From: an uncultured candidate division Zixibacteria bacterium
GTDB taxonomy: Bacteria > Zixibacteria > MSB-5A5 > RBG-16-43-9
Direction of reading: 5' to 3'
DNA length: 64,000 bases
NCBI GenBank assembly: GCA_963713865.1
Contig: OY970208.1
Location: 480,001 to 544,000, forward strand
The position numbers and the translations under genes were made by a program. The notes below the pieces were generated by a model. The model was not told where the DNA came from. It saw nothing but the letters and a program-made list of their open reading frames with translations, and searched no databases. This document shows positions 1 to 64,000 of the stretch, piece by piece. The first letter of the stretch is position 1; each line of letters begins with the position of its first letter.

Positions 1-6
1 CGGGCA

Positions 7-996
7 GTGGTGAGAAAATCAGTCCTTTTTTACAATTCAAGAGTGATTGGGATACTGGAGGGCTGGAGAGGTCTTTTAGAGGAGGGATTGACTGAAGACT
101 TAGACTTAAACCAGGTTTCAGGAATTCTGCATCGTGGAGGGACCATTATCAAAACCTCCCGTACCAATCCTTATAAAGTTGAAGATGGGGAGAAAAGGGT
201 TATAGAGAATAAAAGGAAAATGGGGCTGGATGCAATTGTAGCAGTAGGGGGAGAGGATACCTTAGGAGTTGCCGCCAAGCTTTACCAGGCAGGAGTAAAG
301 ATTGTCGGGGTTCCCAAGACCATAGATAATGACCTGGCAATGACAGATTATACTTTCGGATTTGATACTGCAGTGAATATCGCCATGGAGGCTATTGACC
401 GGGTGCATACTACTGCAGAATCGCATAACCGGGTGATGGTGGTTGAGGTTATGGGCAGGCATACTGGATGGATAGCCATTGAATCCGGTATTGCCGGAGG
501 CGCAGATATTATTCTGATTCCGGAAAAACCGGTGAATTTGGATAAAGTCTGTGAAAGCATCCGGAAGAGACATGCACGGGGTAAAGATTTTAGCATCGTG
601 GTTGTGGCTGAGGGAGCCAGGGTAGCCTTAGGAGAAGAGGATCAAAAGAAAGAGACTTTCATTGTGCAGGACGAGTGTAAGGATGCCTTTGGTCATGTGA
701 GACTGGGTGGAATCGGGAAGATCTTAGCCACCGAGATAGAGAAGAGGACCGGTTTTGAGTCCAGATTTGTAATCCTGGGTCATATCCAGAGAGGTGGTAC
801 ACCCACAGCTTTTGATAGGGTTTTAGGTACCCGTTTTGGAATAGCGGCTGTGGATTTGGTCCATCAGGGAAGATTCGGAAAAATGGTCAGTTTGCAGGGT
901 AATAAAATTATCCCTGTAGATCTTAAAGAAGCAGTTGCAGGTACCAAATATGTGGATGAGGAGCTTTATAAAATCGCAGATATTTTCTCAGCTTAA
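7..996 (+). CDS. pfkA: 6-phosphofructokinase, probably group III / PPi-type; 5' end cut by the window edge
   Basis: GGTIIKTSR, GGEDT, PKTIDND, TAESH, MGRHTGWIA and LGHIQRGG motifs; the N-terminal GGD motif is missing because the ORF starts at the window edge. Confidence 0.9.
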   Translation: MVRKSVLFYNSRVIGILEGWRGLLEEGLTEDLDLNQVSGILHRGGTIIKTSRTNPYKVEDGEKRVIENKRKMGLDAIVAVGGEDTLGVAAKLYQAGVKIVGVPKTIDNDLAMTDYTFGFDTAVNIAMEAIDRVHTTAESHNRVMVVEVMGRHTGWIAIESGIAGGADIILIPEKPVNLDKVCESIRKRHARGKDFSIVVVAEGARVALGEEDQKKETFIVQDECKDAFGHVRLGGIGKILATEIEKRTGFESRFVILGHIQRGGTPTAFDRVLGTRFGIAAVDLVHQGRFGKMVSLQGNKIIPVDLKEAVAGTKYVDEELYKIADIFSA

Positions 997-1035
997 ACCA
1001 ATAATCCACTTTTTAGACGTATAAAGTTTATAAAG

Positions 1036-1707
1036 ATGAAAAATTTATTATCCAGGATAGTTTTTTTATCACTTATGATTTTTTTCACAGGTTTGTTCTG
1101 GGCTGAGTTCAGCTGGGGAGTTGATCTTAGCACTAAAGATTTGATTGGTTTTAGAGGAGGAGTCTGGAAAGTTGAAAAAGCTGAGGAATTGCCATCATTC
1201 ATTGAGGCAAAAACTTACACCCCTTATATTGAATTTTTTATTTCCTATGGGATAAGAAAGGGGTTTTCCTTAGAGCTCAATTTCGGAGCAGGTTACCGGG
1301 GGGATACTAAATTTATAATTCCGGAGGGGTATTACTGGGAAAACTGGAATTTATACCCGATCTCCGGAAAGATCAAATACTCCTTCTTATCAACCTACTC
1401 CCCTAAGATTTATCAACCCTATTTTGATTTAGGCTTGACTTTTCTAACCAGCACCAGCACTTATAATGACCCCTATTATCTGGATGTCACCTATGTAAAT
1501 ACAAAAACTACCTTGGGAGCTTTAGCCGGATGGGGCCTGGATCTTAGCCTTTCTTCAAGGATATTACTTAACCTCGATTTTCAATATCGCTGGGTGAGTT
1601 TCAAGCATGAGGTTGCCGGGATTAAAAATTATAGTGGTCCGCAGTTGACTTTTGGCTTGGAATATATTATTAAACATAAAAAAGCAAAAGGTATCAATAA
1701 GCCTTAA
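1036..1707 (+). CDS. Putative outer-membrane beta-barrel protein (OmpW/OmpA-TM-like)
   Basis: Signal peptide; alternating aromatic/Gly beta-strands (YQPYFDLGL, LAGWGLDL, LNLDFQY, LTFGLEY). Confidence 0.6.
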   Translation: MKNLLSRIVFLSLMIFFTGLFWAEFSWGVDLSTKDLIGFRGGVWKVEKAEELPSFIEAKTYTPYIEFFISYGIRKGFSLELNFGAGYRGDTKFIIPEGYYWENWNLYPISGKIKYSFLSTYSPKIYQPYFDLGLTFLTSTSTYNDPYYLDVTYVNTKTTLGALAGWGLDLSLSSRILLNLDFQYRWVSFKHEVAGIKNYSGPQLTFGLEYIIKHKKAKGINKP

Positions 1708-1719
1708 GGAGGAAAAGAC

Positions 1720-2727
1720 ATGGCTATAAAAATTGGAATCAACGGATTTGGCAGGATCGGGAGGCTGGTTTACCGGGCAGGTTACCAAAATCAAAATTTA
1801 GAGTTTGTGGCTACCAATGACGTGACCGATGCAAAGACCTTAGCTCATCTTTTAAAATATGATTCGGTACACGGGAAGATGGAAGCTGAAATAAAAGCAG
1901 AGGGGAACAAGATAATAGTGAATGGTAAAAGCTTGGAAGTTTACAGCGAGAAAGACCCGTCCGCCCTTCCCTGGAGCAAGCTGGGAGTGTCGATCGTGGT
2001 GGAATCAACCGGTAAATACACAGACGGAAAGTCTGCGATGAAACATATCGAAGCTGGTGCTAAAAAGGTTCTAATCTCAGCCCCGGCTAAAAAATCAGAT
2101 GTCCCGGTTCAAACCATTATTTTAGGTGTAAATGATGACAAATACGACCCAAAGAAATTCCAGATCTTTACCATAGGCTCCTGCACCACCAACTGCCTGG
2201 CACCAGTTGCCAAGGTTATCAATGACAACTTTGGCATAAAGTATGGCTTTATGACCACCATCCACGCTTATACCAATGACCAGCGGATATTGGATACCCC
2301 TCATAAGGATTTAAGAAGGGCCAGGGCTGCAGCTGTATCTATGATCCCTACTACCACAGGAGCGGCTAAGGCACTCTCTTTGGTCCTGCCTGAATTAGAA
2401 GGAAAATTAGATGGGGTTGCAGTCAGGGTTCCAGTGTGCAACGGCTCTTTAGTAGATTTAGTCTGCGAGACCGAAAAAGAGGTAAGTGTGGAAAGTGTTA
2501 ATGTTGCATTTAAAAAGGCAACGGAAGGCAAGATGAAAAAATATATCGAATATTGTGAGGACCCGATTGTCTCCTGCGACGTGATAGGAAACCCTCATTC
2601 CTCCATCTTCGATGTAGCTTCCACTATGGTCAAGGGAAAAAATCTTTTGAAGGTTTTTGCCTGGTATGATAACGAATGGGGATTCTCTTTGAGGATGATA
2701 GAGATGTTAGAGTTGATGGGGAAATAA
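1720..2727 (+). CDS. gap: Glyceraldehyde-3-phosphate dehydrogenase, type I
   Basis: GINGFGRIGR, SCTTNCLAP and WYDNEWG motifs; RBS AGGAGG. Confidence 0.98.
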   Translation: MAIKIGINGFGRIGRLVYRAGYQNQNLEFVATNDVTDAKTLAHLLKYDSVHGKMEAEIKAEGNKIIVNGKSLEVYSEKDPSALPWSKLGVSIVVESTGKYTDGKSAMKHIEAGAKKVLISAPAKKSDVPVQTIILGVNDDKYDPKKFQIFTIGSCTTNCLAPVAKVINDNFGIKYGFMTTIHAYTNDQRILDTPHKDLRRARAAAVSMIPTTTGAAKALSLVLPELEGKLDGVAVRVPVCNGSLVDLVCETEKEVSVESVNVAFKKATEGKMKKYIEYCEDPIVSCDVIGNPHSSIFDVASTMVKGKNLLKVFAWYDNEWGFSLRMIEMLELMGK

Positions 2728-2843
2728 TAAATAAAGGTTCAAAAGTTCAAGGGTTCAAAGGTTTAAGGGAAAATAAAAAAAAGAAGAAAAAGAGAGAAGT
2801 GAGAAGAAAGACGTGAGACAAAAATTTGGGGAGGATAAAAAAG

Positions 2844-4040
2844 ATGAATAAATTGACCATAGATGATCTGAAGTTGAAGGATAAAAGGGTCCTGGTCAGG
2901 GTTGATTTCAATGTGCCTTTGAATGAGAAAAAAGAGGTGGCGGATGATACCCGCATCGTGGAATCTCTACCGACGATCAAAAAAATCTTAAACGATGGCG
3001 GGAAGGCTATCCTGATGTCCCATTTGGGCAGACCCAAGGGGAAAGACCCTAATTTGAGTTTAGCTCCGGTAGCTAAAAGATTGGAAAAACTTTTGGGCAA
3101 ACCGGTTAAATTCGTAGATGATTGTATTGGTGAAAAAGTGGAAAAAGCTGTTTCAGGGCTTAAGAGTTCTGAATGCCTGCTCCTGGAAAATCTCAGGTTT
3201 TATCCACAGGAGGAGAAAAACGACCCGGAATTTGCAAAAAGTTTAGCTAAATGGGGTGAGGTTTATATAAATGATGCTTTTGGCACTGCTCACCGCGCGC
3301 ATGCCTCGACTGAAGGGGTAACTAAATATATTAAGGAGTGTGCAGCCGGATATTTAATGCAGAAGGAGTTGAAATATCTGGGTATGGCATTAACCCAGCC
3401 CAAAAGACCCTTTATAGCTATCCTGGGAGGGGCAAAGATATCCGGGAAAATTGATGTCATTAAAAACCTTCTGGATAAAGTTGACACCCTTTTAATTGGT
3501 GGTGGGATGGCTTTCACTTTTTATAAAGCTATGGGAAAAGAGATTGGTTCTTCCATCTTGGAAGGGGATAAAGTCGAATTAGCCAAGGAGATATTAGCTG
3601 AAGCAGAAAAAAAGAAGGTCGATTTAGAGCTTCCAGATGATTTCATAATTGCACCTGAAGCCAAAGAAGATACCTCTACCAAGGTAGTGAATAAAGACAA
3701 TATTCCTGTTGGCTGGAAAGGGTTAGATATAGGTCCTGAAACTCTAAAACTTTTCAGGGAAAAGATTGAAAATGCCAAAACTGTTGTCTGGAACGGGCCA
3801 ATGGGTGTCTTTGAAGTGGATAAATTTTCTAAAGGAACCATAGGAGTTGCTGACCAGCTTGCCCGGATAACCAGGAAAGGTGCGACCACAATTGTGGGTG
3901 GTGGGGATTCAGTTGCGGCTTTAGCCAAGGTAAATTTAGAAAAGGAGATGACTCACGTTTCCACGGGAGGAGGAGCTTCTTTAGAATTCTTAGAAGGGAA
4001 GACTCTACCCGGAGTGGCAGCTTTGACTGATAAAAAGTAA
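2844..4040 (+). CDS. pgk: Phosphoglycerate kinase
   Basis: RVDFNVP, LLENLRF, NDAFGTAHRAH and STGGGASLE motifs; ATG at 2844 after GGAGG. Confidence 0.98.
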   Translation: MNKLTIDDLKLKDKRVLVRVDFNVPLNEKKEVADDTRIVESLPTIKKILNDGGKAILMSHLGRPKGKDPNLSLAPVAKRLEKLLGKPVKFVDDCIGEKVEKAVSGLKSSECLLLENLRFYPQEEKNDPEFAKSLAKWGEVYINDAFGTAHRAHASTEGVTKYIKECAAGYLMQKELKYLGMALTQPKRPFIAILGGAKISGKIDVIKNLLDKVDTLLIGGGMAFTFYKAMGKEIGSSILEGDKVELAKEILAEAEKKKVDLELPDDFIIAPEAKEDTSTKVVNKDNIPVGWKGLDIGPETLKLFREKIENAKTVVWNGPMGVFEVDKFSKGTIGVADQLARITRKGATTIVGGGDSVAALAKVNLEKEMTHVSTGGGASLEFLEGKTLPGVAALTDKK

Positions 4041-4157
4041 ACTATAATCTTTGTCCGGGAAACGGATCTACAGGAGAGGAGAAAAAGAAAGAAATTGAAC
4101 GAAAAAAATAATCATAAATCCGAATTTAAAGGACCTAATAATCGCCATAATTCAGGG

Positions 4158-4930
4158 ATGAATAAGAAAACCAGATCTCTTTTTATCGCCGGCAACTGGA
4201 AGATGTACAAGGACCATAAGGAAGGCTCAATCTTAGCTTCTGCCCTTAAGGAAAGATTAGCTGATGTATCCACCATCCAGATGGTTTTATGTCCACCTTT
4301 CACCTCTTTACAGGCAGTGTCTTCAGCTATAGAAGGCTCCGCTTTCTTTTTAGGTGCTCAAAATGTTCACTGGGAAAAGGAGGGTGCTTTTACCGGAGAT
4401 ATTCCTCTCAGATGCTTTTATCTTTAGGCTGTAAATATGTTATAATCGGTCATTCGGAAAGGAGACTTCTCTTTCATGAAAGTAACAAAATAGTCAACCT
4501 TAAGCTCAAAACTGCTTTAAAAGAAGGGTTAATCCCGATTCTATGTGTAGGCGAGACCCTGCAGGAAAGGGAAAAGGGGAAAACCGAAGAGATAGTCGAA
4601 GAACAGCTCAAAGGCGCTTTTGAGGATTTGACTCCCGAGGATGTGGGGAAGATAGTTTTAGCTTATGAGCCAGTCTGGGCTATAGGAACAGGCAAAACCG
4701 CCACTCCCAAGCAAGCCAATGACATGCACCTTTTCATCCGTAGAAAACTTGAGGAAAGATATGCTCAGGAGATAGCTGCGAACAAGAGAATACTTTACGG
4801 AGGTTCGGTAAAACCGGAGAATGCTAAAGACCTTTTAAAGGAACAGGAGATAGATGGTGCCCTGGTCGGGGGCGCAAGTTTAGATCTGGATTCTTTTGAG
4901 AAGATAGTGAGAAGTGGTTTGGATTTGTAG
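4158..4930 (+). CDS. tpiA: Triosephosphate isomerase with a 1-bp frameshift at about 4400 (probably a sequence error)
   Basis: IAGNWKM...GAFTG in one frame; IIGHSERR, AYEPVWAIGTG, YGGSVK and LVGGASL in the next frame. Confidence 0.92.
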
Positions 4931-4966
4931 TTTTCAATATTCATCTTTGGTTGAAAAGGAGGTATT

Positions 4967-5371
4967 TTGTACGCTTTTTTGATTCTTTTGCATGTGATTA
5001 TATGTGCCGCTTTAATAATCACGGTTCTTTTGCAGTCGAGCAAGGGAGAGGGATTAGCTGGTGCTTTTGGTGGCTCAGGGATTACCGGTGCGGTTTTTGG
5101 TGGAAGGGGAGCAGCTACATTTCTCTCTAAAGCCACTACAATTTTAGCGATCGCCTTTTTTGTCAGCTCTATTGCTTTGACCTTTATAACTCCCATAACC
5201 GGGACCAGAGGCGGTGGTGCAGGGAAAAGTGCAATAAGCCAGGAGGCACAAAAAGAAAAAGGACAGGGCTCTTTGCCTGCAACCGGGATTCCAGGGACAA
5301 CCCAGGAAACTCAGCCTCAAACAGATAATAAGGTTGAATTACCTCCTCCCCCACAAGGTGGTGGGAAATAG
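4967..5371 (+). CDS. secG: Preprotein translocase subunit SecG
   Basis: Two TM segments, VLLQxxKGxGLAGAFGG motif, conserved tpiA-secG-tRNA-Leu synteny. Confidence 0.92.
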   Translation: MYAFLILLHVIICAALIITVLLQSSKGEGLAGAFGGSGITGAVFGGRGAATFLSKATTILAIAFFVSSIALTFITPITGTRGGGAGKSAISQEAQKEKGQGSLPATGIPGTTQETQPQTDNKVELPPPPQGGGK

Positions 5372-5400
5372 TTCGTTTAGAGAAACTAAAGTAAGGGTTT

Positions 5401-5482
5401 GCGGAAGTGGTGGAATTGGCAGACACGCTATCTTGAGGGGGTAGTGGGGTGACCCGTGGGGGTTCAAGTCCCCCCTTCCGCA
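5401..5482 (+). tRNA. tRNA-Leu(GAG)
   Basis: GCGGAAG/CTTCCGC acceptor stem, D-loop TGGCAGAC, anticodon loop TTGAGGG, long variable arm, GTTCAAGTCC. Confidence 0.95.
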
Positions 5483-5497
5483 GTTCTTTTAGGCAAA

Positions 5498-5520
5498 GCA
5501 TCCAAGTGGATGCATTTTTT
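5498..5520 (+). terminator. Intrinsic terminator after tRNA-Leu
   Basis: GCATCCA-AG-TGGATGC followed by a T run. Confidence 0.6.
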
Positions 5521-5545
5521 ATTTAAATATTTTTAATAAGAATTC

Positions 5546-5681
5546 TGGAGTGTACACCTTCAGGTTTACAAAATGAATCGATATTTATTTGCTCGAGTAC
5601 AGAAGCTGTACTACTACACGGAAAAACATGATAGATATTCCCTAAGCAATAATAAAGGTAAAGATAAAGCTTTACACTCCA
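5546..5681. repeat. TGGAGTG-type inverted REP doublet (family A)
   Basis: TGGAGTGTACACC...GGTTTACA and GGTAAAG...CTTTACACTCCA; copies at 13412, 21790, 28419, 40125. Confidence 0.8.
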
Positions 5682-6928
5682 GTGTTTTTTTCTTTAATCT
5701 CTTTAGAACCGATTCGATAAATAACCTCACTCAATCCTAAAACGAAAAACAGTATCATATTATCAATCGCGGCAGTATAATAGCATTGAAATTGTGAAGC
5801 TAATAGATATGCGAATAGAGTTAATAACCCCCCCAAGATTAAAGCTTTTTGGTAACCTTCCTTTATCTCTTTATATCTACGGAGAAGGTTTTTCAATAAA
5901 ATCACCCAGAGAAAAATAAAAGCTAAAAGCCCGATTATCCCGGCATTTACCGCTACATTTAAAAAATCGTTATGCGCATGACCAAAAATCTCAGAAGGTA
6001 TTTTCAGATAGCTCCGGTAAAACTCCGGGAAATTACCAAACCCTATCCCGAAAACAGGATGATCTTTGAAGATGTTAAAAGAGGTTGACCAGATGATTGA
6101 TCTTATATCTGCCCGCTGCAAAGAACCAGCTTTGGCTGCCATAATCGACCTGCCCAATATGCCTGGATCGATTAAATAGATAGCAATAAAGTAGCCAGCT
6201 ACAGCTAAACCCTCTTTCAATTTATGCCTGCTTTTTGAGAAGATAAAAAACAGGATGAAAGCGAAAACTTGTGCATAAAGAGTGCTCCGGGTATAGCTGA
6301 ATAGATTTCCGGTTACACAAAGTACTGAAACTGTAAAATAGAATATTTTCAAGGAAGTTTTTTTCGCATAAGATGCCAGGCAAAAACTGACTATACCTAT
6401 TACCATGGCATAGAAAGCATAAGTTAAAGACAAATTAAAGAAACCGGGGGAGCGGAATTTTCCATAAGGTAGAAGTTGGTCAAGGGGCTTGTGTCTTATC
6501 AGGTCTATCCCGGTATAATGTTGCCAGATAGCGTAAAGTGCTACAATCCCCGATATCAGAAAAATCAGGTGAACTAATTTCCTTATGAAATTTTCGTCCT
6601 TAAGATTGTTTATCAAGAGAAACGGGATTACGAGCAGCCATTCATCCCTGAGACTAACAAGGCTTCGGACTGGATTCTGGGAGAAGACGATCGAGACGAG
6701 GTAAGCTCCTAAATAGACTAAAACCGGCAGTTCAAAGAAGGAGCTTTCCCAGTTAAAACCTTTTTTAGAGATAATTCTCCAGATCCAGCCTAAAAGGGCA
6801 AAACAGAGTCCGGTTTGAGTTCCAGCGATAGAAAAGGGAGAAAAAAATACAAAGAGGAAAAGTCCAAAATTTACTAAAGCTTGAGGTGAGATAAATTTTT
6901 CTTTTTTATTAGAAGATATATCGAGCAT
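5672..6928 (-). CDS. O-antigen ligase (WaaL/Wzy_C) family membrane protein
   Basis: Multi-TM; SYTRS, IWSTS..IFKDHPVFGIGFGNF and HAHNDFL motifs. Confidence 0.85.
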   Translation of the reverse strand: MLDISSNKKEKFISPQALVNFGLFLFVFFSPFSIAGTQTGLCFALLGWIWRIISKKGFNWESSFFELPVLVYLGAYLVSIVFSQNPVRSLVSLRDEWLLVIPFLLINNLKDENFIRKLVHLIFLISGIVALYAIWQHYTGIDLIRHKPLDQLLPYGKFRSPGFFNLSLTYAFYAMVIGIVSFCLASYAKKTSLKIFYFTVSVLCVTGNLFSYTRSTLYAQVFAFILFFIFSKSRHKLKEGLAVAGYFIAIYLIDPGILGRSIMAAKAGSLQRADIRSIIWSTSFNIFKDHPVFGIGFGNFPEFYRSYLKIPSEIFGHAHNDFLNVAVNAGIIGLLAFIFLWVILLKNLLRRYKEIKEGYQKALILGGLLTLFAYLLASQFQCYYTAAIDNMILFFVLGLSEVIYRIGSKEIKEKNTGV

Positions 6929-6933
6929 TAGAT

Positions 6934-8496
6934 TTAGTTTCCCGGTGAAAACCTCTTTAAAATTTCTAAGAACTTGCTGAATACCTTATCCAGATCAAAA
7001 GGCAGTTTTACAATATATCTTGAAGCCAGGTCAAAATCAAGTTTTTCCAAGCCCCGGATAAAAGTCAAGAAAATCGGATAGAAGATGACTCCCAGCAATA
7101 TGCAGATTAGAAGTCCATAAACTCCGGGTAAAAACGAAGAGAGGAAGTAAACTAAAATTCCCATTAAGACCGAGGCTAAAATAATCTTCAGGATTGGAAT
7201 TAGCGGAAATTTTTCTTTTAGAAATATTGCATAAACATAAATGATTATACCTAACCCGAAAAAAGCCTGAGTTGAAAAACTCACCCAGACTGCCCCTAAG
7301 GCTTGATATTTGCGGGTGAGAAAAATATTCAAGATCAATTTCAAAATAACCGCAAGTATATAAAACCTGAGAACCACCTTCTGTTTTTCAAGACTGTAAA
7401 GCATTGAAGATGACGCCTGGGATAATGCTCCAAATGCTCCGGCTGAAAGGATAATCGAAAATATAAGAGAAGAGGGCAGATACTCTGCACCGTAGATACT
7501 GGTAATAATTCTGGAAGAAAGAAAAATCCCGCCAGCACACAAAGGGAAAACTAAAAGGGCTAAATATCTGGTGGAATTATAATGGATACTTAGCAGTCTT
7601 TCTCTTTGAGCACCACCATAGGCTTCAGACATAGTGGGGAGCAATACTCCCGCAAAAGCGCCTGGCAGAAGCAGGATAACCTTATTGGCTAAATTGAAAC
7701 CTAAATTGTAAAAGGCTACCTGCCTTTCGGTACTGAAAGCTCCCAAAAATAATAGCTCGAACCTCTCCCAGAGAAAGGTTTCCAGAATAAGGATAATAAA
7801 AATAGTTTTGCTATAATCTGTCAGTTTGTTTTTCAATTCCAAGGGTAAAACTTCTTTTACAAATGGATATTTTTTTGAATGATAAATATTAAAATAAAGG
7901 AAAAAGCCTGCAAGATTGGAAATAAAGCTGACCCAGAAAAGAGATTCTACTTCTCCTTTAAAAATCATTATCAAAAGGATCAAAAGAAAGGTTAAAGGGG
8001 AGAGGATAAAGGTTAAAAGGGCAATCAGGTCATACCTTAAAAATCCTGAGAAACCCGCCATATAAATAGCTAAAAGCCCCATAGGGATTATCCCTAAAGA
8101 CCCGATTCTCAGATATAGGGAGAGATATGGTTTATGATAAAGATCAGCCAGAAGTGGAGCAAAAATAAATAATAAAATTGTAAGAATTACCCCAGCCCAG
8201 AAGATCCATCTGGAACAATTCCTGAGAATAAGCCCTGCAGATTTATAATCCTTCTTACCTGAATATTCTGATATATATTTTGTCACGGTAGTGGGAAGAC
8301 CTAAATTGACTAAAAACCCAATCATAGTCAGAATCCAGAAAGCTAAGCTGTATTCCCCCAATTTTTCCGGACCCAGTATTCTGGCAACAACGATCGAGGT
8401 TACAAAACCGAAGAAAAGCCCGGTTCCCCTGAAAAAGAAATTGTAAAGGGTGTTTTTTGCTAAAGAAGGAGTGTAAATATTCTGAGGTATTCCCAA
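6934..8496 (-). CDS. Polysaccharide flippase (Wzx/MOP family)
   Basis: LAKNTLYN, VARILGPEKLGEY, NLGL..TVTKYISEY; about 14 TM segments. Confidence 0.85.
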   Translation of the reverse strand: MGIPQNIYTPSLAKNTLYNFFFRGTGLFFGFVTSIVVARILGPEKLGEYSLAFWILTMIGFLVNLGLPTTVTKYISEYSGKKDYKSAGLILRNCSRWIFWAGVILTILLFIFAPLLADLYHKPYLSLYLRIGSLGIIPMGLLAIYMAGFSGFLRYDLIALLTFILSPLTFLLILLIMIFKGEVESLFWVSFISNLAGFFLYFNIYHSKKYPFVKEVLPLELKNKLTDYSKTIFIILILETFLWERFELLFLGAFSTERQVAFYNLGFNLANKVILLLPGAFAGVLLPTMSEAYGGAQRERLLSIHYNSTRYLALLVFPLCAGGIFLSSRIITSIYGAEYLPSSLIFSIILSAGAFGALSQASSSMLYSLEKQKVVLRFYILAVILKLILNIFLTRKYQALGAVWVSFSTQAFFGLGIIIYVYAIFLKEKFPLIPILKIILASVLMGILVYFLSSFLPGVYGLLICILLGVIFYPIFLTFIRGLEKLDFDLASRYIVKLPFDLDKVFSKFLEILKRFSPGN

Positions 8497-8524
8497 ATTC
8501 TATTTACTCCGGAGATCACTTTAT

Positions 8525-9112
8525 CTAACAATTCCTCTCGATCAGATCACAGACTATATGCCCGATGAGAAGATGAACCTCTTGAATCCTCTGGGTCTCA
8601 GGAGAGGGGACGATAATTGAGTAATCAGCAATTCGGCTCATCTCTCCCCCTTTTTTACCTGATAAGGTCAAAGTTATCATTCCGATTTTCCTGGCAGTTC
8701 TTATAGCTAAATTCACATTAGTTGATTCACCCGAAGTGCTTAAAGCCAAAAGACAGTCCCCTTTCTTACCCAAAGCCTCTACCTGTCGTGAAAACACTTT
8801 TTCAAATCCAAAGTCATTTGAGGCTGCAGTCAAGATCGACGGGTTAACTGTCAGGGCAATGGCAGGGAGAGCTCTCCTTTTCGAATCAGAACGTAATCTT
8901 ACCACCAGCTCCCCGGCAATATGCTGGGCATCTGCTGCAGAGCCACCATTCCCGCAGAGTAAGATCTTCCCACCTTTTTTAAAACAATCATTCAAAATCT
9001 CTGTAAGTTTCACAATCTTTTCTGAAAATTTAGATTTAATTTTTTCCTCTAAAGCAATACTCTCCTCAATCTGGGATTGAACCAGTGAAATCTGTTTTGA
9101 ATTTTTTTTCAT
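8525..9112 (-). CDS. gmhA: Phosphoheptose isomerase
   Basis: CGNGGSAADAQH, NDFGFEKVFSRQ, STSGES and RIQEVH motifs. Confidence 0.95.
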   Translation of the reverse strand: MKKNSKQISLVQSQIEESIALEEKIKSKFSEKIVKLTEILNDCFKKGGKILLCGNGGSAADAQHIAGELVVRLRSDSKRRALPAIALTVNPSILTAASNDFGFEKVFSRQVEALGKKGDCLLALSTSGESTNVNLAIRTARKIGMITLTLSGKKGGEMSRIADYSIIVPSPETQRIQEVHLLIGHIVCDLIERNC

Positions 9113-9119
9113 AGTATCT

Positions 9120-9794
9120 TTAATTCATTGGAGCAGGCATCTTGCCTGTTCTATAGTTGTCAGGCAAGAATGTCTGACCTACCGGTTTTGTATCGGTCTG
9201 CCAAGCATCCTGTCTGTCTTGTGATTTTTTTTCATATAGCATCTCTTCAAAACCACCCCATTGATTTTTATAATTATCATCCGGAACAGATTCAGGGTTT
9301 TCCCGGTCGTATTGCCATTGCAGGGGATTATATAGAATATATTCCCGGATAAGATTTAATTCGTTTTCGTTTCTGACCACATGTTCGTAATAGTTACGTT
9401 GCCAGACAGGTATACCTGGCATATGGCGCATTTCATTAATACGACGTGAGGAAAATGTTTTAAAACCACGAATGATTTCTGAAAGGGGATATTTTGTAGG
9501 GGCAGGTTTCAAACCTGCCCCTACAATAAAAATAATTCCATGAAAATGGTTTGGCATTATTGTAAATACATCTATTCTAATATTGGGATAATATTTTGGC
9601 AAGTCTAACCAAGTTGATTTAACTATTTTGCCGAATTTGCTAAGATTAATCTTTCCATCTAATATTTTCCCCAAAATAGATTTACCTTTATGTATGCAAA
9701 TGGTGATAAAATATGCACCCGGTCTTGAATAATCGAAATCTCTCAACCTGATTGAACGGCGGTGGTGTTTTTCTTTATCTGAAATTTTATCCAT
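9120..9794 (-). mobile_element. REP-associated tyrosine transposase (RAYT, IS200-like HUH/Y1)
   Basis: RRSIRL..FDYSxPGAYFITIC, HUH motif MPNHFHGI, WQRNYYEH, YIxxNP; flanked by GTAG palindromes at 9130-9183 and 9809-9861. Confidence 0.92.
9496..9524. repeat. Perfect GTAG REP palindrome inside the RAYT coding sequence
   Basis: GTAGGGGCAGGTTT-C-AAACCTGCCCCTAC, translated as VGAGLKPAPT. Confidence 0.9.
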
Positions 9795-9808
9795 CTATTC
9801 AATACTAT

Positions 9809-9861
9809 GTAGGGTTTGATTTATCAAACCCTATTTGGGGTACGATGAATCGTGTCCCTAC
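9809..9861. repeat. Inverted pair of GTAG REPs upstream of RAYT
   Basis: GTAGGGTTTGAT-TT-ATCAAACCCTA and GGGGTACGATGAATCGTGTCCCTAC. Confidence 0.8.
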
Positions 9862-10598
9862 TTATGTATCGCTCTGGCAAAATCTTTCAAAATCCTATCA
9901 TCTCCCTTTTCTTCTAAGGCATTCCCGATCACCACAAAATTTGCTCCGGCTCTTACCTTAAAATGTGCAGTTTCCGGGTCTCTTATTCCACCACCGATTA
10001 TCAGAGGTATGGTGATAAATTTCTTCACCTCCTTAATCAGAAAATCAGGTACTGAATTTTCTGCTCCGGAGCCTGCATCCATAAAGACAAATTTCATTCC
10101 TAAATATTCTGCAGCAAGAGCGTGTGCACAAGCAATGTCCGGTTTATTTGGAGGCAAGGGGAAGGTATCGGACATAAACTGGACCGAGGTCATCTTTCCG
10201 GATTCGATTAACATATAGCCAGTCGGGATCGGCTCTATACCAAACTCCTTTATCACCGGTGCGGCTTTTACCTGTTCGCTGATCAAAAGATTCGGGTTTC
10301 TGCCGCTTATCAGGGATAAGAATAAAACTGCATCCGCATATTTAGAGATCTGGTTGGCATTTCCGGGAAAGATAATAACCGGCAGCTTAACCTTCTCCTT
10401 TATCTTTTTAATCGCTTCATCGAAATGAGTGGATAAAAGTAAGCTTGAGCCGACCAGGATTCCGTCTGCTCCCCCTTTCTCTGCCCGATAAGCTAAATCT
10501 GCAATCCTTTTGGGGTTTAATCTGTCCGGGTCTAACAGGACTAAGAAGCCTGCTTTTTTCTGTCTAATTATCTTTAATAATCTCTGGTAAACTTTCAA
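9858..10598 (-). CDS. Geranylgeranylglyceryl phosphate synthase family protein (group II-like)
   Basis: LLDPD, ILVGSS, IFPG, FLSLISGRNP..LI..Q, PTGYMLIE, DAGSGA and IGGGIR motifs; likely TTG start at 10598. Confidence 0.88.
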   Translation of the reverse strand: MKVYQRLLKIIRQKKAGFLVLLDPDRLNPKRIADLAYRAEKGGADGILVGSSLLLSTHFDEAIKKIKEKVKLPVIIFPGNANQISKYADAVLFLSLISGRNPNLLISEQVKAAPVIKEFGIEPIPTGYMLIESGKMTSVQFMSDTFPLPPNKPDIACAHALAAEYLGMKFVFMDAGSGAENSVPDFLIKEVKKFITIPLIIGGGIRDPETAHFKVRAGANFVVIGNALEEKGDDRILKDFARAIHK

Positions 10599-10648
10599 TT
10601 TCCCCTCATCTTGTATATGGAGTTCATCTTCCTTCAGAATACTATTTG

Positions 10649-10738
10649 TGTCATTCTGAGGGAGCATAAGCGACCGAAGAATCTGTGTAATGATGGGAGA
10701 GATTCTTCACCCCGCATTTTGCGGGGTTCAGAATGACA
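10649..10738. repeat. TGTCATT...AATGACA palindromic element (family B, MITE/RPE-like)
   Basis: Terminal IR TGTCATTCTGA/TCAGAATGACA and internal GAAGAATCT/AGATTCTTC; copies at 18988, 43158, 51504, 59887. Confidence 0.8.
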
Positions 10739-10763
10739 AATAATACATTTAATATTTACACGG

Positions 10764-13385
10764 TCAATGCACTCCATAAACCATCTTTTTAATTATCTCC
10801 GGGATACTGGATAATGCAAAATCCAATTTGTTTATATCTTTTCCTCCTGCCTGGGCTAAATGGGGTTTTCCTCCACCACTCCCACCGGTAAGTTTTGCCA
10901 CTTCTTTTACGATTTCACCAGCCTTAATCCCCTTTTTAACCAAATCATCTGTCACTACAACCACGAAAGAAATTTTATCTTCTAAGACAGTTGCAAAAAC
11001 TCCAACTGAGGATTTTAGATTTTCCCTGAGCGCATCTGCCAGGTTCAATAAGTATTCTCTGTTCCCCTTTTCATCTTTGTATGATATTATCTTTATACCC
11101 TCTAAGTCAAAGGCATTCTGATATAACTCTTTAATTTTATCCTTGGCACTTACTGCTTCTGCTACTTTTACTTTCTTCTCCATCTCTTTACTGGATTCTA
11201 AAAGCTTAGTCACCTTTGTCCCTAAATCCTCTTTGTTAACCTTGAGGATAGCGGAGAGCTCCTCTAATGTTTTTTCTTCTTTTTTAATCAGCCCATAAGC
11301 ACCTTTACCGGTAACTGCCTCAACCCTTCTCACCCCTGTAGCAATACTACTTTCGGAGATTATCCTGAACAAACCAATTTCTCCTGTGGCTTTGACATGA
11401 GTTCCACCACAAAGCTCTCTTGAATCATCTATCTGAACGACCCTGACTGTATCCTCATATTTCTCCCCGAACAAAGCCATTGCTCCGAGCTTTTTTGCCT
11501 CATTCAAGCTGGTGTTGAAGGTTTTGACTTCTAAGTTCTCCCAGATTTTCTGGTTAACCTTATATTCTATCTTTTCTATTTCCTCCTCAGTTAAATCCTT
11601 AAAATGAGTGAAATCGAACCTGAATCCATCTTGACTTACCAAAGACCCTGCCTGATGAACGTGTTCCCCTAAGGTTTCCCTCAGAGCTTTATGTAAAAGA
11701 TGAGTGGCAGTATGATTTCGCATTGTAGATTTGCGTCTTTCAGAATCTATCTCAGCAAAAACATTTTTACCTATCTGTTTACTAATATCTCCCTTTTTTA
11801 CTTCCCCTAAATGAATGATATGACTTCCCTGCTTAATAACCTGTTTAACCACAAATTCGAAATCTTCATTTTTTATCACACCAGTGTCGGCTATTTGCCC
11901 TCCAGCTAATGCATAGAAAGGTGTTTTATCCAAGACTAACCCTTTACCATCATCAGAAATTAATAAGATTTTAGATTCTTTTGTCGAAAAACTTTCATGT
12001 CCCGTGAAATCAGTTGATGACACAGAAGAAACTATAACTTTAGGAAAACCAAAGGATTCGGAGGAAGGAATGCCAAAAGGTTGTATTTTTGATCTTTCTC
12101 TTTGTTTTTCCAATTCTTTTTTAAAACTTTCCATATCCACAGAAAGATTTTTTTCTTTTGCCATCACCTGAGTAAGATCAATCGGAAAGCCATAAGTGTC
12201 ATAAAGCTTGAAGGCTTCTTCACCAGGGATTACTTTTTCTCCTTTTTTTATTACCTTCTCTGCGACCTCTTCAAAAAGCTCAATACCTGAATCAAGGGTT
12301 TCGCCGAACCTTTCCTCTTCTGATTTTATCACTAGGGAGATATGGTTTTTCTTAGCCTCAAGCTCCGGATAAGCCTTACCCATCAACTTCACCACCACAT
12401 CTGAGAGTTCGGACAAAAAAGGTTTATGTAAATCCAAAGGCCTGCCGTGGCGTGCGGCTCTTCTCAGGATTCGTCTTATGACATAGCCCCTTCCTTCATT
12501 TGAGGGGATGGCACCGTCTGCTATAGCAAAGCTCAAAGCCCGGACATGGTCTGCTATTACCTGAAACGAGTCAGAGTGAGCCGATTTCTTATATTTTTGT
12601 CCGGAGATTTCCTCTGTTTTTTTGATTATGGGTTGAAAAAGGTCAGTATCGTAATTTGAATCTACGTTCTGCAAAAGTGCAGTTAATCTCTCAAAACCCA
12701 TTCCGGTGTCAATGGTTTTGGAAGGTAAATCGGTCAGTTTTCCATTTTCGTCCCTATAATATTGCATAAAGACTAAATTCCAGATCTCGATTACCCTGCC
12801 GCACCCGCAGTTCACTCCGCAGTCAGGCTTGGAACAGGCATATTCTTTTCCCCGGTCATAATGAATCTCCGAGTCGGGTCCGCAGGGACCAACTTCTGCC
12901 ATCTCCCAGAAATTCTCCTTCTCATCAAACCTTAAAACCCTTCCTTTTTTGATATCCGTATTCTCATACCATAATTTCTCGGCCTCATCGTCTTCTATGA
13001 AAACAGTTGCCCAAAGCTTTTCCTTTGGTAGCTTGCACACTTCGGTCAAAAACTCCCAGGCATAGATTATGGCTTCTTTCTTGAAGTAGTCTCCAAAAGA
13101 CCAGTTGCCCAGCATCTCGAAAAAAGTATGGTGATGGGTGTCTTTCCCCACTTCTTCCAGATCGTTGTGTTTTCCTGAGACCCGGATACATTTCTGAGAA
13201 GAGGCAGCTTTTTTGAAATCCTTTTTCTCCAGTCCCAGGATGAGTTTTTTGAACTGGTTCATCCCCGCATTGATGAAAAACAGAGTCGGATCGTCCTGCG
13301 GAATCAAGGAAGAGCTGGGAACGATCTTATGCCCCCTTTCTTCAAAATATTTTAAAAATTTTTCTCTGATCTCCGTACTTTTCAT
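10764..13385 (-). CDS. alaS: Alanine--tRNA ligase
   Basis: NAGMNQFK, HHTFFEMLGNWSFGDYFK, HTATHLLH, ELCGGTH and GGGKP motifs. Confidence 0.98.
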   Translation of the reverse strand: MKSTEIREKFLKYFEERGHKIVPSSSLIPQDDPTLFFINAGMNQFKKLILGLEKKDFKKAASSQKCIRVSGKHNDLEEVGKDTHHHTFFEMLGNWSFGDYFKKEAIIYAWEFLTEVCKLPKEKLWATVFIEDDEAEKLWYENTDIKKGRVLRFDEKENFWEMAEVGPCGPDSEIHYDRGKEYACSKPDCGVNCGCGRVIEIWNLVFMQYYRDENGKLTDLPSKTIDTGMGFERLTALLQNVDSNYDTDLFQPIIKKTEEISGQKYKKSAHSDSFQVIADHVRALSFAIADGAIPSNEGRGYVIRRILRRAARHGRPLDLHKPFLSELSDVVVKLMGKAYPELEAKKNHISLVIKSEEERFGETLDSGIELFEEVAEKVIKKGEKVIPGEEAFKLYDTYGFPIDLTQVMAKEKNLSVDMESFKKELEKQRERSKIQPFGIPSSESFGFPKVIVSSVSSTDFTGHESFSTKESKILLISDDGKGLVLDKTPFYALAGGQIADTGVIKNEDFEFVVKQVIKQGSHIIHLGEVKKGDISKQIGKNVFAEIDSERRKSTMRNHTATHLLHKALRETLGEHVHQAGSLVSQDGFRFDFTHFKDLTEEEIEKIEYKVNQKIWENLEVKTFNTSLNEAKKLGAMALFGEKYEDTVRVVQIDDSRELCGGTHVKATGEIGLFRIISESSIATGVRRVEAVTGKGAYGLIKKEEKTLEELSAILKVNKEDLGTKVTKLLESSKEMEKKVKVAEAVSAKDKIKELYQNAFDLEGIKIISYKDEKGNREYLLNLADALRENLKSSVGVFATVLEDKISFVVVVTDDLVKKGIKAGEIVKEVAKLTGGSGGGKPHLAQAGGKDINKLDFALSSIPEIIKKMVYGVH

Positions 13386-13411
13386 ATCATTTTAATTAGT
13401 TAAAACTATAT

Positions 13412-13465
13412 TGGAGTATAAACCCTTAGGTTTATAAAAAGGTAAAGCTAAAGTTTTACACTCCA
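13412..13465. repeat. Family A REP doublet overlapping the recX stop
   Basis: TGGAGTATAAACC..GGTTTATA / GGTAAAGC..TTTTACACTCCA. Confidence 0.8.
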
Positions 13466-14112
13466 GCATTTTCTTCTGAAACCTCCACATCTTCTATTTT
13501 TAATACCTCTTTAACAATCTCATACGAAAAACCTCTTCTTAATAAGAAACTCATCATTCTTCTTTTAGCAACATTTTTATTCAGGTTTTCATATCTTTTC
13601 TTTCTTTTCTCTAAAAGCTTTTTAGCTAAATTTAACTCCTCGTCTTCGTCTTCAAAATAATCCTTCAGGACTTTTTCGATAATCTCTTCTTTTATCCCTT
13701 TTTTCCACAACTCCTGTTTCAAAAGGGTCCTACCACGAGGTTTATTCGAGATCCTATCTCTTATCCAGGCAGAGGTAAATTCATAGTCGTCGAGCAGATT
13801 TACCCTTTTTAAATCTCCTATCACCTCATCAATTATATCCCGTGCGAACTCTTTTTTCTTTAGCTTATCCCTGACCTCTTTTTCGCTTCTCATCCGGTAA
13901 GATAAGAATTTCAGTGCTGCATCTTTCGACTCTTTTTTTACCTCAGACTTAAGTATCTGGTCAATTTCCTTCTGGTTAAGCTCCTCCCCAATTTTTAACC
14001 CATATTTATATAAAACCTCTTCATCCAGACCAAAGGCAAACTCTCCATCTAAAAAAATTGATCTTCTTTTAGGGTTTTTCTTCTGGGGTTCTATTTTGGT
14101 TATGCGTGGCAT
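13456..14112 (-). CDS. recX: Regulatory protein RecX
   Basis: ITKIEPQKKNPKRRSIFLDG, LSYRMRSEKE and LLRRGF motifs; downstream of recA. Confidence 0.9.
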   Translation of the reverse strand: MPRITKIEPQKKNPKRRSIFLDGEFAFGLDEEVLYKYGLKIGEELNQKEIDQILKSEVKKESKDAALKFLSYRMRSEKEVRDKLKKKEFARDIIDEVIGDLKRVNLLDDYEFTSAWIRDRISNKPRGRTLLKQELWKKGIKEEIIEKVLKDYFEDEDEELNLAKKLLEKRKKRYENLNKNVAKRRMMSFLLRRGFSYEIVKEVLKIEDVEVSEENAGV

Positions 14113-14140
14113 CCTGAAAAGGTTTAAAGATAATCCACTC

Positions 14141-15196
14141 CTATTTCCCTTTATGTTTTACGATCTCCTCCGGTTCTTTTTCTTCTGCTTTTGTTTTAAG
14201 ATTCAGCTCTTTCTTTAGATCCTGTTCTATCTTCTCTGCAATATCCGGATTATCCTTCAAGAGCTGTTTGGCATTATCCCTTCCCTGACCCAATCTTTCG
14301 TCTTTATAAGATAGCCAGGTCCCGCTTTTCTCTAAGACTTTATGTTCTACACCCAAATCGATCAGCTCCCCTTCCCTGGAGATACCTTTCCCGTAGATTA
14401 TATCAAACTCTGCCTCTTTAAAAGGAGGGGCAACTTTATTTTTTACTACCCGGACTCTGGTTCTGGAGCCGGTTATATTTTCTCCTTCTTTTATGGAGGC
14501 GATCTTCCTTATATCCAGCCTGATTGAGGAATAAAATTTCAAGGCGATTCCGCCAGTGGTAGTTTCCGGGTTTCCGAACATAACCCCGATCTTCATCCTG
14601 ATCTGGTTTATAAAGATCACACAGGTTCTGGATTTACTTATTGTTCCGGTAAGTTTCCTCAAAGCCTGGGACATAAGCCTTGCTTGAAGTCCCATGTGCG
14701 AATCTCCCATCTCCCCTTCAATTTCTGCTTTGGGGACTAGTGCGGCAACTGAGTCAATGACGATTATATCGACAGCTCCGCTTCTAACCAAAGTCTCAGT
14801 GATCTCTAAGGATTGTTCTCCGGTATCAGGCTGGGAGATTAAAAGATTATCTATATCCACACCTAAGGCTTTGGCATAATTCGGATCTAAAGCATGTTCT
14901 GCATCTACAAAAGCGGCAACCCCTCCTGCTTTCTGAGCCTCTGATAGGATATGCAGAGCTAAAGTAGTCTTGCCAGATGCTTCTGGACCGAAAATTTCTA
15001 CCACTCTCCCTCGTGGAACACCTCCAACACCTAAGGCAGAATCTAAGGTAATCGAACCGGTGGAAATCACCGGAATAGATATCCCCAAGCTCTCACTTCC
15101 CAATCTCATTATGGAGCCTTTGCCAAACTGCCTTTCTATCTGGGTAACGGCCTGGTCCAGTGCTTTTTTCTTCTCATCTGATTGATGCATGGTCAT
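14141..15196 (-). CDS. recA: Recombinase A
   Basis: [33 protein letters not shown] and KNKVAPPF motifs. Confidence 0.99.
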
Positions 15197-15216
15197 ATTT
15201 TCCTCACTTTCTAAAT

Positions 15217-15774
15217 TCAAGTAAAAAGATTTATTTTCTTGAGAGGCGTATAGATTGCGCCGGCTGGATAAAGCTCGGATTTCATTACCACCACCTCTTT
15301 GATTTCGATCTCCTCAGTTTGGAAACTTGTGTTTTTGATAAGCTCAGTAAGTTTATCAATATTTTTAGGAGATTTGACCCTGCCAATAGTTAAATGAGGG
15401 GAGAATTCCCTGTCTTCTTTTGGAAAACCTATCTTTCCCATCTCATCTTCAATCTTTTTTTGCAGCAGGGATAATTCCTGTTTTCCTTTATCAACCCCTA
15501 TCCATACCACCCTGGGTCTTTTCATATTCGGGAAACAGCCTAAATCCTTCAAACTTAATTTGAAAACTTTCATTCCTTCTAAAGCTGTTTTTGTCCCTTC
15601 AAAAACCTTTTCGATTTTTTCTACCGGAACCTCTCCTAAGAATTTTAAGGTTGCATGCACGTTTCCTGGCTTTACCCAGGATACATCGGTGCTGATCCTC
15701 TTAAGAGGATTCTGCAGTTCCTCGATTTTTTTCTTCAGGTCTGCTATAAGCTCAACTGCTACAAAGGTACGCAT
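15217..15774 (-). CDS. thpR: RNA 2',3'-cyclic phosphodiesterase (2H family)
   Basis: MRTFVAV start; two HxT motifs ([14 protein letters not shown]). Confidence 0.9.
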
Positions 15775-15838
15775 TTTATTTAACCTTTGAAATGCATTGA
15801 CCGAGCCAATGCTTTTATCCTCTATGGTGGTTCCTTTT

Positions 15839-15865
15839 GTAGGGGCGTATTGCAATACCCCCTAC
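15839..15865. repeat. GTAG REP
   Basis: GTAGGGGCGTATTGCAATACCCCCTAC. Confidence 0.8.
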
Positions 15866-15878
15866 TGCTCTAAAATTT

Positions 15879-17114
15879 TTATTTTAACATAAAAAGTCTC
15901 ACTAAATTCAAAGCCGCCTGGGCGGTTCTCTCTCTTATCGCCTGTCTATCTCCTCCGAAAACGAATTTTTTAGCAAAGGAATCGTTCTCGTGAGCAAACC
16001 CGACATAAACCAAGCCAACCGGTTTTTCCTCTGATCCTCCAGTAGGTCCTGCAATGCCGGTGGCAGATAGACCATAATCAGTATTTGAGATTTTCTTTAC
16101 CCCTTCTGCCATTAAGATTGCCACCTGCTCGCTAACTGCGCCGTATTTTTCTATGATCTCTTTTGGAATCTTTAAAAGCTCGATTTTAGCTTCATTGGTA
16201 TAGGCTATCACACCGCTTATGAAATAGTTTGAGCTTCCGGAAATATTGGTGAGTTTTGTTCCGATTAACCCTCCAGTGCAGGATTCAGCTAGTGAGATGG
16301 TCTTCTTCCTACTCTGGAGTGATTTTCCTAGAACTTCTTCTAAGGTCTCCTGGTCTATTCCGTAAATATATTCATTCAAAATTTCCCTGACCCTTTGCTC
16401 TATATCCAAAATATTTTTATGGGCTAACTCTTCGGTCTCAGATGTGATTCTCAGTTTGAGGTCTACTCCGGAAAAACCTGGTAAAAAACCGATTCTTACC
16501 GGGCTTTTAAGTTTTAAAATCGGCTCTATTTTTTCATATATAGCTGACTCAACTATGCCCGTGGTTCTTAAGACCTTTTGCAGGGTGAATTTCTTAGTGG
16601 ATTTTGATTTCAAAAAAGGTAAAATCTCGTTTTCAAAAATAGTCTTCATCTCCAGAGGGACACCGGGAAGAGCAAAGAACAGCTTTTTCCCTTCCTGGAT
16701 AAATATCCCTGGAGCCGAGCCATACTGGTTAGACAGAGCCTTTGCTCCCTGTGGTAGAAGGGCTTGATTCTGGTTGATCTTGGGCATCTCGATCCCCCTT
16801 TTCTTGAACCCTTCCTCCACTTTCTTTAAGATATCCTCGTGAAAGACCAGATTCCTTTTGAAAGCTTTGACTATACCTTTTTTAGACAGGTCATCATTGG
16901 TTGGTCCAAGACCCCCGGTAGCGATAACCAGATCCACCCTTTCCAGGCTAAGTTTGATAGCCTCGATTATCCTTTTTAAATCATCACCCACTGAAGTCTT
17001 AAAAGCCACCTCAATCCCCAGGCCAGAAAGTCTATCTCCAAGGAAGGCTGAGTTGGAATCTAATATCTCTCCGTGGATTATCTCATCTCCAATCGTAATT
17101 ATCTCTGCTTTCAT
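15879..17114 (-). CDS. cinA: Competence/damage-inducible protein CinA (MocF domain + NMN deamidase)
   Basis: IGDEI, TGGLGPTxDD, PGVP, AESCTGG, GAVSE and TGIAGP motifs. Confidence 0.95.
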   Translation of the reverse strand: MKAEIITIGDEIIHGEILDSNSAFLGDRLSGLGIEVAFKTSVGDDLKRIIEAIKLSLERVDLVIATGGLGPTNDDLSKKGIVKAFKRNLVFHEDILKKVEEGFKKRGIEMPKINQNQALLPQGAKALSNQYGSAPGIFIQEGKKLFFALPGVPLEMKTIFENEILPFLKSKSTKKFTLQKVLRTTGIVESAIYEKIEPILKLKSPVRIGFLPGFSGVDLKLRITSETEELAHKNILDIEQRVREILNEYIYGIDQETLEEVLGKSLQSRKKTISLAESCTGGLIGTKLTNISGSSNYFISGVIAYTNEAKIELLKIPKEIIEKYGAVSEQVAILMAEGVKKISNTDYGLSATGIAGPTGGSEEKPVGLVYVGFAHENDSFAKKFVFGGDRQAIRERTAQAALNLVRLFMLK

Positions 17115-17601
17115 AGCTTTAAAATCCTCGCGTAGATTAAAACATGCATAATGATGTTAGTATAAATCCCGGCTACAACATCATCTAAGGTTACCCCTAA
17201 ACCACCTTTAAGTTTTTGACAGGCATTAGCTGGAGGTGGTTTTATAATATCCAATAACCTGAAAATTACAAAAGCTAATATATATAAAAAAGTTCTTTTT
17301 GGCAAAAACAAAAAAGAAATTAACATCCCACAGCTTTCGTCGATTACTATCCTTCGATCATCCTCCCCGAAAAATCTTTCCACCTCAGTTGCAGACCATA
17401 AACTGATAATGAAAACTATAAGAGTGATCCGCCTAAAAGATAAAAGTTCTCAGGTATAAAAAACCAAACCAGGATGAGGGTTAGAAGGCTTCCCCAGGTT
17501 CCGGGGAATGGTGGTAAATATCCTGCCCCCAAAAGAGTGGCAAGGAGAACCTGGATTCGCCGAATTAGACCCAGGCGGATTTTAAGTTTGTCCGACTCTA
17601 T
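17111..17601 (-). CDS. pgpA: Phosphatidylglycerophosphatase A, frameshifted at about 17428; start uncertain
   Basis: LATLLGAGYLPPFPGTWGS in the upstream frame; IVIDE, FRLLDIIKP and GGLGVTLDDVVAG in the downstream frame. Confidence 0.85.
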
Positions 17602-18185
17602 TTTAACACCCCTTTCAGCAATGGGATATTTTTCACCAGGTAATCTATTCCGGTTCCTAAAGTCAAAAGCATACTGATAAAGACTAAAAGGTCGAATATT
17701 TTAAAGACCATCGGGCTGGTAAAAAAACTCCAGTTATATCCTAAAGGGACCATAGTGGTTTTCAGATTTGTGAAGATTAAGATTATGCTGATAACTAACA
17801 TCTGGGAAAAGGTCTTCACCTGTGCCAGAACAGTAGGCATAATCACCATACCCTTATATGCGGCTAAGCTCCGCAACCCGGTGATAAAAAACTCCCTGAC
17901 GATTATCACCAAAATCATCCAGGCTTTAACGTAGCCTAAAGCCACAAAAGAGATAAAAGCAGTTGAGACCAGGATTTTATCAGCTAAGGGATCCATAAAC
18001 TTCCCGAAACCGGTTACCACTCCGTATTTTCTGGCAATGTACCCATCATAAAGATCAGTTAATGCTGCAAATAAGAATATAATAGTGGCAAAATAGCGGG
18101 AATAGACATTATTTACCAGAAAGAAGACCATAAATACCGGTGAAAGCAGAATCCGGGCTATGGTAAGTTTATTGGGTAAATTCAT
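17598..18185 (-). CDS. pgsA: CDP-diacylglycerol--glycerol-3-phosphate 3-phosphatidyltransferase
   Basis: MNLPNKLT; DxxDGxxAR...GKFMDPLADK motif. Confidence 0.95.
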   Translation of the reverse strand: MNLPNKLTIARILLSPVFMVFFLVNNVYSRYFATIIFLFAALTDLYDGYIARKYGVVTGFGKFMDPLADKILVSTAFISFVALGYVKAWMILVIIVREFFITGLRSLAAYKGMVIMPTVLAQVKTFSQMLVISIILIFTNLKTTMVPLGYNWSFFTSPMVFKIFDLLVFISMLLTLGTGIDYLVKNIPLLKGVLK

Positions 18186-18204
18186 TTTTCTTTAGTAGTT
18201 GTTT

Positions 18205-18430
18205 GTAGGGACAGAACACTGTTCTGTCCCTATATTACTGTGACCCCAAAAAGGTCGCACTCAATAGTTGTGTCAGGAACTCCTGACGAAACAATACAGG
18301 TTTGGTAAATTTAACTTTCTTAGCCTTCTCAGTCAACAAAAAACCGCTTTTGGGAATTTAGCTGGTAGTAACAGAACACTATCCTGACTTTGAGATATTC
18401 ACTTTTGCGACCACGCAAGGGTCGTACTAC
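18205..18430. repeat. Cluster of GTAG-type REP hairpins
   Basis: GTAGGGACAGAACA-C-TGTTCTGTCCCTA, GTCAGGAACTCCTGAC, GCGACCACGCAAGGGTCGTACTAC. Confidence 0.7.
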
Positions 18431-18975
18431 GAATGGCAGACTTTGAGATAATCGAAATTCCAATCCCCCACAGAATCCCGTAAAAAGCACCAGCTAAAAC
18501 ATCAAGGGGATAATGCACCCCTACATAGATGCGGGAGAAAGAGACCAAAAGTGCAATGGACAGCCAGATAATCCAGAACCCTCCTGTAAAAAAAAGTCAA
18601 AATTGTACCAGCTCCGAAGATATTAGCCGCATGAGAGGAGGGGAAGGAGCCGGAGTGGGAACATCCGGCTAAAAGATGAACTTCGGAAAAAACATTGCAG
18701 GGTCTGACTCTGCCAATCCAGGATTTGAGCCAGAGATTCACCGAAGCATCGGTTATTCCCAGGATGATCAAAAGTAAAATCGCACATATTTTTTCCTTTT
18801 TTCTGCCGAAGATAAGCATTGCCAGTATAATCAAGATAAATGGAATTCTCCAGTATTTAAACTCAGTTAAAACCGGCATCAAGAAATCAAAAAACCCATT
18901 CTGCAGTTTCAGATTGATAAAAAGAAAAAGCTCTTTATCCAGCTTGGTTAAAAAATCTATCAGTGCAGTAAACAT
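18399..18975 (-). CDS. PAP2-family phosphatase, frameshifted at about 18580
   Basis: KxxxxRxRP and SFPSSH in frame 1; SRIYVGVHYPLDV in the next frame. Confidence 0.85.
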
Positions 18976-18987
18976 AATCTCATTTCC

Positions 18988-19092
18988 GTCATTGCGAGGA
19001 GTCCCTACCAGGGGCTACGAAGCAATCCGCCCGTGACAGAGTAAAGGGATTGCTTCGTTCTCCCGCATATTGCGGGATCGCTCGCAAAGACA
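18988..19092. repeat. Family B palindromic element (GTCATTGCGAG variant)
   Basis: GTCATTGCGAG..GAAGCAATCC/GGATTGCTTC..CTCGCAAAGAC. Confidence 0.8.
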
Positions 19093-19110
19093 GTTTGTGA
19101 TATTGAAGTG

Positions 19111-20064
19111 TCATACTTCGCGAAGCGAAGTATCCCTTCGTCTTCTCAGAAAATTCTCCACTTCTTTTAAACTCGGTATCCCTTCTCTGCCACCTAATTT
19201 CCTGCATTTCAAAGCCGCGCAGGCAGAGGCGAATTCGATAATCTTTTCCATTTTCCATTTTCTTAATAACCCGAAGATAAATGCTCCGTGAAAAACATCT
19301 CCTGCCCCGGTGGTGTCGACTACATCAATCTTAAATCCCGGAAAATAGTTTACCTTCAGAGAATCGGTCCACAAACATCCTTTTTCAGATAATGTGGTGA
19401 CCACACATTTGAATCCAATCTTTTTCAATCTTAAACAAGCCTGACTTAAATCCTTAAGTTTAGTATAATCATAAGCAAATTTCCTGGAAACAACTAAATA
19501 ATCCACGTAAGGAAAAAGGGATTCTATATTTTCTCTCAGGCTGCCTAAGTCCAATATGACCTCAGAACCGTCCTTTCTCGCTTTTTTAGCCAGGGAAATA
19601 TTTGCTTCTATGTCTCTACCATCCAGATGAAGATATTTGAACGAAACTTCTTTCAAAAAGGAAAGCTCCTCTGGTTTAATCGGGCTCATCTTTGTTCGGT
19701 CCAAAGCTACAGTCCTTTTGCCGCTGTTTTTATCCACCCAGATGAAAGCTTTCAAGCTTTTCACTTTTTTATCCACGATTAAGTAATCTGTATTGACTTT
19801 AAACTTTTCCAACTCGGAACAGATGAGTTTCCCTTCATAATCGTCTCCGACCTTTCCCGCAAAAGCTGCTTTTGCACCTAATTTTGTCAGAGTTGCCATT
19901 GCGGTTGGAACAGGGCCACCTCCCTGAACTGAAGAGACTTCTACATCGATTTTTTCATCCAGTCCCGGATAAGGGTCTAATATGGAAAGGTAATCCAAAG
20001 CACAGATTCCAAAGCCCAGGCAATCCCATAAGGGATCCGTAGGATCAAAATCAAATTTTTTCAA
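19111..20064 (-). CDS. PfkB-family carbohydrate kinase
   Basis: GGGP..AM..L..LG, GKVGDD and DTTGAGDVFHGAF motifs. Confidence 0.9.
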   Translation of the reverse strand: MKKFDFDPTDPLWDCLGFGICALDYLSILDPYPGLDEKIDVEVSSVQGGGPVPTAMATLTKLGAKAAFAGKVGDDYEGKLICSELEKFKVNTDYLIVDKKVKSLKAFIWVDKNSGKRTVALDRTKMSPIKPEELSFLKEVSFKYLHLDGRDIEANISLAKKARKDGSEVILDLGSLRENIESLFPYVDYLVVSRKFAYDYTKLKDLSQACLRLKKIGFKCVVTTLSEKGCLWTDSLKVNYFPGFKIDVVDTTGAGDVFHGAFIFGLLRKWKMEKIIEFASACAALKCRKLGGREGIPSLKEVENFLRRRRDTSLREV

Positions 20065-20689
20065 ACTCGATTTCTCCTCTGGTATTGTTCTTTAACTCAT
20101 TCTGTAGTCTTGAAAAGACTCCTTTGTTAAAATCTATTTCCATTCTTGCTCTGTCTCCGAAAGCTAATTTTTTGACTTTGACTTTTTCTCTATTTAGGAC
20201 CTTTTGAACCTGATCATAAAATTCTTTTGGGAAAATTAAGATGAGTCTTTCTCTGTTTTCTTTTTTGATTAGAATACAGCTTTTTAAAACCTTTAAGGCG
20301 CTTTCATAATATGCCCTGGAAAGGCCACCGGTGCCTAATTTTATCCCACCGAAATAACGGGTAACTACTACTAAAATATCTTTTAAATTCTGTGACTTAA
20401 TAGCAGATAAAATTTGTTTCCCCGCAGTTCCGGAAGGTTCGCGGTCATCGCTGGATTTTGAAATCTCTCTTTCTGAGATAACATAGGCATACGGGTTATG
20501 GGTGGCATCGTGAAATTCTCTTCTTATCTTTTCAAGAAATGTCTTAGCCTCTTCTTCCGAATTTACCGGTATGGCCGAGGCAATAAACTTAGAACCTTTG
20601 ATTAGAAGTTTATCCCTGCTGGATCCCTTGATACTGAGACATTCATTCCGATTTTGGGTCCGAAGGATCGGATTTCTTATTTCCTTCAA
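20051..20689 (-). CDS. YigZ/IMPACT family protein
   Basis: KGSKFIA, ATHNPYAY, SDDxEPSGTAG and VTRYFGGIKLGTGGL motifs. Confidence 0.9.
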   Translation of the reverse strand: MKEIRNPILRTQNRNECLSIKGSSRDKLLIKGSKFIASAIPVNSEEEAKTFLEKIRREFHDATHNPYAYVISEREISKSSDDREPSGTAGKQILSAIKSQNLKDILVVVTRYFGGIKLGTGGLSRAYYESALKVLKSCILIKKENRERLILIFPKEFYDQVQKVLNREKVKVKKLAFGDRARMEIDFNKGVFSRLQNELKNNTRGEIEFEKI

Positions 20690-20918
20690 TTTTTTTCTCC
20701 ATGTATTGCTGGATTAATCTTTTGAATCTGCTCCCGTAGATTAAATCGAATTTCACCATATCATCCGGTATCAGTGATTCTGCTTTTAACCTTACCAGGG
20801 CGGCTTCCTTTTTAGCCTCCCCTAAGGTCAACTCCCCACTTCTGATTTTTTCGCAGGCTTCATCCACAATTTTTTTAAGCTTCTTTATTTTCTCATCAGA
20901 GTTAAGATACTCTTTCAT
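20643..20918 (-). CDS. Small hypothetical helical protein
   Basis: ORF overlapping dprA (ATGA junction) and yigZ; FDLIYGSRFKRLIQQY. Confidence 0.65.
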   Translation of the reverse strand: MKEYLNSDEKIKKLKKIVDEACEKIRSGELTLGEAKKEAALVRLKAESLIPDDMVKFDLIYGSRFKRLIQQYMEKKIEGNKKSDPSDPKSE

Positions 20919-21787
20919 AAATATCTCAAAACTAAATCTATATCCCCAGAGCCTTTGATCGGAATGGCTCCAATTCTAACCAGCTCATCTAAGTTTTTGC
21001 TCTCCTCTCTCATAACCGCAAAAAGGGATTTCCCCTGGTCAATAGCTTTTTTAGCCGCCTCCATTGTCCCCGAGATATTATCTTCAACTTCCACCACGAT
21101 CACGGCTTGAGAAAGACCTACGACTATCCGATTTCTTGCCATAAGCTGGCCTACATTTACCCGTGCATTCAGAGGATATTCAGTTAAAAGCGCACCGTTC
21201 TTGCTGATCTCAACTGATAGGTTAAGATTTTCCTTAGGATAGATATTATTCAAACCAAAACCTAAAACCGCATAGGTTTTTCCTTTTTTAGCGATTGCTC
21301 CCATATGTGCGCCAGTATCAACTCCCCGGGCTAAACCACTTACTACTACACCATTTTTTTCGACCAGCTTTTTACCAATTTCAGTTGCATCCCTTATTCC
21401 TTCATAGCTGGCACGATGAGTGCCTACCACAGCTACAAATAAGCTATTAGCCAAAGGGAATTCTCCTTTAAAATAAAGCAAAGGTGGTGGGTCATCTATC
21501 TCTCTTAAACTTTGAGGGAAATCGTCATCCAAAATGGTTTTTATACCTATCCCCTGTTCTTCCAAAAAAGATATATGCTCCTCGATCTCAACAAATCTTT
21601 CCTGAGATTCAAAGATCTCCTTAGCTTTCTCTGGCTTCATTCTTGGAAGTTTAGTAATCTCTTGTAGGGTGGCTTTGAAGATGTTCTCCGGAGAGCCAAA
21701 AGTTAAAAGTAACTGTTGAAATCCCTTGGGACCAACCTTAGCTACTTCCCTTAATGCTATGATATATTTCCGATAGTCCATTTTCAT
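20915..21787 (-). CDS. dprA: DNA-protecting protein DprA
   Basis: DPPPLLYFKG, AVVGT, VSGLARGVD and ARNRIVVGLS motifs; the ORF extension upstream of 21787 is a REP. Confidence 0.92.
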   Translation of the reverse strand: MKMDYRKYIIALREVAKVGPKGFQQLLLTFGSPENIFKATLQEITKLPRMKPEKAKEIFESQERFVEIEEHISFLEEQGIGIKTILDDDFPQSLREIDDPPPLLYFKGEFPLANSLFVAVVGTHRASYEGIRDATEIGKKLVEKNGVVVSGLARGVDTGAHMGAIAKKGKTYAVLGFGLNNIYPKENLNLSVEISKNGALLTEYPLNARVNVGQLMARNRIVVGLSQAVIVVEVEDNISGTMEAAKKAIDQGKSLFAVMREESKNLDELVRIGAIPIKGSGDIDLVLRYL

Positions 21788-21789
21788 AT

Positions 21790-21864
21790 TGGAGTATAAA
21801 CCTTTAGATTTATCAAGATGTTCTCTTAAATTATTCGAAGGTAAAGCTGAAGCCTTACACTCCA
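21790..21864. repeat. Family A REP doublet
   Basis: TGGAGTATAAACC... / GGTAAAGCTGAAGCCTTACACTCCA. Confidence 0.8.
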
Positions 21865-21962
21865 CTTTATCTAATATAATTAGTTTTGGTTAAAGTCAAA
21901 ACATAAACTTTTAAGAATTAAAAATTAAGTAAGAATCAAATTATTTCCTTGACAGATTTCGC

Positions 21963-22007
21963 TTGACTTCTTTTGGGAAAGTATTATAATTTTTAAAATC
22001 GTGTTAC
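21963..22007 (+). promoter_or_regulatory. sigma70-like promoter with overlapping NikR-type operator
   Basis: TTGACT-N16-TATAAT; pseudo-palindrome GTATTA-N15-TGTTAC (21981-22007) directly upstream of nikR. Confidence 0.65.
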
Positions 22008-22022
22008 TAAAGGAGAAAATTT

Positions 22023-22442
22023 ATGGACCAGACCATAAGATTCGGGATCTCTCTCCCCGAGAGTTTACTTTCCCGCTTTGACCGTTTAATCTCTTTCAGG
22101 GGTTATTCCAATCGCTCCGAGGCCATAAGGGACTTGATAAGAGAATATTTAGTGGAACGTGAATGGGAAATAGGAAAAAAAGAGACCGTGGGCACAGTGA
22201 ACCTGGTCTACGATCATCATAAAAGGGAGATAGATAAGGTCTTAACTAACCTGCAACACCAGCATTGCGATTCTATAGTTTCAGCTATGCATATTCATTT
22301 AGACAGGAATAATTGTCTGGAGGTAGTGGTGGTGAGAGGGAAGTCAACCAGGATAAAAAAGATCGCAGACAAACTAATCAGCACAAAAGGGGTAAAATAT
22401 GGAAAGCTAACTGCTGCAACCATCGGAGAAAATTTAGCTTAA
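22023..22442 (+). CDS. nikR: Nickel-responsive regulator NikR
   Basis: RFGISL RHH strand, [24 protein letters not shown]. Confidence 0.95.
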
Positions 22443-22456
22443 GTGAGGAGATCGAG

Positions 22457-24265
22457 ATGAGAAAGATAATCGTATTCATTTTGGCGTTTCAGATCGTAGG
22501 TATAAAATATCTTTTAGCTGAGAGCAGATCTGATTCATTAAAGGTCTATTATCTGGAGGATGTGGTAGTCACCGCTAAAAGAACAGAATCGAAACTGAGA
22601 AATTGTTCAGCCAGCATAAGTTTTCTAAACAAGATTGATTTCGAGGGATCAAATTCCAACAATGCCATAGATGTTCTAGATTACCTTCCAGGTGTTTTTA
22701 TTCAAAAGACTGGAGATTTCGGAAGAGCAGATATCAATATCCGAGGAATAGGGAGCCAGGGTAGAAGGGTTGCGGTTTTGATTGATGGCAAGCCAGAGAA
22801 GATGTCGCTTTTTGGATGTGCGGTTACCCATTCCCTGCCCTTGAGCAATGTGGAGAGGGTTGAGCTGGTAAGAGGCCCCTCCTCTGTTCTTTACGGTTCA
22901 GATGCCTTAGGTGGGGTGGTGAATATAATTACCAGAAAAGGAAAAGATGCACAAACAGATTATACTTTTTCCTATGGCTCGTTTGATACCTATGTAAATC
23001 TTCTTAGGGTAGGAGCTAATCTAAAGGATTTTGATTTCTACGCTACGGCGGATAAAAGAAAAAGCAGTGGACATGTTAAGAACTCAGGTTATGAAGGAGA
23101 GGAATATTCGCTAAACATGGGATATCTGTTTTCAGAGAAACTCGATGGAGATTTCAGCGTAAGGTATTTTAAAGGATACAAGGAAGAGCCTCTACCCTCT
23201 GCTCCAGGAACCTGGAACGATTACGAAAGAGCAGGAGCAAACCTTAATCTGGAGAACAAATTTTCACAGGATTGGAAAGGTGAACTCAGCCTCTATTCAA
23301 ATTGGGGAGAGCATATCTTCTCTGATGGCTGGCATTCAAAAGATTTAACTTATGGATTGGATCTTCAGGTAAATGGAGAACCAAGGGGAAATAATAATCT
23401 GATAATCGGCTCTGAGTGGAAGCATCTGAATGGAAAAAGGCTGAGCCAGCCGGAAGGAAAATGGGATAGGGACCAGTTTTCGGTTTTCCTGCAGGATGAG
23501 CAATTGCTTCTACAAAAACTCCTTCTGAGTCTGGGAGAAAGGTATGACCATGACCAGCTCAGCGGGGATGACTTTTCAGCCCATTTAGGAATGGTATTAT
23601 ATTTTCGCAGCAGCACTTTGCTCCGCTTATCAGTAAACAAAGGATTCAGATATCCTCAGATAAATGAGCTCTACCTTTTCCCCTCTTCAAATGAGGAATT
23701 GAAATCGGAGGAAGTTTGGAATTATGAAGCTGGAATAAATCAAAGACTTTTTTCCGGACTGAGCTTAGATTTTACCGGTTTTATAATGAAAGGAGAAAAT
23801 CTGATTGAAGTGGGTGCAAATCCATCACCTCCTCCAATGTATCTTCTTCAGAATATTGGTAAGTTTAATTTCGAAGGTGTAGAATCAGGAGTTCGACTCG
23901 AAGAGGATAAGCTGAATGGCCAGATCTACTATTCACACTTAGACCCAGAAGAGAAAACCCAAGGCAGGCCAGAGGATAAACTGAGTATGAAGATTAGGTT
24001 CTATTCATCTAAAAGCTCCTTATCCTTAGACGGTCAGTATGTCTGGAACTATTATGCCAAGGATCATCATCAGGATAAAATAGATGAGTTTTTTGTATTG
24101 AATTCAAAGGCATCCTATAAAATCTCAGGCTACCTTGAGCTCTTCGCAGGAGTGGAAAATATCTTGGATGAGTCATATCAGGTCTATGTTGACCTTCCAA
24201 GCGGCTCAGGTGTCTATCAAATGCCCCAGAGGAACTTCTCGGTTGGTTTTAAAATAATCCATTAG
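22457..24265 (+). CDS. TonB-dependent receptor, probably for Ni/Co uptake
   Basis: Signal peptide, TonB-box-like DVVVTA, plug motif VERVELVRGPSSVLYGSDALGGVVNIIT, C-terminal NILD...RNFSVGF; follows nikR. Confidence 0.9.
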   Translation: MRKIIVFILAFQIVGIKYLLAESRSDSLKVYYLEDVVVTAKRTESKLRNCSASISFLNKIDFEGSNSNNAIDVLDYLPGVFIQKTGDFGRADINIRGIGSQGRRVAVLIDGKPEKMSLFGCAVTHSLPLSNVERVELVRGPSSVLYGSDALGGVVNIITRKGKDAQTDYTFSYGSFDTYVNLLRVGANLKDFDFYATADKRKSSGHVKNSGYEGEEYSLNMGYLFSEKLDGDFSVRYFKGYKEEPLPSAPGTWNDYERAGANLNLENKFSQDWKGELSLYSNWGEHIFSDGWHSKDLTYGLDLQVNGEPRGNNNLIIGSEWKHLNGKRLSQPEGKWDRDQFSVFLQDEQLLLQKLLLSLGERYDHDQLSGDDFSAHLGMVLYFRSSTLLRLSVNKGFRYPQINELYLFPSSNEELKSEEVWNYEAGINQRLFSGLSLDFTGFIMKGENLIEVGANPSPPPMYLLQNIGKFNFEGVESGVRLEEDKLNGQIYYSHLDPEEKTQGRPEDKLSMKIRFYSSKSSLSLDGQYVWNYYAKDHHQDKIDEFFVLNSKASYKISGYLELFAGVENILDESYQVYVDLPSGSGVYQMPQRNFSVGFKIIH

Positions 24266-25374
24266 AATCCAAGACTCACTAATTGCTTGTAATCTTGAAA
24301 TTCATTTATTTGCAACAAACCTTTTCTATTGCGGTATGTAAACTTCGTCTCAAAGATAGATGAATCTAAAAACAATCTATCCAGTATCTCCTGAGCCATC
24401 TTCCCCTCAGCTATTTTAGGAGAACGGGGAAAGGTTACCAGCTCGATCGGGATTATCTCCGCCCGGATGAGTTTTTTCTCCCTCAGGGTGACTTTCAATA
24501 TTATGCTCTGGTTGTTTTTCAAATCTTTCTGGTCAAATATAAAATTTCCCAGACTATAGGCAATTAGTTTCCCCTTGTATAATTCTATCCCCTGAAAAGT
24601 ATGAGGATGATGACCTACTACTATATCTGCACCGCAGTCGATTACCATATGAGCTAAGCTTTTCTGATATTCTGCCGGAAAATCGTCATACTCGATCCCC
24701 CAGTGAAAAGAGACCACAATTAGATCCGCATTCTTTTTCGCTTTTTCTATATCTTCGATTATCCAGGAGGACTTAATTTTTGCCACACCGGGATTTTTTT
24801 TACCCGCATAGATTGCACCGGGAGACAAATCGTAACCCAGAAAAGCAATTTTCAAATCACCTAAATCAAACACAGCAGGTTCTCTGGCATCTTTGATATT
24901 TTCCCCTGCGCCGATACTCTTAATATTATTCTCTTGTAAAAGTTTGAGTGTCTCCATAAAAGCTTTTACACCATAATCGTAGGAGTGATTATTAGCTAAA
25001 TTTAACACATCAAATCCGGCATAAGTCAGACCTTTTATCGATTCAGGATTTCCCCGGAATGCATAGATCTGGTCTCCTTTCATCCCTCTTTTGGAAAGGG
25101 GAGATTCTAAATTGCCAAAGGCGATCTCAGCCGAATTGATTATTTCAGCGATATTTTTAAAAGGATAAAGGTAACCTCTCTCTTTTATCATCAAATCTAC
25201 ACCCCGGGAGAGCATAATATCCCCAACTAAAATTAAATTATGTTCTCGGGGAAGAAAGATATTTTCCCTGGCAGAGGAAATTTCTATCCGGGGGTTGAAA
25301 GGTGAGAGAAAAAAGAATAAGAGGAAAAACGAGAAGATAAAAAAACATTTAAATCGATGGTCTGAAAAAATCAT
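24262..25374 (-). CDS. CapA/PgsAA-family metallophosphoesterase
   Basis: VGDIML, NLESP, LANNHSYDYG, HWGIEY, GHHPH and YSLGNFIF motifs. Confidence 0.9.
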   Translation of the reverse strand: MIFSDHRFKCFFIFSFFLLFFFLSPFNPRIEISSARENIFLPREHNLILVGDIMLSRGVDLMIKERGYLYPFKNIAEIINSAEIAFGNLESPLSKRGMKGDQIYAFRGNPESIKGLTYAGFDVLNLANNHSYDYGVKAFMETLKLLQENNIKSIGAGENIKDAREPAVFDLGDLKIAFLGYDLSPGAIYAGKKNPGVAKIKSSWIIEDIEKAKKNADLIVVSFHWGIEYDDFPAEYQKSLAHMVIDCGADIVVGHHPHTFQGIELYKGKLIAYSLGNFIFDQKDLKNNQSIILKVTLREKKLIRAEIIPIELVTFPRSPKIAEGKMAQEILDRLFLDSSIFETKFTYRNRKGLLQINEFQDYKQLVSLGF

Positions 25375-25525
25375 TTTAGATTTTTACCCACCTTGAGGGC
25401 GACGTGGGTATACCGATAAGTTAGGGACAGAATCCATCTAAGGTGGATTCTGTCCCAACAAATCTCCTATTTATATCTTTTTGTATCAATATATCTAAGT
25501 AGAGCCTCGGTTGTATCCCAAGATT

Positions 25526-26767
25526 TTATTCTACAGAAGCAAAAAAAGTCTCTCCAGTCAAAAGCTCCAGGGCATACAGAAGATTTTCGCTTTTGGTTTT
25601 GAAATCAGAAAGATAGATTTTTTTTACAGGTTCGGCTGAAGGGAAGTTCATCTTCAAAGGATTCACATACCTCCCACCCATTTTACATCTATAATCTAAA
25701 TGGGGACCTGTTGCCAGACCTGTGGCACCAACCCGACCGATCATCTCTCCCTGTCTGACCCTTTCCCCTTTTCTTACCCTTTCTGCAAAAGCGGAAAGGT
25801 GGCCGTAGGAAGTTATCAGTCCGTTTGAATGTTTTATCTCCACGGTTTTGCCCAGCCCTTTTTTCCAGCCGGCAGAGATTATTACCCCGTCTGCAGATGA
25901 GACCACTGGCGTACCGTAGGGTGCTGCGTAATCTACCCCGTAGTGAGGTCTGTAAGTTTTGAATACCGGATGAAGCCGGGAAAAAGAAAACCTTGAGGAT
26001 ATTCGCCGATAATTCAAGGGGGATTTTAAAAAGGCTTTTCGTAAAGACTTGCCCTTTAAATCATAATAATCTTTGTGTCCCGAACGATCCTGATATAAAA
26101 CAGCATCATATTTCGTTCCCGAAGCTTCGTATTCCGCGGCCAGGATCTCGCCATAACTTACGAACTTCCCCTCCCTCTCGAACATTTCATAAATTAATTT
26201 AAACTTATCCCCTGGCTGGGGCTCGTTCAAGAAGTCTATCTGCCAAGCGAAGATATCGGAGAATTTCATTATCAGTTCCGGGTTTTCCCCCTTTCCTTTT
26301 ATCTCATCCCAGAGGGAACTTTTTATTTCCCCTTCTAAGCCCTTTACGATCCGGGTGAGTTTAACTGGCACAGAATAGGCAACCAGGTCTCCTTCTTTGT
26401 TCACAACCTTATATTTCTCCAGAAACCCCTTCTGATATTCGAAAGAGAGAAGGGAATGGTCAGCAGTAACCAGGAGGGTGAAAAAATCACCGGGCTTACA
26501 TTTTCTTAAATCCAAAACTTTTGAAAGAGATCGAGTCAGATCAGAAATTACTTCTGCGGGAAGCCCTTTCTTAAAAAGGGAAAAGGCTAAAGTTTGATTC
26601 CTCTCGATTGTCCCGGAAGTTATACATCCGAGGGCAAGGTCTGAGGAGAAAACTTTTTTCTCTTCTGCTGTGGGAAGCATACAGGATTTGGTGAAAATTA
26701 GATTGAGAAGATAGAATAGTCCAGCAGAGAAAACCAAGCTTCTTATAATTTTTATGACTTTTTTCAA
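25526..26767 (-). CDS. M23 peptidoglycan DD-endopeptidase (MepM-like)
   Basis: HYGVDYAAPYGTP, YGHLS and GPHLDY motifs; N-terminal anchor. Confidence 0.9.
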   Translation of the reverse strand: MKKVIKIIRSLVFSAGLFYLLNLIFTKSCMLPTAEEKKVFSSDLALGCITSGTIERNQTLAFSLFKKGLPAEVISDLTRSLSKVLDLRKCKPGDFFTLLVTADHSLLSFEYQKGFLEKYKVVNKEGDLVAYSVPVKLTRIVKGLEGEIKSSLWDEIKGKGENPELIMKFSDIFAWQIDFLNEPQPGDKFKLIYEMFEREGKFVSYGEILAAEYEASGTKYDAVLYQDRSGHKDYYDLKGKSLRKAFLKSPLNYRRISSRFSFSRLHPVFKTYRPHYGVDYAAPYGTPVVSSADGVIISAGWKKGLGKTVEIKHSNGLITSYGHLSAFAERVRKGERVRQGEMIGRVGATGLATGPHLDYRCKMGGRYVNPLKMNFPSAEPVKKIYLSDFKTKSENLLYALELLTGETFFASVE

Positions 26768-26803
26768 AACCGCTCCTTTTATCCTACGGATCCGTTCTCG
26801 GAT

Positions 26804-28393
26804 CTAAAAAACCTCTGCTGAGAATATATAGATTTCCGTATCCTTATCCTTCCAGCAGTCTTTATCATAAATACCAGCTTTAAAGCAGGTCTGTTCCAGA
26901 AAAGTTTTCCGGTCCCAGTTATTTTCCGTGGCAACCTGGGGTAAAAGCAGGCCGGAGTTATAACCTTTCCGAATCAGAATCCCGTGTATTCCAACCTGGA
27001 TTTGATTCACATCCGTAATCTTTTTCAAGGGGGTTAAGGCCGAGATCTCTATCTCCAAGTCTTTTAACTCTTCTTTAGTAACAGGAGAAAACCTCGGGTC
27101 GCTCAAAGCAGCGGCTTCTGCCATCTCCTGAACTGTTTGATAAAGCGGTTTAACCGCCTGAATATATCCGATACATCCTCTTAGCATCCCCTGTTTTTTT
27201 ATGGTTACAAAAGCACCGCGATTTTCTTTGAGTATTTGCGAAGTTACATTATATTCAGGGCATTTTATGCCTTTTACCTTGCAATCTATTGTCTCTTTAG
27301 CAATCCTGAGCAATAAAGCCTTATCCTTATTTGAAAGTCCAGATTCTGCTTTATTTTTCTCATCTTCTTTTTCAGACCTGGTCTTTGAAGAATTACCTGG
27401 ATTTTTCTTGGTGTCGACTTTGACCTTGGGGCCATAGAAAACTGCTGACATATATCCTACTACCTGTGATTCATCTCCGGTTACATCTCCAGAATTAGCA
27501 TATTTGACAACTTTTGATTGGTTAGCTCCTAACTCCTGGGCTGCGATCATAGTCGCTATAATAGGACCTCCACCACAGGCTTCACAACGGTCAGAAGAAA
27601 GATCCTCGAATAATGCCTTGGGATTAAAGGAGCTTACATCCTTTATTACCACGCTGTCTAATCTAATCGCTTCCGCATAAGGATGATAATGGGAAAGGTC
27701 TGAACTGGCAACGATCAAGGCATCTTTATCTTTTAGAACTTTCCCTAAAGCTTTGCCTAACGCCTCATAGGTTTCATAGCTATTCTCTGGACCAAGGACT
27801 ATAGGGATAAGATTAAATTTCCCCAGGACTATCTGCAGAAAAGGTAATTGAACCTCTAAGGCATGCTCTGCTCTTGTACCGGAGGAGGTATGCCCTACCT
27901 CTGAGAGATAAATCCTGTTATCCATTTTAGAAAGCTCCAAAGCCAACTCCTTATCCACTGAGATTGTCCCCAGGGGAGTCTGGTAAGCTTTTCCGTTGTA
28001 GATTGAAGCACCTTGAAAATAAGCTGAATGGGAAGGGGAGATGACAACTACTGTCTGGTATTTTAAACCTTCTAACGTTTTATAACCATAGGCTGCTACC
28101 TGCCCGGAATAAAAATAGCCGGCGTGAGGTGAGATCAAGGCAACTATTTTTCCGGGGAACTCTTCTTTTTTTGCCTTATTATAATAATCGGCAATCTCTT
28201 TGGTCAACTTTACGGGGTCCGAAGGATAAAAACCTGTTGGACCGGCCCAGGCTGGTTTCCTTACCTCCTCCGTTTGAACTCCTTCTTTTTTCATAATATT
28301 ACCCTCCGCCTTAAGGTGAGAGAAACCCTTAAAGCAAAACATAAAAATAGATAAAATCACAAAAATCCAAGAGAAATTTTTTAACGTTCTCAT
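26804..28393 (-). CDS. AmmeMemoRadiSam system protein B (Memo) + protein A (AMMECR1) fusion
   Basis: PHAGYFYSG, EHALEVQLPFLQ, SSDLSHY, ACG and SGD..VVGY, then GAFVT, LRGCIG, DPRF, LLPQVA and FSAEVF. Confidence 0.9.
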   Translation of the reverse strand: MRTLKNFSWIFVILSIFMFCFKGFSHLKAEGNIMKKEGVQTEEVRKPAWAGPTGFYPSDPVKLTKEIADYYNKAKKEEFPGKIVALISPHAGYFYSGQVAAYGYKTLEGLKYQTVVVISPSHSAYFQGASIYNGKAYQTPLGTISVDKELALELSKMDNRIYLSEVGHTSSGTRAEHALEVQLPFLQIVLGKFNLIPIVLGPENSYETYEALGKALGKVLKDKDALIVASSDLSHYHPYAEAIRLDSVVIKDVSSFNPKALFEDLSSDRCEACGGGPIIATMIAAQELGANQSKVVKYANSGDVTGDESQVVGYMSAVFYGPKVKVDTKKNPGNSSKTRSEKEDEKNKAESGLSNKDKALLLRIAKETIDCKVKGIKCPEYNVTSQILKENRGAFVTIKKQGMLRGCIGYIQAVKPLYQTVQEMAEAAALSDPRFSPVTKEELKDLEIEISALTPLKKITDVNQIQVGIHGILIRKGYNSGLLLPQVATENNWDRKTFLEQTCFKAGIYDKDCWKDKDTEIYIFSAEVF

Positions 28394-28418
28394 AAATTTA
28401 AAATTTATTTGCAAGCAT

Positions 28419-28481
28419 TGAAGTGTCAACCTTTAGGTTTACTTTTTTTAAGAATTGGTAAAGCTAAAGCTTTACACTCCA
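28419..28481. repeat. Family A REP doublet
   Basis: GTGTCAACCTTTAGGTTTAC / GGTAAAGCTAAAGCTTTACACTCCA. Confidence 0.75.
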
Positions 28482-28510
28482 TTGGCATCCGTATGGATGG
28501 ACTTCAAAGA

Positions 28511-29200
28511 TTACATCAAATTCCTTTCCCTCAAACTCACATAACTTTCATTCCCGATGATTATATGGTCTAAGACATCTATCTCCATAAGTTTCCCGAC
28601 CTCTACTATTCTACGGGTAACTGTCAGGTCATCCTCAGAGGGTTCCGGTTCGCCAGAAGGGTGATTATGCGCTAAAATCAAAGCAGCAGCTCCATATTCG
28701 ATTGCCGGGCGGAAAACTTCTCTGGGTTGAACAATATTAAAAGTCAAACTACCGATGGAGATAACCTCATCGTGGATTAAGCGGTTCCTGATATTTAAGT
28801 ATAATCCCCGGAAGTGCTCCTTCTGCAGTTTTCTCATCTCCTCTAAATATTTATAAACGTCTTCCGGTGTTCTTATAGTAGGAATCCTCCCTTTATCCTC
28901 AAGGAAGAATCTCCTGCCCAGTTCAAAAGTGGCAACAATCTGGCAAGCTTTTACCTGAGGAATCCCTAAGGTATTCATCAACCTGCCTACATCTTTTTCC
29001 TGGGCAATCGCTTTAGAGCCATAGTCTTTGATTATCCTCTCAGATAACTCGATTACATTTAAGCCCTTATATCCGGTGTTCAAAATAATAGATAGAAGCT
29101 CACTATTCCTCAGAATATCCGGACCATATTTTATTAACTTTTCCCTGGGTTTCTGATCCTCGGGTAGCTCTTTTATCCTGATCTGGTAATTATCTTCCAT
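28511..29200 (-). CDS. radC: RadC/UPF0758 JAB-domain protein
   Basis: PREKL, ELLSIIL.TG, HNHPSG..EPS..D and LDHIIIG motifs. Confidence 0.92.
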   Translation of the reverse strand: MEDNYQIRIKELPEDQKPREKLIKYGPDILRNSELLSIILNTGYKGLNVIELSERIIKDYGSKAIAQEKDVGRLMNTLGIPQVKACQIVATFELGRRFFLEDKGRIPTIRTPEDVYKYLEEMRKLQKEHFRGLYLNIRNRLIHDEVISIGSLTFNIVQPREVFRPAIEYGAAALILAHNHPSGEPEPSEDDLTVTRRIVEVGKLMEIDVLDHIIIGNESYVSLRERNLM

Positions 29201-29458
29201 GACTATATCTTTTTGCAAAACTGGACTAATCTAATGAAAGATTTGGTAAAAGGAAAGAAAAAAAATAATAAAATACCTAATGACAAATATCGGATGACGG
29301 ATAAAAAAATAAAGAAAAGACATGAACATGATAAGGTTTTCGTGAGCGTAGAGAAAATGGAGTGCAAGAGCTTGCTCTTGCATTTTTAAAGAGATATTAG
29401 CTTTGATGATATAAAATTGCTTGATGAATCAAGCCCCCTACAAAAAATCCTATCATTT

Positions 29459-29527
29459 TACATCTACAAATCTATTGAATATGTTGCCCGCAAAAAGGGG
29501 AAGATCGATCAGGTGATTAATTATTAG
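29459..29527 (+). repeat. Inverted 69-bp copy of the 3' end of the ABC permease gene (38407-38475)
   Basis: Encodes YIYKSIEYVARKKGKIDQVINY*; 3 mismatches, all synonymous. Confidence 0.95.
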
Positions 29528-29561
29528 TGTAGGGGCGAGGTTTCCTCGCCCTCTTTAAAAG

Positions 29562-29672
29562 TGGAACAGACATCTCTACGAGCCGTAATGCTTTTATCGG
29601 CTTGTTTGTTCCCTAAGATCAGGCCCTAACACGGGTCTGTAGGACAAGATGCCTGACCCACCGTGGAGCGAC
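29562..29672 (+). repeat. 111-bp direct repeat, copy 1
   Basis: Matches 31984-32094 with 5 transition mismatches. Confidence 0.95.
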
Positions 29673-30030
29673 CCTTCAAAGGCTCGCCAAAAATGTAGCG
29701 GAGGTCTTTAGACCTCCATAATAAAATGAAAGTTCGTAGCGTCAGGGTTTATCCCGGACGTTTTTTTGTTTTTCGTATGACACTTCTCTCAATAACAGGA
29801 TAAGCCATATTAATTTTGTACTAAGAAATTTTTTATCCTATAAAAATCCAATTTTTTTCTTGACAATATTAGAAGCAATTTATTATCCTGAGATTAGGAA
29901 TAAGTAAATCTTAGATAAATAGTTAACGGACACACCTCTTTAAATCCCCTAAAGGGATCCGTAGGAGAGGTAAAAGTGTCTAAACCATAAACCTTTTCCG
30001 CCAAAGGCGGGAAAACCACAGGAGGTCAAA

Positions 30031-31863
30031 ATGCTCTACAAAAATTTAACTTTGTGTTCTAAATCTCGGTTTGTCATCTTGGTTTTTTTAGTTTTATCAT
30101 TTACTCCATTTGCTACTCTTAATTCCCAAACCTTTTACCCCAATCCCGATTCCATTCCTTTCGCTCCAGCAGTAAACTATGGTGTAGGAAATGGGCCCAC
30201 TTATGCTTTTTGTGCAGATTTAGATGGGGATACAGATTTGGATTTAGCTGTGGCAAATGAGGGAAGTGGTAGTATTTCAGTCTTAAAGAACAACGGAGAT
30301 GGGACGTTTCAAACTAAGGTTGATTATAGTGCAGGGAACGGTTCTGCTTCTGTTTTTTGTGCGGATTTAGACGGGGATTCAGATTTAGACTTAGCTGTGG
30401 CAAATCGGCTTAGCGCGAGTGTTTCCATCTTGAAGAACAACGGGGACGGAACTTTTCAACCTAAAGTTGACTATGACGTAGGAGTCTGGCCCCGTTCTGT
30501 TTTTTGTGCTGATTTAGATGGGGATGATGACTTAGACTTAGCGGTGGCAAATCATAATAGCGGAAGCGTTTCTATCCTGAAGAACAATGGTGATGGCACA
30601 TTTCAAACTAAGGTTGACTACGGTGTAGGAAGTAATCCTCACTCTGTTTTTTGTGCGGATTTAGACGGCGATACTGATATGGACTTAGCCGTAGCAAATG
30701 ATGTTTTGAACGGCACTGTTTCCATCTTAAAGAACAATGGAGATGGGACTTTTCAAACCAAAGTTAACTATGGTACAGGATATTATCCTACTTCTGTTTT
30801 TTGTGCAAATTTGGATGGGGATTCAGATCTGGACATAGCTGTGGCAAATTCTGGAAGTGCCAATGTTTCCATACTAATTAATAATGGTGATGGCACTTTT
30901 CAAACCGCAGTCAACTATCCTACAGAAAGCTTTGCTATTTATGTTTTTTGTGCGGATTTAGACGGAGATACAGATTTAGATTTAGCTGTGGCAAATTGTT
31001 ACGCCTCCAACGTCTCTATTTTAAACAATAACGGGGATGGAACTTTTCAGAGTAAAGTGGATTATGGTGCTGGAGGTTGCCCTCAGTCTGTTTTTTGTGC
31101 GGATTTGGATGGAGATGCAGATTTAGACTTAACCACTGCAAATCAATGGGATAACAATGTATCGATCTTAAAGCATCTTACGAATAATGAATACTCCCTG
31201 GTTCCTATAGATCTGAAAATGGGTTTGGATGATAGCACTGTCCAGGTTAATATTAATATCAAAACAATTGATACAGTCGAAGCGTTTAACGTTTTTTTGT
31301 ATGTTGAGGGGACTTCTAATCCAGTTCTGGATACTGTGCTGACTGGCGGTCCTTCAGATCCCAATCCTCCAGCATTTGCTACACCCAGCTTAGTTTCAAC
31401 CTTTGACTTAAGGGTAGTTTATTGGCCACCGGCTGATCCCCTTGTTTTTGTTGCAATTGACTTTCAGGCTAGTGAAGCGCTTATACCACCAGCAAACGGA
31501 CTCTACTGCAGGATGTTCTATAAAGTAACTAATCCAGGTACCTTAACCTTTAGAACTGCAGTTCACTCACTTTCAGGTGAGACATGTATGATTACCCCTG
31601 ATGGTACTCTCGTTCCCATTAACTGGACTCCTGCCGGAGAGGTCGGCAGTTTCAATGTTACTGAGGTAATCCGGGGAGATGCTAACGGTGATGGACAGAT
31701 TACTGTCTCAGATGTAATTTATCTAATCAATTATCTTTTCAAAGGTGGACCCTCACCAGATCCTTTAACGGTTGGCGATGTAAATTGTGATGGTAAAGTC
31801 TCTGTTTCCGATGTGGTTTATTTAATCAATTACCTTTTCAAAGGCGGGCCACCGCCGTGTTGA
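30031..31863 (+). CDS. Secreted FG-GAP/VCBS-repeat beta-propeller protein with a C-terminal dockerin-like domain
   Basis: Signal peptide; 7 repeats of about 49 aa (FCADLDGDxDLDLAVAN...NNGDGTF); twin GDxNxDGxxxVSDVxYLINYLFKGG. Confidence 0.9.
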   Translation: MLYKNLTLCSKSRFVILVFLVLSFTPFATLNSQTFYPNPDSIPFAPAVNYGVGNGPTYAFCADLDGDTDLDLAVANEGSGSISVLKNNGDGTFQTKVDYSAGNGSASVFCADLDGDSDLDLAVANRLSASVSILKNNGDGTFQPKVDYDVGVWPRSVFCADLDGDDDLDLAVANHNSGSVSILKNNGDGTFQTKVDYGVGSNPHSVFCADLDGDTDMDLAVANDVLNGTVSILKNNGDGTFQTKVNYGTGYYPTSVFCANLDGDSDLDIAVANSGSANVSILINNGDGTFQTAVNYPTESFAIYVFCADLDGDTDLDLAVANCYASNVSILNNNGDGTFQSKVDYGAGGCPQSVFCADLDGDADLDLTTANQWDNNVSILKHLTNNEYSLVPIDLKMGLDDSTVQVNINIKTIDTVEAFNVFLYVEGTSNPVLDTVLTGGPSDPNPPAFATPSLVSTFDLRVVYWPPADPLVFVAIDFQASEALIPPANGLYCRMFYKVTNPGTLTFRTAVHSLSGETCMITPDGTLVPINWTPAGEVGSFNVTEVIRGDANGDGQITVSDVIYLINYLFKGGPSPDPLTVGDVNCDGKVSVSDVVYLINYLFKGGPPPC

Positions 31864-31983
31864 GCGAAGCGAAATCCCGCTGCAGGCGGGGCTGAAAAAC
31901 AGTTTGGAGTTTGGAGTAGGGGCGGGGTTTCCCCGCCCTTTTTTATTATATGGAAGGCTGAAGCTTTCCTTTACAAATAAAAC

Positions 31984-32094
31984 TGGAACAGACATCTCTA
32001 CGAGCCGTAATGCTTTTATCGACTTGTCTGTTCCCTAAGATCAGGCCCTAACACAGGTCTGTAGGACAAGGTGCCTGACCCATCGTGGAGCGAC
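31984..32094 (+). repeat. 111-bp direct repeat, copy 2, within a REP cluster at 31876-32190
   Basis: Matches 29562-29672; both copies are preceded by GTAGGGGCGrGGTTTCCyCGCCCT. Confidence 0.95.
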
Positions 32095-32217
32095 TCTGCT
32101 TGTCCCGCGGGATCAGGGTCGCAAAAAAAGAAGGACAGAACTCTGTTCTGTCCCTACAATTTTTTGTCAGACAGGAATGTCTGACATACCAGATATATTT
32201 TAAACAGACCTTATCTA

Positions 32218-32757
32218 CTATTTAGTCTTTCCTTTATTCAATTCTTCTAAAATCACCGCAGTCAAATCCATATCCTCTTTAGCATAGAGAACATTTCCTC
32301 CAGAGGAATCTAAGATCAAAGCGTAGCCATCCCGGATTGCTACTAACTGGATAACCGCGTTTATCTTATCGATAAGGGGCTTGGAAAGCTCCTTTTCCCT
32401 TCTGGCCGCTTCACCTTCAGGACCTAAAATCTTCGAAGCAAAATCCTGATATTCTTTTTGTTTGGCTATAATCAACTGCTGTTTTTCTTTTCTCTTGGCT
32501 TCAGTCAAAAGTGAACCCTGTCTTTCTAATTCATTCTGCAGAGCAGCAACCTCTTTTTGCATAGTATCAGCCTGGCTCTGCCATATAGATAACTGCTGGT
32601 TGAACCTCTCCTGAGCATCCTGAAACTCTTTATATTCTACTTTTAACCTTTCCACATCCACATAACCGATCTTGGGTTGCTGAGCTAAAAGCGCTTTAGA
32701 TAAAGGAACTGCTAACAGGAGCACAAGCCCGAAAAGACATACTACTTTTTTTAACAT
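32218..32757 (-). CDS. skp: Periplasmic chaperone Skp/OmpH
   Basis: Signal peptide, KIGYVD, coiled coil, GYALILD and VLYA...DLT motifs. Confidence 0.9.
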   Translation of the reverse strand: MLKKVVCLFGLVLLLAVPLSKALLAQQPKIGYVDVERLKVEYKEFQDAQERFNQQLSIWQSQADTMQKEVAALQNELERQGSLLTEAKRKEKQQLIIAKQKEYQDFASKILGPEGEAARREKELSKPLIDKINAVIQLVAIRDGYALILDSSGGNVLYAKEDMDLTAVILEELNKGKTK

Positions 32758-32804
32758 CAAAATCCTCCTTTTTTGTTATGCCAATATAGGTTGTTTATTT
32801 TAAT

Positions 32805-33458
32805 TTACAAGAAAAGTTTTTTAAAGGTATCCTTAGCTTCTTTTCCCACTAAGGTTATTATGGTATCATTCTCCTTAAGGATCGTTTCACCCTTGGGAAT
32901 GATTATCTGGTTCTCCCTTAAGGCTGCTATAATTATACAATCCTTGGGAAGGGTTAGTTTGGAAATTTTCTTATCAACTAAAGGAGAATCCGAAGAAAGC
33001 TGGGTCTGGAAGATTTCAACTTCACCTCCCCGTAGGGCTAAAAGGGGAATGAACATTCCAGCATCGATCTTCTCTTCGATAAGTGAGCCGATTATCCTGG
33101 TTGCCGAGACTGTAGCATCCACCCCTAAGGTTTGAAAGACCTCCTCATTATTCGGGTCATTTACCCGTGCAATGGTTTTTGGTATAATATATAATATTTT
33201 AGCCATCTGGCAGATAATCAGATTATCCTGGTCTGTGCCGGTTACAGCCACCAGGACATCCGCCCGATTAACCCCCATATCCATAAGAGTGCCAAGCTCT
33301 GTTCCATCACCCAGGATCACCTGTTCCCCTAACTCCTCTGAGAGTTTACTATATCTTGCCGGATCTTTCTCCACCAGCAATACCTCATGCTTCTCCGAGA
33401 TTAGCATCCGGGCAAGACTATGACCTACCTGACCACCACCTACTATGATAACGTACAT
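32805..33458 (-). CDS. TrkA-family RCK_N + RCK_C protein
   Basis: IIVGGGQVG, GDGT, AVTGTDQDNL and IARVNDP motifs; C-terminal TrkA_C domain. Confidence 0.9.
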   Translation of the reverse strand: MYVIIVGGGQVGHSLARMLISEKHEVLLVEKDPARYSKLSEELGEQVILGDGTELGTLMDMGVNRADVLVAVTGTDQDNLIICQMAKILYIIPKTIARVNDPNNEEVFQTLGVDATVSATRIIGSLIEEKIDAGMFIPLLALRGGEVEIFQTQLSSDSPLVDKKISKLTLPKDCIIIAALRENQIIIPKGETILKENDTIITLVGKEAKDTFKKLFL

Positions 33459-33486
33459 CTTGATTTCACCTACCTTTGGATTTCAT

Positions 33487-33892
33487 TCAAGTTTTTTCTG
33501 TAAGAAGAGTTTCAATCTTTTCAGCTGTATCAACGGTTGGGCAGATTATATTCAAATCCAGTTCTTTAAAAGCCTGAGCTCTTTTGGGATCATAAACTCT
33601 TAATAATATCTTGGGGGTTTTGAATTTCTCCCTTACCAGTTGAGCTGCCATTAAATTAGTATTATCTTCATTTGTTACCGCGATAAAGGCTTCAGCCTTA
33701 TCTATCCCGACACTTTTTAAAGCCTCCTCGTCGATCCCTATGCCCAGGATGGTTCTGCCTTTAAATTCTTTATCCAGCCTTTTAAAAGAACCGGGATTCT
33801 GGTCTATTATTGAGACCTCATTACCCTTAGCCGCAAGCTGATTGGCAAGTAACGAGCCTACCAGAACTGCATCCTAAAATTACCACTTTCAT
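33487..33892 (-). CDS. TrkA-N (RCK_N only) protein with a +1 frameshift near codon 10; absent from the ORF track
   Basis: MKVVILGCS / LVGSLLANQL...GIGIDEEALK...FIAVTNEDNTNL...RVYDPKRA...ICPT. Confidence 0.8.
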
Positions 33893-33913
33893 ATTTTTTC
33901 TCCCAAATAAATT

Positions 33914-34477
33914 TTATCCCTCAGGAAGCTTATCAATGATGACTTCACAGGGTGCTTTTCGAATCAAGATATCAGTTGTCCTTCCCCAGAGTGCTTGAAC
34001 ACCCCGTAGATTGGTGCTCATACCTAAAACAATCGCATCCGCCTGTTTATCCTTGGCTACTCGTATTATCCCCTCCCCTGCTTCCCGCGCCCTTTCAATT
34101 AGGGGAACTGGAGAAAGATTATGAAGCTTTACAATTTCTTTACCCCGATTTAAAGCCTGGTTGGCTTTCTCCTCAGCTTCAGGCATAGGAGCATTTAAGG
34201 GAAGAGTGCGAGGGATTTCTATCACATAGGTCAACACTATTTCCGCCTGATGTTCAGCTCCTAACCGACAGGCTAACTCAATCCCTCTTTCTGAATATGG
34301 CATACCTGATGTAGGAACTAAAATCCTTTTCAATGCTTCAACTGACCTGTGAGCCTTAGCTACCTCTGGTTTTATCTGAGGTGGAGGGTGCAGCATCCAC
34401 CACAGAATCCCGCCCATAGAAAAGGCAAAGACTATAGCAATAATTACTCCTAAAAGTGATACCTGAACCTGCATCAA
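33914..34477 (-). CDS. Universal stress protein with an N-terminal TM segment
   Basis: RILVPT, IIRVA...DAIVLG and GRTTD.LIRKAPCEVII motifs. Confidence 0.85.
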   Translation of the reverse strand: MMQVQVSLLGVIIAIVFAFSMGGILWWMLHPPPQIKPEVAKAHRSVEALKRILVPTSGMPYSERGIELACRLGAEHQAEIVLTYVIEIPRTLPLNAPMPEAEEKANQALNRGKEIVKLHNLSPVPLIERAREAGEGIIRVAKDKQADAIVLGMSTNLRGVQALWGRTTDILIRKAPCEVIIDKLPEG

Positions 34478-34695
34478 TTTTTTCTTTTTTTCAGATACTT
34501 ATAAACAAAATTCAAGCGATAAATCCCTAAACCTAAAAGCCCTCCACCCACTAAAAGAGTGAGGATGAAAATTCCAGAGAATAAAGCTCTCAGAAGAATT
34601 ATCCCTCCCGAAACAGTCATTAAAATACTGGTGATTATCTGGTAATAGTCCAGACGGGTTAAATTCTTAGTCGAATTTACAGTCAAGCTTCTCAT
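34474..34695 (-). CDS. Small 2-TM hypothetical protein
   Basis: Overlaps both neighbours by 4 nt; two hydrophobic segments. Confidence 0.65.
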   Translation of the reverse strand: MRSLTVNSTKNLTRLDYYQIITSILMTVSGGIILLRALFSGIFILTLLVGGGLLGLGIYRLNFVYKYLKKRKN

Positions 34696-36269
34696 TTTAT
34701 CCCCATTCTCTTTTTATCCCTTTCAGCCAAAGCATTCTTATACTGTTCTAATGAATCAAATTCTTCGGCTGAGGTCAAAACCTCTATCTGCTCTTTCTCC
34801 CAGTTATGTTTGATGCTTTTAAATAGGGGAAGCCCTTCTTTTTTCCTATACCAGGTATAATAGATAAAACACAATAAGACCCAGGAAGGGCCTGCTATTC
34901 TTCCAATAGTATGAGTCAGGATTACCTCAAAAAGAATAGTAGCCACGCCTAACATCCCGATAACTCCAAGTATAGGAAAATAGACTTTTCTTCCCTGATA
35001 ATTTAATTTTAAATTTAGAGGCATCTTATAAGGTCTGGGAGTGTAAGGATCTGAAAACCTGAGTTTTATCAAAGCGATAAAGACTAAAGTGTACCCTAAG
35101 GTAGCACCGAAGGCGTACATATTCCCTAAAGTATCCATAGCTTTAGGAGTTAGAAACGATAAAACAGTTTGGATCACTGCGACCATAGAAAAAATAACTA
35201 TAGTCCTGACCGGTGTATGAAATTTGGGATGAACTGAATAAAACCAGGGACTGATTATCCCGAACTGGCTCAAGGAATAAGTTAGCCGGGAAGCTCCCAT
35301 AACTCCAGCATTGGAGGAGATAAAAAGGATAGTAGCACCTAAGATGGCAGCAAAAGGTCCAGCGATTAATCCAATATAGGGAATAGTGCTGGCAAGTTTA
35401 GCCACAGGATCCCCTATATGGTCTGCAAAAACCTGCCAGGGCAATACTCCTAAACCCAGAGTAGAAAATGACACTGCGAAGATAAAGACGGTTAAGATTA
35501 AAGTTAGAGAAGTGCGAGGGATTATAGTAGCTGGCCTTTTGGTTTCCTGAGCTGCCTGAGAGATAGACTCTAAACCAACAAAGGAAATGATAGCCAGAGA
35601 AGAACCATACATAAAATTATGTAGCGTTGGGAACTGAGTATGCCATTGATGGGCAAGAAGTTCAGGCTTCCAGGCAAACAGAAAGCCAAAGATTATGATA
35701 CTCCCTTCAGCTAAAAGATCAACTGCTCCTATTATCGAATTCAAAAGGGATGATTCCCTTATACCCCTAATATTTACCAGGATCAAAATCCCAATGAGGA
35801 CAAGGGTTTCCAGACACCAGACCGGGTTTATATTATGCAGTGGACCTAAAGTGATGGCGAAACTCTCAATACTTCTTCCCAGCAGATAAGGCATAAAGAA
35901 GTTAATATAACCGGCTGAACCAACTGCGAAGAGAGCAATATCTATGGTGTAATCTAAAAGCAGAGCTGATCCCCCTACAAATCCCCAGAAATCCCCTAAG
36001 CCTCTTAAGGTGAAGTAAGGACCTCCTCCTGCTACAGGATAGGCGGAGGCAAGCTCAGTATAGGCAAGCCCGATCATTATATAAACAATCCCGGCTAAGG
36101 CAAAGACCAGGCTGGCAGCCCCTTGAGCATAAGCCATCACCAGTCCTAAAGCCACATATATATCAGCACCCACATCTGCATAACCCCAGGTAAAGGAGCC
36201 CCAGACTGTTACATCCCGACGAAGCTCTATTTTTTCAGTTGAATGAATTTGAGCAATTTTGTTCTTCAA
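34692..36269 (-). CDS. APC-family permease, putative KimA/YdaO-like K+ or osmolyte transporter
   Basis: YTELASAYPVAGG, FVGLESISQAAQE and HPKFHTP motifs; about 12 TM segments; preceded by a c-di-AMP riboswitch. Confidence 0.85.
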   Translation of the reverse strand: MKNKIAQIHSTEKIELRRDVTVWGSFTWGYADVGADIYVALGLVMAYAQGAASLVFALAGIVYIMIGLAYTELASAYPVAGGGPYFTLRGLGDFWGFVGGSALLLDYTIDIALFAVGSAGYINFFMPYLLGRSIESFAITLGPLHNINPVWCLETLVLIGILILVNIRGIRESSLLNSIIGAVDLLAEGSIIIFGFLFAWKPELLAHQWHTQFPTLHNFMYGSSLAIISFVGLESISQAAQETKRPATIIPRTSLTLILTVFIFAVSFSTLGLGVLPWQVFADHIGDPVAKLASTIPYIGLIAGPFAAILGATILFISSNAGVMGASRLTYSLSQFGIISPWFYSVHPKFHTPVRTIVIFSMVAVIQTVLSFLTPKAMDTLGNMYAFGATLGYTLVFIALIKLRFSDPYTPRPYKMPLNLKLNYQGRKVYFPILGVIGMLGVATILFEVILTHTIGRIAGPSWVLLCFIYYTWYRKKEGLPLFKSIKHNWEKEQIEVLTSAEEFDSLEQYKNALAERDKKRMGIK

Positions 36270-36290
36270 GTTGCTATCTTTCCCTTAAAG

Positions 36291-36319
36291 AAAAAAGACC
36301 AATGAAAACCCAGTGGTCT
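36291..36319 (-). terminator. Riboswitch expression-platform terminator
   Basis: Minus strand AGACCACTG-GGTTTT-CATTGGTCT-TTTTT. Confidence 0.7.
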
Positions 36320-36336
36320 ATCCTATTTGATCTTCA

Positions 36337-36467
36337 CTCCTCTCTTTACGCCTGCGAAGTTAGCTAAAAGGCTCGGGTCAAGAGCTAACCCTATCTCCCA
36401 TTTAGGAAAAATTCGCCCTAGAATTTTATGGTTCCTCCGTCCCCCGTATGGGGATTAGGCGATTTAT
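36337..36467 (-). ncRNA. Cyclic di-AMP (ydaO/yuaA) riboswitch
   Basis: Minus strand AAATCGCCTAATCCCC..GGGGACGGAGGAACCA..TAGGGCGAAT..TAGGG..CCCGAGCC..AGCTAACTTCGCAGGCG..AGAG matches the ydaO consensus; promoter TTGACA-N16-TATATT at 36477-36504. Confidence 0.88.
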
Positions 36468-36521
36468 TGAAGATTGAATATATGAGGTAGTAAAAGATTG
36501 TCAATACAAATCTTAAACTAA

Positions 36522-37967
36522 TGTCAAGCCAAAATAGAAATATCCTATTTGTTTAATATCCACATACTTTTCTTTTTTGCAACGGGATTGAAGTTCAACC
36601 ATCTTCTCCAGGGGTGATTTTTTCCAGGTTTAATAGGTCGGTGAAATCTTTCCCGGACTATGGTATCCTCAGTCTTAACAGGTTTTTCGGCGATCTCCCT
36701 ATACCGCAGACTGGTTCCCTTACCCATTATATACAGGGAGCTGCTGAGCTTCTCCTCCATGATCACCTTATTGGCCTTCACTACATCCTCCCTACGGGGG
36801 ACGAAGCCCGGCGTAGCCGTCGTAAAGCTTTTATCGACTATCTGATAAAGCCCGCCGTTATGAGTTATGGTGTTATCGTTTCTTACCGTGCGTTCAGTCT
36901 TTATGCAGAGATATTTATCCAGATAAAAATGATTGGGAAGTTTCACATGCACATCCGTGTCATTTGCCGGGCATACCCTGAACCTCTGGTTAAACTTCGG
37001 CAGATACTCCCTGAGAAATTCATTGGCGGACTCTTTGGTCTTTATCCCTCTAAGCCTCATCTCCTTAATAAGTCTGTCCTGAAGGACTCCAAAAAGCCTT
37101 TCTACCCTTCCCTTTGCCTGTGGAGAATAGGCATGGATTACGTCTACCCCAAGCTCTTTAAGTGCTCTCTCAAACTGGCTCAAAGGTTCTATCCTCTCGA
37201 ACTCCTCCCACTCGGTAAGCTTCTTAGTTGATTTGTAGGTGGTGTGCCTGTCCAGATAAATACTTAGTGAAAGCCCATATCTTCTCACATAACGCTTAAA
37301 ACTATCCATCCCAGGGATAGTCCCCCTCATAATCGTAAAACCTCGCAAAAACATGGTTGGTGGCATCATCTATGTAGGCCATCAGCACAAGCTCAGGACC
37401 CCTGCCTTCAAGCCAGTCATGATGAGAACCATCCATCTGAACCATTTCTCCAAAACATTCCTTCCTTTGTCTCCACTGTCTGTGCCTTGACCTCTTACGT
37501 CTCCTCTGCCATAGACCCGCCTCCATAAGCCATTTCCTCAGGGTCTCATCGCTTAACTTAATGCCGTCCAGTTCACCTAACTTCTCAGTTGCAAGGGTTG
37601 GACCAAAACCACTATACTTGCTTCTGTAGAACATTAATACCTTGGCTTTAACTTCAGCCAGTATCCGCCTGTTTGAAAAACGACCTCGTAACCTGTGAAT
37701 TACTCCTTCTTCTCCCTCCTCACGCACTGCCCTAACCAGCCTTCTTGTCTGTCTCTCTGAAAGCCCTATCAGGGAGGCAGCTACCCTCTGGGTTATGTGT
37801 CTCTCTATTGCCTCCTGGATTACCTTTAACCGCTTAACCTCTCTTATGCTCATCCTGATAATGTCCTTTTCTGCCATAATCCTCCCTGTCTTTTAAGGGA
37901 AAATTATAGCTATGTCTTAGGACATTTCTACTTTAGTTAATTAGGACATTATCACTTTGGTGTAACA
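36522..37967 (-). mobile_element. Insertion sequence, ISNCY/IS1202-like
   Basis: TGT...ACA ends; imperfect IRs TGTCAAGCCAAAATAGAAATATCCTA vs TGTTACACCAAAGTGATAATGTCCTA, with an internal repeat of AATGTCCTA; no clear target duplication. Confidence 0.85.
36545..37877 (-). CDS. DDE transposase split by a +1 frameshift in a G run at about 37322
   Basis: N-terminal HTH, QMDGSHHDW, IDDAT / YLDRH and AYSPQAKGRVERLFGVLQDRL motifs. Confidence 0.88.
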
Positions 37968-38133
37968 TATTGCAGTTAAGAAGATCTCCAATCGTTATAA
38001 TGTAATATCAAACTATGAACCCAGATTAAAACCATTTAGATTATATCAAAGAGTTTTAAAATATGACCTTTTAGGGTCGTTTGAGAACAACCATGAGTAT
38101 TTTACCTATATTCTTGATACTCCAACAAGAAGA

Positions 38134-38337
38134 GTGAAAATTGTAGTAAACTTTCCTGAGAACAGACCATGTAAAGAAAGGAGCGTCAAGGGCAGTTTAC
38201 ATGCGGAAAGTAGTAGGGGTGAATTAGAGAACAGGGAAATGAACAAGCCCGAAAATATAGACAATGGCCAGAAAATCGAATGGTACCTAAATAATGTAAG
38301 AGAAGGAGAGTTATATTATTTAGAATGGGATTGGTAG
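38134..38337 (+). CDS. Possible small hypothetical protein or gene remnant
   Basis: 67-aa ORF in AT-rich DNA next to the IS; no recognisable motif. Confidence 0.25.
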   Translation: MKIVVNFPENRPCKERSVKGSLHAESSRGELENREMNKPENIDNGQKIEWYLNNVREGELYYLEWDW

Positions 38338-38406
38338 AATCTATATGTTTCTATTATTATATAGATTTGAATTTTTGGAACCTCATGGCTGGATAAATTC
38401 TCATGT

Positions 38407-39264
38407 CTAATAATTAATCACCTGGTCGATCTTCCCCTTTTTGCGGGCAACATATTCAATAGATTTATAGATATAATCGGAGAACAGGGCAAGTAGAATA
38501 GTTGTTCCAAGCATTATAAGAAGAAGCTGGAAATCAGAATACTTAGCTAAGGTCTGGCTTAAGCTTTTACCCAAGATCGACCTTCTAAGAAGCTCTAACC
38601 AGTAAGTTAAAGGTAAAGCCTTGGAGATATATTGTAACCAATTAGGCAACAGGTCAATCTGGAAAATTGCTCCACAGGCTAAATAAAAAATCCCTCCTAA
38701 GCCCTCGGTCAAAGCAAAACTGTGATGAGCAGTTAGCATAGTTATCCCGGCCAAAAGGATTCCAAGACAGGTTATCACAAACAGTCCTACTATAAGGGTG
38801 ATAAAGAATAGTGGATAATTTACCTTTAACAAATCGATCGGTATCTTCAAAACAAGCATACCGAAGGCTAAGGTTATGATAATGGCAATGGTGGTGGTTA
38901 TCAGTTTGGCCATCCCTCTACCAAAAAGATAATAATACATTCTGATGGGGGCGATATAGATATATCTTAACATCTCATAATGTTCCCGGTCTTCGTGGAT
39001 CACCCAGGATATCCCGAACAAAACATTATAGACATACATAAAGAAAGTATTCCCCAGAAATATGTAGGCGAAAAGGTCAAATGAGGTCTTCCCACGGGTT
39101 ACTACTAAATACATAAAGACTAAAATCAAGGATGAGGCGATCGGTCGGATTATGGAATAGATTGCAAACAAAAACGGGTCAGCCCAGTTAGCTTCCATTG
39201 CCCAGCCCAGTTTTCCTGCTAATCTGGTGGTTCTTAAATTTTCTTTTAACTTTTGTATGAACAT
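38407..39264 (-). CDS. ABC-2 type transporter permease
   Basis: 6 TM segments; LPNWLQYISKALPLTYWLELLR motif. Confidence 0.88.
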   Translation of the reverse strand: MFIQKLKENLRTTRLAGKLGWAMEANWADPFLFAIYSIIRPIASSLILVFMYLVVTRGKTSFDLFAYIFLGNTFFMYVYNVLFGISWVIHEDREHYEMLRYIYIAPIRMYYYLFGRGMAKLITTTIAIIITLAFGMLVLKIPIDLLKVNYPLFFITLIVGLFVITCLGILLAGITMLTAHHSFALTEGLGGIFYLACGAIFQIDLLPNWLQYISKALPLTYWLELLRRSILGKSLSQTLAKYSDFQLLLIMLGTTILLALFSDYIYKSIEYVARKKGKIDQVINY

Positions 39265-39304
39265 ACAAAGTACCTCTGTTTGTCAAAAATATTAGAGTAC
39301 TGTC

Positions 39305-39342
39305 GTAGGGGCACGTTGTCCGCCTCTGGCGGATGCCCCTAC
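39305..39342. repeat. GTAG REP with a nested CCGCC-N3-GGCGG mini-hairpin
   Basis: GTAGGGGCACGTTG[TCCGCCTCTGGCGGA]TGCCCCTAC; supplies the TAG of the methyltransferase gene. Confidence 0.8.
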
Positions 39343-40112
39343 CCTTCTCTCTTTTTTGCCACAAAAATCATAAATGGGCTTTTTGCCTCAAAAGATGATT
39401 TATCATAATCTCCAAAAAGCTCCTCAGTTTCAAATCCGTTAGAAAAAAGTATCCTTTCAAACTCAGCCGGGAAAAAATACCTCATCTTCAAGTCTATGGT
39501 TTTGCGAAAAAACCTACCATTTGGTTTGTTGGTTTCCACAAAGAGTCTGACCTTCAAAATCTGCTTAGGTTTATCATAAAATTGATTGGAGTAAATTTGA
39601 GTTAAGTCCTCTTTTTCCGGATAGCCCTTTAAAATATCTCCTTCACTTCTTAACACCCCCTCTGCTCTGGTAAGGTCCGGATGAAACACGCTGATTATTA
39701 ACCGTCCCTGAGAAGAAAGATGTTTATAGACTGAGCGAATACAGTTATTCTGCTCTTCCATTGAAAGAAGGACCTGAAAAGAATTAAAAGGAATAAAAAT
39801 AAGATTAAACTCCTTTTTCAGATGAAAATTCCTCATATCACCCTGAAGCAGAGTTACTCTTTTTTTAATCTGTTCTGTTTCTTTATTCAACTTCTCCCTG
39901 GCTTTCTCTAACATCTTCTCGGAAATATCCAAACCAGTGATCTCTATACCCTCTTTAGCTAAAGGAAAGAGAATCCGTCCAGTTCCACAGCACAGCTCTA
40001 AAACTGGAGAGCCGCATCTTTTAGCATACTCCAACCATAAAGGGATGTCGGAGACAAAACTCTGGTTCCACTTGTCATAGAAATCCGCATAAAGGTCAAA
40101 TTCGTTTTTCAT
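39339..40112 (-). CDS. Class I SAM-dependent methyltransferase
   Basis: VLELCCGTGR, GLDIS..ML, GDMR.F and PFNSF motifs. Confidence 0.9.
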   Translation of the reverse strand: MKNEFDLYADFYDKWNQSFVSDIPLWLEYAKRCGSPVLELCCGTGRILFPLAKEGIEITGLDISEKMLEKAREKLNKETEQIKKRVTLLQGDMRNFHLKKEFNLIFIPFNSFQVLLSMEEQNNCIRSVYKHLSSQGRLIISVFHPDLTRAEGVLRSEGDILKGYPEKEDLTQIYSNQFYDKPKQILKVRLFVETNKPNGRFFRKTIDLKMRYFFPAEFERILFSNGFETEELFGDYDKSSFEAKSPFMIFVAKKREG

Positions 40113-40124
40113 AGGTTCTCCTGT

Positions 40125-40302
40125 TGGAGTGTAAAGCTTCAGCTTTACCTCTTGGTAAACCTATCCTACGGATCCAAATTCTGAAAGGTTTACACTCCAA
40201 ATCGTGAATTAACGTAGGGCAAACCTTTAGGTTTGCTTTTATTTTAGCAAGGCTAAAGCCTCGCCCTACAGTAGAGGAGAGATGCATGCGATGCGTCTCT
40301 AC
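40125..40302. repeat. REP cluster (family A doublet plus GTAG doublets)
   Basis: TGGAGTGTAAAGC..TTTACACTCCA; GTAGGGCAAACC..GCCCTAC; GTAGAG..CGTCTCTAC. Confidence 0.8.
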
Positions 40303-40306
40303 GGTT

Positions 40307-41125
40307 TTATTGCCATCTTAAAGTCAATCTCCCTTCTTTCTTACCCATATTCTCCATATACTTTAAAGCATAATGGGAGGCAATTAGAAAAACTATCGAG
40401 AGTATGACCAAAGCTCCGATCTCTAAATTGACATTCAAAAATCCAAACTCTTTCCCTCCTTTGAAAGCTAATTGCCTTATCCCATCCAACCCCAGGGTCA
40501 AAGGGATGAAAGATGCAATCAACCCAATGGTAAACCCTAAGCTTTTTATGGGGAAAAAGAACCCGGATAAAAGATAAATCGGCTCCTGAAAAAGGTTGGT
40601 GGTATGCCAGGCTTCCCTGCCAAAAAGCATAAATAAAGATGAGAACATCATTCCCAGGCCGTAAAGGGATACCTGAGTCAGAAAGAATATCAGGGCTAAT
40701 TTACCCCAGCTAATCAAAGCGAAATTTACTTTAAAGATTAAACTTCCCACGATAAAGACAAAAACCGCCCTGGTGCTTGCCAGGTAAAACCCGCCAGTTG
40801 CCATTCCCAGGAGTATTGCCATCCGGGAGATGGGCGCTACCAGATAAAGCTCTAAATTCCCCATCTCTTTCTCCCAGTAGAACTGGGCAGCCATAGACCA
40901 TAGAACATTCATCCAGTAAGCAGTCATCGCCCCACCCAGGACCACAAAACCGGTGAATTCTACAGGTGCTTTTAAAGCCTTGTAGACATAGACAAAAGCG
41001 GCTGTGGAAAGTAAAGGCAAAAGTGCCTCTGAGATAAGCCAGCTCGGTTCACGATGGGCGCCAACCAATCTCACATAACTTGGGCCAAAGATAGCTTTTA
41101 AGTTAGTTTTCAGCTCTGTTTTCAT
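40307..41125 (-). CDS. ABC-2 type transporter permease
   Basis: EKEMGNLELYLVAPISR, LSGFFFPI and PLTLGLDGIRQ motifs. Confidence 0.88.
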   Translation of the reverse strand: MKTELKTNLKAIFGPSYVRLVGAHREPSWLISEALLPLLSTAAFVYVYKALKAPVEFTGFVVLGGAMTAYWMNVLWSMAAQFYWEKEMGNLELYLVAPISRMAILLGMATGGFYLASTRAVFVFIVGSLIFKVNFALISWGKLALIFFLTQVSLYGLGMMFSSLFMLFGREAWHTTNLFQEPIYLLSGFFFPIKSLGFTIGLIASFIPLTLGLDGIRQLAFKGGKEFGFLNVNLEIGALVILSIVFLIASHYALKYMENMGKKEGRLTLRWQ

Positions 41126-42122
41126 TTTCCAATCCTTTACCACATAGGGATACAAAAACATCTTCTAAGGTCGGCTCAGCTTTGGAAAGACTCAATATCT
41201 CCGAGCCATTATTACTTATGGCCTCAGTTACCCCTGAGATATAAGAATCGTTCTCCAGGATAAATTTTAAATCAGTTCTGCCAATGTGGGGTTTATGCTC
41301 AAAGGCAAACTTTTTCACTCCGGGTATATTTACGAATCTGTCCAGATTCTCCAACATCAGATTCACCTCGATATGAAAGACCGCATCCTGTTTTAGAGAT
41401 TTCTTCAGATTAAAGGGAGAATCACTGGCTAAAACCTTTCCGTTGTCGATTACAGCAACACGGTCGCAAAGCTCATCTGCTTCAGCCATATAGTGAGTGG
41501 TTAAAAGTACAGTCTTTTCCTGATTCTCTTTCACCCACGATTTTATATATCTCCTTACCTCCCGGGAGATCTGTACATCTAATCCCAGGGTCGGCTCATC
41601 CAGGAACAGTATCTGGGGATCACAGACAAATCCACGAATGATATTCATCTTCTGTCTCATCCCGGTGGAAAGCTTGGCGATTTTGAGCCGGGCATACTCC
41701 TCCATACCCAAGAATTTCAATAGTTCATCGATCCTCTGTAAGGCTAATTTAGTACTCATACCATACAATTGAGAGAACAGCCATAAATTCTCCCTTACAG
41801 TTAAGATGCCATATCCAGAATGTTCGCCGCCTGAGACCATATTTATCTTTTTCCTTACCTTCTCTGGGTATTTTGACACATCGATATTATCCACCAGGGC
41901 AATTCCGGAAGTAGGTAGAAGAAGAGTCGATAATATCTTTATCAAAGTGGTTTTACCGGCACCATTTGGACCTAAAACTCCGAAAAGTTCTCCCGGGTTT
42001 ATGGTCAGGCTAACCTTGTCCAGTGCCATTATCAGATTAGTTTGTTTGGAATTGGAGTTGCTTTTCTTTTTGCCTTTTTTGAAAGTCCGGGTCAAATCCA
42101 AAGTCTCGACTGCGTAACTCAT
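41103..42122 (-). CDS. ABC exporter ATP-binding protein (DrrA-like)
   Basis: GPNGAGKTT, LSTGMRQK, LDEPTLGLD, TTHYM and EPTLEDVF motifs. Confidence 0.93.
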   Translation of the reverse strand: MSYAVETLDLTRTFKKGKKKSNSNSKQTNLIMALDKVSLTINPGELFGVLGPNGAGKTTLIKILSTLLLPTSGIALVDNIDVSKYPEKVRKKINMVSGGEHSGYGILTVRENLWLFSQLYGMSTKLALQRIDELLKFLGMEEYARLKIAKLSTGMRQKMNIIRGFVCDPQILFLDEPTLGLDVQISREVRRYIKSWVKENQEKTVLLTTHYMAEADELCDRVAVIDNGKVLASDSPFNLKKSLKQDAVFHIEVNLMLENLDRFVNIPGVKKFAFEHKPHIGRTDLKFILENDSYISGVTEAISNNGSEILSLSKAEPTLEDVFVSLCGKGLENENRAEN

Positions 42123-42144
42123 ATTAAATTCCTTTACGTAAATT

Positions 42145-42179
42145 AAAAAACCGTGACCTACTCTGGATAAGTCACGGTT
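42145..42179 (-). terminator. Leader terminator upstream of the ABC operon
   Basis: AACCGTGAC-N13-GTCACGGTT-TTTT on the minus strand, about 25 nt before the ATPase ATG. Confidence 0.75.
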
Positions 42180-42204
42180 ATAATAAACCTTATTTTTCCT
42201 TACC

Positions 42205-42279
42205 TCATTTCAGCCTTTTACCCTTTGAAGCGGGCAGAGTTATCCCTCTGCAAAAATCTTTATTAATTCTAAGTCTCAC
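42205..42279 (-). CDS. Putative leader peptide MRLRINKDFCRGITLPASKGKRLK
   Basis: GGAGG-N8-GTG start; lies between the promoter and the terminator. Confidence 0.5.
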   Translation of the reverse strand: MRLRINKDFCRGITLPASKGKRLK

Positions 42280-42316
42280 TCCATCCACCTCCGGACAAAA
42301 GGCTACAATTTTAATT

Positions 42317-42344
42317 ATTATACGTTGATATTTTATTTTGTCAA
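42317..42344 (-). promoter_or_regulatory. Consensus sigma70 promoter for the ABC operon
   Basis: TTGACA-N16-TATAAT. Confidence 0.75.
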
Positions 42345-42481
42345 GGAAAATTTTCGATTTTTTCTATTTTAAAGGCAGGTTTATCCTCAATTGAACTATT
42401 CTGGAAATCTTTTTTCAATTAACCTCGGTTCAAGCTCGTATTATTTTTAAAACCCTTTCTAAGCCGTAAAGGAGGTGATTT

Positions 42482-43075
42482 ATGAAGAAGGTTAGTTTAG
42501 TAACAAGCTTGACTTTCCTTTTTATCCTTCTGGTTTTCTCCTGGTCTTATGCCCAGATGGAGATGGGTAAGGGATGTTCTCACGAGATGAAGATGATGGG
42601 TGAGGAAAAGATGATGTCCCCGGAAAAGTGCGGAATGCCTCAGGAAGGGATGATGTCTCAGATGGGATGCTGCAAGATGGGTATGGAGAAAGGGATGAAG
42701 ATGTGCGGGATGATGGGAGAGAAAGAGGAGATGGGATGCTGTAAAATGGAGTTTTTCCTCTGCTGTAAAGATAAATTAGGTCTCACTGATAAACAGATCG
42801 AAAGCTTAAAATCCATGAAAATGGATTTTATGAAGACGAAAATCAAGATGGAGGCTGACCTGCAGATAGCCCATTTAGAGCTTAAAACCCTTATGGCTGA
42901 TGACAAAGCCAGCTTGAAAGACATAGAGGCTAAGTTAAGGGCAGTGGAAAAGATGAAAACAGATATGAAGATTACCCATCTGAAAGCTTTCAGAGATGCC
43001 AAAGCGCTTTTGACTCCGGAGCAGAAGGAAAAGATGATGAAGTGTGATAAAATGAAATCAGAAGAAGAAGATTAA
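42482..43075 (+). CDS. Spy/CpxP/ZraP-family periplasmic protein with a Met/Cys-rich N-terminus
   Basis: Signal peptide; LTxxQ motifs (LGLTDKQ, LLTPEQK). Confidence 0.8.
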   Translation: MKKVSLVTSLTFLFILLVFSWSYAQMEMGKGCSHEMKMMGEEKMMSPEKCGMPQEGMMSQMGCCKMGMEKGMKMCGMMGEKEEMGCCKMEFFLCCKDKLGLTDKQIESLKSMKMDFMKTKIKMEADLQIAHLELKTLMADDKASLKDIEAKLRAVEKMKTDMKITHLKAFRDAKALLTPEQKEKMMKCDKMKSEEED

Positions 43076-43114
43076 AGAATTTCTATTGTAATAGATCGAG
43101 GTGGTTTTGAAATT

Positions 43115-43145
43115 TCAGCCAGGTTTTCCCTGGCTGATTTTTTTT
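43115..43145 (+). terminator. Intrinsic terminator
   Basis: TCAGCCAGG-N5-CCTGGCTGA followed by a T run. Confidence 0.75.
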
Positions 43146-43157
43146 GTTTTAAAAAAA

Positions 43158-43494
43158 GTCATTGCGAACCCGCCAAAGATAGGGTGAAGCAATCCTTTAA
43201 CTACTGGTTAATGGATTGCTTCGTCGTCCGCCTACGGCGAGACTCCCCGCAATGACAACATTGTTTAAATTCTGGGTGCAGGAGTTCAACTCCTGCACCA
43301 GCAGAAGGAGAGGGAATGTAGGGGTAATTTCCAACTGGATCCAATTGGACATGAATTGCCCTTACCATGTTTTTGCCCAAACAATCAAGGCAGACACGCG
43401 GTTCGACAGGCTCACCGTCCTGACTGTTCGATTGTGCTCACAGTCCCTGAGCGAAGTCGAAGGAAGCAAGGTCGAAGGAGGGGTCTGCCCCTAC
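43158..43494. repeat. Mixed palindromic element cluster (family B element, GTAG REPs, TTCGACAGGCTCA/TGAGCGAAGTCGAA element)
   Basis: GTCATTGCGA..CGCAATGACA 43158-43257; GGTGCAGGAGTTCAACTCCTGCACC; GTAGGGGTAATT..AATTGCCCTTAC. Confidence 0.75.
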
Positions 43495-43517
43495 AAAAAT
43501 TTTCTCAAAGATCTGTA

Positions 43518-43545
43518 TTGACAACACCTGTTCACTTTATATATT
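43518..43545 (+). promoter_or_regulatory. sigma70-like promoter upstream of the cassette array (Pc-like)
   Basis: TTGACA-N16-TATATT. Confidence 0.6.
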
Positions 43546-43734
43546 GTTACTCTGAAACAAGAAGGCGTTGGGTGGCAAAAATTAGCAGAGGTAAAAATTT
43601 CTGGCACTTCAGCCAGAGTTGGTATAAACGAAACAGGTTCGTCTACAACCCCAAAATCAGGGGTATATACGCAATAATTGCGGATATAAACGAGTTAAGT
43701 GAAATGGCAACTTAAAATTAAAAGGTGATATGAA

Positions 43735-44532
43735 ATGAAGAAACTGATAGAAGAAGCTAAAAAAACAGTGGTCTTTCTTGGGAAAATTGACCGTGAAGGA
43801 AAGCCACAATTTTATGCTACTGGATTTTTGGTTGGTGTCCAAAATATTTATCATCTTCTTACCGCAAGACATGTAGTTACAGATAGGGAAACTGGCGAGT
43901 TGCAGGATGACAAAATGCTTGCATTCTTTAACTCGAAAGATGGTAGAATCACCTCACGTTCTATAAAAGATATAAAGAGAAATTTTAACGTCAATTGGAT
44001 ATTCCATCAGAATGCAGAAGTTGATATTGCTATAATTCCTTTTGGTTTAGATCCCCAGAAAGACGATGTAAAAGTAATTCCTGATAACTTGTTCCTTTCT
44101 CCAGATAGCCTATTTGAGCTTTATGATGTTTTCTTTTTATCCTATCAACCGGGTGTCAAATTTCAGAAAGGAATTGCTCCTATCATTAGAGGCGGGACAA
44201 TAAGCACAATCAACGAAGACAAAACATTTTATGTAGATGCCTTTGCTTTCCCAGGAAATAGCGGTAGCCCTGTTTTTCTCAAACCTTCGCCTATAAGGTT
44301 TGACGAGAAAGGAATTTCTATTGGCGGGGATCCGTTAGGTGGCAAATTTATAGGAATTGTTGGGGAATATATTCCATATCAAGAGGTGGCTATAAGCACT
44401 CAGACAGGACGTCCTCGTGTTGTTTTTGAAGAGAACACAGGTCTTTCCAAGGTTTGGTCTGTGACTTTCATAAGGGAGATTTTGGAGTCAAGTGTATTTA
44501 AAGAACAACTTGATAAACTGGTGAAAAAATGA
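43735..44532 (+). CDS. Trypsin-like serine protease (cassette 1), no signal peptide
   Basis: ATGF, TARHVV (His), VDIAI (Asp) and GNSGSPV (Ser). Confidence 0.85.
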   Translation: MKKLIEEAKKTVVFLGKIDREGKPQFYATGFLVGVQNIYHLLTARHVVTDRETGELQDDKMLAFFNSKDGRITSRSIKDIKRNFNVNWIFHQNAEVDIAIIPFGLDPQKDDVKVIPDNLFLSPDSLFELYDVFFLSYQPGVKFQKGIAPIIRGGTISTINEDKTFYVDAFAFPGNSGSPVFLKPSPIRFDEKGISIGGDPLGGKFIGIVGEYIPYQEVAISTQTGRPRVVFEENTGLSKVWSVTFIREILESSVFKEQLDKLVKK

Positions 44533-44545
44533 AGATGGCCACTTC

Positions 44546-44621
44546 ACTTAACAGCGTGTTTGCGGTTCGCTTCGCTCACCAAAATGCTTACGGCACTTCG
44601 CAAACACGCGAACTGTTATGT
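44546..44621 (+). mobile_element. attC-like recombination site 1
   Basis: R'' ACTTAAC ... R' GTTATGT; stem AACAGCGTGTTTGCG/CGCAAACACGCGAACTGTT with unpaired bases; 13 nt after the stop codon. Confidence 0.8.
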
Positions 44622-44794
44622 GCAATTCGAAAACCTGCCTCTGCTTACGCAAAAGGAGACCGTAAATTATGATGATGTTGTTGCCTTCGTTTAATCGGGA
44701 AAGAATGTGGAAAATACGATTAGCTTATGGTATAATTTTTTATTATTTTTATTAAAAGGTTTATTTGAGAATAATAAAAGGATAAAAAGATATT

Positions 44795-45685
44795 ATGAAT
44801 ACTTCTACAATTTCACATGTTATTCAAGGTAATTGCTTATCACGATTTTCAGAAAAATATATTTCTGAAAGGATTGATCTAACTTTTTTAGATCCTCCTT
44901 TTAATCAGGATAAAGAGTACAACTCATGTAATGATAACCTACCAGAATACGAATACTGGCAAATGATGGAGCAAGTTTGCAAAGGAATTAATGAAATAAC
45001 TTCTGATGGTGGGGCAATTTATTTTATGCAGAGAGAAAAAAATACCGAATATGTTTTGCAGTGCTTGCATAAAACAGGATGGGTCTTGCAAAATCTTATT
45101 ATCTGGAAGAAAAAATCTTCAGCGGTTCCATGTTCAAATAAATTTGGTAAACATTATCAGATTATTGCTTTTGCCACAAAAGGTATGTCATCAAGAATTT
45201 TTAACCGTTTAAGAATTTCTCCTCCATTACCAGTAAATTATAAATACGAAAGGAAAAATGGAGTTTACTTAACAGATGTGTGGGATGATATTCGTGAACT
45301 AACATCAGGATATTTTGCTGGGGATGAGGCTATAAGGAAAGAAAATGGAGAGAGGTATCATAAACAGCAATCACCAATTGCGCTTCTTTTAAGAATAATT
45401 CTTTCTTCTACGAAAATTGGGGATACCGTACTAGACCCCTTTGCAGGTACAGGAACGACGTTGGTTGTTTCCGAGCAACTCGGGAGAAAATCCATTGGAA
45501 TTGAGATTGATATTGAAAATGTAAAATGTATTAAAAATCGTTTGAAACGAATTAGTAAATCAGATAATATATCTCGATTTTATAATGATTATATTTATAC
45601 GGAAAATCTGAAAGAAATATGGGATATTGAATTTGCACCAGCTATACCGAAAAAAGAAGAAATGTTAACATTGTTTGGAAAATAA
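44795..45685 (+). CDS. N4/N6 DNA methyltransferase, beta class (cassette 2)
   Basis: DPPF motif IV before VLDPFAGTGTT motif I; IIWKK, TDVW and HKQQSP. Confidence 0.92.
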   Translation: MNTSTISHVIQGNCLSRFSEKYISERIDLTFLDPPFNQDKEYNSCNDNLPEYEYWQMMEQVCKGINEITSDGGAIYFMQREKNTEYVLQCLHKTGWVLQNLIIWKKKSSAVPCSNKFGKHYQIIAFATKGMSSRIFNRLRISPPLPVNYKYERKNGVYLTDVWDDIRELTSGYFAGDEAIRKENGERYHKQQSPIALLLRIILSSTKIGDTVLDPFAGTGTTLVVSEQLGRKSIGIEIDIENVKCIKNRLKRISKSDNISRFYNDYIYTENLKEIWDIEFAPAIPKKEEMLTLFGK

Positions 45686-46515
45686 TGTATTCTATTTATC
45701 ATTTTTTTCAATCCTTAGTCCAGCAAAAACATCTTTTTAAAAAGGTTAAAAAGCTGGATAAATTTCCATTTAATAAGAAACTTTTATCCTGTAAAAATGA
45801 TGGTGTTTTTCCTGATATGGCTATTCGTCTTAATAAAGATAGAAAAATATTTACAGGTGGTGAATTAATAGAGCTAAAAGACAGCGATTCTTATACTGTT
45901 TCATCTTTTAATTCAACCATCCCTTCCAGAAGTAAAAAGATTGGCGATATAATTTCTGGGGTGAATAGTATAATTAAGCAACAAATGGAAGATGCTGGCA
46001 ATGACATTTTCTCTTTACCTATAAGAGATGTATATTATCTTGTCAGAGGAAGAAAAAAGAACCATACAAAAATTTGTCTTATTTATGGCAGTTTTTTTGA
46101 AACAATTAGTATAGAGAACTTGATAAGCCAGTCTTTTTCACAGGTTTTAGAAGAACGATTAAAAGAGAGTGAAAAAATAGTTTCAGATGACTTTAAGCAA
46201 ACTCTTTTATCTATCTTTTCTCAACAGGATAATTTTAGTAAGGTTAGAAATGTAGAAAAGGCATCTGTAAAATTGCGGTTTAGGATTATGACCGAGGTAA
46301 AAGCAGAAGGGAATATATTAAATTCAAAAAAATATCCAGAAATAAAAGATGATACTTTGAATTTTGTTTTACCATGTCATGATGGAAATGAAGAAAATAA
46401 AATAATTGAAAAAGCGGAATATGTTTTTAGTAAAACTGAATTGAACCAATTTAGCATTTTTAAAATTAAACATCATTTTAATGGGTATTTTCTTGTTTTG
46501 CAAATACCATTATAG
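45685..46515 (+). CDS. Putative PD-(D/E)xK restriction endonuclease (cassette 2)
   Basis: FPD...IELK motif; translationally coupled to the MTase (TAATG); AT-rich. Confidence 0.6.
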   Translation: MYSIYHFFQSLVQQKHLFKKVKKLDKFPFNKKLLSCKNDGVFPDMAIRLNKDRKIFTGGELIELKDSDSYTVSSFNSTIPSRSKKIGDIISGVNSIIKQQMEDAGNDIFSLPIRDVYYLVRGRKKNHTKICLIYGSFFETISIENLISQSFSQVLEERLKESEKIVSDDFKQTLLSIFSQQDNFSKVRNVEKASVKLRFRIMTEVKAEGNILNSKKYPEIKDDTLNFVLPCHDGNEENKIIEKAEYVFSKTELNQFSIFKIKHHFNGYFLVLQIPL

Positions 46516-46593
46516 ATATTCGTTTATTTCTGCATTATAATTTTAAAAATAAACTATGGCAACAACATAATTTACGGCAGGTTTTCGAACAGC

Positions 46594-46680
46594 ACATAAC
46601 ATCGGATAAACGGCTCGGCTTTTGCAGAGTTTCGACCCAAATTGCCTTCGGCAACTTCGTTTATCCGCGAACTGTTAGCC
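46594..46680 (+). mobile_element. attC-like recombination site 2
   Basis: R'' ACATAAC ... R' GTTAGCC; stem AACATCGGATAAACG/CGTTTATCCGCGAACTGTT; shares the CTTCG..CGCGAACTGTTA end with site 1. Confidence 0.8.
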
Positions 46681-46711
46681 AAAACTGTTATACTGTAGGA
46701 AGGAGAGAATT

Positions 46712-46882
46712 ATGGGAGCAACAAGCAGTGACATTAAGGGAGGGTACAGAATATGTCCTCATTGTAATGGAAAAACTACTTGCAAGTGTGGGTCATGTGC
46801 TGTTCCTCATCCTGAAGGCTTTAGTATTGTGGTAGAAGGTATTTGTAAGGTTTGTAAAGGATTAGGCCAAGTTCCCAAGTAG
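46712..46882 (+). CDS. 56-aa Cys-rich zinc-finger-like protein (cassette 3); below the ORF-track cutoff
   Basis: AGGAG RBS; MGATSSDIKGGYRICPHCNGKTTCKCGSCAVPHPEGFSIVVEGICKVCKGLGQVPK. Confidence 0.7.
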   Translation: MGATSSDIKGGYRICPHCNGKTTCKCGSCAVPHPEGFSIVVEGICKVCKGLGQVPK

Positions 46883-47061
46883 AATACAGTAGTTTCTGAC
46901 TCGAAGCGGATGTTATCATCCGCATATTTTACTGCCTCAAGGTCAAATTCGACTGGGAGCAAGGCATTAACGTGGTTAATGCACTTAAATAAATATAAAA
47001 AAAGGGGCGACCATAAGAGGTCGCCTCTACACTTTATCTTCTTCCGTCTTACATCTTACTT

Positions 47062-49424
47062 CTAACCTTTTATTTTTTTCTTCTTATCCAGGGCCAGCCC
47101 TAAAACCTCATCCACTGTTTCCACGAAGACGAATTTTATTTTCTTTTTAATCTCCTCCGGGACTTCCTCTAAATCTTTCTCATTATGCTTGGATAAGATA
47201 ATCGTTTTTATACCAGCTCTATAGGCGGCTAATGTCTTCTCTTTTAACCCTCCGATCGGTAGAACCTGTCCCCGTAGGGTTATCTCACCGCTCATCGCCA
47301 GATAGGGCTTTACTGGCCGTTCAGAAAGAAGTGAAGTAATAGCAGTTGCCATAGTGATTCCAGCCGAAGGTCCATCCTTAGGGATAGAGCCGGCTGGAAC
47401 ATGCACGTGAATATCATATTTCTCAAAGAAATCCTCCGGGATCCCCATCTGTGGGAAGTTGAACGCACATAGGATAATGCAGTTTGAGCAGATTCCTTCA
47501 TCACCTCACCTAAATGACCGGTTAAAGTTAAAGACTTCTTCCCTCTCATTTTGGTAGCTTCCACAAATAAAATCTCTCCACCTGTAGAAGTCCAGGCTAA
47601 ACCTGGCACAACCCCAATCTGTGAAGTCCTTTCTAATACCTCCTGGAAAAATTTCGGAGCACCGAGGTACTCGTGTAGATTATCCGAGGTAAGCTCAACC
47701 TTTTTAACCTCATCTGAGGCAACCTTCTTAGCTACCTTCCTGCAAATAGTGGCAACCTCCCGGTCTAAGTTTCTTAATCCTGATTCTTTGGTATAATCAT
47801 TAATTATCTTTTTAAGCGCCTGGTCCTGAAAAGTAAGATTCTCCTCTTTTAGACCATGATTATCCAACTCCTTTGGTATCAGATATTTTTTGGCTATCTG
47901 CAATTTCTCTAAATCCGTATAGCCAGGAAGCTCTAAGACCTCCATCCTGTCTCTTAACACTGCCGGTATTGGATCCAGGATATTAGCAGTGGTAATGAAC
48001 ATAACCTTGGATAGATCAAATGGGACTTCTAAATAATGGTCTGAAAAGGTATAATTCTGTTCTGGATCTAATACCTCTAACAATGCCGCAGCCGGGTCTC
48101 CTCTGAAATCCTGCCCGATCTTATCCACTTCATCTAACATAAAAACCGGGTTATTAGACCCTGTCCTTCTAATCCCCTGGAGGACTCTTCCGGGTAAAGA
48201 GCCGATGTAAGTTCTTCTGTGTCCGCGAATTTCAGCCTCATCATGCATCCCCCCCAAGGAGATACGGTTGAACTTTCTACCTAAAGCCCGGGCTATGGAC
48301 ATACCCAATGAGGTCTTACCAACACCGGGAGGCCCAACAAAGCAGAGAATAGGACCCTTAAGGTCAGATTTAAGTTTTCTGACTGCTAAGTATTCTAATA
48401 TCCTTTCTTTTACTTTTTCTAAATCGTAATGGTCTTCATCCAGCACTCTTTTAGCTTCTTTTATGTCTAAATTATCCTGAGTCCCTGTGCTCCAGGGAAG
48501 GTTAACCAGCCAGTCCAGATAGGTTCTTGAGACTGTATATTCAGCTGCTGCCGGGTTCATCTTGGAAAGCCTGTCTAATTCCTTTAAAGCTGCCTCCCTG
48601 GCTTCCTGCGGCATTTTAGCTCCCTCAATCTTCTTCTTAAACTCCTCAACTTCCTGGGTTCTCTCATCTGACTCCCCTAATTCCTTTTGTATGGCTTTCA
48701 ACTGCTCCCTTAATATGTAATCTCTCTGCATCTTCCCCATCTCAGTTGCAGCTTGAGATTGAATCTTGCGGGAAAGCTCTAAGACTTCTACCTCTTTATT
48801 AAGATAAAGCGTCAGCTTTTTGAGTCTGTCTTTGACTTCTAAGGTCTCTAAAAGATCCTGCTTCTGAGCTAAGGTAATATTCAGGTTAGAGGAAATCAGA
48901 TCAGAAAGCTTACCCGGATCTTCAGTATTCAAAGCGGAGATCTGCAGATCGTCTGGAAGATAAGGAGCCAAGTTAACTACTCTCTTCAAAAGCTCCAGGA
49001 TAGTTCGGTTCAAAGCTTCCATTTCCACAGACTCTTCTATCAGATCTTCCAGGGGCTCTACCCTGGCAGTGAGGAAAGGATCCTCCTTTATGAATCTTTT
49101 GATCTTGATCCTGGTAAGACCCTGAACCAGAAAACGCACGCTCCCATCTGGAAATCTGAGCATCTTTAAAATCGTGCCAGCAGTCCCTATTTTATGGATA
49201 TCATTCGGGCCAGGATTTTCCAACTCCGGATCCTTCTGAGCAAAAAGCCCGATCACCTTCCCTCCCATCAGGGTATCGTCGATCAGCTTGGCATACCTCT
49301 GGTCAGTTATAACTAAAGGGATGATCAAAGAAGGAAAGACTACTGTTCCTTTCAGGGGCAGTATAGAAAGCTCCTCAGATATCTTTTTTATTTCATCCGC
49401 AATTTTAATCTCTTCTTTAACCAA
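47062..49424 (-). CDS. lon: Lon protease with a 1-bp frameshift at about 47447
   Basis: [15 protein letters not shown] and PGLAWT, then HVHVPAG, KDGPSAG (Ser) and GGLKEK (Lys) in the next frame. Confidence 0.95.
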
Positions 49425-49516
49425 GTTAAACCTCCTCCCTTTTTAGAATGCTTTTCGTGAATGAATTGAATCCATAAGTATACCCTTCATTGCCACAGGA
49501 GAGACGATGGTGCTGA

Positions 49517-50617
49517 TTACACATTAAACCTGAAAAAGATTAAGTCACCATCCTGAACCATATAATCCTTCCCTTCCAGCCTGACTAAACCTTTCTCCTT
49601 TGCCTGGTGTATCGACCCAGCCTCTATTAGTTTATCGTAATTTATCACCTCAGCTTTAATGAACCCTTTCTCCATATCAGTATGCACAGTTCCTGCTGCT
49701 TTTATTCCCCTGGTTCCATAAGGGATAGCCCAAGCTTTTACCTCATTCTGATTGGCAGTGAAAAAGGAGATAAGTCCTAAAAATTTATAAGATGAACTGA
49801 TCATCCTGTCCTTAGCTTGTTCTTTTAACCCTAACTCTTTCAAAAAAGAGGCACGGTCACCCTCCTCTAACTGGGAAAGCTCCATCTCTAATTTCCCACA
49901 GATGGCTGTGACCAGGGTATGTTTATATTTAATTGTTGAGGAAAAATCATTCTCCAGTCTCTCCTTCTCAGGAAGGTCTTCTTCACCTAGATTAAGGATT
50001 ATCAAAATCGGCTTAAGACTCAAAAAACAATAACCTCTCAATAATCTCATCTCCTCCGGTGCAAAATCCAAATCTCTCAAGGGAACACCCTTTTCCAGAC
50101 TCCCCTTGCATTTGATTAATAGATCATATTCTCTTTTCTCCTCCGGAGATTTGGTAGTATGATAACTTTTCTCTAACTTGCTCATCCTTTTTTCTATGGT
50201 CTCTAAATCAAGCAAAGCCAAGTCCAGATCGAAACTCTCCATATCCCTTATAGGATTTATGCTACCCAGGGGGTGGATTATGTTCTCGTCTCGGAAAAGT
50301 CTGTTTACGTAGGCTAAGGCATCCACTCCTCTTAAATGAAAGAAAAGCTCAGCTTCTTTTTCTTTTCCACCCTGGTCAGATTCCTTGGGTTTAATCATCC
50401 CGCCTACGTCGATATATTCTATTTCAGCCGGGGTTACCTTTTTTGGGTCGAACATCTCCGCTATCTTATAAACCCTCAGATCCGGAACCTTTACCACAGC
50501 TCGATTAGGCTCCTTTGAACCAGCAATAAACTCGCCAGTCTTTGCCTTAGCAGAAGTTAAGGCATTAAAAATGGTCGTCTTACCAACAAAGGGCAAGCCT
50601 ACGATACCTATATGCAT
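49517..50617 (-). CDS. ychF: Redox-regulated ATPase YchF
   Basis: GIVGLPxVGKTT, VPDxR, AAGxVHTDMEKGFIKAEV and DGD...FRFNV motifs. Confidence 0.93.
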   Translation of the reverse strand: MHIGIVGLPFVGKTTIFNALTSAKAKTGEFIAGSKEPNRAVVKVPDLRVYKIAEMFDPKKVTPAEIEYIDVGGMIKPKESDQGGKEKEAELFFHLRGVDALAYVNRLFRDENIIHPLGSINPIRDMESFDLDLALLDLETIEKRMSKLEKSYHTTKSPEEKREYDLLIKCKGSLEKGVPLRDLDFAPEEMRLLRGYCFLSLKPILIILNLGEEDLPEKERLENDFSSTIKYKHTLVTAICGKLEMELSQLEEGDRASFLKELGLKEQAKDRMISSSYKFLGLISFFTANQNEVKAWAIPYGTRGIKAAGTVHTDMEKGFIKAEVINYDKLIEAGSIHQAKEKGLVRLEGKDYMVQDGDLIFFRFNV

Positions 50618-50618
50618 A

Positions 50619-51395
50619 TTAAATCTTTATCTCCGCTATACTTTTATAAATGAAATCAGGTCTATATTTTTTGCCCAAACTATTTAAGATCGACCGGTCA
50701 TATTTGCCAGAAAGGACAAAAGCTGTTTCTATTTTTGAGTTTTTGGCACCGACCAGGTCAGAAAGAGGGTCATCGCTGATAAAAAGACAATCCTGTGGTT
50801 TGCTTTTAAGCCTTTTTAAGATATTACGATAGAAATTCATACTCGGTTTACCCATAATATAGCCTTTCTTATCACAGGCATATTCCAAAGCTTTGACTAT
50901 ACTCCCCACCGAAGGTGAAATCTCACCCCTTGAATCCTTATAGACTTTGTTAGAGTGCAGGGCTACCAGAAGGGCATCATTTTCAAACAGGGCTCTGGCA
51001 GCAGTTTTAAGCTTCTGAAAATTTAGCTCTTCATCTAATCCTACAATCACCGCCTGAACCAGACTATCCTCTCTTAGTTCTATCCCCCTTTCTTTAATAT
51101 ATCCTTTTAAAACCTCATTCCCTATCACATAACAGGATTCGATATTTTTCTTTATTAGCCAGAATACTGTTACCATCATACAGGTATCTAAATTTTCCTC
51201 TTTTAATTCAAAACCTTTGCTATTCAGCAAATCTAAAAGCTCTTCTGGAGAATGGGTAGTGTTATTACTGACTAAACTGAACTTCTTCCTTGAGGATTTC
51301 ACCTTTTTCAGCCATTCAATTGCCCCTTCTGTCGGAGCATAGGATTTATCCTTAACAATCGTCCCCTCGATATCGATTAGGAAACAGTTGATCAT
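50619..51395 (-). CDS. HAD subfamily IIA hydrolase
   Basis: DIEGT, SNN, GKPS and SDDPLSDLVGA motifs; the upstream ORF extension is repeat DNA. Confidence 0.85.
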   Translation of the reverse strand: MINCFLIDIEGTIVKDKSYAPTEGAIEWLKKVKSSRKKFSLVSNNTTHSPEELLDLLNSKGFELKEENLDTCMMVTVFWLIKKNIESCYVIGNEVLKGYIKERGIELREDSLVQAVIVGLDEELNFQKLKTAARALFENDALLVALHSNKVYKDSRGEISPSVGSIVKALEYACDKKGYIMGKPSMNFYRNILKRLKSKPQDCLFISDDPLSDLVGAKNSKIETAFVLSGKYDRSILNSLGKKYRPDFIYKSIAEIKI

Positions 51396-51403
51396 AGTAA
51401 CTG

Positions 51404-51768
51404 GTGGAACAGGTATCTTGCCTGTTCGTAGTGCGACCCTTTTCCTCATAACGGAAACTATACCTGACGTAGCCACCGCAGGACAGGGTCGTTTTTTTAC
51501 TTTTGTCATTCTGAAGGAGTTCCTCATTTTGGGGAACGACTGAAGAATCTACCTCGTGTTAGAACTCAAGAGATTCTTCGTCCCGCATACTGCGGGACTC
51601 AGAATGACAGCTATATGTATAGCATAATCAATTTAACACCTTCCAAAATCCTTTGTCAACAACAATTATGGAGTGTCCCGCCTTTGGCAGGATCAATGCT
51701 CATTCCTCTCCATTGAAGGTCGATAAAAGCTTTACGGTGGCTACGCCCTTCGCTCCTCGTAGAGGAGG
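51404..51768. repeat. Mixed REP / family B cluster
   Basis: GGAACAGGTATCTTGCCTGTTC; TGTCATTCTGA..TCAGAATGACA 51504-51609; GTCGATAAAAGCTTTACG element at 51719. Confidence 0.75.
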
Positions 51769-51818
51769 GATAAAGGGAGGGTGTAGTATCGTCACGGAAA
51801 ATGTACTCCATATCAAAT

Positions 51819-51845
51819 AAAAAGGGAGGTCTTTTGACCTCCCTT
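51819..51845 (-). terminator. Intrinsic terminator
   Basis: AAGGGAGGTC-AAAA-GACCTCCCTTTTT on the minus strand. Confidence 0.75.
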
Positions 51846-51866
51846 AAAAAAACTGCAGGGATATAA

Positions 51867-53039
51867 CTATTTTGCCTCTTCAGCTAAAGGTGGAATTTCA
51901 GGCTTAGGCTCCTCTTTTTTCTTTTCCTCCTCCAACCTGGCTTTTTCCTCCTCTTCTTCTTCGGTCTTTTTCTCCAGGAGGTTCTCATCATCTTTTTTCT
52001 TACGGAGGATGATATAGGTCAAAGTCTGTCCTACAGAAAGGGTGGCTAAAGCATAAGAGATGACCACGAAGACGATCAGGATAAAACTAATTCCAATCAG
52101 AAAAGCCGCTATCCCTTTTGACCAGTTCAACCCCATCCCCCAGACTGGCTCTGGCACAAGATAGGCAAAAGAAATTCCCGGGAAAATATTGGAGAAGAAA
52201 TAGAGTATCGACGGAGGCACAGTCAAATATCCTAAAGCTCCTTCGATTATCTCTGAGAGCTTATCTTTCATTAAAATCCCGATTGACCAGTTGACAAACT
52301 GCACGCCCCTGTAGCAAAAGTAGCCAAACACAAAGGCGCCCAATTTTGCCAGAATCCCTGAAAGCCCGGTATAGATAAAATATCTCCAGGGTTGACTCCA
52401 GATAGAGGAAAAAAGCTGAACGATTGTTTCAAAGACATCCTCTTTAGTTGTGGCTGCAATAGCCGGGGTCAGAAGCAAAGAGATAACGAAGATGAAAAGA
52501 GTATAAACGGTGAAGAGTGCCACAATGAAGATCGGAACCGCATAGAAAAGCCCTAAACCTAACTCTCCTACATAGGGTATCTTTCCCAAAAGCCCGATTA
52601 TAATTCCACAGATCAATAAGAATATAACCAGGATTAATATAGAAACCGGTGAGGCAAGAATAGTTTTCCAGTTCTTCTTCAGAAATTTGCAGGAATCCTT
52701 GCTGGAATAAAACTCATCCCCTTTAAGCTGTTCATAAGTAACCTTCCCCACTGCTGCATTGGATAGAAGGAAGCTGGAGATGAAGAAAAGACAACCGATT
52801 ATAAAGATTAGCCAGGGGATAAATCCTGTAAAGGAAAAATCATATAACGGGAAAAGACCGTAACTCCCCCAGACCTCAGAAAAACTCCTCCCGCTTAAAA
52901 GATGGGAGATGTAAGTCAGGATCAAATAGCCCAGATACCCGATCAAAAGCCCTGAGGTCTGCAAAATAAGTTTCTTTCCGGAAAGAGCTAACCGCGGTGC
53001 CCGAAAGATATCCCGGATATCAAAATAGAACTTCTGCAC
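51867..53039 (-). CDS. Hypothetical integral membrane protein
   Basis: About 6-7 TM segments, acidic C-terminal tail, GGAGG RBS. Confidence 0.75.
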   Translation of the reverse strand: MQKFYFDIRDIFRAPRLALSGKKLILQTSGLLIGYLGYLILTYISHLLSGRSFSEVWGSYGLFPLYDFSFTGFIPWLIFIIGCLFFISSFLLSNAAVGKVTYEQLKGDEFYSSKDSCKFLKKNWKTILASPVSILILVIFLLICGIIIGLLGKIPYVGELGLGLFYAVPIFIVALFTVYTLFIFVISLLLTPAIAATTKEDVFETIVQLFSSIWSQPWRYFIYTGLSGILAKLGAFVFGYFCYRGVQFVNWSIGILMKDKLSEIIEGALGYLTVPPSILYFFSNIFPGISFAYLVPEPVWGMGLNWSKGIAAFLIGISFILIVFVVISYALATLSVGQTLTYIILRKKKDDENLLEKKTEEEEEEKARLEEEKKKEEPKPEIPPLAEEAK

Positions 53040-53239
53040 CTTACCTCCTTTTTAAAAGTTAATTAACTAATCTTTCTTTCCATCCAAGATGAAACCTGTT
53101 AAAATATTAAATCATTAATAATTTTTCAGTTTGGATTTGTCAAGAGAAAAAGATAAAAGTTCAATTGACATTAGTAAAATTTAACGTATATTATTTAACC
53201 ATTAAAAGCTTAGTCTATCATAAATTTAAGGAGGTTAAA

Positions 53240-54547
53240 TTGTTCGAGAAGTTGAAAGAAAAAATAGAAAAGAAAAAAGCAGTTGTAGGTGTTATCGGCT
53301 TGGGTTATGTGGGATTGCCCTTAGCGGTGGAGTTTGGAGACCAGGGTTTTATGGTTTTAGGATTTGATATAAATAAAAAGAAAGTTGACTTGATAAACTC
53401 TGGCAGATCAGACATAGATGATATTAAAGATGTGCAGGTAAAAAAGCTGGTCCAAAAAGGGCTTCTCAAAGCCACAATTAATTTTGCTCTTTTGAGAAAA
53501 GCTGACTGTATTTCCATCTGCGTCCCTACCCCTTTAAGTAAAACCAAAGACCCGGATGTCTCCTACATCCTTTCTGCGGTCAATCAGGTGAGAAAATATC
53601 TCCATCCCGGACAATTAGTGGTTTTGGAAAGTACCACTTATCCTGGCACAACTGAAGAGCTTATTCTACCAATTTTAGAGGAAACTGGCTTGAAAGTGGG
53701 CAAGGATTTCTTCTTATCCTTCTCACCAGAAAGGGTTGATCCAGCCAACAAGAACTTCACAGTTAAAAACACACCCAGAGTGGTTGGAGGGATCACTCCT
53801 TTATGCACCCGGATCAGCAAGCTTTTCTATGAACAGATCATAAGTAAAGTCGTTCCGGTCTCGTCCACTCAAAGCGCAGAGATGGTTAAGCTTTTGGAGA
53901 ACACTTTCAGAAGTGTGAATATCGGGCTGGTGAATGAAGTGGCCCTGATGTGCGACCGGCTGAAAATCGATACCTGGGAGATAATCCATGCTGCTGATAC
54001 CAAGCCTTTCGGTTTTATGCCTTTTTATCCGGGACCGGGCTTGGGTGGTCATTGTATACCCATTGACCCTCATTACCTTTCTTGGAAACTGAAATCTCTG
54101 AATTACTATGCCCGTTTCATCGAATTAGCCGGGGAAATTAATTCCCATATGCCGGAATATGTGGTGGAAAGGGTAACCCGGATATTAAATCAGGTCAAGA
54201 AAACCCTTAAGGATTCGAATATCTTAGTCTTAGGAGTGGCTTATAAAAAGAATATAAGGGATGTTCGGGAATCACCAGCCTTAGATGTAATCAAACTTTT
54301 ACAAAATGCCGGGGCTAAGGTTAAATATAATGACCCTCATGTCCCATCTATTCTGATGGATTCTTATGTTATGAAATCAACTAAGCTGACTTCAGCTCTT
54401 CTGAAAAAAACAGATTGTGTGGTTATCGTTACGGATCATTCTGCTTATGATTATGACTGGATAGTGAGAAATTCCAAATTAATCTTCGATACCCGCAATG
54501 CTACTAAGCTGGTAAAGGATAACCGGGTGAGGATTATAAAATTATAA
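53240..54547 (+). CDS. UDP-N-acetylhexosamine dehydrogenase (WbpA/WecC family)
   Basis: GLGYVGLP, ICVPTP, ESTTYPG, GLGGHCIPIDP and DVRESP motifs; promoter TTGACA-N16-TATATT at 53165. Confidence 0.92.
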   Translation: MFEKLKEKIEKKKAVVGVIGLGYVGLPLAVEFGDQGFMVLGFDINKKKVDLINSGRSDIDDIKDVQVKKLVQKGLLKATINFALLRKADCISICVPTPLSKTKDPDVSYILSAVNQVRKYLHPGQLVVLESTTYPGTTEELILPILEETGLKVGKDFFLSFSPERVDPANKNFTVKNTPRVVGGITPLCTRISKLFYEQIISKVVPVSSTQSAEMVKLLENTFRSVNIGLVNEVALMCDRLKIDTWEIIHAADTKPFGFMPFYPGPGLGGHCIPIDPHYLSWKLKSLNYYARFIELAGEINSHMPEYVVERVTRILNQVKKTLKDSNILVLGVAYKKNIRDVRESPALDVIKLLQNAGAKVKYNDPHVPSILMDSYVMKSTKLTSALLKKTDCVVIVTDHSAYDYDWIVRNSKLIFDTRNATKLVKDNRVRIIKL

Positions 54548-54563
54548 GTTTTCCAATCCTTTT

Positions 54564-56177
54564 TTGACCTTCTTTACTTTCTGTCGGATTAGGAATATCT
54601 TAAATTCAGTTGTAGGAGGAGATCTGAAGGTTATTAAAATTTTAATACTTTTTGTATTTTTTATGAAGCTTTTCTGTGAATCGAGTTTCCCAACCACTTT
54701 AGAGAATATTCCATTAGATAGCTGGGTCTATTCGAGTATAGAAGAGTTATATACCCAGGGATTTTTCCCTGAACTACATAGAAATGTAAAACCTTACACC
54801 CGTGGAAATATCGCTTCATACTTAAAAGAAATAAACTCCAGGAAGAAAAAAGGTGATTTAAATTTAACTCAGACACAATCCTGGATTATAGAAAAGCTTA
54901 ATCAGGAGTTTGAATTCGAACTAAGAAGCCTGTCCGTAAATGAAAAAGAGGAACCTAAAAAACTTAAAGCTCTTTTGAATCCTATTTTATATCTGGTCAA
55001 TAATGAGTTCAAGTCTGAATCAAGTGGAGATGACTCCTCTTACATCCGTGGGAAGTTGATTATGGAAGGTGCTTTTCAGTGGAAAAATTTCTTATTCAAA
55101 GATCGGGTTATAATCGACACTAAGGCCGAAAAGGAGAAAAACCTGTTTGGTCAGAGATGGAAAGGCGATTTAACCGGGATCTTCGACCAGGGATACCTAA
55201 AGGGAAATTTCAAATATTTTGAATTCCAATGGGGAAGAGATTATCTCCGCTGGGGACCAGGTTCAAAAGATTTCCTCTTGCTTTCAGGCTTCTCACCCCC
55301 TTTTGACATGTTAAAGCTTTCAAGCGAGATCGGGATTTTCAGATTCGATTTCTTCGCTACCGCCTTAGATGAGCTTTCTTTACCTGATTCCAATCATTCT
55401 TACAAAAGGTATCTTTCCGGGCACAGGATAAATCTGAAGCTAAAATCCGGAGTAGAATTAGGCCTTTCTGAAGTGGTAGTCTATGGTGGAGAGAAAAGAA
55501 AACTGGAGCCATATTATCTTAATCCCCTTTTCATCTTCTATGCTGAACAGTTTAACCATAATATAGACGACAACCTCCTCTGGAGCCTTGATTTTTCCTT
55601 AACCCGCTTTAAAAACAAAGAATTTTACGCTGAGCTTTTGATTGATGATTTCCAGTACGATTTCAAATCTGAACCTCAGCAGATAGGATTCCTTTTAGGT
55701 GCAAAAACATCAGACCTTTTTGGTTTCTCTAAAAGTTACCTGACTTTAGAATATGCCAGGGTTAATACCTGGGTCTATGGACAGAATAAGCCCTGGAATA
55801 TCTATACCTACCGGGAGGTAGGGATAGGGAGCTCTTCAGGTCCGGATGCAGACTATATCTATGCAAATCTGCTTTACCATTTTAACAAAAACTTACAGTT
55901 CTCTTTTTCATTCAAATCTAAAAGAAAAGGAGAAGGGAAAATCGGGGTTCAGCCCTCCCCCGTTCCAAAAAATGTGAAGTTTCCTTCGGGAACAGTTGAA
56001 AGTACCAAGGATTTTATTCTTGAAGGAGTATTCCAGCCGGATCCTCATCTTTTTCTGGAAGGGATAATCGGATATACCCATATAAAAAACTACCTGAATA
56101 TTTCTGAAGAAAAAGAAAATAACCTTTACTTTAAACTAAATTTCAATTATAATCTATGGAAGGAGCTCTGGTTCTAA
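54564..56177 (+). CDS. Capsule assembly Wzi-family outer-membrane protein; start uncertain, possibly near 54624
   Basis: KPYTR, GRDYLRWGPG, LLLSG, HR and SEVVVYGG motifs; beta-strand pattern. Confidence 0.75.
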   Translation: MTFFTFCRIRNILNSVVGGDLKVIKILILFVFFMKLFCESSFPTTLENIPLDSWVYSSIEELYTQGFFPELHRNVKPYTRGNIASYLKEINSRKKKGDLNLTQTQSWIIEKLNQEFEFELRSLSVNEKEEPKKLKALLNPILYLVNNEFKSESSGDDSSYIRGKLIMEGAFQWKNFLFKDRVIIDTKAEKEKNLFGQRWKGDLTGIFDQGYLKGNFKYFEFQWGRDYLRWGPGSKDFLLLSGFSPPFDMLKLSSEIGIFRFDFFATALDELSLPDSNHSYKRYLSGHRINLKLKSGVELGLSEVVVYGGEKRKLEPYYLNPLFIFYAEQFNHNIDDNLLWSLDFSLTRFKNKEFYAELLIDDFQYDFKSEPQQIGFLLGAKTSDLFGFSKSYLTLEYARVNTWVYGQNKPWNIYTYREVGIGSSSGPDADYIYANLLYHFNKNLQFSFSFKSKRKGEGKIGVQPSPVPKNVKFPSGTVESTKDFILEGVFQPDPHLFLEGIIGYTHIKNYLNISEEKENNLYFKLNFNYNLWKELWF

Positions 56178-56178
56178 A

Positions 56179-57030
56179 TTGTCAAGTCTTACCCTTAAAG
56201 CCCCGGCTAAGATAAATCTTTTCCTTAATATATTGAAGAAAAGAGAGGATGGTTATCATGACATCTTTACCTTAATGCAGAAGGTTGCTTTATACGACAC
56301 TCTCACTTTTTTCAAAATAAATGAGGGGATAATATTAAAAACTTATAATACCAGACTCCCCTTAGATCGAAGAAATTTAGCCTATCAAGCAGCTGAGCTG
56401 ATTTTAAAAGAGGGAAAAGTTGCCCAGGGGGTAAAGATAATCCTCAAAAAAAAGATCCCCATCTCCTCCGGTTTAGGAGGTGGCAGTTCAGATTCAGCCA
56501 CCACCCTCCTGGGCTTAAATCGATTACATAATCTGAATTACTCACTTAAGAGACTTCATCCCCTGGCAGAAAAGTTAGGCTCAGACGTCCCCTTCTTTTT
56601 ATATGATCAAACTGCTATAGCTGAAGGAAGAGGAGAGAGAATTACGCCGGTTAAAATCTTCACGGATTACTGGATAGTCTTAGTAACTTTCCCTTTTCAG
56701 GTCTTAACTTCCTGGGCATATCAGGATATTAGATTGAGCTTGACAACTAAAAAAGATTTTATTAATATGAAAAATCTTCAGAAAAAGGAAGATTTTTTGG
56801 AGGCTTTGAATTTTTGGAGAAATGATTTTGAGGGAAAGATCGTTGAAAGATACCCTCAGGTTAGATATGCCCTTAAGCTTTTATCAAAACTTGGAGCAAA
56901 AAAATCCTCCATGACGGGAAGCGGACCCACCGTCTATGGAATCTTTGAGCAAGAACCAGACAAAGAGGAGGTGAACAGGCTCTTCAAAAGTGGAGATTGG
57001 CAGGTTTTTGTAACCCGGCCAATTCCTTAG
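56179..57030 (+). CDS. ispE: 4-diphosphocytidyl-2-C-methyl-D-erythritol kinase
   Basis: APAKINLFL, GYHD, GLGGGSSD, GSDVPFF and MTGSG motifs. Confidence 0.95.
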   Translation: MSSLTLKAPAKINLFLNILKKREDGYHDIFTLMQKVALYDTLTFFKINEGIILKTYNTRLPLDRRNLAYQAAELILKEGKVAQGVKIILKKKIPISSGLGGGSSDSATTLLGLNRLHNLNYSLKRLHPLAEKLGSDVPFFLYDQTAIAEGRGERITPVKIFTDYWIVLVTFPFQVLTSWAYQDIRLSLTTKKDFINMKNLQKKEDFLEALNFWRNDFEGKIVERYPQVRYALKLLSKLGAKKSSMTGSGPTVYGIFEQEPDKEEVNRLFKSGDWQVFVTRPIP

Positions 57031-57112
57031 CACCAAAGGTCCGAGAGGATCAACCAATTTTCCGGGGCTGGTATCCGCCTTAGGAGGATACAGCTCGTAG
57101 AGAGGTGAAAAG

Positions 57113-57379
57113 GTGGAAATCACAGAGGTAAGGATTACCTTAAGAGATGAGGAAAAACTTAAAGCGTTTGCCAATATCACCTTTGATAACTCCTTTGTGA
57201 TCAGAGGTTTGAAAGTTATCAATGGCAACCAGGGCTACTTTGTCTCCATGCCCAGCCGGAAAAGGTCAGACGGTACTCATCAGGATATCGCTCATCCGGT
57301 AAACAATGAGATGAGGAGATTAATCGAAGAAAAAGTGTTACAGGCTTATGAAAGTGAATTGAAGACCCAAGGAGTTTGA
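57113..57379 (+). CDS. spoVG: SpoVG-family protein
   Basis: MEITEVRI, LKAFANITFD, FVSMPSRK and DIAHP motifs. Confidence 0.92.
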   Translation: MEITEVRITLRDEEKLKAFANITFDNSFVIRGLKVINGNQGYFVSMPSRKRSDGTHQDIAHPVNNEMRRLIEEKVLQAYESELKTQGV

Positions 57380-57414
57380 TTTTTCAGTCCTGTCTTGTAG
57401 ATTGTTTTAGGCAT

Positions 57415-57486
57415 TGGGGCGTAGTCAAGTGGAAAGACACGAGACTTTGGATCTCGCATTCCCAGGTTCGAATCCTGGCGCCCCAG
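57415..57486 (+). tRNA. tRNA-Gln(TTG)
   Basis: TGGGGCG/CGCCCCA stem, anticodon loop CTTTGGA, GGTTCGAATCC; ispE-tRNA-Gln-prs synteny. Confidence 0.95.
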
Positions 57487-57567
57487 CAGGGTTAGTGATT
57501 AGTGAAAAGTGATTGGTGATTATGTAGTTCCGTCAGGAATTGCTCCTGTCGGAGGTAAATTTTTAAA

Positions 57568-58071
57568 ATGAAAAAAAGAACCTTATTTTTTATTCTACTC
57601 TCTTTATCTTTCATTTTCTTCTCCTGTATTAAGAAAAGAGAGATAAAAGTAGAGTCTGACAAGAATATTGTAGATAAAATAATCCGTGAATATGTCTCAA
57701 CTTTAGACTTGGCTGATACGGACAGACTCCTGAGCTTATACGCCAAGAGCCCGGATATAGTCGTTATTGGAACCGGGGAGGAATTTTATACTGGCTATGA
57801 CCAGGTCGAAAAATTTTACAAGGAATTCAAGCTGACCCTTTCTAAATGGGAAAAAAGAAGTTTCAAACTGGCTGGGTTGGAGACAAAGCTCGTAGATGGG
57901 ATAGGCTGGTTTTCCTCCAGACTGGACTTGAGTTTTGAACAGAAAGTAAAAGTAAGAGAGAGAACCAGAGTAAAACTAATAGAAAAAAATATTCGTTTCA
58001 CCGGAGTTTTAATCAAAGAAGAGGGGAACTGGAAATTAGTCCAGACCCATATGTCCCTTCCCTCACTTTAA
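57568..58071 (+). CDS. NTF2/SnoaL-like lipoprotein
   Basis: Lipobox-like FFSC; RFTGVL..EEGNWKLVQTHMS. Confidence 0.75.
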   Translation: MKKRTLFFILLSLSFIFFSCIKKREIKVESDKNIVDKIIREYVSTLDLADTDRLLSLYAKSPDIVVIGTGEEFYTGYDQVEKFYKEFKLTLSKWEKRSFKLAGLETKLVDGIGWFSSRLDLSFEQKVKVRERTRVKLIEKNIRFTGVLIKEEGNWKLVQTHMSLPSL

Positions 58072-58086
58072 ACCACATAAAATCTT

Positions 58087-59022
58087 ATGCCAACCGATCT
58101 AAAATTAATCACTGGTAACTCTAATCGACCCTTAGCTGAGAAAATCAGCCAGTTCTTAGGTGTACCTTTGTCCCAGGCTGAAGTGGCAAGATTCTCAGAT
58201 GGAGAGATAAGGGTAAAGATAAATGAAAATGTCAGAGGTGCAGACCTTTTCATCATTCAATCCACAGGGGCTCCAGCCGAAAACCTTTTAGAGCTTTTAG
58301 TCCTTTTAGATGCAGCCAGGAGAGCTTCAGCCAAAAGGATAACCGCAGTTCTGCCTTATTTTGGATATGCCCGGCAGGATCGAAAAGATCAGCCCAGAGT
58401 TCCCATCACTGCTAAGTTAGTGGCTAATTTGATTGCTGAAGCTGGAGCTAATCGGGTCTTGACGATGGACCTGCATGCCGCCCAGATCCAGGGATTTTTC
58501 GATATCCCCACAGATCACCTTTTCTCCAATCCGGTTTTCTACGATTATGTTATTAAATTAAATCTTTCTGATCTGGTGGTGATCTCTGATCTCGGTAGCA
58601 TCAAAATGGTTCGTAATTTCGCCAAGAAATTGGGTTGTCCTATGGCGGTGATGGATAAAAGAAGACCTGCCCCTAATCAGGCTGAAGTCTTAAATATCAT
58701 CGGAGAGGTTAAAGATAAGAATGTTATCATCCGGGATGACATAATCGATACCGCAGGCACTTTAGTTGAATTCGCTTATGCCCTGGAGAGAAACGGTGCC
58801 AAAGATATTTACGCCTGCTGCACCCATGCGGTTTTATCTGGACAGGCTTTAGATAAGATAGAAAAGTCTCCCATAAAAAAATTAGCGATCTCCGATACTA
58901 TCTGCCAGAATAAAAGAAATTTCACCAATAAGATCGAGGTGCTCTCCGTAGCAGAGCTATTTGGTGAGGCGGTAATCCGAACTGATAAAGAGGAATCAAT
59001 AAGTTCACTATTTGAATATTAA
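58087..59022 (+). CDS. prs: Ribose-phosphate pyrophosphokinase
   Basis: FSDGE, PYFGYARQDRK, DLHA.QIQGFF and DDIIDTAGT motifs. Confidence 0.96.
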   Translation: MPTDLKLITGNSNRPLAEKISQFLGVPLSQAEVARFSDGEIRVKINENVRGADLFIIQSTGAPAENLLELLVLLDAARRASAKRITAVLPYFGYARQDRKDQPRVPITAKLVANLIAEAGANRVLTMDLHAAQIQGFFDIPTDHLFSNPVFYDYVIKLNLSDLVVISDLGSIKMVRNFAKKLGCPMAVMDKRRPAPNQAEVLNIIGEVKDKNVIIRDDIIDTAGTLVEFAYALERNGAKDIYACCTHAVLSGQALDKIEKSPIKKLAISDTICQNKRNFTNKIEVLSVAELFGEAVIRTDKEESISSLFEY

Positions 59023-59063
59023 CTGATTTTATGAACGAGAGTATGTGAAAGGAGTAAAAAAAG

Positions 59064-59849
59064 ATGAAGGAGATTTTGCTTGAGGCCGAGAGAAGGGGTA
59101 AAACTGGTAAGGAGATTGCTAAAAAGTTACGAAAAGAAGGGTTGATCCCGGCAGTGCTCTATGGACCAGGAGACGAGCCTACCCCCTTGCAAGTTGAATC
59201 CAAATCGTTAGTTTCAATCCTGCGAACAGGTAAGGGTGAAAATGTCATAATCACCCTGAAAATCGATGGTGATAAAAACGTAACAAAAAAGGTCCTAATC
59301 CGGGAGATCCAGCACGACCCTCTATTAGGAAATATTTTACACGTTGATTTTCAACATATACTTCTGACCAAGAAAATTACAGTTAAAATCCCGGTTCACC
59401 TGGTGGGAATACCTATAGGAGTACAGACAGATGGGGGAATATTACAGCATGTTTTAAGAGAGCTGGAGATCGAATGTCTGCCTTCAGATATACCGGAGAA
59501 AGTGGAGTTAGATGTTACCGCTCTCAAAATAGGCGATTCCATCCATGTGAAGGATGTAAAGTTAGAGAAGGTTGAGATATTATCTGATCCTGAAGGCTCT
59601 ATTATAACTGTGGTGCCACCCACCGTCTTCAAGGAAGAGGTAGTTCCTGCAGCTGAAGAGGTCAAAGAGCCTGAGGTTATAACTGAAAAGAAGGCTGAGG
59701 AAGGTGAAGAGGAGAAAACAGAAGAGGGCAAGGAAACCAAGGCTAAAGAAGCTGTAAAACCTGGTAAAGAGGCAAAAGCTGAGAAGTCCGAACACGGAGC
59801 CAAGGGAAAAGAAGAGAAAAAGGAAGAAAAAAAGAAGGGGGAGAAATAA
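59064..59849 (+). CDS. rplY: 50S ribosomal protein L25/Ctc
   Basis: LRKEGLIPAVLYG, HVDF and IGDSIHVKD motifs; charged C-terminal tail. Confidence 0.95.
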   Translation: MKEILLEAERRGKTGKEIAKKLRKEGLIPAVLYGPGDEPTPLQVESKSLVSILRTGKGENVIITLKIDGDKNVTKKVLIREIQHDPLLGNILHVDFQHILLTKKITVKIPVHLVGIPIGVQTDGGILQHVLRELEIECLPSDIPEKVELDVTALKIGDSIHVKDVKLEKVEILSDPEGSIITVVPPTVFKEEVVPAAEEVKEPEVITEKKAEEGEEEKTEEGKETKAKEAVKPGKEAKAEKSEHGAKGKEEKKEEKKKGEK

Positions 59850-59886
59850 AGAAGACAGCTTAGTTATTGAGTATAAATTGGTTTCT

Positions 59887-59978
59887 TGTCATTCTGAGGG
59901 AGTCCCCTACGGGGGCGACCGAATTCGCCTCAGATGGATGTCTATTCTTCCCCTGCCAAAGGCGGGGTCAGAATGACA
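59887..59978. repeat. Family B palindromic element
   Basis: TGTCATTCTGAG...TCAGAATGACA with nested hairpins. Confidence 0.75.
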
Positions 59979-59998
59979 GAGGAGATTAAGGAGCATGA

Positions 59999-60736
59999 AT
60001 GAAGGGAATTATCTTAGCTGGTGGGTTGGGAACCAGGCTATATCCTTTAACCAAGATCACTAATAAACACCTCCTTCCGGTCTATGACCGCCCTATGATT
60101 TTCCATCCTGTTCAGACCCTGATCAATGCCGGGATAAGAGATATCTTGATCGTTACTGGCGGTAATAATGCTGGAGATTTTTTGCGTCTCTTAGGAAACG
60201 GAAAAAGTTTTGGACTCAAACACATAAATTACACCTATCAGGAAAAAGAAGGTGGGATAGCAGAAGCAGTCAGCCTGGCTGAGCATTTTGCCGAAGGGGA
60301 GAAAGTTTTGATTATGTTGGGAGATAACATAATCGAGGGGAATCTCCAGAAAGCAGTGGAGGATTTTAAATCCCAGAGAAGTGGAGCTAAAATCCTTTTA
60401 AAAGAGGTCGATAATCCCAAAGAGTACGGTATCGCTCAGATCAAGAACGGCAAGATTATAAAAATAGAGGAAAAGCCAAAAAGACCTAAAAGTAACTATG
60501 CGGTTATCGGAATCTATATGTATGATAACCAGGTATTTGATATAGTTCGAACTTTAAAACCTTCAGCTCGAGGGGAATTAGAGATAACTGATGTGAACAA
60601 TGCTTATCTCGAAGAGGGGAACCTTACCTACTCTTTTCTAAAAGGTTACTGGCTGGATGCGGGGGAATCAATCGATGCTCTATTAAAAGCCAATAAAATT
60701 GTGGCTCAAAAAGGGGCGAACAAAAAGTATTTTTAG
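59999..60736 (+). CDS. rfbA: Glucose-1-phosphate thymidylyltransferase, short form
   Basis: LAGGLGTRLYP, KHLLPVYD, EEKP and SARGELEITD motifs. Confidence 0.92.
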   Translation: MKGIILAGGLGTRLYPLTKITNKHLLPVYDRPMIFHPVQTLINAGIRDILIVTGGNNAGDFLRLLGNGKSFGLKHINYTYQEKEGGIAEAVSLAEHFAEGEKVLIMLGDNIIEGNLQKAVEDFKSQRSGAKILLKEVDNPKEYGIAQIKNGKIIKIEEKPKRPKSNYAVIGIYMYDNQVFDIVRTLKPSARGELEITDVNNAYLEEGNLTYSFLKGYWLDAGESIDALLKANKIVAQKGANKKYF

Positions 60737-60745
60737 GGATTAAAG

Positions 60746-61201
60746 ATGATTCAGGGAGTGAGGCAGAAAAAACTTAAAATCATCCCGGATGAGAGGGGAA
60801 AGCTAATGGAGCTTTTAAGATCGGATGAAGAGCTTTTCATACAGTTCGGGCAGGTATATATGACCACTGCCTATCCCGGGGTGGTAAAAGGCTGGCATTT
60901 CCATAAGAAGCAGATCGACAATTTCATCGTGATAAAGGGGATGATTAAGTTAGTCTTATATGATAACCGGGATGATTCCCCTACCAAAGGGGAGATCAAT
61001 GAATTTTTCCTCGGAGAGGACAACCCGCTCTTAATTCAGATACCACCTCTGGTATTACACGGGTTCAAATGTATAAGTCCTGAAGAGGCGATCTGCATCA
61101 ACTGCCCAACTGAAGCTTATAATTATCTTCAGCCGGACGAATATCGCATCCCTCCTCATACGGATGAGGTCCCCTATAAATGGGAAAGAAAGGATGGATG
61201 A
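60746..61201 (+). CDS. rfbC: dTDP-4-dehydrorhamnose 3,5-epimerase family protein
   Basis: DERG, KGWHFH, YDxRxDSPT and HGFK motifs. Confidence 0.88.
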   Translation: MIQGVRQKKLKIIPDERGKLMELLRSDEELFIQFGQVYMTTAYPGVVKGWHFHKKQIDNFIVIKGMIKLVLYDNRDDSPTKGEINEFFLGEDNPLLIQIPPLVLHGFKCISPEEAICINCPTEAYNYLQPDEYRIPPHTDEVPYKWERKDG

Positions 61202-62238
61202 TGAAGCTTCTGGTCACCGGGGGGGCGGGCTTTATCGGTTCCAACTTCATCTATTATATTTTAAAGAATTATCCCCGATATCAAATCGTAAACTTAGATA
61301 AGCTTACCTATGCTGGTAATTTAGATAACCTTTCTGATATAGATTCTTCCCCTGATTATAAGTTTATCAAAGGTGATATCTGCGATCAGAAACTGGTGGA
61401 AGAGATTCTCTCACAAAATATTGATGTAATTATAAATTTCGCTGCAGAAAGCCATGTTGACCGGAGTTTGTATGACCCTAAAAGCTTTGTCCAATCTAAT
61501 ATTTTAGGCACTCAGGTTTTATTAGAATCAGCCTTAAAGTTCAAACTTAAAAGATTTATTCAGATCTCCACAGATGAAGTATATGGAAGCATAGAGAAAG
61601 GGAAATTTTTTACTGAAGAAAGTCAGCTTCTACCCAATAGCCCCTATTCAGCCAGCAAAGCTGGTGCAGACCTTTTAGTCCGGTCCTATTTTAAAACTTT
61701 TAAACTTCCTGCTTTGATTACCCGCTCATCTAATAATTACGGGTCTTACCAGTTCCCGGAAAAGTTGATCCCCTTGTTTATCACCAACGCCTTAGAGGAT
61801 AAAGAACTCCCGATTTACGGTGATGGACTTTATATCCGGGACTGGATTTACGTAGAAGATAATTGCCAGGGTATTGATTTAGTCCTACATAAAGGTAAAG
61901 AGGGTGAGATCTATAATCTCGGTGGGGGTGCGGAAAAAACCAACCTAGAGATAACAAATCTTATCCTTGAATATCTGAATAAACCCCAGAGTTTAATAAA
62001 ATATGTCAAAGACCGACCAGCCCACGATAGAAGGTATGCTCTAAATTCCGCTAAAAGCGAAAAAGAATTAGGGTTCAGACCGAAAGCAAAGTTGGAGCAA
62101 GGGCTTAAAAAGACTGTGGAGTGGTATCTTAAAAATAGAAGCTGGTGGGAAAAAGTAAAAAGCGGAGAATATCTTAAATACTATGAGAAACATTATCTAT
62201 CCAGAATGGAACCATTCGGAAAAAGAGAAAAGGTATGA
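61198..62238 (+). CDS. rfbB: dTDP-glucose 4,6-dehydratase
   Basis: TGGAGFIGSNF, AAESHVDRS, STDEVYG and YSASK motifs. Confidence 0.96.
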   Translation: MMKLLVTGGAGFIGSNFIYYILKNYPRYQIVNLDKLTYAGNLDNLSDIDSSPDYKFIKGDICDQKLVEEILSQNIDVIINFAAESHVDRSLYDPKSFVQSNILGTQVLLESALKFKLKRFIQISTDEVYGSIEKGKFFTEESQLLPNSPYSASKAGADLLVRSYFKTFKLPALITRSSNNYGSYQFPEKLIPLFITNALEDKELPIYGDGLYIRDWIYVEDNCQGIDLVLHKGKEGEIYNLGGGAEKTNLEITNLILEYLNKPQSLIKYVKDRPAHDRRYALNSAKSEKELGFRPKAKLEQGLKKTVEWYLKNRSWWEKVKSGEYLKYYEKHYLSRMEPFGKREKV

Positions 62239-63131
62239 GGGTTTTAATCACCGGCTCTAATGGCCTTTTAGGTCAGAAGCTGGTTAAAATTTTTTCTTCT
62301 GATCATCAGACCACAGGAATCGATCTCCAGATTGAGTCTTTCATTCCAGAAGAAAATTTTACTTATCAAAATCTTAGCATCTTTCAGACAGAAAATCTCG
62401 CAGGGTTTATTTATACTTTAAATCCAGAGGTGGTGATAAATACTGCCGCATACACGGATGTGGATGGTTGTGAGGATAACAAAGAGTCAGCCTGGGAAAC
62501 AAATGTGGAAGGAGTAAAAAATCTTGCAGATTTATGCAGGATAATGAACGCTAAATTGGTACAACTTTCCACTGATTATATCTTCGATGGAAAAAATGGA
62601 CCCTATTCAGAAGAGGATATTCCAAATCCGGTTGGTTATTACGGTCTTACCAAGTTAGAAAGCGAGAAGGAAATTTTCGAAAGTAAGATAGATTTCTTAA
62701 TCGTTCGCACCAATGTCCTTTATGGAAAAGGTGAAAATTTAAGACCAAATTTTGTCTTGTGGTTAATCCAGAAACTATCAAATAAAGAAAAAGTTAGAAT
62801 AGTCACTGACCAGTATAATAACCCCACTTTAGCAGACAACTTAGCAGATGCCATAAAAGAATCAGTGCAAAAGAATATCTCCGGGATTTTGAATATCGCT
62901 GGAAGCGAATACCTTTCCCGTTATGATTTCGCTTTGAAAGTATCAAAAAAATTTAATTTCGACAAAAATCTAATTTCTCCTGCCCTAACTTCAGAGTTAA
63001 AACAGAATGCCCCACGACCTTTTAGGGGCGGTCTCAAAATCGATAAAGCCAAAAAACTCCTTAAAACCGAGCTTCTGGACATAGAAAAAGGATTGGAATT
63101 TATGAAGCAGGGACGTGTTTTCCTGCAATAG
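62235..63131 (+). CDS. rfbD: dTDP-4-dehydrorhamnose reductase
   Basis: TGSNGLLG, AAYTDVDGCE, STDYIFDG, YGLTK and APRP motifs. Confidence 0.95.
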   Translation: MRVLITGSNGLLGQKLVKIFSSDHQTTGIDLQIESFIPEENFTYQNLSIFQTENLAGFIYTLNPEVVINTAAYTDVDGCEDNKESAWETNVEGVKNLADLCRIMNAKLVQLSTDYIFDGKNGPYSEEDIPNPVGYYGLTKLESEKEIFESKIDFLIVRTNVLYGKGENLRPNFVLWLIQKLSNKEKVRIVTDQYNNPTLADNLADAIKESVQKNISGILNIAGSEYLSRYDFALKVSKKFNFDKNLISPALTSELKQNAPRPFRGGLKIDKAKKLLKTELLDIEKGLEFMKQGRVFLQ

Positions 63132-63237
63132 GCGGATGCCGTAATAAGGTTTTCGTACCGCGGCCCTTTCAGGGTCGCCCCCTGCTTATAGTTTTGTAGG
63201 TCAAGCATGCCCTTAAGACTGCTTGATATAATAGCTT

Positions 63238-63918
63238 ATGAAGAATAAATTTACTGAAATTACTAAAAAAATGAACATATCTAAGATTCTAAAAGAGAAC
63301 AAACGATTCTGGGAGAAATGCTTTGCAGATTTAGATTTCAAATCTACCCCCAGCGAAAATGTGTTAGAGGTTATTGAACGGTTGAAAAAATACAATGTCA
63401 ATAAAGTATTGGATTTGGGTTGTGGTTTCGGCAGGTGGAGCGTGGCACTCGCTCAGGCTGGCTTTCAAGTTAAAGCAGTTGATATCTCCTCAGAAGCGAT
63501 AAAAAAAGTTCAAAAATGGGCAGAAGAAGAAGGCCTTTCCATTAAGACTCAGGTATGCTCTGCCCAGGAACTTGTCTCTGAGAATGAAAGTTTAGATGCA
63601 ATTATCTGCAATTCAGTCTTAGACCATATGCCTCTGGCTGAAGCTTACAAGAGTATGCTAAATATTAAAAATGTCTTAAAGCCAGGTGGCATCGCTTATA
63701 TCTCTTTCGATGGATTAGAGGAGGATCCAAAAGAGTTTGTGCTACTTAATGATGGAACCAGAAGATATATATCCGGGAAGCGCAAAGGAATGCTGTGGAG
63801 GTTTTATAACGACGAAGAAATCAAAGACTTATGTGAAAAAATGGAGATATTAGAGTTTAGAGTAAAAAGGAATGGGAAAAGAGAGATCTGGGTACGCAAA
63901 AAGCAAAATGCAGAATAA
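63238..63918 (+). CDS. Class I SAM-dependent methyltransferase
   Basis: VLDLGCGFGR, AVDIS and LKPGG motifs. Confidence 0.88.
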   Translation: MKNKFTEITKKMNISKILKENKRFWEKCFADLDFKSTPSENVLEVIERLKKYNVNKVLDLGCGFGRWSVALAQAGFQVKAVDISSEAIKKVQKWAEEEGLSIKTQVCSAQELVSENESLDAIICNSVLDHMPLAEAYKSMLNIKNVLKPGGIAYISFDGLEEDPKEFVLLNDGTRRYISGKRKGMLWRFYNDEEIKDLCEKMEILEFRVKRNGKREIWVRKKQNAE

Positions 63919-64000
63919 TCTAGTGGGTCAAGCCAGAGTGGAAAGCTACGGATTTCTAAAATAAAAAAGTCCGCTTTCTTCGCGGACTTTTTCATAAAAC

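Follow-up and report, generated by a model that had tools for sequence, protein, structure and literature searches.

What assembled a short, AT-rich row of co-oriented genes beside lon in a zixibacterial chromosome, where no recombinase gene adjoins it? The window, that is the whole stretch of 64,000 nucleotides that was analysed, covers 480-544 kb of a closed 2.7-Mb chromosome (2.72-Mb genome), and the locus lies at 523.6 kb, where GC content is 26-37% (43600-46600) against 41-47% in the flanks. A preliminary description had taken it for a CALIN, a cassette array of integron type lacking an integrase. The cassette array stands, and so does the lack of an adjacent recombinase, since all four PF00589 matches of the genome (753.9 kb, 1125 kb and two at 1580 kb) lie outside 480-544 kb; the canonical attC sites and the bare CALIN do not stand. 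The reading that we consider probable is that the locus is an integrase-less copy of a short-recombinase, integron-like gene-capture platform, here in Zixibacteria and with defence cargo. In the main text of the openly accessible literature that we searched, we found no description of such a platform or of integrons in Zixibacteria.

The array opens with a Pc-like promoter site, TTGACA-16-TATATT (43518..43545, plus strand), which is directed into it, as first described. The site matches the consensus at 11 of 12 positions, is the joint best in 43000-47200 (tied with one on the minus strand), and is kept in the congener G004, 5' of the leader there (blast 91.7% over 43510-45). The leader itself (43596..43693, plus strand) is an attI-like left junction recognised from its copies and their covariation; it consists of two hairpin modules (~43621-43646 and ~43663-43687) followed by GATATAAACGA, and the crossover G stands directly 3' of it at 43694. 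Transcription from the promoter would read through the leader into cassettes arranged head to tail, namely cassette 1 (43695..44615), cassette 2 (44616..46674) and a terminal unit (46675..46900), all on the plus strand. Three units divided by hairpins had been proposed; the two sites are where they had been placed, but the third unit (46675 to ~46900) has no recombination site at its own 3' end, and the right flank common to G004 and this genome begins at 46901. Since the attI-like entry site and the promoter are retained, the array is more than a bare CALIN.

Defence genes had been suspected among the cargo, and domain and motif matches agree. Cassette 1 carries, with its site, a Trypsin_2-type serine peptidase (ORF 43735-44532, 265 aa; PF13365, 45 bits; PADLOC PDC-S45, 63 bits) in which H, D and GNSGSP serine motifs can be read. 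Cassette 2, which has a promoter-like site of its own at 44708-44736, encodes a methyltransferase (44795-45685, 296 aa; PF01555, 148 bits; PADLOC MTase_II, 139 bits) and an adjacent nuclease candidate (45685-46515, 276 aa) that matches no family and in which we read a PD(43-44)...E63-L-K65 motif of the PD-(D/E)XK type; together they are a predicted type II restriction-modification (RM) system. The nuclease gene travels with the methyltransferase gene: of 53 loci from many phyla, 51 resemble the window at the nucleotide level, and everywhere except in L085 this similarity is confined to the two RM reading frames (44820-46536). The terminal unit encodes a 56-aa Cys-rich protein (46712-46882) with CxxCxGxx and CxxCxGxG motifs, which we call a small zinc-finger protein; it has no match in Pfam, PADLOC or NCBIfam. 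When considering the reading frames that adjoin such sites elsewhere in the order (n=32), about four are defence-like, several are housekeeping-like and 12 have no Pfam match, which counts against the part of our reading that concerns defence.

Both cassettes end in a folded site on the plus strand. Site 1 (44539..44630) consists of TAAC (44549-44552), AG, a stem (44555-64 / 44599-608), the spacer CGAACT (44609-14) and GTTA (44615-44618), and site 2 (46587..46689) of TAAC (46597-46600), AT, a stem (46603-12 / 46658-67), CGAACT (46668-73) and GTTA (46674-46677). The TAAC..GTTA hairpins with a common end that had been noticed at both places are thus real, and both close in CGCGAACTGTTA, which has two forward and no reverse matches in the 2.72-Mb genome, none of them outside these sites. 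They score 89.4 and 84.2 bits with model R1 and 81.6 and 78.8 bits with model R2, models built from these very sites, so that attC membership lies outside their reach. In attC the inverse core consensus is R'' = RYYYAAC and R' = GTTRRRY, and the core boxes here (ACTTAAC / GTTATGT in site 1, ACATAAC / GTTAGCC in site 2) are of this R''/R' type. Canonical attC also has extra-helical bases in the L'' arm and an unpaired central spacer of ~5/6 nt. Folding does not bear out the attC architecture first assigned to the hairpins: the 10-bp stem is unbulged, with no extra-helical bases, and the spacer is asymmetric, 2 nt (AG/AT) on one arm against 6 nt (CGAACT) on the other, unlike the canonical attC of the same genome (an array at 666.8-672.4 kb), which shows C..A extra bases. 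Both sites are non-canonical and attC-like. The order of elements at a cassette end is R'' (..TTC-NNN-TAAC), 2 nt, the first arm of a 10-bp stem, the loop, the second arm, 6 nt and R' (G|TTA-NNN-GAAAT).

R1 and R2 detect six solid copies in the present genome and find the site type in 17 of the 34 genomes of the order, where co-oriented mini-arrays are frequent; site 2 is kept in G003 (L042/L084, 81.7 and 79.7 bits). Among 39 distinct sites, both partners have changed in eight of the ten stem pairs, and pairing holds in 91% of cells; TAAC pairs with GTTA in 128 of 155 cells (83%). The covariation score is 0.473 compared to 0.169 for shuffled alignments (0/500 shuffles reach it) and 0.05-0.12 for slid partners, from an alignment fitted to the model and so biased in favour of structure. 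Mismatches in the L stem show no strand bias (18 G.T and 18 A.C), which counts against our reading; the bottom strand is favoured at two fixed positions only, namely the A.C that adjoins TAAC/GTTA and, in the extended R stem, position 11. An Rfam scan of 42500-47500 gave nothing above chance level, and two home-made palindrome scanners proved too noisy for detecting attC sites. Exact sequence patterns matched nothing in viral contigs, a scan to be read against regex tests in which such patterns recovered at most 12 of the 39 known sites.

Hairpins of this kind might be nothing but REP-like or terminator-like intergenic repeats, with differences between genomes caused by indels or homologous replacement. 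The sites do lie 3' of a co-oriented reading frame in 35 of 39 cases, typically 2-40 nt past the stop codon, some stand behind housekeeping-like genes, and the copies at 385-388 kb have been inherited vertically and have decayed end boxes. The cassette boundaries speak otherwise. As had been claimed, each cassette start is the reverse complement of its own end: GTTAAGTGAAATGGC at 43694 agrees with the reverse complement of 44538-44552 at 14 of 15 positions, and GTTATGTGCAATTCGAAAACCTGCC at 44615 with that of 46576-46600 at 23 of 25. Matches of at least 19/25 occur in 5 of 18 consecutive site pairs, compared to a maximum of 20/25 among 1038 non-consecutive control pairs, 0.6% of which reach at least 17. 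Cassettes that start at a leader obey the same rule (441,177 vs 446,687, 18/20; 448,808 vs 449,636, 17/20), and it is found again in G004 (16/17), G018:C141 and metagenome arrays. The complementarity is extended, often over 25 bp, and has its fixed mismatch at position 10-11. In G004, L085 and L173/L174 the breakpoint is precisely G|TT, so strand exchange takes place there. Sites are moreover arrayed beside a recombinase gene in related contigs. The boundary data largely refute the repeat explanation, which we regard as highly improbable. A crossover at G|TT, as in integrons, makes each site chimeric and puts the distal half of a cassette's own site at the start of that cassette; the opening bases, which complete the hairpin at the cassette's own end, mark a unit that was once circular.

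The entry side of the platform is equally recognisable. Of the 34 genomes of the order, 8 contain leader copies, and this genome has them at four or more positions; the copies part company exactly after G|TTA, and their second hairpin covaries. In the window, sites of this architecture come after an entry junction of the form ..ATA(A/G)AACGA|GTTA-NNN-GAAAT, which reads GGATATAAACGA|GTTAAGTGAAAT, compared to GATATAAACGA|GTTATACGAAAT in L169 and GTATAAAAACGA|GTTAGCTGAAAT in L171.

A comparison of the slot across related genomes, proposed at the outset, shows that its content varies. Beside lon, G004 has the same promoter and leader or left junction, followed by a cassette of SIR2 (180 bits) and HerA (522 bits) with its own site, which makes the slot variable, and G002 has no platform there. 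In L085 the RM cassette recurs at 98.3% identity, beginning at the G|TT boundary (44615) and behind a different leader, and the neighbouring glnA is only 44-49% identical to that of this genome, which places L085 in a distant organism. The slot therefore exchanges its cassettes, and one and the same cassette is found in distant organisms. Four groundwater runs from two studies contain the RM cassette in the L085-like form, and many further members of the site and leader families occur in them between different flanks; none of the public runs covers the stretch in full, the best share being 0.33. Circular cassette junctions are absent from these public runs, which are contigs rather than reads and hence give evidence neither way. 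The protease, the RM pair and the SIR2-HerA cassette of the sister species go part of the way towards establishing the slot as an anti-phage island.

Which enzyme moved these cassettes? They could have been assembled by a classical IntI of the lineage that has since decayed, in which case the locus would be an ordinary CALIN and the hairpins a lineage-specific flavour of attC. The suggested genome-wide search for intI and attC turned up no intact integron integrase with the IntI-specific domain (best TIGR02249 match 106.7 bits, cut-off 265), but it did find canonical attC and a C-terminal intI remnant elsewhere. The remnant is a 99-aa piece at 753.8 kb that covers 69 model positions, 230 kb away from the locus, and it is accompanied by one canonical cassette and by an attI that agrees with the one in G022, where the zixibacterial integron is intact. 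A classical IntI was thus active in this genome at one time and might have acted as well on the sites at the locus, whose TAAC/GTTA core boxes and G|TT crossover are those of attC; intI fragments are common across the order, and G018 holds intI as well as sites of this type. However, this site type occurs in 0/5 intI-bearing zixibacterial genomes, and no such site adjoins intI in G022, G018, G167, G192 or G236. Within one and the same genome the true attI (..CCATATAACCATN|GTTGGGC) and the C..A-bearing attC are also unlike the leader and the sites described here, and complete platforms have a short recombinase instead. Assembly by a decayed IntI is, on balance, unlikely.

That recombinase links the locus to a platform of its own. 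Relatives of it were found in metagenomes (n=14), and where at least 286 nt of upstream sequence were available (n=9), sites lie directly upstream on the opposite strand in 7/9; model R2 finds no site in the other two (L172, L173), a point against our reading. The leader-type junction motif adjoins these genes, and L173 and L174 agree in their recombinase and in the junction's left half and diverge from G|TTA onward. The enzymes are 268-289 aa long and lack the IntI-specific insertion; with TIGR02249 (cut-off 265) they align in two stretches and score 207-222 bits, and the XerA-type model NF040815 gives 214-228 bits. In the tree they form one clade (support 100/99), sister to four zixibacterial IntI (89/96), and one sequence, P0003, identical to the L165 enzyme, carries the name Woesebacteria. 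Because the same junction and site type stand beside an IntI-sister short recombinase in metagenome contigs, the locus reads as an integrase-less copy of that platform. The acting enzyme would be a tyrosine recombinase of 268-289 aa, an IntI sister without the IntI insertion, with its gene divergent beside the same junction in the related contigs. No IntI-sister recombinase of ~270 aa is present in the window or the genome (the best match, E = 1.4e-7, is Xer-like), and the array must therefore be frozen now or be moved only by an enzyme supplied in trans.

Two observations on distribution count against the short-recombinase reading: the 17 of 34 genomes of the order with sites do not have the short recombinase, and the family is missing from this genome and 283 other zixibacterial genomes, G006:C101 being the one exception. 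There, the divergent gene for a recombinase of ~270 aa stands no more than ~60 nt from a junction of this kind, and three sites of the same type come after the junction; the contig is a 5-kb MAG contig that is possibly mis-binned, and the recombinase gene has a masked N run.

A search for genes that co-occur with the sites returned just Xer-type genes and scattered intI fragments. A second alternative is that the cassettes exploit host Xer. The leader would then be a dif-like core (arm, 5-6 nt, arm) mimicked by the folded sites, and the host's enzymes of the XerC/D type would both integrate and release cassettes, IMEX-like, with no dedicated integrase. The tyrosine recombinases of site-rich genomes are all of the Xer type (two in G004, three in G033), and the short recombinases that accompany the sites resemble Xer/XerA in their turn. 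In the CTX phage, Xer is known to act on a folded single-stranded site. The junction GCGGATATAA-ACGAG-TTANNNGAAAT resembles a Xer site, and its right arm resembles an arm of the dif-like site of this genome at 1,918,426. Yet the leader arms agree with the presumed host dif at only ~6-7/11 per arm (by eye), leaders stand at four or more places away from the terminus, and one intact host Xer-type gene with a frameshifted second gives no specific link. Frameshifts in lon (47310-47448) and in the recombinase gene at 1,580 kb may be assembly errors or mark pseudogenes. Nor is dif found at the locus, as it is in Xer/dif-integrated elements (IMEX), the dif-like site lying at the GC-skew maximum and the locus at 523.6 kb. 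Exploitation of host Xer seems to us distinctly improbable.

How does the short-recombinase platform compare with described systems? Chromosomal integrons and CALINs, in the parts of Cury et al. 2016 (PMC4889954) that we draw on, where the legend of Fig. 2 names EHB, UCS and VTS, have the same promoter, entry site and co-oriented, promoter-poor cassettes ending in folded imperfect palindromes (..TAAC/GTTA..); arrays without an adjacent integrase are common there, and toxin-antitoxin and defence cassettes occur. They differ in the stem and spacer of their sites (~5/6 nt instead of 2/6, and extra-helical bases that are lacking here), in the R box, extended here to ~12 bp (TTC..TAAC / GTTA..GAAAT) and often to 25 bp, in the entry site, here a multi-copy two-hairpin leader, and in the recombinase, which in this platform lacks the IntI-specific domain, a domain treated as defining and necessary in the relevant passages of PMC9668308 and PMC8138268. 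The 'inverted' classical integron of Zixibacteria (G022:C18; remnant at 753.8-754.9 kb here) has the lineage, the G|TT crossover and the start/end rule in common with the locus, but it has an IntI of at least 315 aa with the insertion (481 bits), an attI (..GAAACCATATAACCATA|GTTGGGC) downstream of intI, and attC with C..A extra bases. The phage-defence cassettes of Proteobacteria, as far as the consulted parts of bioRxiv 10.1101/2024.07.02.601719 and PMC12614218 describe them, similarly package defence genes, but in classical IntI/attC integrons. The CPR/Patescibacteria-type short-recombinase platform has the same recombinase family, divergent gene by the junction, site type and start/end rule; what sets the locus apart is a Zixibacterium host, a closed chromosome, the absent recombinase gene, several dispersed entry sites and mostly anti-phage cargo.

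The occurrence of the platform outside the CPR radiation, together with a near-identical RM cassette in a distant organism, suggests a cassette pool that crosses phyla. More tentatively, Zixibacteria and at least one Nitrospirota-labelled organism may share a CPR cassette pool, docked at dispersed, promoter-equipped attI-like slots and served by a recombinase in trans, such that defence islands would be built cassette by cassette, and the site (no extra-helical bases) and the enzyme (no IntI insertion) would have co-varied; this we put forward as a possibility, and a doubtful one.

Integrons have been defined by an integrase domain held necessary for reading folded attC, and here the same cassette logic appears without extra-helical bases and, where the enzyme is present, without the IntI-specific domain. 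The platform also occurs beyond CPR, in a closed zixibacterial chromosome that has no enzyme but several slots with anti-phage genes. Integron-finding tools keyed to IntI would report such defence islands, at best, as orphan sites. The leader, the two intact sites and the candidate enzymes make a concrete, testable set of substrates, and cross-phylum capture served in trans, if true, would offer a view of the integron before, or without, the IntI domain.

The window covers positions 480,001-544,000 of the source chromosome, which is closed (2,723,046 bp, 40.4% GC), and the feature is real, with everything that the preliminary description had observed being present. The first hairpin site runs from TAAC at 44549-52 through GTTA at 44615-18 and the second from TAAC at 46597-600 through GTTA at 46674-77; both end, as proposed, in the 12-mer CGCGAACTGTTA, of which a whole-genome search found no further copy. 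Unit 3 (46675 to ~46900) lacks such a site at its end. The proposal that a unit starts with the reverse complement of its own end agrees at 14 of 15 positions for unit 1 (start at 43694) and 23 of 25 for unit 2, compared to a maximum of 20/25 among 1038 unrelated site pairs, 0.6% of which reach 17 or more. The units are AT-rich as reported (26-37% GC compared to 41-47% in the flanks), and the promoter TTGACA-16-TATATT is present at 43518-45 (11/12; no promoter-like match in the region scores higher, and only one, on the minus strand at 46562-46534, scores as high). The reported absence of a tyrosine recombinase holds throughout the window.

Folding and alignment of 39 distinct relatives gave one common architecture for the sites, consisting from 5' to 3' of an extended R'' (..TTC-NNN-TAAC), two bases (AG or AC), a 10-bp stem, GGYTCG, a loop, the returning stem, six bases (CGAACT, CAGAAC and similar) and R' (G|TTA-NNN-GAAAT, the bar marking the crossover point). 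GGYTCG is conserved, CCAAAT is frequent in the loop, and a co-oriented ORF precedes the site in 35 of the 39. Eight of the ten stem pairs are altered on both sides, 91% of cells are paired, and the covariation score is 0.473, whereas shuffling gives 0.169 and sliding the partners no more than 0.12, though the alignment was fitted to the model and is thus biased in favour of the structure. The hairpins, described as attC-like, are not canonical attC sites: the stem is free of bulged bases and the spacers are 2 nt and 6 nt, whereas in canonical attC sites of the same genome (668.5-668.6 kb; 671.7 kb; 754.4 kb, after a SnoaL-like gene) the 5' arm carries C..A extra bases and the spacers measure 5/5-6 nt. 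At two places, one beside TAAC/GTTA and one at position 11 of the extended R stem, the top strand has a fixed A.C, equivalent to G.T on the bottom strand, which hints weakly at folding of the bottom strand. The stem itself shows no such strand bias across the 39 sites. In the right flank (46966-46984) there is a perfect palindrome, GCATTAAC-GTG-GTTAATGC, kept in the congener G004 (L052 ~4780-4800), which resembles a TAAC/GTTA pair reduced to its two halves, the stem between them missing.

The leader at the left junction of the array (window 43596-43693) belongs to a repeat family present in 8 of 34 genomes of the order, with further copies in the source genome at 441,104, 448,763 and 1,899,080. 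It consists of two hairpin modules, the second of which covaries across copies (CGCAAT/ATTGCG, CCGAAC/GTTCGG, ACGAA/TTCGT), followed by GA(A/T)CGA or a similar motif and then G|TTA, exactly where identity between copies ends. Cassettes begun at other leaders also end in matching sites (18/20 and 17/20), so the leader acts like an attI present in several copies. The other slots of the source genome (loci L080 and L082) hold a 5.6-kb cassette with DruA (457 bits), a kinase-AAA protein and a CARF-like protein (441,104-446,800), a cassette encoding a 268-aa protein of no known kind (448,763-449,655), and, from 1,899,080 onward, a first gene that is ParB_N/GmrSD_N-like. Between the spy-like gene and the promoter (window 43120-43500) lies a repeat-rich spacer. 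Five related genomes contain dozens of copies of its short segments (45-110 nt), which resemble a family of small intergenic repeats. A three-site array of the window-type family at 385.5-388.6 kb (L027/L083), with decayed end boxes TGAT, TTAT and ATTG, is kept between species (G004:C19, G009:C190) beside an ABC transporter and feoB, and looks like a fossil array.

Site structure, crossover point and slot variability can be considered established. G004 has lon with the same right flank as the source genome, and upstream the same promoter and a leader that is 92% identical and ends ..GATATGAACGA|GTTAGGCGACAT; the slot, however, contains a 3.1-kb SIR2 and HerA cassette (PADLOC 180 and 522 bits) whose own site fits the start/end rule at 16 of 17 positions. 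Part of the promoter -10 region (..CACTTTATATATTCAAT..) is repeated 3' of this cassette (L052:4991-5037), so the G004 array is bracketed by promoter-segment repeats. The related genome G003 has the RM cassette, site 2 and the small ORF at 95%, and in G002, from another genus, the platform is absent beside lon. The RM module of cassette 2 is unusually wide-ranging: relatives of its nuclease occur in 53 loci (L084-L136; 56-100% protein identity for the RM pair) from many phyla and archaea, with labels from Nitrospinota, CPR groups and Planctomycetota to Methanosarcinales and Nanoarchaeia. In nucleotide sequence, 51 of these loci resemble the window, and the similarity is confined to the two RM ORFs (44820-46536), except in L084, which is G003's own contig and shares the downstream region, and in L085. 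The latter is 98.3% identical to cassette 2 from 44615 onward, which is the G|TT boundary, and sits behind another leader, itself downstream of a glnA only 44-49% identical to that of the source genome; a distant organism thus has the same cassette at another junction. A cassette has therefore passed between distant organisms, and this, with the SIR2-HerA swap, supports the reading of the units as a cassette array.

Cassette 1 encodes a Trypsin_2 peptidase with an intact H/D/S triad that matches the PADLOC candidate family PDC-S45, cassette 2 a beta-class N6/N4 MTase and a PD..ExK nuclease candidate behind their own promoter-like site, and unit 3 a 56-aa protein with two CxxCxG motifs. Elsewhere in the order the 32 ORFs beside window-type sites are mixed, including defence types (GmrSD, Pycsar-type TIR, OLD-family nuclease, toxin-antitoxin pairs), methyltransferases, GNAT and LysE proteins and several housekeeping-like genes, with 12 lacking a Pfam match. 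Defence enrichment is therefore plausible for the leader slots of the genus, and the mixed cargo does not demonstrate it for the whole site family.

The array in Zixibacteria could also, though less probably, have been built by a classical IntI or by host Xer enzymes. A classical IntI formerly existed in the source genome: besides an intact Xer-like gene and a split one, it retains a C-terminal intI remnant of the zixibacterial integron kind. Such true integrons, exceeding the cut-off of the IntI model TIGR02249 in 7 of 285 zixibacterial genomes, have the order intI, attI (..CCATATAACCATA|GTTGGGC) and canonical attC sites; window-type sites were found in none of five intI-bearing genomes, nor near intI in the fetched intI loci. 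The remnant (753.3-754.9 kb; L001:1345-2640) comprises 99 aa of the intI C-terminus, attI, one SnoaL-like cassette and a canonical attC, flanked by ~100-bp direct repeats duplicating the end of a CcdA-like gene. Across the order, numerous short open frames (48-124 aa) match only the IntI-type C-terminus (four in G019, others in G002, G020, G026, G031 and elsewhere); intI 3' fragments are scattered throughout it. A dif-like site at 1,918,426 (..CCTATAA TATATA TTATGTAAAC..) coincides with the cumulative GC-skew maximum at ~1.91 Mb. The second Xer-like gene (1,580,083-1,580,902) is split into 264-aa and 67-aa frames, and lon (window 47062-49424, minus strand) into overlapping frames of 704 aa (47310-49424; Lon_C profile positions 2-87 of 205 only) and 128 aa (47062-47448), compared to a single 801-aa frame in G004; the split lon reflects a frameshift error or is a pseudogene, and the two split genes together hint at frameshift errors in the assembly.

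Elsewhere, the junction and site type of the window go with a short tyrosine recombinase. On contig G006:C101, also zixibacterial, a divergent gene for a ~270-aa recombinase, interrupted by a masked run of N, lies within ~60 nt of a leader-type junction that is followed by three window-type sites. Relatives, 39-100% identical, were found at 13 metagenome loci (a fourteenth, at 27% identity, was rejected), and the same layout is seen in 7 of the 9 with enough upstream DNA. The junction ..ATAAA(C)GA|GTTANNN(G/A)AAAT is present in every locus whose upstream DNA suffices to show one, and the arrays obey the start/end rule, again with a mismatch at position 10-11. Two loci (L173 and L174) have an identical enzyme and left junction half but different first cassettes. 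The enzymes (268-289 aa) lack the IntI insertion, match TIGR02249 in two stretches below its cut-off, and lie near the cut-off when scored with the XerA-type model NF040815. A 24-row tree groups them in one clade (100/99) and makes this the sister of four zixibacterial IntI (89/96), well away from Xer; the tree dropped rows without a clean catalytic motif (G236, G067, G114 and the source genome's Xer-like gene), had G010 put back by hand, excluded the G006 protein owing to its masked N, and was built without archaeal XerA. The family is very large, with names mostly from CPR bacteria. A literature search found no published description of the platform; two papers hold the IntI-specific domain to be defining and necessary (PMC9668308, PMC8138268), and another defines CALINs as at least two attC sites with no intI nearby (PMC4889954).

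We infer that the short recombinase, rather than a classical IntI or a host Xer, built the array in Zixibacteria. The main weaknesses of this reading are that 284 of 285 zixibacterial genomes lack the enzyme, that the one possessing it, G006, has it on a short MAG contig, and that the source genome formerly had a classical IntI. MacDonald et al. 2006 reportedly gave the IntI insertion a role in reading extra-helical bases, and we infer that the missing bases and the missing insertion belong together. What stands of the proposed integron-type array is its integron-like logic; it is not a canonical attC/IntI integron. The array is probably an integrase-less, attI-bearing copy of the short-recombinase platform, here in Zixibacteria and without its enzyme; it contains a protease cassette, the RM cassette and a third unit that is truncated.
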